From assembly GCA_018261955.1 (NCBI GenBank), contig JAGTRK010000005.1, positions 75,748-99,747 of the forward strand: a stretch of 24,000 nt of DNA. The letters run 5' to 3'. Made by a program: the position numbers and the translations under genes. The number at the start of each line of letters is the position of its first letter. Within the stretch, counting starts at the first letter, position 1. The notes beneath the pieces were generated by a model. The model was not told where the DNA came from and searched no databases. It worked only from the letters and a program-made list of their open reading frames with translations. The DNA comes from Burkholderiaceae bacterium (GTDB lineage Bacteria > Pseudomonadota > Gammaproteobacteria > Burkholderiales > Burkholderiaceae). Of the stretch, positions 1 through 24,000 are shown one piece after another.

Positions 1-223
1 GGCGGTTTTGTTGGCACGGGATGCTCGGACGGAGTAGATACGCGTGTGAAGTGTTATTGTATGCAGTCAAATGAACAAACTGGTGATTACACAAAAAACG
101 GCTAATTGCTCATTGTGCTGGGTAGATGTGAGTACAATTTGATTACGCTGGTTTATTGTGCGTAGTCACAATTTTGATGTTTGGTATTTTGCCTATTTAA
201 CTTTTAATTTTATCGGAGCGTTT

Positions 224-601
224 ATGAAAAATATTCGATTTGTGTTATTTGTGGTTGCCACTGTTGCTTTATTAACTTCTTGTGGAACAACGAGGGGGTA
301 TGGTAATGATTTTGATAATGTTACATCGGCTTGCGTAGGAAAAGTAGAGGGCGATAAAGTTACAGTTAAAGGAATGCGTGGGGAAGCAGATATGCAAGCC
401 ACTTGCAAAATTTCACCTCGAGACGGTAGATTATTCCCTATGCCAGATACAATGACAAGTTTTATTGATACACTTAAAACAGCATGTGTCGGTAAAAAAG
501 AGGGTGATGCTGTGCAAGTAACAAACCCCAAAGGCAGAACTATTGATGCAGTTTGCAAGCACGAAAACAATATGTTTTTAGCTATTCCCAAAATGAAATA
601 A
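224..601 (+). CDS. Small secreted lipoprotein (125 aa) with an internal tandem Cys-containing repeat
   Basis: The track ORF 158..601 has an internal ATG at 224 giving MKNIRFVLFVVATVALLTSC: a basic N-terminus, a hydrophobic core and a lipobox-like LTSC. The mature part contains two about 28-aa repeats (ACVGKxEGDxVxV...CK). No recognised family. Confidence 0.6.
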   Translation: MKNIRFVLFVVATVALLTSCGTTRGYGNDFDNVTSACVGKVEGDKVTVKGMRGEADMQATCKISPRDGRLFPMPDTMTSFIDTLKTACVGKKEGDAVQVTNPKGRTIDAVCKHENNMFLAIPKMK

Positions 602-609
602 AGCGAGTA

Positions 610-636
610 GTGTGTCAATCGGGTTTATTGACACAC
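610..636 (+). terminator. Perfect 10-bp hairpin just downstream of the lipoprotein gene
   Basis: GTGTGTCAAT (610-619), loop cgggttt, ATTGACACAC (627-636). It starts 9 nt after the stop codon. The T-tract is weak (catgttt), so it may be only a stabilising hairpin. Confidence 0.4.
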
Positions 637-714
637 CATGTTTGCGCATTGATGTTGTTGTCTATTTCGTGGGTCGTATAACCCATTGACCCACCCTACG
701 CAAACACCGCGGCC

Positions 715-744
715 ATGCCGAACTTGATTCGGCATCTTTTTTTC
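715..744 (+). terminator. Rho-independent terminator, + strand orientation
   Basis: ATGCCGAA (715-722), loop cttgat, TTCGGCAT (729-736), followed by CTTTTTTT (737-744). The T-run is on the + strand only. Confidence 0.7.
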
Positions 745-795
745 GGGGAGATTGCGAGTTTCATAAATTTAAGCACGCAATGACCAGTTGCGCAA

Positions 796-1644
796 TTACC
801 CCCCCAACACCACCGCCAAACCATCCAATCCCACAAAATTCAAAGTTATCATGGCGCGCTCTTGTACCATCGGTTTGGCGCGGTAGGCGACCGACAGTCC
901 GCTGATGCTCATCATGGGCAGGTCGTTTGAACCGTCGCCCATGGCAATCGCATTCAAAGTGTTCACTTGCAATTGCTCACAATGCTCGTGCACAAAGCGC
1001 GCTTTGACATTGCCATTGACAATTTCGCCAATGACTTTGCCCGTGATGCGTCCATCGATAATCTCTAAAGTGTTGGCGTGTATCGCATCCAAGTTCAATT
1101 CTTTTTGTACCTGCTCGGCAAAATAGGTAAATCCACCCGAAACCAAAACGCACTTCACGCCGTGCGCTTGTGCCGCGCGTATGAGCGCGTGCGCGCCCTC
1201 ATTGACGCGCAGGCGCTCGCGCAACACATCATCAAGCAATGCAAACGGTGTGCCCGCGAAAAACGCCATGCGGCGAATGAGTGACTCGTTAAAGTCTTTG
1301 ATTTCACCGCGCATCGAGGCTTCGGTGATACTCGCGACTTCAGCTTTTTTACCTGCCAAATCAGCGATTTCATCAATACATTCGATGTTAATCAGCGTTG
1401 AATCCATGTCCATTGCCAGTACTTTAAAGTCCGCCCAAGTCACATCGCGCTCTAAGCACGCTACGTCAATCGACAGGACTTGTGCGGCCGCGATGAGTTC
1501 GCATTTTTGCGCGGGGGTGAACAAGGTGTTGTGAATGGCGTAGGCTTTTTCGTTCACGCGCACAGGTGTGCCAGCGAACGATTTGAGCAGGGTGTGTGCG
1601 GTGGATTCGGACAGGAACTCGGGATGTTGAATAACGATTTTCAT
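796..1644 (-). CDS. serB: Phosphoserine phosphatase (HAD superfamily)
   Basis: 282 aa. HAD motif I DMDSTL (LAMDMDSTLINIECIDEIA) and C-terminal GDGSNDLPM motif. SerB-like overall layout. Confidence 0.85.
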   Translation of the reverse strand: MKIVIQHPEFLSESTAHTLLKSFAGTPVRVNEKAYAIHNTLFTPAQKCELIAAAQVLSIDVACLERDVTWADFKVLAMDMDSTLINIECIDEIADLAGKKAEVASITEASMRGEIKDFNESLIRRMAFFAGTPFALLDDVLRERLRVNEGAHALIRAAQAHGVKCVLVSGGFTYFAEQVQKELNLDAIHANTLEIIDGRITGKVIGEIVNGNVKARFVHEHCEQLQVNTLNAIAMGDGSNDLPMMSISGLSVAYRAKPMVQERAMITLNFVGLDGLAVVLGG

Positions 1645-1656
1645 AAAGTTGGATGT

Positions 1657-2502
1657 TTAAAATTTATCTTCTAATTGCAATTCTTGCAGTATGGTGGTGG
1701 CAATTTCTTCAATCGATTTGTGCGTGGTGGACAGCCAACTCACCTGATGGCGGCGCATGAGTTTTTCTGCTTCGTTGACTTCATAGCGGCAATTTTCGAT
1801 GGCGGCGTATTTGCTGCCCGCGCGGCGTTCATTGCGAATTTCAGACAAACGCTGTGGGTCTATCGACAGCCCAAACATTTTTTTGTGAAAACCATCCAAA
1901 CCACTGGGCAGACAGTTGCGCTCAAAATCATCGGGAATCAAAGGGTAGTTCGCCGCTTTGATGCCGTGCTGCATTGCCAAATACAGGCTGGTTGGGGTTT
2001 TGCCGCAGCGCGACACGCCCACCAGTATCACATCGGCTTGCATGAGGTTGTGATTGGTCTGTCCGTCATCGTGCATCAGCGTGTAGTTGATGGCTTCGAT
2101 GCGTTCACGATAGCGATCGGAATCGGCGTTGTGGTACAGTTTGTTGGAGGAATGGTTGGATTTGAGGTTCAACTCATTTTCCAACGGCTCAATAAAGGTA
2201 TTGAATAAATCAATATGAAAACCGCGTGCGCGCGCTTTGACAATTTCGCCCAATTCTTGATTGACCAAAGTGGTGAAAATCAGCGGTTGCTCCTCGGCAC
2301 GTGAAGCCAAATCGTTGATGCGCTGCACCGCCTCGTGGGCTTTATCAACTGTGTCAATAAAAGGCAAACGGTGGGTTTTTGTGCGGATGTCAAACTGCGT
2401 GAGCAGAGAATGCGCGAATTTCTCGGCGGTGATGCCCGTACCATCGGAAATCACAACCAAATCGCGGATGTTGGGGGTGTGGGGTAGTGGGGCGTTGGGC
2501 AT
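1657..2502 (-). CDS. ppsR: PEP synthase regulatory protein (pyruvate, water dikinase kinase / pyrophosphorylase, DUF299)
   Basis: 281 aa. VISDGTGITAE N-terminus and P-loop-like GVSRCGKTPTSLYLA. Divergent from ppsA, which is the canonical arrangement. Confidence 0.9.
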   Translation of the reverse strand: MPNAPLPHTPNIRDLVVISDGTGITAEKFAHSLLTQFDIRTKTHRLPFIDTVDKAHEAVQRINDLASRAEEQPLIFTTLVNQELGEIVKARARGFHIDLFNTFIEPLENELNLKSNHSSNKLYHNADSDRYRERIEAINYTLMHDDGQTNHNLMQADVILVGVSRCGKTPTSLYLAMQHGIKAANYPLIPDDFERNCLPSGLDGFHKKMFGLSIDPQRLSEIRNERRAGSKYAAIENCRYEVNEAEKLMRRHQVSWLSTTHKSIEEIATTILQELQLEDKF

Positions 2503-2725
2503 GGTTTTATGGATGAATTTGGGATGTGTTATTGTACAGATTTATGCCTTTGCACAGGGTAAAAATCCGTCGAAAATGCGCAAAAAACACCAAACAATTG
2601 TGTTTGCTCTCAGGTAGAATGCCCCGAGTATTTCAAGGTAGAATGTTGCGGATATGACTGTACGAAATACGTTAAACCAGTGAATCTCGTTCATTGCTTT
2701 AACTTATTTTACTTTGGAGCTTGAT

Positions 2726-5104
2726 ATGAACTCAACCCTTAATGTTCAACCGTTTGAACAGTTACGCAACACAGATGTCGAGTCGGTTGGCGGTAAAAAC
2801 GCCTCGTTGGGCGAAATGATTTCGCAATTGGCCAATGCAGGTGTGCGCGTGCCGACAGGTTTTGCCACGACTGCGCAGGCGTTTCGTGATTTTCTGCACC
2901 ACAACAATTTAACCGAGCGCATTGCCGCGCGATTGGAAGGGTTGAACGTTGATGATGTGCGTGTCTTGGCTCAAGTTGGCGAAGAAATTCGCTCATGGGT
3001 GATTGATGCGCCGTTGCAACCCGCGCTCGAAGCCGACATTCGCGCGCAGTTTGCTCAATTGACCCAAAACGATGCAACGGGTTTGTCGTTCGCGGTGCGT
3101 TCATCGGCGACTGCTGAGGATTTGCCCGATGCGTCGTTCGCAGGGCAGCAAGAGAGTTACCTCAATGTTTCAGGCATCGAAGACGTACTTGATAAAATCA
3201 AACATGTGTTTGCCTCGTTGTACAACGATCGTGCGATTGCTTATCGTGTGCATAAAGGCTTTACCCACGCTGAAGTGGCACTGTCTGCGGGTGTTCAGCG
3301 CATGGTGCGCTCGGATTTGGCTGCCTCTGGCGTGATGTTTACCATGGACACCGAAAGCGGTTTTGACCAAGTGGTGTTCATCACATCGAGTTATGGTTTG
3401 GGCGAAACCGTGGTACAGGGCGCGGTCAATCCCGATGAATTTTATGTGTTTAAGCCCACACTGAAAGAAGGTAAACCTGCCATCATTCGCCGCGCGATGG
3501 GTAGCAAACTCATCAAGATGGAATTCACGCAAGCGGGTGAAGAAGGTCGTGTGAAAACGGTGGATGTGCCTTTGGAATTGCGTAATCGCTACTCACTCAA
3601 CGATGAAGATGTATCCGAATTGGCACGCTATGCGATGATTATCGAAGCGCATTACGGTCGTGCTATGGACATCGAGTGGGGTAAAGACGGCGTGGATGGC
3701 AAACTGTATATCTTGCAAGCGCGCCCTGAAACCGTGAAAAGTCAAGCCAAAGGCAAAGCCGAGCAACGTTTCGCCCTGAAAACCAAAGGCTCCAACGTCA
3801 CCGTGCTGACCACGGGGCGTGCGATTGGGCAAAAAATTGGCACGGGTGCGGTGCGTGTGATACACGACCCATCCGAAATGGAGCGCGTACAAGCAGGCGA
3901 TATTCTCGTGGCGGATATGACTGACCCGAACTGGGAACCCGTGATGAAACGTGCAGCGGCGATTGTCACCAACCGTGGTGGGCGCACCTGTCATGCCGCG
4001 ATTATCGCGCGTGAACTCGGTGTACCCGCGGTGGTCGGCTGTGGCAATGCGACTGAGGTTTTGAAAGACGGTACGCTCGTGACCGTATCCTGTGCCGAAG
4101 GTGATGAGGGTAAAGTGTATGACGGCATCCTTGAGACCGAAGTCACCGAAGTCTCGCGCGGTGCGTTGCCCAACATCGGCACAAAAATCATGATGAACGT
4201 CGGCAATCCGCAATTGGCATTTGATTTTTGCCAACTACCCAATGCAGGCGTGGGCTTGGCGCGTTTGGAGTTCGTGATTAACAACAACATTGGTGTGCAC
4301 CCGACCGCGATTTTGCAGTATCCGAACATTGATGCCGACCTGAAAAAAGCGGTTGAATCGGTGGCGCGCGGTCATGCGAATCCACGCGCGTTTTATGTTG
4401 ATAAAGTGGTGGAAGGCGTGGCGACGATTGCAGCGGCGTTTTATCCAAAACCCGTGATTGTGCGTCTGTCGGATTTTAAATCCAACGAATATAAAAAACT
4501 CATCGGCGGTTCGCGCTATGAGCCTGATGAAGAAAATCCAATGCTCGGTTTCCGTGGGGCGGCGCGTTATATTTCAGAAGATTTTGCACCTGCCTTTGCG
4601 ATGGAGTGTGAAGCGATTAAACGCGTGCGCGATGAAATGGGTTTGACCAATGTCGAAATCATGGTGCCGTTCGTGCGCACGGTGCCACAGGGTCAAGCGG
4701 TGATTGATTTGCTCGCCAAACAAGGGTTGGTGCAGGGCGTGAACGGCTTGCGCGTGATTATGATGTGCGAAGTGCCATCGAACGCGATTTTGGCAGAAGA
4801 ATTCTTAAACATCTTTGATGGCTTCTCGATTGGCTCGAACGATTTGACGCAATTGACCTTGGGCTTGGATAGAGACTCAGGCATGGAATTGCTTGCCAAA
4901 GATTTTGACGAACGCGACCCTGCGGTTAAATTCATGTTGCAACGCGCGATTAGCACGGCTCGGCGCATGAATAAATACGTTGGGATTTGCGGACAAGGCC
5001 CTTCGGATCATTTGGACTTTGCCAAATGGTTGGTGGACGAGGGCATTTCCTCGATTTCGCTCAACCCTGATACGGTGGTGGCGACTTGGCAGGCATTGGC
5101 GTAA
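2726..5104 (+). CDS. ppsA: Phosphoenolpyruvate synthase (pyruvate, water dikinase)
   Basis: 792 aa from ATG 2726. The track start at 2714 is a TTG; GGAG at 2716-2719 is a good SD for the ATG at 2726. Contains the phosphohistidine motif [15 protein letters not shown] and a C-terminal PEP-utilising TIM-barrel region. Confidence 0.95.
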
Positions 5105-5113
5105 TTTAATTCA

Positions 5114-5935
5114 ATGGCAGAAACCATCGTCCACGCATTGCAATCCTGTGCTTTGCCATTATTGGAAGCGCGTATGCTCATGCAGCACGTGACGGGCTAT
5201 TCTCGCGTTCAACTTTTGACCCACGATACCGAGGTGCTGAACGATGCGCAGCAAGTGCATTGGCAAACTTTGATCGCGCGACGCGTTCAGGGTGAGCCGA
5301 TGGCGTATATCATTGGCGAGCGCGAGTTCTATGGACGAATGTTTGCCGTCAATCCCAATGTATTGATTCCCCGCCCCGATACCGAAACCCTGATTGATGC
5401 GGTGTTGTCAGATTTTGGCGCGCAAGCATTGTCTGCGATTGACTTGGGTACAGGTTCTGGGGCGATTGCGCTCACGCTGGCGGCGGAGCGACCGAGTTGG
5501 AATGTATGTGCCACAGATATTTCAGCTCAAGCACTTGAAGTGGCGCGCCAAAACTCGCAGCGTCTGAATACCTCAGTGCGATTTTTTGAGGGTGATTGGT
5601 GGGCTGCTTTGCCTGCCGATGAATCGTTAAAATTTCACATCGTGGTCAGTAATCCGCCGTATATTGAGGCGAACGATGAACATTTATCCGAGGGCGATGT
5701 GCGTTTTGAGCCCATCGGTGCGTTGACCGACGGTGCGGATGGCTTGCAGCACTACCGCCGCATACTGTATGACGTGGCGCGGTATTTACATACGAATGGC
5801 GCGGTGTATTTTGAACATGGGTATAATCAAGGCGCGTCAGTGCGGGGTATTTTGAGCGAAGCGAATTTTACCCAAGTGCGCACAATTCAAGACTTGTCGG
5901 GCAACGATCGGGTCAGCACAGGAATTTTAAAATAA
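5114..5935 (+). CDS. prmC: Release-factor glutamine N5-methyltransferase
   Basis: 273 aa. SAM-binding DLGTGSGAIAL and catalytic NPPY (VSNPPYI). HemK/PrmC layout. Confidence 0.9.
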   Translation: MAETIVHALQSCALPLLEARMLMQHVTGYSRVQLLTHDTEVLNDAQQVHWQTLIARRVQGEPMAYIIGEREFYGRMFAVNPNVLIPRPDTETLIDAVLSDFGAQALSAIDLGTGSGAIALTLAAERPSWNVCATDISAQALEVARQNSQRLNTSVRFFEGDWWAALPADESLKFHIVVSNPPYIEANDEHLSEGDVRFEPIGALTDGADGLQHYRRILYDVARYLHTNGAVYFEHGYNQGASVRGILSEANFTQVRTIQDLSGNDRVSTGILK

Positions 5936-5966
5936 TTTTTAATAGCGTCAAAAAAGGTTTACTTTT

Positions 5967-6632
5967 ATGGCACGCCAAGCACGCGTCTATATTCCCAACA
6001 CCGCGCAACTGGTTCAAGTGCGTGGCAACAACAACGCACCCGTCTTTTTTCAGCCAGAAGACTACGCACAGTGGCAATCGATTGCACGCACCATCGCGCC
6101 AGTCCATGCGGTGGACATCCACGCCTACGCGCTCCTGCCGACACAAATCAATTTACTCGTGACCGCGCACAACGAGCACGCGCTGGGCGCACTGATGCAG
6201 GACTTGGGGCGGCGTTATGTGCGCTACATCAACCGTACCCATCAGCGCACGGGTACATTGTGGGAGGGGCGTTACCGCACCGCATTTATTCAAAACACGC
6301 CGTACGTCATGCGTGCTTATGTATGGCTCGACAGTGGTTTGAATGGACAAAGCGAATACACCTCGGCACTGCGCCACCTCGGACAACACAACCCAGAATT
6401 CATCCGTGACCACAGCGAATATTGGCAGCTGGGCAACACACCGTTTGAACGCCAATCTGCGTATGCCCAACGCATGAGCGAGGGCTTGGTATCGGTGCAC
6501 AGCTCAGAATTAGAACGTGCAGTGCAAACGGGTTGGGCATTGGGCGATACCGAGTTCATCGCAAAGACCGAACAAGCCATCGGGAGGCGCATCAGCCCCG
6601 CGCCGAGGGGGCGACCGAAGAAGCTGGGTTGA
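5967..6632 (+). CDS. IS200/RAYT-like Y1 (HUH) transposase homologue, apparently catalytically degenerate
   Basis: 221 aa. It aligns, from my memory of the COG1943 family consensus, at MARxxRxYxP..., GRRYVRYINRxxxRTGTLWEGRY and a C-terminal PxPRGRPKK. The HUH box position reads HAYALLPTQINLLV (Q-I-N where H-hydrophobic-H is expected). Confidence 0.75.
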   Translation: MARQARVYIPNTAQLVQVRGNNNAPVFFQPEDYAQWQSIARTIAPVHAVDIHAYALLPTQINLLVTAHNEHALGALMQDLGRRYVRYINRTHQRTGTLWEGRYRTAFIQNTPYVMRAYVWLDSGLNGQSEYTSALRHLGQHNPEFIRDHSEYWQLGNTPFERQSAYAQRMSEGLVSVHSSELERAVQTGWALGDTEFIAKTEQAIGRRISPAPRGRPKKLG

Positions 6633-6633
6633 T

Positions 6634-6662
6634 TTGAGTTTTTTATGTTGCGGGTGCATAAT
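6634..6662 (+). promoter_or_regulatory. Candidate sigma70 promoter reading into the cassette array
   Basis: TTGAGT (6634-6639), 17-bp spacer, CATAAT (6657-6662), with TG immediately upstream (6655-6656). It lies in an AT-rich spacer. Sequence match only. Confidence 0.25.
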
Positions 6663-6767
6663 GTGCGCGGGATTTGAAAATAAAGGATGTTTTTTGAATA
6701 TGATGAATAGGCGCAATATTCGATACAGTCGTCTAAAAATTTTTTATTTTCAAAGTCTTAATTTTAA

Positions 6768-6836
6768 ACAAAACAGGATATAAGGCGTAGCTGGGACAGA
6801 ATATGCGTCATTTTTGCCGTATATCCTACGTTAGGT
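6768..6836 (+). other. Left junction of the cassette array: atypical attC-like or attI-like site ending in GTTAGGT
   Basis: ACAAAAC (6768-6774), then AGGATATA (6775-6782), which is an inverted repeat of TATATCCT (6820-6827), then ac + GTTAGGT (6830-6836, fits GTTRRRY). The R''-like box is only 5/7 complementary to R' and no spacer is present, so it is not a canonical attC. Confidence 0.4.
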
Positions 6837-6841
6837 GCTCT

Positions 6842-7180
6842 ATGCCAAGACAACGCACTGATTACGAAAAAGCAGTTGGACAATTAATCTCGGCCATTCA
6901 AAAAGAGTGGACGAAACACGCCGGTGAAGGGGATATTGAAAAGCAAAGTGAGGCTGTAATGTATCGCGCGCATCACTTTTACAAAACAGAAACCCAAGCA
7001 GATTTTGAGCAGTTGCTTCAGGGCGGCGATATAGAAAGGTATCTCGGTTCTGATTGGGTAAAAAAACATCCGCAAATTCGGCAGTATTTTAAGCACGTCG
7101 AAAACTCAGTCACACCTAACCCTGCGCTCAAGCAGGACGCGCCTTCGGCGCGCCTCTTAGCTACACGTTGGGCATCATAG
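6842..7180 (+). CDS. Cassette 1 ORF: hypothetical 112-aa protein, no recognised family
   Basis: ATG 6842 is the first start inside the cassette; the track start at 6803 lies left of the G|TT junction. AGGTG (6833-6837) is a possible SD. The ORF reads through the attC and stops at TAG 7178-7180, 13 nt into cassette 2. Confidence 0.55.
   Translation: MPRQRTDYEKAVGQLISAIQKEWTKHAGEGDIEKQSEAVMYRAHHFYKTETQADFEQLLQGGDIERYLGSDWVKKHPQIRQYFKHVENSVTPNPALKQDAPSARLLATRWAS
7114..7173 (+). other. attC recombination site of cassette 1 (60 nt)
   Basis: ACCTAAC (R'', fits RYYYAAC), cctgc, GCT[C]AAG[C]AGG (L'' with two extrahelical bases) pairing with CCTCTTAGC (L'), a central GC hairpin CGCGC/GCGCG around the cttcg loop, tacac, then GTTGGGC (R', fits GTTRRRY). 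Size and layout resemble classical 60-bp attC sites. Confidence 0.8.
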
Positions 7181-7189
7181 GATCGCGCT

Positions 7190-8092
7190 ATGCGGTGCAT
7201 CTTCTGCAAACAGGACTCCTCCTCGTCTCGTAGCGTTGAGCACATCATGCCGGAGTCGATTGGAAGCAAGAGACGAGTACTGCCCCGTGGCGTAGTCTGC
7301 GACAAATGCAATAACTACTTCGCTCGTGAAATCGAAGGCCCCGTGCTCAGTCACCCCTCAATGAGGAACATCAGGGCTTGGCACCAAGTTCCAAATAAGA
7401 GAGGAAAAATACCGGCATTACAAGGCAATATCGGCGGCACTGATATTGCTGTTGGCTTTCGCCGAGGACGCGACGGAAAACTCGAAATTGAGCCGGAGAA
7501 ACAGCGAAACCAAGAACATGTTACAGCTGAATGGAAAGCTGGTCTCCCAAATGGGTTCATATTCATTGTCGACATGGCCCCACCCAAACGAGAGATGTCT
7601 CGCTTTCTATGCAAGATGGCAATGGAAACTGTCGCTGAACTTCTGACGCACAACGAGGGTGGGACAGAAGCGATGGTTGACGAGAGTTACTTTGACAACA
7701 TTCGAACCTATGTCCGCTATGGAAACAACCTCACTGAGTGGCCGTATTCACAGCGGCGCATATATCCCGATACGACGTTAATGCGTCACCCCGACACAAA
7801 AAAGTGGGTTCCAGTTGGTTTCGGCTGCACAGTATTTTCGACGAAACGCTTCGAAACACTGTTCGTGTTCTGCCTCTACGGTATTGAGTTTGTTCTCAAT
7901 GTCGGTGGCCCCTCTATTCGTGGCTACGAAGAATGGTTGGAAGACCACGGATACATCAGCCCAATGGTTGAACGTCTTGGCTGTCGTCTCGTAACTGAGG
8001 GTGAAGGAAAATCACAACGACACTATCTTCATGGCGACTTCAATTTGCAGAATGGTTTCGCGTTTGACGAACGCCACGGGTACCGCCCATGA
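7190..8092 (+). CDS. Cassette 2 ORF: HNH-motif (beta-beta-alpha-Me, zinc-ribbon) nuclease domain protein with an uncharacterised about 230-aa C-terminal region
   Basis: 300 aa. AGGA SD at 7179-7182. N-terminus MRCIFCK...SVEHIMPESIG...VVCDKCNNYF gives C3xxC6, E17-H18 and C37xxC40-N41, the pattern of CxxC...H...CxxC-N HNH endonucleases. I recognise no motif in the remainder. The stop is 2 nt before the attC. Confidence 0.8.
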   Translation: MRCIFCKQDSSSSRSVEHIMPESIGSKRRVLPRGVVCDKCNNYFAREIEGPVLSHPSMRNIRAWHQVPNKRGKIPALQGNIGGTDIAVGFRRGRDGKLEIEPEKQRNQEHVTAEWKAGLPNGFIFIVDMAPPKREMSRFLCKMAMETVAELLTHNEGGTEAMVDESYFDNIRTYVRYGNNLTEWPYSQRRIYPDTTLMRHPDTKKWVPVGFGCTVFSTKRFETLFVFCLYGIEFVLNVGGPSIRGYEEWLEDHGYISPMVERLGCRLVTEGEGKSQRHYLHGDFNLQNGFAFDERHGYRP

Positions 8093-8093
8093 T

Positions 8094-8162
8094 GCCCAAC
8101 CCATCAATCGAGCGGACCTCGCGCGAAAAGCCGCGCAGCGCCGGTGAACTCAAACGTTAGTT
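8094..8162 (+). other. attC recombination site of cassette 2 (69 nt)
   Basis: GCCCAAC (R''), ccatc, an imperfect GC-rich palindrome (GCGCG 8121-8125 pairs with CGCGC 8132-8136), GGTGAACTcaaac, then GTTAGTT (R'). The 3' half TGAACTCAAACGTTAG closely resembles the 3' end of the aadA-type attC as I remember it. The L''/L' pairing is less clean than in the first attC. Confidence 0.7.
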
Positions 8163-8232
8163 CACCAGCCATAATACCTAGGATAGATTGTGGGTCTTTT
8201 GTTGGGGTTTAAGTCAACTATTCACCACTAAT

Positions 8233-9348
8233 CTACTTATACTTCCGCAAACTCGGCGGACTTTGATATTTCGTAATCGGTGTCGCCGAAAATTTCATCG
8301 GATTACCGACCAAGCGATAACCCTCCTCAGTGCTCACCACCATGTCCCGCGACAACAGTTGCGCATCTTTAAACACGCGGTCGATGGTGTTGATGGGCCC
8401 GCAGGGAAAGCCGTATTGCTCGCCGAGCGTCACCCATTCATCAATGTTTTTGCCCATCATGTGCGGACTCAATGCGGTTTCCAACTCGGCACGGTGCGCC
8501 ACGCGTGCATTGTTGGTGGTAAAGCGTGCGTCGCTTGCCAACTCTGCGCAGCCAGCCGACTGACAAAATTGTACAAACTGCGCATCGTTGCCGATGGCGA
8601 GCATGATGTAGCCGTCTTTGACCCTCATCGGTTGATAGGGCGCAATCGATGGGTGGGACGAGCCTTGGCGCATGGGGATTTGCCCCGACATTAAGTAAGC
8701 CGAGGCTTGATTGGCGAGCATCGCGGCTTGTACGTCAAACAGCGCGATGTCGACGTGTTGCCCTTGCCCCGTGACGTGCCGATGGTTGACCGCAGCGAGT
8801 ATGGCGGTGGTGGCGTACAGCGCGGTCATGAGGTCAACCACCGCCACGCCGACTTTTTGCGGCGCGCCGTCCGCCTCGCCCGTGATGCTCATCAATCCGC
8901 CCATCGCTTGAATCAGCGCGTCGTAGCCAGGGCGGTCTTTGTACGGGCCGCTTTGTCCAAAGCCTGTGATGGAGCAGTAAATAATATTTGGGTTGATTTG
9001 CACAATGCTGGCGTAGTCCAAACCGTATTTTTTCAGACCACTGACTTTGTAGTTTTCGACCAATATGTCTGCAGTTTTAATCAATTCGATGAGTTGCGCG
9101 CGGTCAGTTTCAATGGTGAAATCGAGTAGGATATTGGTCTTATTGCGATTGGCACAAAAATAATAAGTCGCGTCTTGAGAGCCATCGGCTCGTTTGACAA
9201 ACGGCGGCCCCCAGCGACGCGTGTCGTCACCTTTTGGGTGTTCGATTTTAATCACGTTTGCGCCCATATCCGCGAGGTTTTGCGTGGCGAATGGTCCCGC
9301 GAGGATGCGCGACATATCAACAATGGTGAGGTTGGACAATGCAGACAT
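8233..9348 (-). CDS. Family III CoA-transferase (CaiB/BaiF family)
   Basis: 371 aa. N-terminal LTIVDMSRILAGPFATQNLADMGANVIKIEHP signature typical of the family. The substrate cannot be determined from sequence. Confidence 0.85.
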   Translation of the reverse strand: MSALSNLTIVDMSRILAGPFATQNLADMGANVIKIEHPKGDDTRRWGPPFVKRADGSQDATYYFCANRNKTNILLDFTIETDRAQLIELIKTADILVENYKVSGLKKYGLDYASIVQINPNIIYCSITGFGQSGPYKDRPGYDALIQAMGGLMSITGEADGAPQKVGVAVVDLMTALYATTAILAAVNHRHVTGQGQHVDIALFDVQAAMLANQASAYLMSGQIPMRQGSSHPSIAPYQPMRVKDGYIMLAIGNDAQFVQFCQSAGCAELASDARFTTNNARVAHRAELETALSPHMMGKNIDEWVTLGEQYGFPCGPINTIDRVFKDAQLLSRDMVVSTEEGYRLVGNPMKFSATPITKYQSPPSLRKYK

Positions 9349-9432
9349 TTTTTAATATCTTTCAAAGTGTGTGGGATGGCAAAGCGTTATAATCGCACGA
9401 GTGGTAACCCCAAACAAGGCTTTAGTGCAAAT

Positions 9433-9951
9433 ATGAGTGATGAAAACCCAATAACGCAAACAACCCCATTTGAACAAATCGGTGGCGCGCCACGCATTCA
9501 AGAACTGGTGACGCATTTTTATGATTTGATGGAAATTGAACCCAAATACGCCGATTTACGCGCCACGCACCACGAAAATTTAACCGTGACGCGTGAAAAA
9601 TTGTTCGATTTTTTGAATGGCTGGCTCGGTGGCCAGCAGTTATACGTTGAAAAATACGGGCATCCGCGTTTAAAAGCGCGCCACATGCCATTCAAAATCG
9701 GCGTGACTGAGCGCGACCAGTGGGTGGCGTGCATGGCGCAGGCGATGCGCGAAATTGGCGTTGAGGAAAACCTGTTCCAAAAACTCATACTTTCGTTTTA
9801 CGGCACAGCCGAATGGATGCGTAATCAATCCGATGCGGTCGAGGGCGAAGCACGTATGCCGAACCAAGTTGGGATTGAGATTACGGGCGTGCCGAACGCG
9901 ACCACGCTGAAGTTGCAAGCCATTGCCCAAAAATACGAGGTAAAAATTTAA
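9433..9951 (+). CDS. glbO: Group II truncated haemoglobin (trHbO-like)
   Basis: The track ORF starts at 9175 but overlaps the divergent CoA-transferase gene. ATG 9433 gives MSDENPITQTTPFEQIGG...FYDLM...GHPRLKARHMPFKIG..ERDQW, which matches the trHbO pattern. ATG 9376 is an alternative start. The protein has an about 35-aa C-terminal extension. Confidence 0.75.
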   Translation: MSDENPITQTTPFEQIGGAPRIQELVTHFYDLMEIEPKYADLRATHHENLTVTREKLFDFLNGWLGGQQLYVEKYGHPRLKARHMPFKIGVTERDQWVACMAQAMREIGVEENLFQKLILSFYGTAEWMRNQSDAVEGEARMPNQVGIEITGVPNATTLKLQAIAQKYEVKI

Positions 9952-11402
9952 TGAGTGCGCAAACTTTATTGATGCTACTGATTGCGCTCATCGTTTTGAA
10001 CGTCTTGCTTGTGGCGTTGGTAGCGTTTGCCTTTGTGCGCACGGGTCAGCAGCGCGCTCAATTGTTGGAACAAAAACTCTTGCACCAGCAGTCGCTCACA
10101 CAATTGCAGCAAGTCACGCAGGATGTCGATGCGGGCTTTGAAAAAACCTTTGAGCAAAGCACCCAGTATTTGTCGGCATTGCGCGAACATAGCGGCGCGC
10201 TGGCGCGTGAGCAGCGCATGGAATTGGGGCAAATCATCAATCATGCACAAACGCAAACCACCAACGAACTCAAGGCTCTGCGCGAGAACCAAACCACCGA
10301 AGCACAAACGGCGCGCGAGCATTTGCTCGCGCAATTGACCCACAACAGCACCCAGCAATTGCTACAGTTGCAACAACTCAAAGAATCCACCGAGCGCAAT
10401 TTAAACCAAATGCGCGAAAATATGGAACAACGCCTGACTAGCATCGAGTCGAACAACACCAAAAAACTTGAAGAAATGCGGGCGACGGTGGACGAAAAAC
10501 TGCACGCCACGCTGGAGCAACGCCTCGGCGAATCGTTCAAACAAGTGTCCGACCGATTGGAGCAAGTCCACCGCGGTTTGGGCGAAATGCAAACCCTCGC
10601 GGTTGGCGTGGGCGATTTACAGCGCGTGCTGACCAATGTCAAAACCCGTGGCAACTGGGGCGAGATGCAGTTGGCGAACTTGCTTGAAAACGTGTTCACG
10701 CCCGACCGCTATGCTGCCAACGTCAAAGTCAAACCCAACAGCAATGAGATGGTCGATTTTGCCATCAAACTACCGGGACGCAGTGAGCATACCGACGAGG
10801 TGGTGTGGTTGCCTGTGGACGCGAAATTCCCCAAAGAGCAGTACGAGCGGATGCAAAACGCACAAGATGCGGCGGACGCGGATGCCTTCGATGCGGCGCG
10901 TAAAGAGTTGTTTACCCAAATCAAACTCGAAGCCAAATCCATCAGCGAAAAATACATCAGTCCGCCGCACACCACGGATTTTGCCGTGATGTTTTTGCCG
11001 ACTGAGGGCTTGTATGCCGAAGTGGCGCGCGAGGCGGGGTTGCTCGATTTATTGCAAAGAGAATACCGTATTGTGGTTTCAGGACCAACGACCTTGACGG
11101 CGTTGCTCAACAGTTTGCACATGGGCTTTAGAACCTTGGCGATGGAAAAACGCGCTTCTGAAGTGTGGCGGGTGCTGGGTGCGGTCAAAACCGAGTTTGG
11201 TAAATTTGGCGATGTGCTGGCAAAAACCAAACAAAAACTCGAATCCGCCGCAGGTGAAATTTCCAAAGCAGAAACCCGCACCCGCGCGATGAGCCGTGCC
11301 TTGAGCGGGGTCGAACAAATCGAGGGCGATGCGGCGGTGCAATTGTTGGGTTTGGGTGAAGAAGAACCCAAAGCGAGCGAAGGGCAAAATACCTTGTTGT
11401 AA
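9951..11402 (+). CDS. rmuC: DNA recombination protein RmuC
   Basis: 483 aa. N-terminal TM helix, a long Q/E-rich coiled coil, and a conserved RGNWGEMQLANLLE block with a C-terminal nuclease-like region. The start overlaps the glbO stop (TAATG). Confidence 0.9.
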   Translation: MSAQTLLMLLIALIVLNVLLVALVAFAFVRTGQQRAQLLEQKLLHQQSLTQLQQVTQDVDAGFEKTFEQSTQYLSALREHSGALAREQRMELGQIINHAQTQTTNELKALRENQTTEAQTAREHLLAQLTHNSTQQLLQLQQLKESTERNLNQMRENMEQRLTSIESNNTKKLEEMRATVDEKLHATLEQRLGESFKQVSDRLEQVHRGLGEMQTLAVGVGDLQRVLTNVKTRGNWGEMQLANLLENVFTPDRYAANVKVKPNSNEMVDFAIKLPGRSEHTDEVVWLPVDAKFPKEQYERMQNAQDAADADAFDAARKELFTQIKLEAKSISEKYISPPHTTDFAVMFLPTEGLYAEVAREAGLLDLLQREYRIVVSGPTTLTALLNSLHMGFRTLAMEKRASEVWRVLGAVKTEFGKFGDVLAKTKQKLESAAGEISKAETRTRAMSRALSGVEQIEGDAAVQLLGLGEEEPKASEGQNTLL

Positions 11403-11432
11403 ATGGATGTGCCGTATCGTCGCGCCCAACAA

Positions 11433-11455
11433 TACAGTTTCAACTGTGTTTTTTA
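11433..11455 (+). terminator. Weak rho-independent terminator after rmuC
   Basis: ACAGTT (11434-11439), loop tca, AACTGT (11443-11448), then GTTTTTT. The stem is short and AT-rich. Confidence 0.4.
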
Positions 11456-11538
11456 AATTGTATCGGTACTGTACTGTTTTTATCGTCTATAGTATCGTCA
11501 AATGTGTGTGATTATTTACTTAAAATAAAAGGTGTTTT

Positions 11539-12711
11539 ATGTCATTCGAAAACTTATTTTCAAAACGCGCAACCGCCATCAAAAGTTCAGTGATTCGCGA
11601 AATTCTCAAAGTCACAGCCCGACCTGAGGTGATTTCATTTGCGGGTGGTTTGCCATCCGATGCGAGTTTTCCTGTGCCTCAGCTCAAAGCCGCGTTTGAA
11701 AAAGTGCTGAATGATGCACCGCAAGCGGCATTGCAATACTCAACCACTGATGGCTACGCACCGTTGCGCGAATGGGTGGCAAGCGAAAAATCCAAACTCG
11801 GCGCGACCATCACGCCCGACCAAGTCATCATCGTCTCAGGTTCGCAGCAGGCCTTGGACTTGATTGGTAAAGTATTCATCAACGAAGGCGATAAAGTGTT
11901 GGTGGAAACGCCGACGTATTTGGGCGCGTTGCAAGCGTTCGAGTTGTTTTTCCCTGAATTTGTATCCGTGGCTTCGGACGAAGAGGGCTTGGATGCTGCG
12001 CAACTGACCGCTGAGCAAGCGCAGGGCGCGAAGTTTCTCTATGCTTTGCCGAATTTTCAAAATCCGACAGGTCGCTTGATGACCGAAGCGCGCCGTCAAG
12101 CACTCGTTGCGAAAGCGCGTGAGTACAATCTGCTCGTGGTCGAGGACGACCCATATGGCGAATTGTGGTACACCGCCGCACCGCCGCCATCTTTGCTCTC
12201 GCGTATGCCTGAGCGCGTGATACAGATGGGCTCGTTCTCAAAAATCCTCGCCCCTGGATTGCGCTTGGGCTACATCGTCGCGCCTGTGGAAATCGCGCGC
12301 AAATTCGAGCAGGTCAAACAAGCGACTGATTTGCACACCGCCACACTGACGCAACGCGCGGTGTACGAGGTGGTTAAAGATGGCTTTTTAGACGAGCACA
12401 TCCCGAACATTCGCAAACTCTACCATGCGCAAGCGCAAGCCATGCTCGGCGCGTTGGAACAGTATATGCCGAAAAGCGTGACATGGAATCAACCTGCGGG
12501 CGGGATGTTCTTGTGGTTACGATTGCCAGCAGGGGTGGATTCTGAAGCAATATTAAAAACCGCCTTGGCGCGCAATGTCGCCTATGTACCCGGTGTGCCG
12601 TTCTATGCCAATGAACCTGCGCGCAACACCATGCGACTGGCATTCGTCACCGTACCCGAAGACAAAATCCGCGAGGGTGTGAAGGTGTTGGGTGAAGTGT
12701 TTGGAGGGTGA
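11539..12711 (+). CDS. PLP-dependent aminotransferase, class I/II (ARO8 / 2-aminoadipate transaminase-like)
   Basis: 390 aa. AAGGTG SD. FAGGLPSxxxFP N-terminal motif, SGSQQALDL, and the PLP-lysine motif SFSKILAPGLRLGY. Confidence 0.85.
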   Translation: MSFENLFSKRATAIKSSVIREILKVTARPEVISFAGGLPSDASFPVPQLKAAFEKVLNDAPQAALQYSTTDGYAPLREWVASEKSKLGATITPDQVIIVSGSQQALDLIGKVFINEGDKVLVETPTYLGALQAFELFFPEFVSVASDEEGLDAAQLTAEQAQGAKFLYALPNFQNPTGRLMTEARRQALVAKAREYNLLVVEDDPYGELWYTAAPPPSLLSRMPERVIQMGSFSKILAPGLRLGYIVAPVEIARKFEQVKQATDLHTATLTQRAVYEVVKDGFLDEHIPNIRKLYHAQAQAMLGALEQYMPKSVTWNQPAGGMFLWLRLPAGVDSEAILKTALARNVAYVPGVPFYANEPARNTMRLAFVTVPEDKIREGVKVLGEVFGG

Positions 12712-12801
12712 TTACGTGTTATGGTGAGTCTGTAGGAAATCGACGCGTTGTTTACACTTATAAATTAAAAACAGGTATGTGTTTTTTTGCAAATGCCATA
12801 A

Positions 12802-14874
<2,073 letters not shown>

Positions 14875-14894
14875 TCGCTAATAAAATTGCCGTC

Positions 14895-14933
14895 ATTGCG
14901 GGGGAGAACCGATAGGTTCGAGTAACCCGCAAT
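14895..14933 (+). other. Nested stem-loop in the ligA/mtnP spacer
   Basis: ATTGCGGG (14895-14902) pairs with CCCGCAAT (14926-14933), with an inner GAACC/GGTTC stem. There is no T-tract. A third ATTGCGGG copy lies at 14960-14967. Confidence 0.35.
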
Positions 14934-15006
14934 CTTATGGATCGCAAACAGATGTAAAAATTGCGGGTGACTTGAGCCTGTTGGTATATTTAATTAAAGG
15001 ATATTC

Positions 15007-15741
15007 ATGTTAGGAATCATCGCAGGTAGTGGCTTACAACGCTTAAATCATTTGGAAAACGTTCGCCGTGAAATTGTGCGCACACCGTTTGGCGAAACCT
15101 CGTGCGCGATTACCTTGGGACAACTGGCGGGTGTGGATGTGGCGTTCCTCAACCGTCATGGATACGGTCACACCCTCGCGCCACATCAAATCAATTACCG
15201 TGCCAATATCTGGGCATTGCAAAAAATCGGCGTGCAAACGGTCTGTGCAGTGGGCAGCACAGGTTCGTTTTTGGAAAGCATTCAACCTGGACAATTGATT
15301 GTGCCGCATGATATTTTAGACTACACGCAAGGGCGCGCAAACACCTATTTTGAAGGCCCTGACCATCCCATCGTTTATACCGATATGAGTGAGCCGTTTG
15401 ATGCGGTCATCCGTGCTAATCTAATCGCCGCGGCGCAGAAACTGCAATTGCCTGTGGTGACCGAAGCAGTCTATGCCTGCACCAATGGACCACGTTTGGA
15501 AACCCGTGCAGAAGTGCGCCGTATGGCGAGCGATGGCGCGCAGGTGGTCGGCATGACGCTCGTGCCTGAAGTCATCCTTGCCAAAGAAATAGGTTTGAAC
15601 TACGCGGCGATTACTGTGTGTACCAATTACGCCGCGGGCGTGGGCGATACGCAGGCGCATGATTTACACCAATGGCGCGCCTTGCGCGAACAGAGTTTGA
15701 CACGGGTGGAACAGTTACTGTTGCAGTGGGTGACGTTGTAA
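15007..15741 (+). CDS. mtnP: 5'-methylthioadenosine / methylthioinosine phosphorylase (PNP family 2)
   Basis: 244 aa. AAGGA SD. MLGIIAGSGL N-terminus, FLNRHG, and a TNGPRLETRAE...GMTLVPE block typical of MTAP/MTIP. Confidence 0.8.
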   Translation: MLGIIAGSGLQRLNHLENVRREIVRTPFGETSCAITLGQLAGVDVAFLNRHGYGHTLAPHQINYRANIWALQKIGVQTVCAVGSTGSFLESIQPGQLIVPHDILDYTQGRANTYFEGPDHPIVYTDMSEPFDAVIRANLIAAAQKLQLPVVTEAVYACTNGPRLETRAEVRRMASDGAQVVGMTLVPEVILAKEIGLNYAAITVCTNYAAGVGDTQAHDLHQWRALREQSLTRVEQLLLQWVTL

Positions 15742-15758
15742 AAATCGAATGGATAGAT

Positions 15759-15790
15759 AAGCAGGCGCACAATGTGCGCCTGCTTTTTTA
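15759..15790 (+). terminator. Strong rho-independent terminator between convergent mtnP and bioB
   Basis: AAGCAGGCGCAC (15759-15770), loop aat, GTGCGCCTGCTT (15774-15785), with a T6 run at 15784-15789. It overlaps the bioB stop codon. The A-run on the other side may give partial bidirectional function. Confidence 0.8.
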
Positions 15791-16750
15791 CGACACGGCA
15801 TGAATTTTAAAGACTTTTTGGTTGTCCTCATCCGTGGTGACATTCGGTGTGGTGAGTAATTTATCACCGTAAAACACCGAGTTTGCCCCCGCGATAAAGC
15901 ACAGTGCTTGCGCCGCCCAGTCGAGTTCATGCCGTCCCGCCGCAAGACGCAAAGTGGTTTTGGGCATGAGGATGCGCGCCACTGCGAGGGTGCGTATCCA
16001 TTCTTCGTCGTTGATGCGCTCGGCATTTTCTAAAGGCGTGCCTTTGATGGGCACGAGGCGATTGATCGGCACGGATTCGGGGTGCGGGCTCATGTGCGCA
16101 AGGGTTTGTAACATGCTCACACGGTCGGCGCGCGATTCGCCCATGCCGAGGATACCGCCTGTACACAATTTAAGCCCTGCTTGGCGCGCTTGGTTCAAGG
16201 TCTCGAGACGGTCATTAAAATTGCGCGTGGTGACCACTTGGTCGTAGTGTTCTTCTGAAGTGTCGATGTTGTGGTTGTAGTAGTCCAAGCCCGCTTCTGA
16301 AAGTTGACGTGCTTGTTCGTCCTTGAGCATACCGAGGGTCATGCAGGTTTCTAAGCCCAATTGATTCACGCCTTGAATCATTTCAATCAGCGCAGGCATG
16401 GCGGATGCAGGTGGACTGCGCCACGCCGCGCCCATGCAGAATCGCTCTGCACCCGCTTGTTTGGCTTGAGCGGCGGCCTGCAAGACTTCGGCGACGGGCA
16501 TGAGTTTTTCGCGCTCCAATCCTGTGTCGTAGTGCGCCGATTGTGAGCAATAGCCACAGTCCTCGGGGCACGCGCCTGTTTTGATGTTGAGCAAAACGGC
16601 TTTTTCGATGTGTTCAGGCTGGTTGTGCTCACGGTGGACGGTGGCGGCGCGGTAGATGAGTTCGTGAAATGGCAACTCGTACAGCGCGGTGATTTCTGCG
16701 CGCGTCCAGTCGTGTTTGAAGGTGGTTAAATTGTTTAGGGTCTGTCCCAT
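15788..16750 (-). CDS. bioB: Biotin synthase (radical SAM)
   Basis: 320 aa from ATG 16750, preceded by AAGGAG. The track start at 16825 would overlap the upstream gene. Contains the [11 protein letters not shown] radical-SAM cluster motif. Confidence 0.95.
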
Positions 16751-16766
16751 GTAATCTCCTTGGTCA

Positions 16767-17399
16767 TTAATTAGAAATGGCGTGGTGTATGTGCTTGATC
16801 CAGCCATCAAAAAGTTGTCGTTCAATCGGCATCAGTGAGTCGATGTGCTCATGCCAATTTGAATCAAAGGCTTGCAATTGCTCGCTCATATTGTTCAAAT
16901 GACCTTCTTCCTCCTTTATAATTGAGCGCACGTGTACACGCGAACCTGCGCGCGTGAGGGCATCTTGATAGGTGTGATACAGTTTCATCGCACGCACTTC
17001 AATTAGGTAAGTCACCAATAAGTAGCATCCGTGCTTGAGCATTCGTCCTGTGTAGCCCAAGGATTTTAGATGGCGTGAACATGCCCAATCCAAACGATGC
17101 AAATAACGATAACTCACACGTGGCGCGAGTAGGTTGTTTGGACTGTAATCGGTGAGGTTTTGTCCCAGTTTTAAAATTTGTCGTTTGAGGTAGTAGGCAT
17201 GACGCATTTCCTCTGCGGCGTGTTGCAAGGTGATTTGGTCAACGTGTATCGGATCAACGTAGGCGGCAATTTTACGTGCGCCAACCGACTCCATCATGGA
17301 TAAGCTGTTGAGCAACAGCGCGTGCTGCTTGTCATCCGCTATCAGTGAAGGCAGTAGTTTCGCCAGTTGTGGACAATGGGTTTCAAATTTTGGGTTCAT
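16767..17399 (-). CDS. Ferritin-like diiron-carboxylate protein of unknown function embedded in the bio operon
   Basis: 210 aa from ATG 17399 (AGGAAAG SD). Ligand set E37, E64-x-x-H67 ([10 protein letters not shown]), E134 (YLIEVRAM) and E164-x-x-H167 (KEEEGHL) on four predicted helices. The gap from the bioA stop is 22 nt, and 16 nt separate its stop from the bioB start. Confidence 0.7.
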
Positions 17400-17421
17400 A
17401 AACTTTCCTAAATATGCTAAA

Positions 17422-18726
17422 TCAAACAATCGCCAAATCAGCACGGCTGTCGGTACTGAGAAAATTCAATATGGTTTCGTAAATTAAATGCAGTTGTTCA
17501 TCCGTGATGCAGTAGGGCGGTATGAGGTACAGCACATTGCCAATGGGGCGCAGCAAAATACCGCGATTTAAAAAATAATGATAAATTTGGTCGCGCTCGG
17601 ACGACAGATAATGATTGCCATCCACAGTTTTGATGGTCACCGCCAATATCGTGCCGCAGGTGCGCACATGCTGCACACGCGGGTGGTGTGCGATGGTGCT
17701 GGCAAATTTCGCATGTTCGGCAGCAATGTGTTGGCGGGCTTGTGTGCACTTATTGGTTAGCAATACATCCAAACTCGCCAACGCTGCCGCGCAAGCGAGC
17801 GGATTGGCGGTGTATGAGTGTCCGTGATAAAACGCATGGTGTACATCGTCGCTGTAAAACGCGTCATAAAGCACTTGGCTGCACAGTGTGACTGCCAGCG
17901 GCAACGTACCGCCCGTTAAACCTTTGGACAGGCACATCATGTCGGGCTGCGCACTGAGTTGCTCACAGGCAAACAATGTCCCCGTGCGCCCAAAGCCCGT
18001 CATCACTTCATCGACTATCACATATGCGCCTGCTGATTGGGTTGCGTGGAACAGTTGCGAGAGTACGCCAGCGTCGTGCATCTGCATACCTGCCGCGCCT
18101 TGCACCAGAGGCTCTACCATCAGCGCGGCCACGTCACCTGTATCCAAAACAGCGCGCAAAGCGTTGAGACTGGCACTGGCATTGTCAAGCGTTGGCACGG
18201 GTATGGTCGCCACGGTAAACAACTTGTCATCAAACGGTGCGGTGAACAGGCCGCGCCCGCTGGTCGCCATGGCACCAAAGGTATCACCGTGATAACTGCC
18301 CTCTAAAACCACGATGGTGCTGCGTGGCGCACCGCGGTTGTGAAAGGCTTGCAGTGCCATTTTGACCGCGATTTCAGTCGCGCAGGAGCCATTGTCGGAG
18401 TAAAAAACTTTGCGCATATTCGCAGGACTAATTTCGAGTAAACGCTCTGCCAAACGCACCGCTGGCTCATGGGTCAGTCCTGCAAACATGCAGTGTGCCA
18501 AATTTTGCGCCTGTGTAAAAATCGCTTGCGCAATCGCTGGATGCGAATGTCCATGCAGGTTGACCCACCACGAAGAGACCGCGTCGATATAGGCTTTACC
18601 CTGCTCGTCGTACAAATACACACCTTCACCACGCACGATGCCAAGTGCGCTTGGGCGCAGTTTCATCGGAGTGTAGGGATGCCAAATGATTTGGCTATCG
18701 CGCTCAGAAATTGAAGGTTTATTCAT
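17422..18726 (-). CDS. bioA: Adenosylmethionine-8-amino-7-oxononanoate aminotransferase
   Basis: 434 aa from ATG 18726 (MNKPSISERDSQIIWHPYT). The track start at 18921 runs through bioD. Class III aminotransferase motifs and DEVMTGFGRTG. The start overlaps the bioD stop by 8 nt. Confidence 0.93.
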   Translation of the reverse strand: MNKPSISERDSQIIWHPYTPMKLRPSALGIVRGEGVYLYDEQGKAYIDAVSSWWVNLHGHSHPAIAQAIFTQAQNLAHCMFAGLTHEPAVRLAERLLEISPANMRKVFYSDNGSCATEIAVKMALQAFHNRGAPRSTIVVLEGSYHGDTFGAMATSGRGLFTAPFDDKLFTVATIPVPTLDNASASLNALRAVLDTGDVAALMVEPLVQGAAGMQMHDAGVLSQLFHATQSAGAYVIVDEVMTGFGRTGTLFACEQLSAQPDMMCLSKGLTGGTLPLAVTLCSQVLYDAFYSDDVHHAFYHGHSYTANPLACAAALASLDVLLTNKCTQARQHIAAEHAKFASTIAHHPRVQHVRTCGTILAVTIKTVDGNHYLSSERDQIYHYFLNRGILLRPIGNVLYLIPPYCITDEQLHLIYETILNFLSTDSRADLAIV

Positions 18727-19375
18727 GTGTCGTCTTCCACGGGATAAGTGCGGCTGGTAGCTTGTGTGCCAATCGTTTGGCTTGTATTTGAATGCTGTCG
18801 CGTGAGATGTGGGGCAATTCATCAATGCGCGCCAATATGGGCACACAGGCATACTCGCTGATGAATTGTTCGGAGTCGGTGTTGGGCTCGCCATTGACCA
18901 GCAGTCCAAGCAGATGCACACCGCGAATGTTCAGAGCGTCAATCGCTGAGAGCGTGTGTGAAATACTGCCGAGGTAGTGACGCACCACCAACAGCGTTGG
19001 CAGGGCAAAATGCGCCAATACATCGGCCACTGTATGTTGCTGCGTCATCGGCGAGCACACACCACCTGCGGTTTCGATGAGCAGTGGGCGCGTGGTTTGC
19101 GGCGGCGTGAAATCGTTTAATGCAAGCACAGTATGTTCGGCACGAGCCGCAGCATGGGGCGATGCCGCTTGTTCAAGGCGATGCGCTTCAGGGTGCAGGC
19201 ACACATCGGTGCGTGTGATGAGTGCGCGCACGCGCAGGCTGTCTGAATGCGTCAATTTACCTGCTTGAATCGGTTTCCAATAATCACAGCCCAAAGCCTG
19301 AACCATGACCGCTGAACAAATGGTTTTGCCGATGTCTGTGTGTATGCCTGTGAGTGCGAGCGTGCGTGTGTTCAT
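18719..19375 (-). CDS. bioD: Dethiobiotin synthetase
   Basis: 218 aa from ATG 19375 (MNTRTLALTGIHTDIGKT P-loop). The start overlaps the bioF stop (TAATG). Confidence 0.85.
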   Translation of the reverse strand: MNTRTLALTGIHTDIGKTICSAVMVQALGCDYWKPIQAGKLTHSDSLRVRALITRTDVCLHPEAHRLEQAASPHAAARAEHTVLALNDFTPPQTTRPLLIETAGGVCSPMTQQHTVADVLAHFALPTLLVVRHYLGSISHTLSAIDALNIRGVHLLGLLVNGEPNTDSEQFISEYACVPILARIDELPHISRDSIQIQAKRLAHKLPAALIPWKTTHE

Positions 19376-20556
19376 TATGTTCGTACCGCCTCCCACAAAG
19401 TGTGAGACAGTAAGCGTATTTCGTCATGCGTGTTGAATGCGTGCAGACAGATGCGCAAGCGTTCTGTGCCCGCAGGCACGGTTGGGGCAAAAATGGGGCG
19501 CACGTCCAATTGCGCGGCGTGCAGTTGTTTGACCACTTCATGCGTTCGCGTCACATCGCCAATTACCAAACCTTGAATCGGTGTGCTGCTCTGAAGCCAT
19601 TGCACTCGGTATTTGTGCCACGGGTATTGTGCGACGAGTTGGGTAAAATATGTGATGCGCTCGCGCAATTGCGCTTGTGCATATCTGTCGGTTTGTAAAC
19701 GCGCGTATGCTTGGGCTATGGTGGCGTAACTCCAAGGTGGTAGGGCAGTGCTGTAGATAAACGGGCGTGCAAAATTGATGAGTAAATCAATCAACACTTG
19801 AGAGCCGACCACCACCGCACCATGACAGCCCATGGCTTTGCCAAAGGTGTGGATACGTACCGCGACATTGGGGTGTAAGGCTTGTGTCAAACCTTCACCC
19901 TGCGCGCCGATGATGCCCGTTGCGTGTGCCTCGTCAATTACAATGAGTGCGTCACACGTCTGAGCCAATGTCACGATATCTGCCAATGGCGCGATATCAC
20001 CGTCCATTGAATACACCGATTCCAAAACGATGACGGTGTTTTTGCCAGAAAATTGCTCAAGTAATTGAGCCAAATGTGCGCAATTGTTGTGCTGAAATTT
20101 ATAAATTGCACGGCTCATGGACAGACGCATACCGTCGATTAAACTGGCGTGACACAATTCATCGTGTAAAAAAACCGTGTGTCGATCTCCAATCGACGCG
20201 AGTACGCCCAAGTTTGCATCAAACCCCGAATTAAATATCAAGGCGGCTTCAGTTTGATGAAATTGTGCAATGGCTGATTCAAGCGCGCTGATGGTGTTGG
20301 ATTGTCCAGACAATAAACGCGAGCCTGTCGCGCCATGTGCATCACCAAACTGTTGTGCCAGTATAAAAAATACATTGTCGCTGCGGTGGATGGGCGGGCT
20401 CGAGCGCGCCCAGCCCAAGTAATCATTGGAGACAAAGTCAATCGCCAAGGGCGTGCGCAAGCGGCGTTTTTGCTGTGCTTGTTCGCGCTGGTCTAAACGC
20501 TCTTGCCACTGCTGTTCCAGTGTGTAAATGGGGTTGGGTAGGTGTGAGGTATCCAT
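19375..20556 (-). CDS. bioF: 8-amino-7-oxononanoate synthase
   Basis: 393 aa. Alpha-oxoamine synthase motifs: GATGSRLLSG, VIDEAHATG and the PLP lysine in HTFGKAMG. Confidence 0.9.
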   Translation of the reverse strand: MDTSHLPNPIYTLEQQWQERLDQREQAQQKRRLRTPLAIDFVSNDYLGWARSSPPIHRSDNVFFILAQQFGDAHGATGSRLLSGQSNTISALESAIAQFHQTEAALIFNSGFDANLGVLASIGDRHTVFLHDELCHASLIDGMRLSMSRAIYKFQHNNCAHLAQLLEQFSGKNTVIVLESVYSMDGDIAPLADIVTLAQTCDALIVIDEAHATGIIGAQGEGLTQALHPNVAVRIHTFGKAMGCHGAVVVGSQVLIDLLINFARPFIYSTALPPWSYATIAQAYARLQTDRYAQAQLRERITYFTQLVAQYPWHKYRVQWLQSSTPIQGLVIGDVTRTHEVVKQLHAAQLDVRPIFAPTVPAGTERLRICLHAFNTHDEIRLLSHTLWEAVRT

Positions 20557-20652
20557 CGGCGCATTATTAACAACTGCGGATGGAAATGCACTTTTTTTGT
20601 CAAGTTTGAGAGGGCGAAAAAATAATTGGCGTTAATTTGTGCTTAATTTCGT

Positions 20653-22068
20653 TTAATTGTTGTTAAAAATTTTATGCGGGTTCATGAGGTTGTTTGGATC
20701 CAAGGTTTTTTTGATGGCGTGCATGGTTTTCAGTTCAACCTTTGACTTGATGGTCGGCATGAGGTCGCGCTTGAGCAAACCAATGCCATGCTCGGCGGAA
20801 ATACTGCCGTTGAATGCTTGGACGTGTTCATACACGATTTGATTGATGGTCGATTCGTGTGCCATGAGTGCATCAGCGTTGGCAAACGCTGTGCCCATGC
20901 TGACGTTGTAATGCACATTGCCGTCGCCCATGTGTCCGAACACCACGGTTTGAATGCCGTGGTATTTTTGTGCCAATGCCACATTGGTTTGCTCGATGAA
21001 CTGAGCAATCGCAGAAATCGGCACGCTGACATCGTGTTTGATATTTTTACCTTGGGCTTTTTGTGCTGCCGAAATCTGCTCGCGCATGCGCCAAAATTGC
21101 TCGGCTTGCGATAGGTTTTCAGCGATGAGGGTGTTTTGCACGGTCTGCGTTGCCATCAAATCTACCAAAGTCGTGTGCAGGGTTTCATCTGCGGCGAGTG
21201 TGGGCTGCGAGATTTCAATTAAAGCAGTGTACATCGGTGCCGATTGCCACGGATGAACGCAATTTAAATGGCTGCAGACCAAACTCAACGCATACGGCGC
21301 AATCATTTCAAACGCGGTCAAGCGCGCGTCTAAGTTTTGGCGCAATGTGGTAAACGCAGTCAAAATAGAGTGCAAATCATTGCAGGCGATGAGCGCGACT
21401 TGGCGTGTCGCAGGCATCGGATACAGTTTAAGCACCGCTTGCGTGATGATGCCGAGTGTGCCTTCTGCGCCGATAAACAAATGTTTTAAATCGTAACCCG
21501 TATTGTTTTTGCGCAAGGTATTGAGCGCGGAGAGAACCTGTCCATCGGCCAAAACCACTTCCAATCCCAAACATAAATCGCGCATAGTGCCATAACACAA
21601 AACTTGCGTACCACCTGCGTTGGTGGCGAGGTTGCCGCCGATGGTCGCAGAGTCCTCAGATGCCAAAGACAAGGGAAACAATAAATTTTGCGCGCGCGCT
21701 GCCGCTTGCACCTGCGCCAGTGTCGCGCCTGCTTGTACGGTCATGGTTTGATTGAGCGCATCGATGCTGATAATTTGGCTCAATCGGTTGAGATTCAGGA
21801 TGATGCTGGGGGTGTTTTCTAAAACCGCGCATCCACCGACCAGACCCGTGTTGCCGCCCTGAGCGATGATGGCAACGCCATGCTTGCCGCACAGTTGCAC
21901 AATCGTACTGATCTGTGCCACAGAATCAGGCAACACCACCGCCAAAGGCGCGTGGTGGTAACGATTGCGCTCATCGGTGTGAAACCCAGTCGCATCTGCG
22001 CCCATGCGCACATAGGGTGCGCCGATAAGGGCGCGTAGAGCGGTCAAGAATGGAGTGAATGTACTCAT
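20653..22068 (-). CDS. FAD-linked oxidase, GlcD family (D-lactate / D-2-hydroxyacid dehydrogenase-like)
   Basis: 471 aa. N-terminal FAD-binding PCMH-type region (IIAQGGNTGLVGG) and C-terminal SAEHGIGLLK motif. Confidence 0.85.
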   Translation of the reverse strand: MSTFTPFLTALRALIGAPYVRMGADATGFHTDERNRYHHAPLAVVLPDSVAQISTIVQLCGKHGVAIIAQGGNTGLVGGCAVLENTPSIILNLNRLSQIISIDALNQTMTVQAGATLAQVQAAARAQNLLFPLSLASEDSATIGGNLATNAGGTQVLCYGTMRDLCLGLEVVLADGQVLSALNTLRKNNTGYDLKHLFIGAEGTLGIITQAVLKLYPMPATRQVALIACNDLHSILTAFTTLRQNLDARLTAFEMIAPYALSLVCSHLNCVHPWQSAPMYTALIEISQPTLAADETLHTTLVDLMATQTVQNTLIAENLSQAEQFWRMREQISAAQKAQGKNIKHDVSVPISAIAQFIEQTNVALAQKYHGIQTVVFGHMGDGNVHYNVSMGTAFANADALMAHESTINQIVYEHVQAFNGSISAEHGIGLLKRDLMPTIKSKVELKTMHAIKKTLDPNNLMNPHKIFNNN

Positions 22069-22679
22069 TTGATATATGAATGTTGGTCTTGCGCGGCTTT
22101 CGCTCGCCCATTTTGAATCAGTCGCACCACCAGTACAAGATTAAAGACAACAAACCCGATACGAATGAGCCAAACGATTTGATGAAAAACGGTTGACTCC
22201 GTGCCGTCAGGGGTGTAAACAAACGACATGCCGACCAACACCAATAAAATCGCGTATAGATACATGCCCAATTGCGTCCAGCCTTTCGGGCGTGGTTTGC
22301 GTTCGCGTGCCACGGCATTGGCAGTGCGCAGGGCGCGGGCGACTTTGTTCGCCCATACAAATATAATGAGCGAGAGCACGATTTCGCCCCACGCATACGC
22401 ACGGCTGGCAAAGTTGATATCGGAAAAAGCACGCACGCAGCCTTCGGTGAAATACAGCAATATCAATAAAGTTAAAATTTGAAAGGCGCGTCGCTCCACG
22501 CGCCACAAGCGTGGCACCAAAGGTAGGAGCAATACGCCTTTAATAGCCAACCACGGAAAACCCTCGCTCAATGGATGTATCGGCGCACCGATGCTTTCCC
22601 AAACCACGCACAGCAGGATGAGGGCGATGACGGTGAGGGCGCAGATTTTAGCGAGTTTGGACGTGGCGTGTGTATTCAT
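22065..22679 (-). CDS. Polytopic inner-membrane protein (possibly DUF2069-like N-terminal half)
   Basis: 204 aa from ATG 22679; the track start at 22688 is a TTG. About 6 hydrophobic helices. The stop overlaps the glcD-like start (ATGA). The family assignment is from memory and tentative. Confidence 0.55.
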   Translation of the reverse strand: MNTHATSKLAKICALTVIALILLCVVWESIGAPIHPLSEGFPWLAIKGVLLLPLVPRLWRVERRAFQILTLLILLYFTEGCVRAFSDINFASRAYAWGEIVLSLIIFVWANKVARALRTANAVARERKPRPKGWTQLGMYLYAILLVLVGMSFVYTPDGTESTVFHQIVWLIRIGFVVFNLVLVVRLIQNGRAKAAQDQHSYIK

Positions 22680-22774
22680 TAATCTCAATATTCAGTTGTT
22701 CAGATGCGTATTGTGCGCGTAGATGCGTTATTATAGCGGGGTCGCCCATTTTGGTGCGTTTTAGTTGATTCATC

Positions 22775-24000
22775 ATGCAAAAAACCATATACCAGTTATT
22801 TCAATTTTTAAAAACCGTTCGCGCGGCCATCGTTTTTCTGTGGCATCGGATGGTGGCTTTGCGTTTGCCGCAAGTGGCAGGTAGTCTGAGTTATACCACG
22901 GTGCTGTCGATGGTGCCGTTGTTGGTGATTGTGTTGTCTATTTTGACCGTATTGCCACAGTTTCAGGGGTTTCAAAAAGAGATTCAGGATTTTATGACTG
23001 AGAATCTGATGCCCGCAAAGATGAGTAAAACGGTGATGCAACAAATCACGATTTTTACACAACGCAGTGCGGGGCTGTCTTTGATTGGTGGCGCGTTTTT
23101 GATTTTTTCGTCTTTGACTACAATGGCAATTATTGACCGCGCGTTTGATGATATTTGGCAAGTTAAAAAACGTGTCTCGTTCCGTGCGAATGTCGCGATT
23201 TATTGGGCGGTTTTAACCTTGGGCCCTTTTGTATTTGGTGGGGCTTTGTTATTGATCAATTGGTTGGTACACAGTCTGAAAGCCTTTGTGTTTTTAAGCT
23301 CTTTTTTGGGTGTGGTTCTACCATTTATTTTGTCAACCGTGACATTTGCCGCGCTGTATGTGTTTGTCCCCAATCGTCGGGTGCATTGGAATGATGCGTT
23401 GGTAGGCGGTGCGATTGCGGCGATTATTTTCTCAATCCTCACCCATTCCTTTTCGGCGGTGTTTAAATCGTTTTCGGGTTATGCGGTGCTGTATGGCGCA
23501 TTTAGTATTATCCCTGCGTTTTTCTTGTGGTTGTATGTGTTTTGGTGGGGCGTGTTGTTCGGTGCAGGCATTACCGCGAATTTGCCCATACTTAAATACG
23601 AGCGTTGGCGCAAAGAAACCCGTGTGGGTTATCGTTTGTCCGAAGCCTTGATGGTGCTGTATCAATTGTATTTGATGCGAAAATCCCCAGCGCGCATGAT
23701 GGCTTGGGATGCGTTGCAAGCAAAAATGAAGATGAACAGCGAGGAGTTGGGCTTTATCATTGAACATTTGCAAAAATTTAATTGGATTGCAAAAGTTCAA
23801 CGCGCCGATGGTGGTTACGGTTGGGCTCTAATTGCTGATACGGATGAGGTGAGTTTGGCGGATGTGTACGATGCGTTTGTGTTTGATACGCGCTATTATT
23901 CCGACCAAGCGATGCAGCATAATTTACCGTGGGCGAAATACTTAGCACAATTGCAGAATACGCCTGCGCATGATGTGCGTTTGAGTGAACTTTTTAGTGC
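22775..24000 (+). CDS. yihY: YihY/BrkB (UPF0761) family inner-membrane protein, 3'-truncated by the window end
   Basis: This gene is not in the supplied track because it has no stop in the window. My manual translation from ATG 22775 stays open for 408 codons: MQKTIYQLFQFLK...LPQVAGSLSYTTVLSMVPLLVI...GAFLIFSSLTTMAIIDRAFDDIW..., the characteristic YihY N-terminus and TM pattern. It ends in a soluble C-terminal extension. Confidence 0.8.
   Translation, partial: MQKTIYQLFQFLKTVRAAIVFLWHRMVALRLPQVAGSLSYTTVLSMVPLLVIVLSILTVLPQFQGFQKEIQDFMTENLMPAKMSKTVMQQITIFTQRSAGLSLIGGAFLIFSSLTTMAIIDRAFDDIWQVKKRVSFRANVAIYWAVLTLGPFVFGGALLLINWLVHSLKAFVFLSSFLGVVLPFILSTVTFAALYVFVPNRRVHWNDALVGGAIAAIIFSILTHSFSAVFKSFSGYAVLYGAFSIIPAFFLWLYVFWWGVLFGAGITANLPILKYERWRKETRVGYRLSEALMVLYQLYLMRKSPARMMAWDALQAKMKMNSEELGFIIEHLQKFNWIAKVQRADGGYGWALIADTDEVSLADVYDAFVFDTRYYSDQAMQHNLPWAKYLAQLQNTPAHDVRLSELFS

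Follow-up and report, generated by a model that had tools for sequence, protein, structure and literature searches.

Positions 6773 to 8162 of the window (the whole 24,000-nucleotide stretch of DNA analyzed here) hold a real but ordinary small integron remnant, consisting of a decayed attI and two gene cassettes without a nearby integrase. The locus very probably represents a degenerate chromosomal integron of the betaproteobacterial (IntI1/IntI3-related) type, which retains about 60 nt of its attI site (6773-6832) and, next to it, two normally oriented cassettes (Table 1). It is located between housekeeping genes in a freshwater-type Burkholderiaceae genome. The array fits the definition of a CALIN (a cassette cluster without an integrase), which requires two or more attC sites within 4 kb and no integron integrase within 4 to 10 kb; such clusters are common and already known. 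Here, the two attC sites lie 920 nt apart, and an integrase is absent from the 6.8 kb upstream and the 15.8 kb downstream. Two attC sites are also the commonest CALIN size (1362/2961; Loot et al., bioRxiv 10.1101/2022.09.11.507474). An earlier note on this DNA had called two integron cassettes with attC sites. Its coordinates were checked, and attC models as well as comparisons with outside arrays agree with the call; all of the motifs that it quoted, and attC lengths of 60 and 69 nt, were recovered.

TABLE 1 Features of the cassette array and its left junction in the window
Feature	Position	Strand	Description
attI remnant	6773..6832	+	Upstream box ACAGGATATAAGGCG and core GAATATGCGTCATTTTTGCCGTATATCCTACGTT; crossover between G6830 and T6831
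Cassette 1	6831..7167	+	337 nt; begins with TTAGGT, last base is the G of attC1 R'
ORF1	6842..7180	+	112 aa; crosses attC1 to TAG at 7178-7180
attC1	7114..7173	+	60 nt; R'' ACCTAAC, spacer CCTGC, L'' GCT[C]AAG[C]AGG..., L' ...CCTCTTAGC, spacer TACAC, R' GTTGGGC
Cassette 2	7168..8156	+	989 nt; begins with TTGGGC, last base is the G of attC2 R'
ORF2	7190..8092	+	300 aa; N-terminal HNH_5 motif, other ~240 residues uncharacterized; stop 1 nt before R''
attC2	8094..8162	+	69 nt; R'' GCCCAAC, R' GTTAGTT (8156-8162); L box weakly paired

Cassette boundaries and attC sites

Both cassettes begin with six bases that complement their own R'' box, a consequence of crossover at the G|TT of the core site. 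Cassette 1 starts at G|TTAGGT (6830|6831-6836) and complements R'' ACCTAAC (7114-7120), and cassette 2 starts at G|TTGGGC (7167|7168-7173) and complements R'' GCCCAAC (8094-8100). The earlier note had pointed out this rule in both units, correctly, and regarded it as decisive. Taken alone, the argument reaches only about p = 0.05 in shuffled windows: the two-unit chain is the single one in the window and arises in 4.5% of 1,000 shuffled windows. In addition, RYYYAAC...GTTRRRY pairs spaced 50 to 150 nt apart number 12 in the window, versus 4.6 ± 3.5 in the shuffles. Each of the two sites is found at the end of an ORF and has the organization by which attC sites are defined, with RYYYAAC and GTTRRRY bounding an imperfect palindrome of 57 to 141 nt immediately 3' of a promoterless ORF. 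Since bare motifs are weak (about 4.5% by chance), the significance of the array is carried by models and comparisons.

The attC models were derived from plasmid class 1 integron attC sites and two sites of locus L007, all independent of the window. A proxy covariance model (R1), built from 12 independent attC sites, gave attC1 as its top match in the window, over its full length (7114-7173; 12.6 bits; E value of 0.73, with IntegronFinder accepting attC sites at E < 1), and missed attC2. The sensitivity of R1 is low, as held-out real attC sites scored 15 to 19 bits and the real dfrA5 and dfrA14 attC sites were missed. When both strands were scanned with a half-site position weight matrix (PWM) from 15 independent attC sites, attC2 ranked first (34.5 bits) and attC1 second (20.5 bits). 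The per-window maxima of 100 shuffled windows had a mean of 14.7, a 95th percentile of 20.2, and a highest value of 26.0 bits. An attC finder based on an energy threshold recovered only two sites in L007 and L008.

Folded as the bottom strand with its own R', attC1 adopts a canonical structure of R box, spacer, and L box (-17.1 kcal/mol). Its '' arm has extrahelical bases, a bulged G, G, and T. In the folding check suggested in the earlier note, attC1 thus shows the expected structure, and attC2 is weak: its L box pairs poorly (about 3 bp with mismatches), and its R box pairs only with the cassette's own R'. The R'' and 5' half of attC2 are conserved in the orthologue of locus L001, relative to which the L box is degraded. 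Its R' is one position off consensus, as would be expected of an array's last site. When aligned by eye to reference sequences taken from plasmids, the 3' end of attC2 is the same as the aadA1 attC at 16 of 21 positions, in keeping with the aadA-type likeness seen earlier, and the 5' end agrees with the aacA4 attC at 16 of 19 positions. Folding z-scores calculated with flanking sequence included were modest. An inverted repeat across attC2 R' (8140-8150/8159-8169) was discarded as chance-level, given 15 comparable repeats in the 2-kb region.

Comparison with other loci delimits both cassettes. Relative to L091, whose protein is 88% identical, the homology of cassette 1 begins at the GTTAGGT core, which is preceded by three further shared bases (TAC), and stops at ...CACGTT, after which the sequences differ; in L091, a different attC lies upstream of the start of the homologue. 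Cassette 2 is 83.6% identical to L001 across 7168-8156, against 33% on either side. It sits between other genes in L001 to L006. In L007 and L008, the homologue likewise has GTTGGGC or GTTGGAC before it and an attC after it. The surroundings of the latter two, with many small same-strand ORFs, toxin-antitoxin genes, and IS genes, resemble a long cassette array. Homology stops at the crossover for cassette 1 (L091) and for cassette 2 (L001, L007, and L008), as is characteristic of discrete mobile units.

These breakpoints also bear on a non-integron explanation, by which the palindromes would be REP-type repeats of the neighboring Y1-transposase (RAYT-like) gene, or terminators, and the core motifs would have arisen by chance. 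A Y1_Tnp/RAYT-like gene indeed ends 140 nt upstream, though with weak family scores (Pfam, 22.6 bits; NCBIfam, 25.7 bits against a cutoff of 80), and the motif-only statistic is weak, as described above. However, REP/RAYT systems have multiple near-identical dispersed palindromes, and the candidate was rejected because those found here are unique: they are unlike each other and are not repeated elsewhere in the window. Moreover, both sites match attC models from resistance-integron sites, homology in unrelated arrays breaks off at G|TT, and an Rfam search at gathering thresholds returned nothing in the window. We consider the probability of this explanation to be negligible.

Cassette genes

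The cassettes carry two uncharacterized genes, one for a small protein (ORF1) and one for a larger protein with an HNH_5 domain (ORF2). The codons for the last ~19 residues of ORF1 lie in attC1 and at the very start of cassette 2. The protein is 100% identical to MBS1175226.1 (H6R05_1357) of a Burkholderiaceae bacterium MAG and has no match in Pfam, NCBIfam, PADLOC, or PHROGs. An ORF1 homologue in L090 diverges at R'' and is not followed by an attC. For ORF2, PF14279 was detected on residues 3 to 55 (E value of 1.3e-10), where the HNH motif comprises C3/C6...H18 and C37/C40, and searches of PADLOC, NCBIfam, and PDB sequences gave no match. Across the cassette proteins, PADLOC, NCBIfam, and PDB sequences were without a match, and PHROGs yielded an unnamed family only. 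The AlphaFold2 model of ORF2 has a mean pLDDT of 90, and Foldseek found no match to it in the PDB under an E value of 0.1. The 743 homologues of ORF2 show a patchy taxonomic spread. ORF2 thereby belongs to a widespread, repeatedly cassette-borne family of HNH_5-domain proteins, and it is a reasonable candidate for a defense or addiction function.

Among 19 genes, ORF2 has the most atypical codon usage (z-score of -3.8), and ORF1 has a z-score of -2.2. The codons CTC (0.39 in ORF2 versus 0.19 in the flanks), TTC (0.62 versus 0.26), GCT (0.55 versus 0.08), and CGA (0.22 versus 0.07) are all raised, which substantiates the foreign appearance that the earlier note had ascribed to cassette 2.

An attI remnant at the left junction

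A pattern scan for the attI element retrieved 20 metagenomic loci, in which the element belongs to a module that also holds a promoter-like region and a leader ORF. In L116, L117, and L122, a bona fide integron integrase is encoded divergently, with its start about 70 nt from the attI element (TIGR02249, 484 bits against a cutoff of 265; 62 to 63% identity to IntI1). Arrays of 8 to 10 cassettes that obey the own-R'' rule start at the TACG|TT of the element, and the rule holds throughout in L116 and L117. The leader ORF is short and has a Shine-Dalgarno sequence of its own (MSQIIRQSLPEYPAFLPSTLRW...); it crosses attI into the first cassette and is fused in frame with the first cassette gene in L110, L121, and L124. 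Copies of the module occupy many unrelated chromosomal positions, namely, after smpB, priA, uvrB-like, hypC, and toxin-antitoxin genes.

An nhmmer profile of this 134-nt module, built from 14 metagenomic loci, matches positions 6773-6832 of the window (E value of 1.1e-6; model positions 76-134). The match ends on the final model position, two bases (TT) beyond the crossover. By the attC 3' half-site PWM, the 3' half of the element scores 11.8 bits (per-position P of 5e-5), and the 5' half is absent. The element covers only 60 of the 134 module positions, and since the upstream 75 positions are missing from the window, the assignment as an attI remnant depends on 60 nt. Its conserved ACGGC boxes depart from the consensus of the family, and it is the most diverged of the module copies compared. 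An attI at the 5' end of the array, as in a complete integron, is thus recognizable by homology, as a remnant only. In the module profile alignment, the promoter-like region of the family is absent from the window; the single promoter-like site at consensus level (6634-6662) is no better than chance. The leader ORF is lost as well, with a stop codon at the crossover in the leader frame. Two other candidates for the left element were superseded by the attI result: a coding remnant (substitutions between the window and L001 lack a third-codon-position bias) and a truncated attC (the 5' half-site is absent by PWM).

Judged from its sequence, the 6773-6832 element is indicative of an integron whose intI was lost or became separated, and it speaks against capture of the cassettes at a secondary site. 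The earlier note had offered a CALIN and secondary-site capture as alternatives, of which the former was upheld and the latter gives way to the recognizable attI remnant at the left junction. Such capture would involve an integrase acting in trans that placed a two-cassette circle, or two cassettes successively, into an ordinary chromosomal GTT site (attG) with no history as an integron platform. Cassettes insert efficiently at GWT sites of genomes, which has been suggested as a source of small CALINs (Loot et al., bioRxiv 10.1101/2022.09.11.507474). G|TT is present at both junctions, and housekeeping genes flank the array. However, an attG site would consist of host DNA that has only GWT in common with att sites, whereas homology to an integrase-linked attI extends here over the 60 nt left of the crossover and right up to the TT past it. 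Capture at an attG site is for this locus very improbable. It would predict an uninterrupted ...CCTACGTTAGTTCACC... in a close relative, with 6773-6830 as host sequence and without cassettes.

Integrase and genomic neighborhood

No integrase-like ORF or fragment was found in the 24 kb, either by Pfam searches of all large ORFs or by tblastn with IntI1 (best E value of 0.8), which confirms what had been noted before. The adjacent divergent intI of a complete integron is accordingly lacking within the 24-kb window. An intI pseudogene fragment, which would prove loss in situ, was likewise not found in the 24 kb; most CALINs have no recognizable intI pseudogene (Cury et al. 2016, PMC4889954).

Upstream of the array, there is now a conserved Y1-transposase-like gene, followed by 140 nt of A+T-rich DNA. 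In the nearest relative, a Hydromonas MAG (L010), the synteny ppsA-prmC-Y1-like...CoA-transferase-globin-rmuC is kept and both cassette genes are absent. Its CoA-transferase is 76% identical to that of the window, and the genome collection contained no other close relative. The earlier note had proposed an alignment with relatives to see whether the RAYT-like and CoA-transferase genes are directly adjacent where the cassettes are missing. In L010, the cassette genes are absent, and a 7-kb ABC-transporter block occupies the site. The intergenic DNA of L010 cannot be aligned with the window, a clean empty site was not found, and describing the array as "inserted", as the note did, goes too far.

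It is possible, though not the likelier course, that the integron was split and is still in service: a rearrangement would have parted the array and its attI from intI, and an integrase encoded elsewhere in the genome would still excise and insert cassettes here in trans. The retained attI homology and the intact R'' and R' cores of both attC sites are consistent with this scenario, as is the occurrence of half of all CALINs in genomes encoding IntI (Cury et al. 2016, PMC4889954). In addition, the module lacks an adjacent intI in 8 of the 10 metagenomic loci having enough upstream sequence to hold one. However, the attI copy in the window is the one that has diverged most and is without the promoter and leader part, and the attC2 L box has decayed relative to its L001 orthologue. 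It seems rather doubtful that such orphan attI platforms are maintained as working sites for the docking and expression of cassettes, on which an integrase encoded elsewhere would act in trans. If they are, one integrase would run several cassette platforms per betaproteobacterial genome, and the copy in the window would be a decaying example.

Proposed origin and present state

Taking the locus as a degenerate chromosomal integron, general integron biology suggests that each cassette was once circular. An integron integrase would have recombined the folded bottom-strand attC hairpin, at G|TT, with either attI or a resident attC. Both intI and the adjoining putative cassette-promoter region may then have been deleted or moved away by a rearrangement. 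With its diverged attI boxes and degraded attC2 L box, the array probably does not change at present, unless an integrase acts on it in trans. Any expression of the cassette genes would come from read-through of the upstream prmC and Y1-transposase-like genes or from a weak local promoter.

Comparison with known systems

Like other CALINs, the array combines two or more same-strand attC sites within 4 kb with the lack of a nearby intI, and its cassettes carry non-resistance genes of unknown function. Unlike most CALINs, its origin can be read, as an attI remnant is still joined to the first cassette. Because of this attachment, an origin through a lost or separated integrase can be distinguished from secondary-site capture, a distinction that is usually impossible because the attI sites of non-clinical integrons are unknown. 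IntegronFinder recognizes class 1 to 3 attI sites only, by exact match (Cury et al. 2016, PMC4889954). The locus offers a clean, well-delimited example of how a CALIN can arise, and the attI profile from 14 loci could help to classify other betaproteobacterial CALINs.

The attI1 site of class 1 integrons carries a short leader ORF (ORF-11). The module family similarly has a short leader ORF that runs across attI into the first cassette, but its attI has no detectable sequence similarity to attI1. With SALIN/attG insertions (Loot et al., bioRxiv 10.1101/2022.09.11.507474), the window shares a small number of cassettes amid housekeeping genes, the lack of an integrase, and G|TT junctions. It differs from them in its attI-homologous left junction, whereas attG is ordinary genomic DNA sharing only GWT.

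Parallels also exist with the betaproteobacterial integrons of L116, L117, and L122, the named relatives of which belong to Rhodocyclaceae, Gallionella, Sulfuricella, and Denitratisoma. In contrast to these integrons, the window is without intI (or its 5' end), the promoter-like boxes, the Shine-Dalgarno sequence, and the leader ORF, and its attI boxes are mutated. What it has in common with them is the same attI core and upstream box, the TACG|TT crossover, a short attC (57 to 70 nt in the family, with ...TACGTT ends), and the same chain rule.

Core motifs and attC sites

A two-cassette CALIN (a cluster of attC sites without an integrase) had been proposed from sequence alone in an earlier note, and all five of its motif coordinates were found exactly where it had placed them (see table). 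By themselves, these core motifs are weak support for integron cassettes. RYYYAAC/GTTRRRY pairs with attC spacing number 12 in the window versus 4.6 +/- 3.5 in shuffles, and a complete two-unit chain in which each cassette obeys the own-R'' rule, seen in 4.5% of shuffled windows, occurs once here, as cassettes 1 and 2.

Features of the integron-derived element and leader ORFs of related loci (a slash marks the crossover)
Feature	Position	Strand	Evidence or remark
attI remnant	6773-6832	+	profile match E 1.1e-6; model positions 76-134; ends at last model position, two bases past crossover
Crossover left of cassette 1, G/TTAGGT	6830/6831	+	motif position checked
ORF1, 112 aa	6842-7180	+	runs through attC1; TAG stop just inside cassette 2
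attC1	7114-7173	+	half-site weight matrix 20.5 bits, rank 2 over both strands
R'' of attC1, ACCTAAC	7114-7120	+	motif position checked
Cassette 1/2 boundary, G/TTGGGC	7167/7168	+	motif position checked
ORF2, 300 aa	7190-8092	+	stop 1 nt ahead of R''
attC2	8094-8162	+	half-site weight matrix 34.5 bits, rank 1 over both strands
R'' of attC2, GCCCAAC	8094-8100	+	motif position checked
R' of attC2, GTTAGTT	8156-8162	+	motif position checked
Leader-ORF loci (oriented)	L116 about 4475-4590; L124 58-837; L121 1104-1703; L110 1724-1990

Reference attC sites were taken from class 1 integrons on PLSDB plasmids, retrieved with IntI1 as query (n = 13: aadA1, aadA2, aadA16, aadB, orfF, aacA4, VIM-2, dfrA5, dfrA12, dfrA14, dfrA27, aac(6')-29a, and arr-3); two sites from the unrelated array of metagenomic locus L007 brought the set to 15. 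A half-site weight matrix with a flexible spacer, built from all 15, returned the two predicted attC coordinates as its best matches (null maximum per shuffled window: mean, 14.7 bits; 95th percentile, 20.2; highest, 26.0).

The earlier note had also proposed an attC covariance search and bottom-strand folding. For the former, the proxy was a model of 12 of the 15 sites trimmed to conserved ends, not IntegronFinder's attC model. Its top match in the whole window is full-length attC1 on the + strand, at only 12.6 bits (E 0.73), and attC2 was not recovered in this search. The same model scored the held-out arr-3 site at 15 to 19 bits and missed the real dfrA5 and dfrA14 attCs and is therefore insensitive. 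When the bottom strand was folded as DNA together with the R' belonging to the cassette itself, attC1 took the canonical form (-17.1 kcal/mol): the R box spans 7 bp, the spacer is unpaired, and in the L box G, G, and T bulge out of the '' arm. For attC2, an R box and a central stem with bulges were obtained, and the L box is poor. Fold z-scores are unremarkable once flanks are included. The claimed likeness of the attC2 3' end to the aadA attC was borne out (16/21 positions identical), and the 5' end matches the aacA4 attC at 16/19 positions. In addition, an inverted repeat (8140-8150 GCCGGTGAACT and 8159-8169 AGTTCACCAGC) pairs the attC2 L' region with chromosomal bases past the crossover and competes with the attC2 fold when the flank is included; similarly sized repeats often arise by chance in this region.

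Cassette homology in other arrays and cargo

The strongest evidence that the units are mobile cassettes comes from sequence comparison, in the form of homology breakpoints elsewhere. ORF1 is identical to MBS1175226.1 of a Burkholderiaceae MAG and has an 88% identical homologue on the 509-nt metagenomic contig L091. The homology runs from the GTTAGGT core, with three shared upstream bases (TAC), to ...CACGTT of attC1; outside it, L091 carries a different canonical attC upstream and different sequence downstream. A second homologue (74%, locus L090) has no attC, and its similarity to ORF1 breaks off at R''; it follows that the attC encodes the C-terminal ~19 residues of ORF1.

ORF2 has 743 homologues of patchy taxonomic spread. 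A 90% identical homologue lies between other genes in six loci (L001 to L006), and at the nucleotide level L001 matches the window at 83.6% identity across 7168-8156, falling to 33% on either side. In L007 and L008, cassette 2 homologues likewise have GTTGGGC or GTTGGAC in front of them and an attC behind, and their surroundings, numerous small ORFs on the same strand together with toxin-antitoxin and IS genes, resemble a long cassette array. At L001 4094-4150, the attC R' of the HNH cassette reads GCTACTG, without GTT, and overlaps the convergent recQ stop codon; the L001-L006 copy therefore looks fixed in place.

No family assignment was found for ORF1. At its N terminus, ORF2 carries an HNH_5 motif (PF14279), followed by ~240 further residues, and invariant Cys, His, and Asn are confined to its first ~45 residues. 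Its high-confidence AlphaFold2 model (pLDDT 90, pTM 0.88) had no Foldseek match in the PDB below E 0.1, and known defence-system models matched neither cassette protein. A nuclease-based defence or addiction role for the cargo is a guess.

Genomic context

The flanks consist of housekeeping genes (ppsR, ppsA, prmC [TIGR03534, 302 bits], family III CoA-transferase, globin, rmuC, ligA, and bio genes), together with a Y1-transposase-like gene whose score falls well short of the RAYT family cut-off (25.7 versus 80 bits). The latter resembles a domesticated or diverged gene of Y1-transposase type more than an active REP transposase. It adjoins prmC both in the window (5967-6632) and in the nearest genome, the Hydromonas MAG L010 (12545-13201), with 62% identity and conserved synteny. 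Among the listed ORFs, some overlap their neighbours by about 170 to 200 nt (globin 9175-9951 with 8233-9348; bioA pair 17422-18921 with 18719-19396); the true start codons of the globin gene and bioA probably lie further downstream.

As the earlier note had stated, the 24-kb window holds no integrase gene, not even a fragment, and the foreign codon usage that it saw in cassette 2 is reflected in ORF2 being the most atypical of 19 genes (z -3.8; ORF1, -2.2). The suggested comparison with relatives showed that L010 keeps the order ppsA-prmC-Y1-like...CoA-transferase-globin-rmuC-aminotransferase and lacks both cassette genes. A 7-kb ABC-transporter block stands in their place, so the interval is variable, and the comparison supplies no clean empty junction. 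Downstream of the Y1-transposase-like gene in L010 (12171-12285, minus strand) lies a good attC 5' half, CTCGAAC ATATC GTTCGAGCGG (14.4 bits). An L' that fits it (CCGCTCAAC) is present, and the R' position reads ATTAGCA. Searches with the covariance model and with the attI profile gave no match here; the stretch could be the decayed remains of an attC at the syntenic position.

An attI remnant and its integron family

The first clue to the left boundary was the similarity between the 42 nt ahead of cassette 1 and the 42 nt ahead of the HNH cassette in L001. A metagenome scan with a pattern drawn from these two copies yielded 20 loci. In three (L116, L117, and L122), a divergent integrase, 62 to 63% identical to IntI1 and above NCBIfam cut-offs (TIGR02249, 484 bits versus 265; NF011946, 467 versus 435), has its start codon ~73 nt from the element; its named relatives come from Rhodocyclaceae, Gallionella, Sulfuricella, Denitratisoma, and Propionivibrio. 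Downstream of the element lie 8 attC sites in L116 and 10 in L117, where each R'' complements the preceding R' in a chain starting at the element's TACG/TT, and 12 loci contain, further downstream, the R'' 7-mer that belongs to the first cassette. The adjacent integrase and the arrays starting at TACG/TT therefore identify the element as the attI of this integron family. A profile of the 134-nt module (14 loci) matches the window, including an upstream box (ACAGGATATAAGGCG versus cCaGcttAtacggca) absent from the search pattern. Model positions 1-75 have no counterpart in the window; in complete members, this part carries promoter-like hexamers and a Shine-Dalgarno sequence, and also the 5' end of intI and the beginning of a short leader ORF.

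The locus thus fits the CALIN definition (Cury et al. 2016), and two-attC CALINs are the commonest size class (Loot et al.). The earlier note had left open an integrase-less attC cluster or capture at a secondary site. Had the cassettes been captured at an attG site in the genome, as described by Loot et al., unrelated host DNA would be expected to their left; here that junction is an attI remnant, so capture is disfavoured. With the attI remnant attached, the favoured reading is a chromosomal integron whose intI has been lost or has come to lie apart from the array. The diverged attI boxes and an attC2 L box degraded relative to its L001 orthologue suggest a decaying array. Expression would rely on read-through from co-oriented upstream genes or on a consensus-level promoter-like site (6634-6662), a match no better than chance expectation. 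The element is real, well delimited, and ordinary. The added value is the identification of an attI family of environmental betaproteobacterial integrons, whose module, in metagenomic contigs, mostly has no integrase next to it (8/10 loci with enough upstream sequence to hold one).

Among the 20 loci (L106 to L125), examples of the element's position are L116 4554-4587 and L120 1434-1467 (oriented coordinates). Neighbours, named by eye from N-terminal sequences, place the module after smpB (L111, L125), priA (L114, L121), hypC (L118), toxin-antitoxin pairs (L106, L107, L110, L121), and a uvrB-like gene in L120, where ~45 intI codons are kept. In L121, an apparent priA C-terminal end occurs twice (2-214 and about 900-1090, oriented), flanking a PIN toxin-antitoxin pair upstream of the module, and may be a duplication from insertion of the toxin-antitoxin genes. 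The family leader, a short ORF equipped with a Shine-Dalgarno sequence of its own (MSQIIRQSLPEYPAFLPSTLRW...), crosses attI into the first cassette and in some loci is fused in frame to that cassette's ORF. This arrangement is reminiscent of the ORF-11 leader of attI1.

Follow-up and report, generated by a model that had tools for sequence, protein, structure and literature searches.

Type IV restriction enzymes with an HNH nuclease, such as the EVE-HNH enzyme VcaM4I, TspA15I, ScoMcrA, and McrA, are single polypeptides in which HNH is joined to a non-catalytic region; they have no cognate methyltransferase, are associated with mobile DNA, and lie in restriction-modification (R-M) neighbourhoods (PMC6765204, PMC7897488, PMC7641849). 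ASCH domains belong to the PUA-like superfamily, whose members are modified-base readers and are paired with HNH in modification-dependent restriction enzymes (PMC7641849, PMC6765204, PMC7897488). The Pfam family HNH_5 (PF14279) has been used to annotate the HNH partners of AAA15/21 ATPases (PMC11464382), and in metagenomes it ranks among the functions abundantly associated with integrons (PMC7370490). Compact defence genes are enriched in integron cassettes; two such systems from V. cholerae, Sirona and Nemetona, have been described as distantly HNH-like, with similarity to a type II restriction endonuclease and to NinG (bioRxiv 10.1101/2024.07.02.601686).

Here, we describe a 300-amino-acid protein, named HNHx, that is the product of a forward-strand open reading frame (ORF) at 7190..8092 in a 24,000-nucleotide stretch of Burkholderiaceae DNA (the window). 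Like the type IV HNH enzymes, HNHx is a single polypeptide composed of an HNH module and a further region, and it shares with them the apparent lack of a cognate methyltransferase, the association with mobile DNA, and the R-M neighbourhoods. Unlike in those enzymes, the nuclease module of HNHx is N-terminal and about 55 residues long, and its C-terminal region has no detectable similarity to PUA, SRA, EVE, or DUF3427, either by sequence or by Foldseek. HNHx resembles Sirona and Nemetona in being encoded by a single small cassette gene, in its similarity to His-Me-type nucleases, and in occurring also outside integrons in many genera; unlike these two systems, which were compared by description only, it has a clear HNH_5 match. 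Because of this match, and because none of the 120 proteins closest to the V. mimicus homologue is named V. cholerae, HNHx is unlikely to be identical with Sirona or Nemetona. HNHx is a compact, cassette-borne nuclease defence candidate from an uncharacterised family, and it introduces no new principle. The features of the locus are as follows.

Chromosomal cassette junction: ...ATCCTACG|TT.
6830..6836, forward strand: GTTAGGT core of the left junction, the complement of ACCTAAC at 7114-7120; the crossover lies between G6830 and T6831, where synteny with a close relative's contig (L090) gives way to cassette 1.
6831..7167, forward strand: cassette 1, 337 nt, with a 112-aa ORF.
6843-7180, forward strand: the cassette 1 ORF (112 aa), read from an ATG inside the cassette and running through the cassette's own attC.
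7114..7173, forward strand: cassette 1 attC (ACCTAAC ... GTTGGGC), the last 6 nt of which belong to cassette 2.
7168..8156, forward strand: cassette 2, 989 nt, the mobile unit with the HNHx gene, as delimited by BLASTN to a Methylotenera contig and by an inverted repeat.
7179..7182, forward strand: AGGA, located 7 nt upstream of the ATG; plausibly the Shine-Dalgarno sequence, and kept in the Methylotenera contig.
7190..8092, forward strand: HNHx ORF, 300 aa.
7196..7354, forward strand: HNH_5 (His-Me finger) nuclease module, residues 3-55, by Pfam, conservation, and a predicted strand-strand-helix.
7355..7966, forward strand: family-specific alpha/beta region, residues 56-259, the conserved core common to the shorter sister subfamily.
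7967..8089, forward strand: C-terminal tail (residues 260-300), confined to the stand-alone subfamily of about 300 aa.
8094..8162, forward strand: cassette 2 attC (GCCCAAC ... GTTAGTT), with the crossover between G8156 and T8157.

In integron cassettes, the first bases of the unit come from the cassette's own attC. In line with this, the GTTGGGC at the start of cassette 2 (7167-7173) is complementary to the GCCCAAC of its attC (8094-8100), and both lie within a 15-nt inverted repeat (7167-7181 and 8086-8100) that is 93% complementary and whose downstream arm overlaps the stop codon. The crossover points of cassette 2 were accordingly placed between G7167 and T7168 and between G8156 and T8157. 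The preliminary description had given the cassette a span of 7168-8162; its start is retained, whereas the end falls at 8156, and 8157-8162 is what remains of the downstream core. Both attC sites form bulged, imperfect hairpins. For cassette 1, the site in its arrayed form had a folding energy of -14.2 kcal/mol, and restoring the cassette's own GTTAGGT core gave -19.1/-19.5 kcal/mol; that of cassette 2 reached -19.6/-20.0 kcal/mol with its own GTTGGGC core; the Methylotenera copy of the cassette 2 attC retains the hairpin (-25.6 kcal/mol). A promoter and terminator scan of 6500-8400 scored no better than shuffled sequences, and a search of the window against Rfam returned no match. HNHx is the sole ORF of cassette 2, with 22 nt 5' of it and the attC 3' of it, and these hairpins, the boundaries of the Methylotenera copy, and the AGGA together substantiate the early view of HNHx as the lone ORF of a self-contained mobile cassette with its own Shine-Dalgarno sequence. 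Since only 22 nt lie upstream of HNHx and the attC lies downstream, there is no room in the cassette for an immunity gene. A nuclease that travels alone must spare its host. It could be harmless in two ways, either by cutting only DNA that carries a foreign feature or by being switched on only upon infection.

The boundaries of cassette 2 were also visible in comparisons between genomes. BLASTN of the whole window against the Methylotenera contig (L001), which encodes an HNHx orthologue that is 89% identical, gave a single match covering 7167-8159 at 83.6% identity, and the flanks on either side were unrelated. The similarity begins at GT.GGGCATCAT and ends at AACGTTA. A protein-anchored search of metagenomes yielded a contig from a close relative (L090) that is syntenic with the window over 5147-6833 and 8234-9398. 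At the same junction, between ...ATATCCTACG and TT..., this contig has a single, different cassette in place of the two in the window, complete with an ORF and an attC (GCATAAC...GTT), and its core at the cassette junction reads GTTATGC, compared with GTTAGGT in the window. A 21-mer from the left flank, used to search metagenomes for an empty or variant site, gave no match. The boundaries of the Methylotenera copy and the alternative cassette of the close relative thus define a cluster of two cassettes in the window. Cassette 1, whose 112-aa ORF had no Pfam match, is absent from both contigs, and this ruled it out as a partner of HNHx.

No integron integrase or other tyrosine-recombinase domain was found among the scanned ORFs of at least 100 aa across the 24-kb window, so that an integron integrase within the window was rejected, and an integron platform (intI, attI, and Pc) is likewise absent from the window. 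The cluster is flanked by a RAYT-like gene and a CoA-transferase gene. Genes scanned in the window comprised ppsR, ppsA, a PrmC-like methyltransferase gene, the RAYT-like Y1 transposase homologue, the CoA-transferase gene, and genes for a globin, RmuC, an aminotransferase, LigA, and biotin synthesis, among others. Collectively, these findings show that cassette 2 is a discrete, mobile, integron-type cassette, with an attC, defined boundaries, and evidence of movement, and that the cluster in the window is integrase-less, of the CALIN or secondary-site type, with a content that varies between strains. The description of the unit as an integron cassette thus stands as far as the attC and mobility are concerned, but with no integrase in the window the "integron" is an integrase-less cluster of two cassettes.

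Residues 3-55 of HNHx matched HNH_5 with an E value of 1.3e-10 and 41.5 bits, the curated cut-off of PF14279 being 27.5 bits, and the same match was recovered in all 33 aligned relatives that were scanned (identity, 49-90%). The module contains cysteines at positions 3, 6, 37, and 40, the pair E17-H18, N41, and E49. In the 33-sequence alignment, C37, C40, and N41 are invariant, and C3, C6, E17, H18, and E49 are conserved in at least 90% of the sequences, with E49 nearly invariant. An AlphaFold2 model built from this alignment was confident (pLDDT, 89.5; pTM, 0.88) and showed two short strands, one around H18 and the other around V30-L31, and then a helix at 38-53 that starts at C37-N41; this strand-strand-helix layout, modelled at a pLDDT of 80-94, is the beta-beta-alpha-metal pattern. 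The N-terminal 64 residues searched alone gave no meaningful match. The cysteine, Glu-His, and Asn residues listed in the preliminary description are all at their given positions in the translation of the 300-aa ORF, and the HNH pattern that it read from them is borne out by both Pfam and the modelled layout. HNHx belongs to the HNH_5 clade of His-Me finger proteins by profile and by catalytic residues, and it is predicted to be an active, zinc-stabilised HNH_5 DNA endonuclease.

The HNH fold is also used by repair and recombination enzymes (PMC5714182), and 2 of the 33 members showed weak similarity to Endonuclease_7 (E value of about 0.09). On these grounds, HNHx could have a cellular role in repair or recombination, or as a structure-specific nuclease, and be mobile only by chance, or it could be a catalytically inert DNA-binding protein. 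The conservation of the catalytic residues argues against this reading, as do the distribution and neighbours of the family described below, and we regard it as very improbable.

The same Pfam-level HNH_5 module occurs in Septu PtuB, whose C-terminal region is unrelated to that of HNHx. A comparison with PADLOC, which the preliminary description had suggested, returned no significant model for HNHx in PADLOC-DB v2.0.0; the only hit was a marginal one to PtuB (E value, 0.054; residues 2-43), so that no v2 model describes this protein. No PtuA-type ATPase gene lies next to HNHx in the window, where the neighbours are the 112-aa cassette ORF and the CoA-transferase gene. Moreover, at one locus (L018), a Septu-like PtuA gene and a PDC-M01B/PtuB-like gene form a pair that adjoins the HNHx homologue, and HNHx and PtuB are therefore distinct proteins. 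With only a marginal score and a separate PtuB-like gene beside a homologue, the identification of HNHx as PtuB was rejected.

Beyond the HNH module, the preliminary description could name nothing, and the searches confirmed this. Residues 56-300 had no match in Pfam, NCBIfam, PADLOC, or PHROGs, and a sequence profile search of the PDB gave nothing meaningful for this region. Foldseek searches with the full model against the PDB and BFVD, and with a model of the C-terminal domain against the PDB, found nothing at an E value below 0.06; the best values were about 0.07-0.2, with TM-scores below 0.2. Longin/roadblock-type and RnlA/TBP-like alpha/beta folds recurred among these matches, all of them insignificant, and were set aside. 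Relatives at 35-41% identity align to residues 1-259 only, and most matches in a profile search with the C-terminal region stop at profile position 204.

The preliminary description had further suggested that the C-terminal region may be a sensor or regulatory module by which a toxic nuclease is gated. When the profile of this region alone was scored against 1.84 billion representative proteins, it retrieved 424 clusters. Among the best 150, all proteins were at most 315 aa long, and wherever a protein was near full length, the region began about 55-60 residues in; in none of these listed matches was the region joined to another effector or separated from the N-terminal module, which is about 55 aa long. 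In addition, the C-terminal domain modelled without the HNH part had a pLDDT of 79.8, compared with 89.5 for full-length HNHx. Because it is fused only to the HNH module and is modelled less well alone, the C-terminal region behaves as an integral part of one enzyme with a fixed architecture, not as a module shuffled among effectors. The single architecture throughout the listed matches and the weaker model of the isolated domain thus speak against the modular sensor. The region looks more like a built-in target-recognition module than a shuffled sensor, a role that we put forward as conjecture because no known DNA- or modification-binding fold was matched.

These observations also bear on an abortive-infection or toxin mechanism, the model of the preliminary description, in which the C-terminal region would hold the HNH module inactive until a phage cue releases it, and indiscriminate DNA degradation would then stop the cell. 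Consistent with such a mechanism, HNHx is a single-gene nuclease with no immunity partner in its cassette, its HNH module packs against the C-terminal region in one confident model that is compatible with autoinhibition, and several V. cholerae cassette defences act by growth arrest or lysis (bioRxiv 10.1101/2024.07.02.601686). The defence and mobile-element contexts of the family, described below, fit it equally. However, the C-terminal region occurs in one architecture and not as a shuffled sensor, no known sensor fold was detected in it, and the sequence offers nothing that separates gating from target recognition. We consider this mechanism rather unlikely, and yet the chief competitor of the direct restriction that we favour.

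At 90% identity, the relatives of HNHx fall into 743 clusters, with lengths of about 280-310 aa in nearly all cases. Forms annotated at 281 aa are start-codon miscalls rather than true N-terminal truncations, as tblastn regained residues 1-300 in one case (L007) and 1-298 in another (L009), and several loci of the family use GTG starts. The dN/dS between HNHx and its Methylotenera orthologue was 0.063, indicating purifying selection. One cluster at 90% identity contains proteins from Methylotenera, Acidovorax, a Burkholderiaceae metagenome-assembled genome, and Acidithiobacillus; another contains Vibrio mimicus and Aeromonas veronii; and a third contains Rheinheimera, Pseudoalteromonas, Vibrio, and Salinisphaera. 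The members of these clusters are annotated only as "HNH endonuclease" or hypothetical. Since single clusters at this identity span several genera, the HNHx gene moves horizontally between genera. The patchy, horizontally transferred distribution, with no conserved chromosomal context, weighs against a cellular repair function.

Free-standing HNH genes are often homing endonucleases (PMC5714182), and the association of this family with mobile DNA is strong, in the form of cassettes, an integrative conjugative element (ICE), and spread between genera. HNHx might accordingly be a selfish endonuclease working for the cassette or element that carries it rather than for the host, through addiction or through homing-like cleavage of arrays or elements without HNHx. 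In contrast to what such a role would predict, no match was found in 50,697 phage genomes and only six weak matches in 2.9 million IMG/VR contigs, the genes are not in introns or inteins, and the insertion contexts differ widely and have no common target sequence. The settings of homing endonucleases (intron, intein, or phage intergenic) are replaced here by cassettes, defence islands, and the ICE. A selfish role is in our view improbable, if somewhat less so than a repair function. The unconserved context, the clusters spanning several genera, and the absence from the 50,697 phage genomes likewise show that this is neither a housekeeping nor a homing-endonuclease family, in keeping with the preliminary description.

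To place the family in its genomic context, 80 HNHx-family loci were fetched, of which 28 belong to the 300-aa subfamily and 52 to a shorter sister subfamily. Flanks of the attC type were detected in 9 of the 80, compared with about 1.2 expected from shifted controls. Within the 300-aa subfamily, complementary GTT.... and ....AAC cores at the right distance flank the gene in seven cases, namely, the window, a Desulfatiglandales locus (L002), a Smithellaceae locus (L007), two Vibrio loci (L019 and L020), and loci of Rheinheimera (L021) and Salinisphaera (L022), and a degenerate 5' core was present at two more, the Methylotenera contig and L023. The Smithellaceae locus is a true array, with at least seven attC-like repeats spaced 445-1514 nt apart. 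Outside cassettes, defence neighbours of this subfamily were scored within three genes of the homologue. In Aquabacterium, the gene order is HsdM-HsdS-PDC-S21-HNHx...HsdR, a type I R-M operon; at L013, PDC-S19 adjoins the homologue; and further matches to PtuA, mad2, and methyltransferases were found near other members. An E. coli homologue with 59% identity is an oppositely oriented cargo gene within an ICE whose backbone encodes ParA, DnaB, topoisomerase III, DUF2857, DUF3577, and an integrase.

The genomic context of the homologues, which the preliminary description had raised, thus points to defence: cassettes, R-M operons, PDC-S21, PDC-S19, Septu-like genes, and an ICE all occur. Most of the 28 loci of the close subfamily have no recognisable defence neighbour. 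A defence role drawn from these neighbourhoods is guilt by association, and the evidence for it is consistent but circumstantial. The neighbours that were recognised are defence genes and not repair genes, and relatives are embedded in R-M and defence operons, which counts against a selfish element; both the repair and the selfish readings fit the contexts of HNHx poorly.

The sister subfamily is 35-41% identical to HNHx, and its members, 260-280 aa in length, lack the last 40 residues. Genes for PDC-M11A-like proteins, for PDC-M11B (an ASCH protein), or for small P-loop kinases were carried at 19 of the 52 sister loci, and at 13 of these 19 both PDC-M11A-like and PDC-M11B genes were present. 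PDC-M11 is a PADLOC candidate system composed of M11A, of about 500 aa, and the ASCH protein M11B; the PDC-M11A-like proteins found here were about 500 aa long, or about 700 aa where they carry N-terminal GNAT and PIN domains. The sister gene and the PDC-M11 genes mostly share a strand and are separated from the neighbouring gene by -47 to +69 nt, an operon-like layout seen repeatedly in Bacteroidota, cyanobacteria, Acidobacteriota, Alphaproteobacteria, and Clostridia. A PADLOC search with three members of the sister subfamily returned no match. The association with PDC-M11 is that of the sister subfamily and not of the subfamily in the window: neither M11A nor M11B occurs in the window or near the gene at any of the 28 loci with a 300-aa member. 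HNHx differs from its PDC-M11-linked sisters in standing alone and in having a further 40 aa at its C-terminus.

Taken together, these results lead us to propose, tentatively, that HNHx is a stand-alone restriction-type nuclease directed against phage or other mobile elements, with built-in C-terminal recognition. In HNHx, the HNH module is permanently joined to a family-specific alpha/beta region of about 245 aa, and both travel as the single gene of the cassette. The C-terminal region would serve as a built-in module for target recognition, and probably also for oligomerisation, and would steer the HNH site to a feature of invader DNA that is absent from the host, for instance a base modification or an uncommon structure. 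Recognition of a foreign feature would account for a system that needs no methyltransferase and no antitoxin and that fits in one small cassette. To our knowledge, the specificity domains of restriction enzymes typically have no recognisable relatives. We favour restriction over an abortive mechanism for this reason, because the C-terminal region is integral and always fused, because relatives of HNHx are embedded in type I R-M operons, and because the sister subfamily is operonic with ASCH, a protein of the PUA-like superfamily. The evidence does not decisively separate the two, restriction being the somewhat better supported of a pair neither of which reaches an even chance. Direct cleavage of foreign DNA and a role of HNHx in defence are what we infer from these lines of evidence.

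A more far-reaching version of the restriction hypothesis can also be envisaged. The C-terminal region may be a new fold that reads a phage-specific DNA feature, for example, a hypermodified base, in which case HNHx would represent a new class of one-polypeptide, methyltransferase-free restriction, miniaturised for cassettes. The sister protein would then be the nuclease arm of PDC-M11, and the subfamily of the window a streamlined, partner-independent derivative of a multigene system. We consider this extended scenario doubtful, a shade less probable than the abortive mechanism.

If the defence role is confirmed, the antiviral repertoire would be extended by a compact nuclease gene of about 900 bp together with a new protein fold, and the uncharacterised PDC-M11/ASCH candidate system would gain an effector hypothesis. 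Small nucleases that act alone and bring new specificity domains also have practical interest as reagents. The locus itself shows cassette exchange at an integrase-less chromosomal site, which bears on the extent to which cassettes spread outside integrons. The family is distributed across Methylophilaceae, Vibrio, Aeromonas, E. coli ICEs, Desulfobacterota, Bacteroidota, and cyanobacteria, and, if confirmed, HNHx would be a widely distributed case of integron cassettes carrying defence genes between distant bacteria.

The chromosomal cassette site that carries HNHx, a 300-aa HNH_5 protein, lacks an integrase, and its cassette content is unlike between close strains. The site and its surroundings comprise the following features:

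6830-8232: cassette site in the window, corresponding to 2570-3130 in L090, a syntenic metagenomic contig from a close relative
5967-6632, + strand: homologue of RAYT-like/IS200-type Y1 transposases, 221 aa (Pfam Y1_Tnp match at E=1.2e-4, narrowly missing the cut-off)
6673-6754: AT-rich inverted repeat of 20 nt, 85% complementary, with a 42-nt loop
6843-7180, + strand: ORF of cassette 1, 112 aa from the in-cassette ATG or 125 aa if begun at 6803
8157-8232: 76-nt stretch from the last attC crossover to the CoA-transferase stop codon
9951-11402, + strand: RmuC-family gene, 1.8 kb downstream in housekeeping surroundings

The window holds two cassettes at this site, whereas L090 holds a single one unrelated to either, with an ORF of about 150-168 aa and an attC of the form GCATAAC...GTT. 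The cassettes of both contigs share the identical junction ...ATATCCTACG|TT. The ORF of cassette 1, upstream of the HNHx cassette, runs through its own attC and terminates 13 nt into cassette 2; it had no match in Pfam and no counterpart in L090 or in L001, the Methylotenera contig with a cassette 2 homologue.

Directly 5' of the site, the RAYT-like gene is 94% conserved in L090. The inverted repeat lies within the 200-nt spacer between this gene and the first cassette, and its outline is kept in L090; it could be a terminator or the remnant of a recombination site. On the other side, L090 has no counterpart of the 76-nt stretch, which may be left over from the target site or from a cassette that was there earlier. 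RmuC-like domains are found in defence systems as well, but the downstream RmuC-family gene has a syntenic counterpart in L090 and is apparently the ordinary chromosomal copy.

Relatives of HNHx were found in three further settings:

L081-L083, 8001-8900, opposite in orientation to the ICE neighbours: E. coli homologue P0064, 59% identity
L018, 6939-11916: Septu-like pair, HNHx homologue and a 340-aa ORF
L033, L035-L037, L039-L041, L043, L048, L058, L061, L062, L064, L065, L068, L070, L072, L078 and L080, in each locus at about 10000 or where the match lies: PDC-M11 clusters with the shorter sister subfamily

P0064 is a cargo gene inserted amid ICE backbone genes: AcaB/TopoIII lie to one side of it and DUF2857/DnaB/ParA/integrase to the other. 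In L018, a PtuA-type ATPase (642 aa) and a PDC-M01B/PtuB-like HNH protein (363 aa) lie directly 5' of the HNHx homologue, and the 340-aa ORF that follows it had no match in PADLOC; the whole group could be a compact defence islet. Sister-subfamily members form operon-like clusters with PDC-M11A and PDC-M11B (ASCH), the two components of a PADLOC phage-defence candidate, often joined by a small P-loop kinase (AAA_17/18). M11A also occurs as a long variant with GNAT and PIN_3 domains at its N-terminus. This operon-like clustering suggests that PDC-M11 possesses an unlisted third component, a nuclease of the HNHx sister subfamily.
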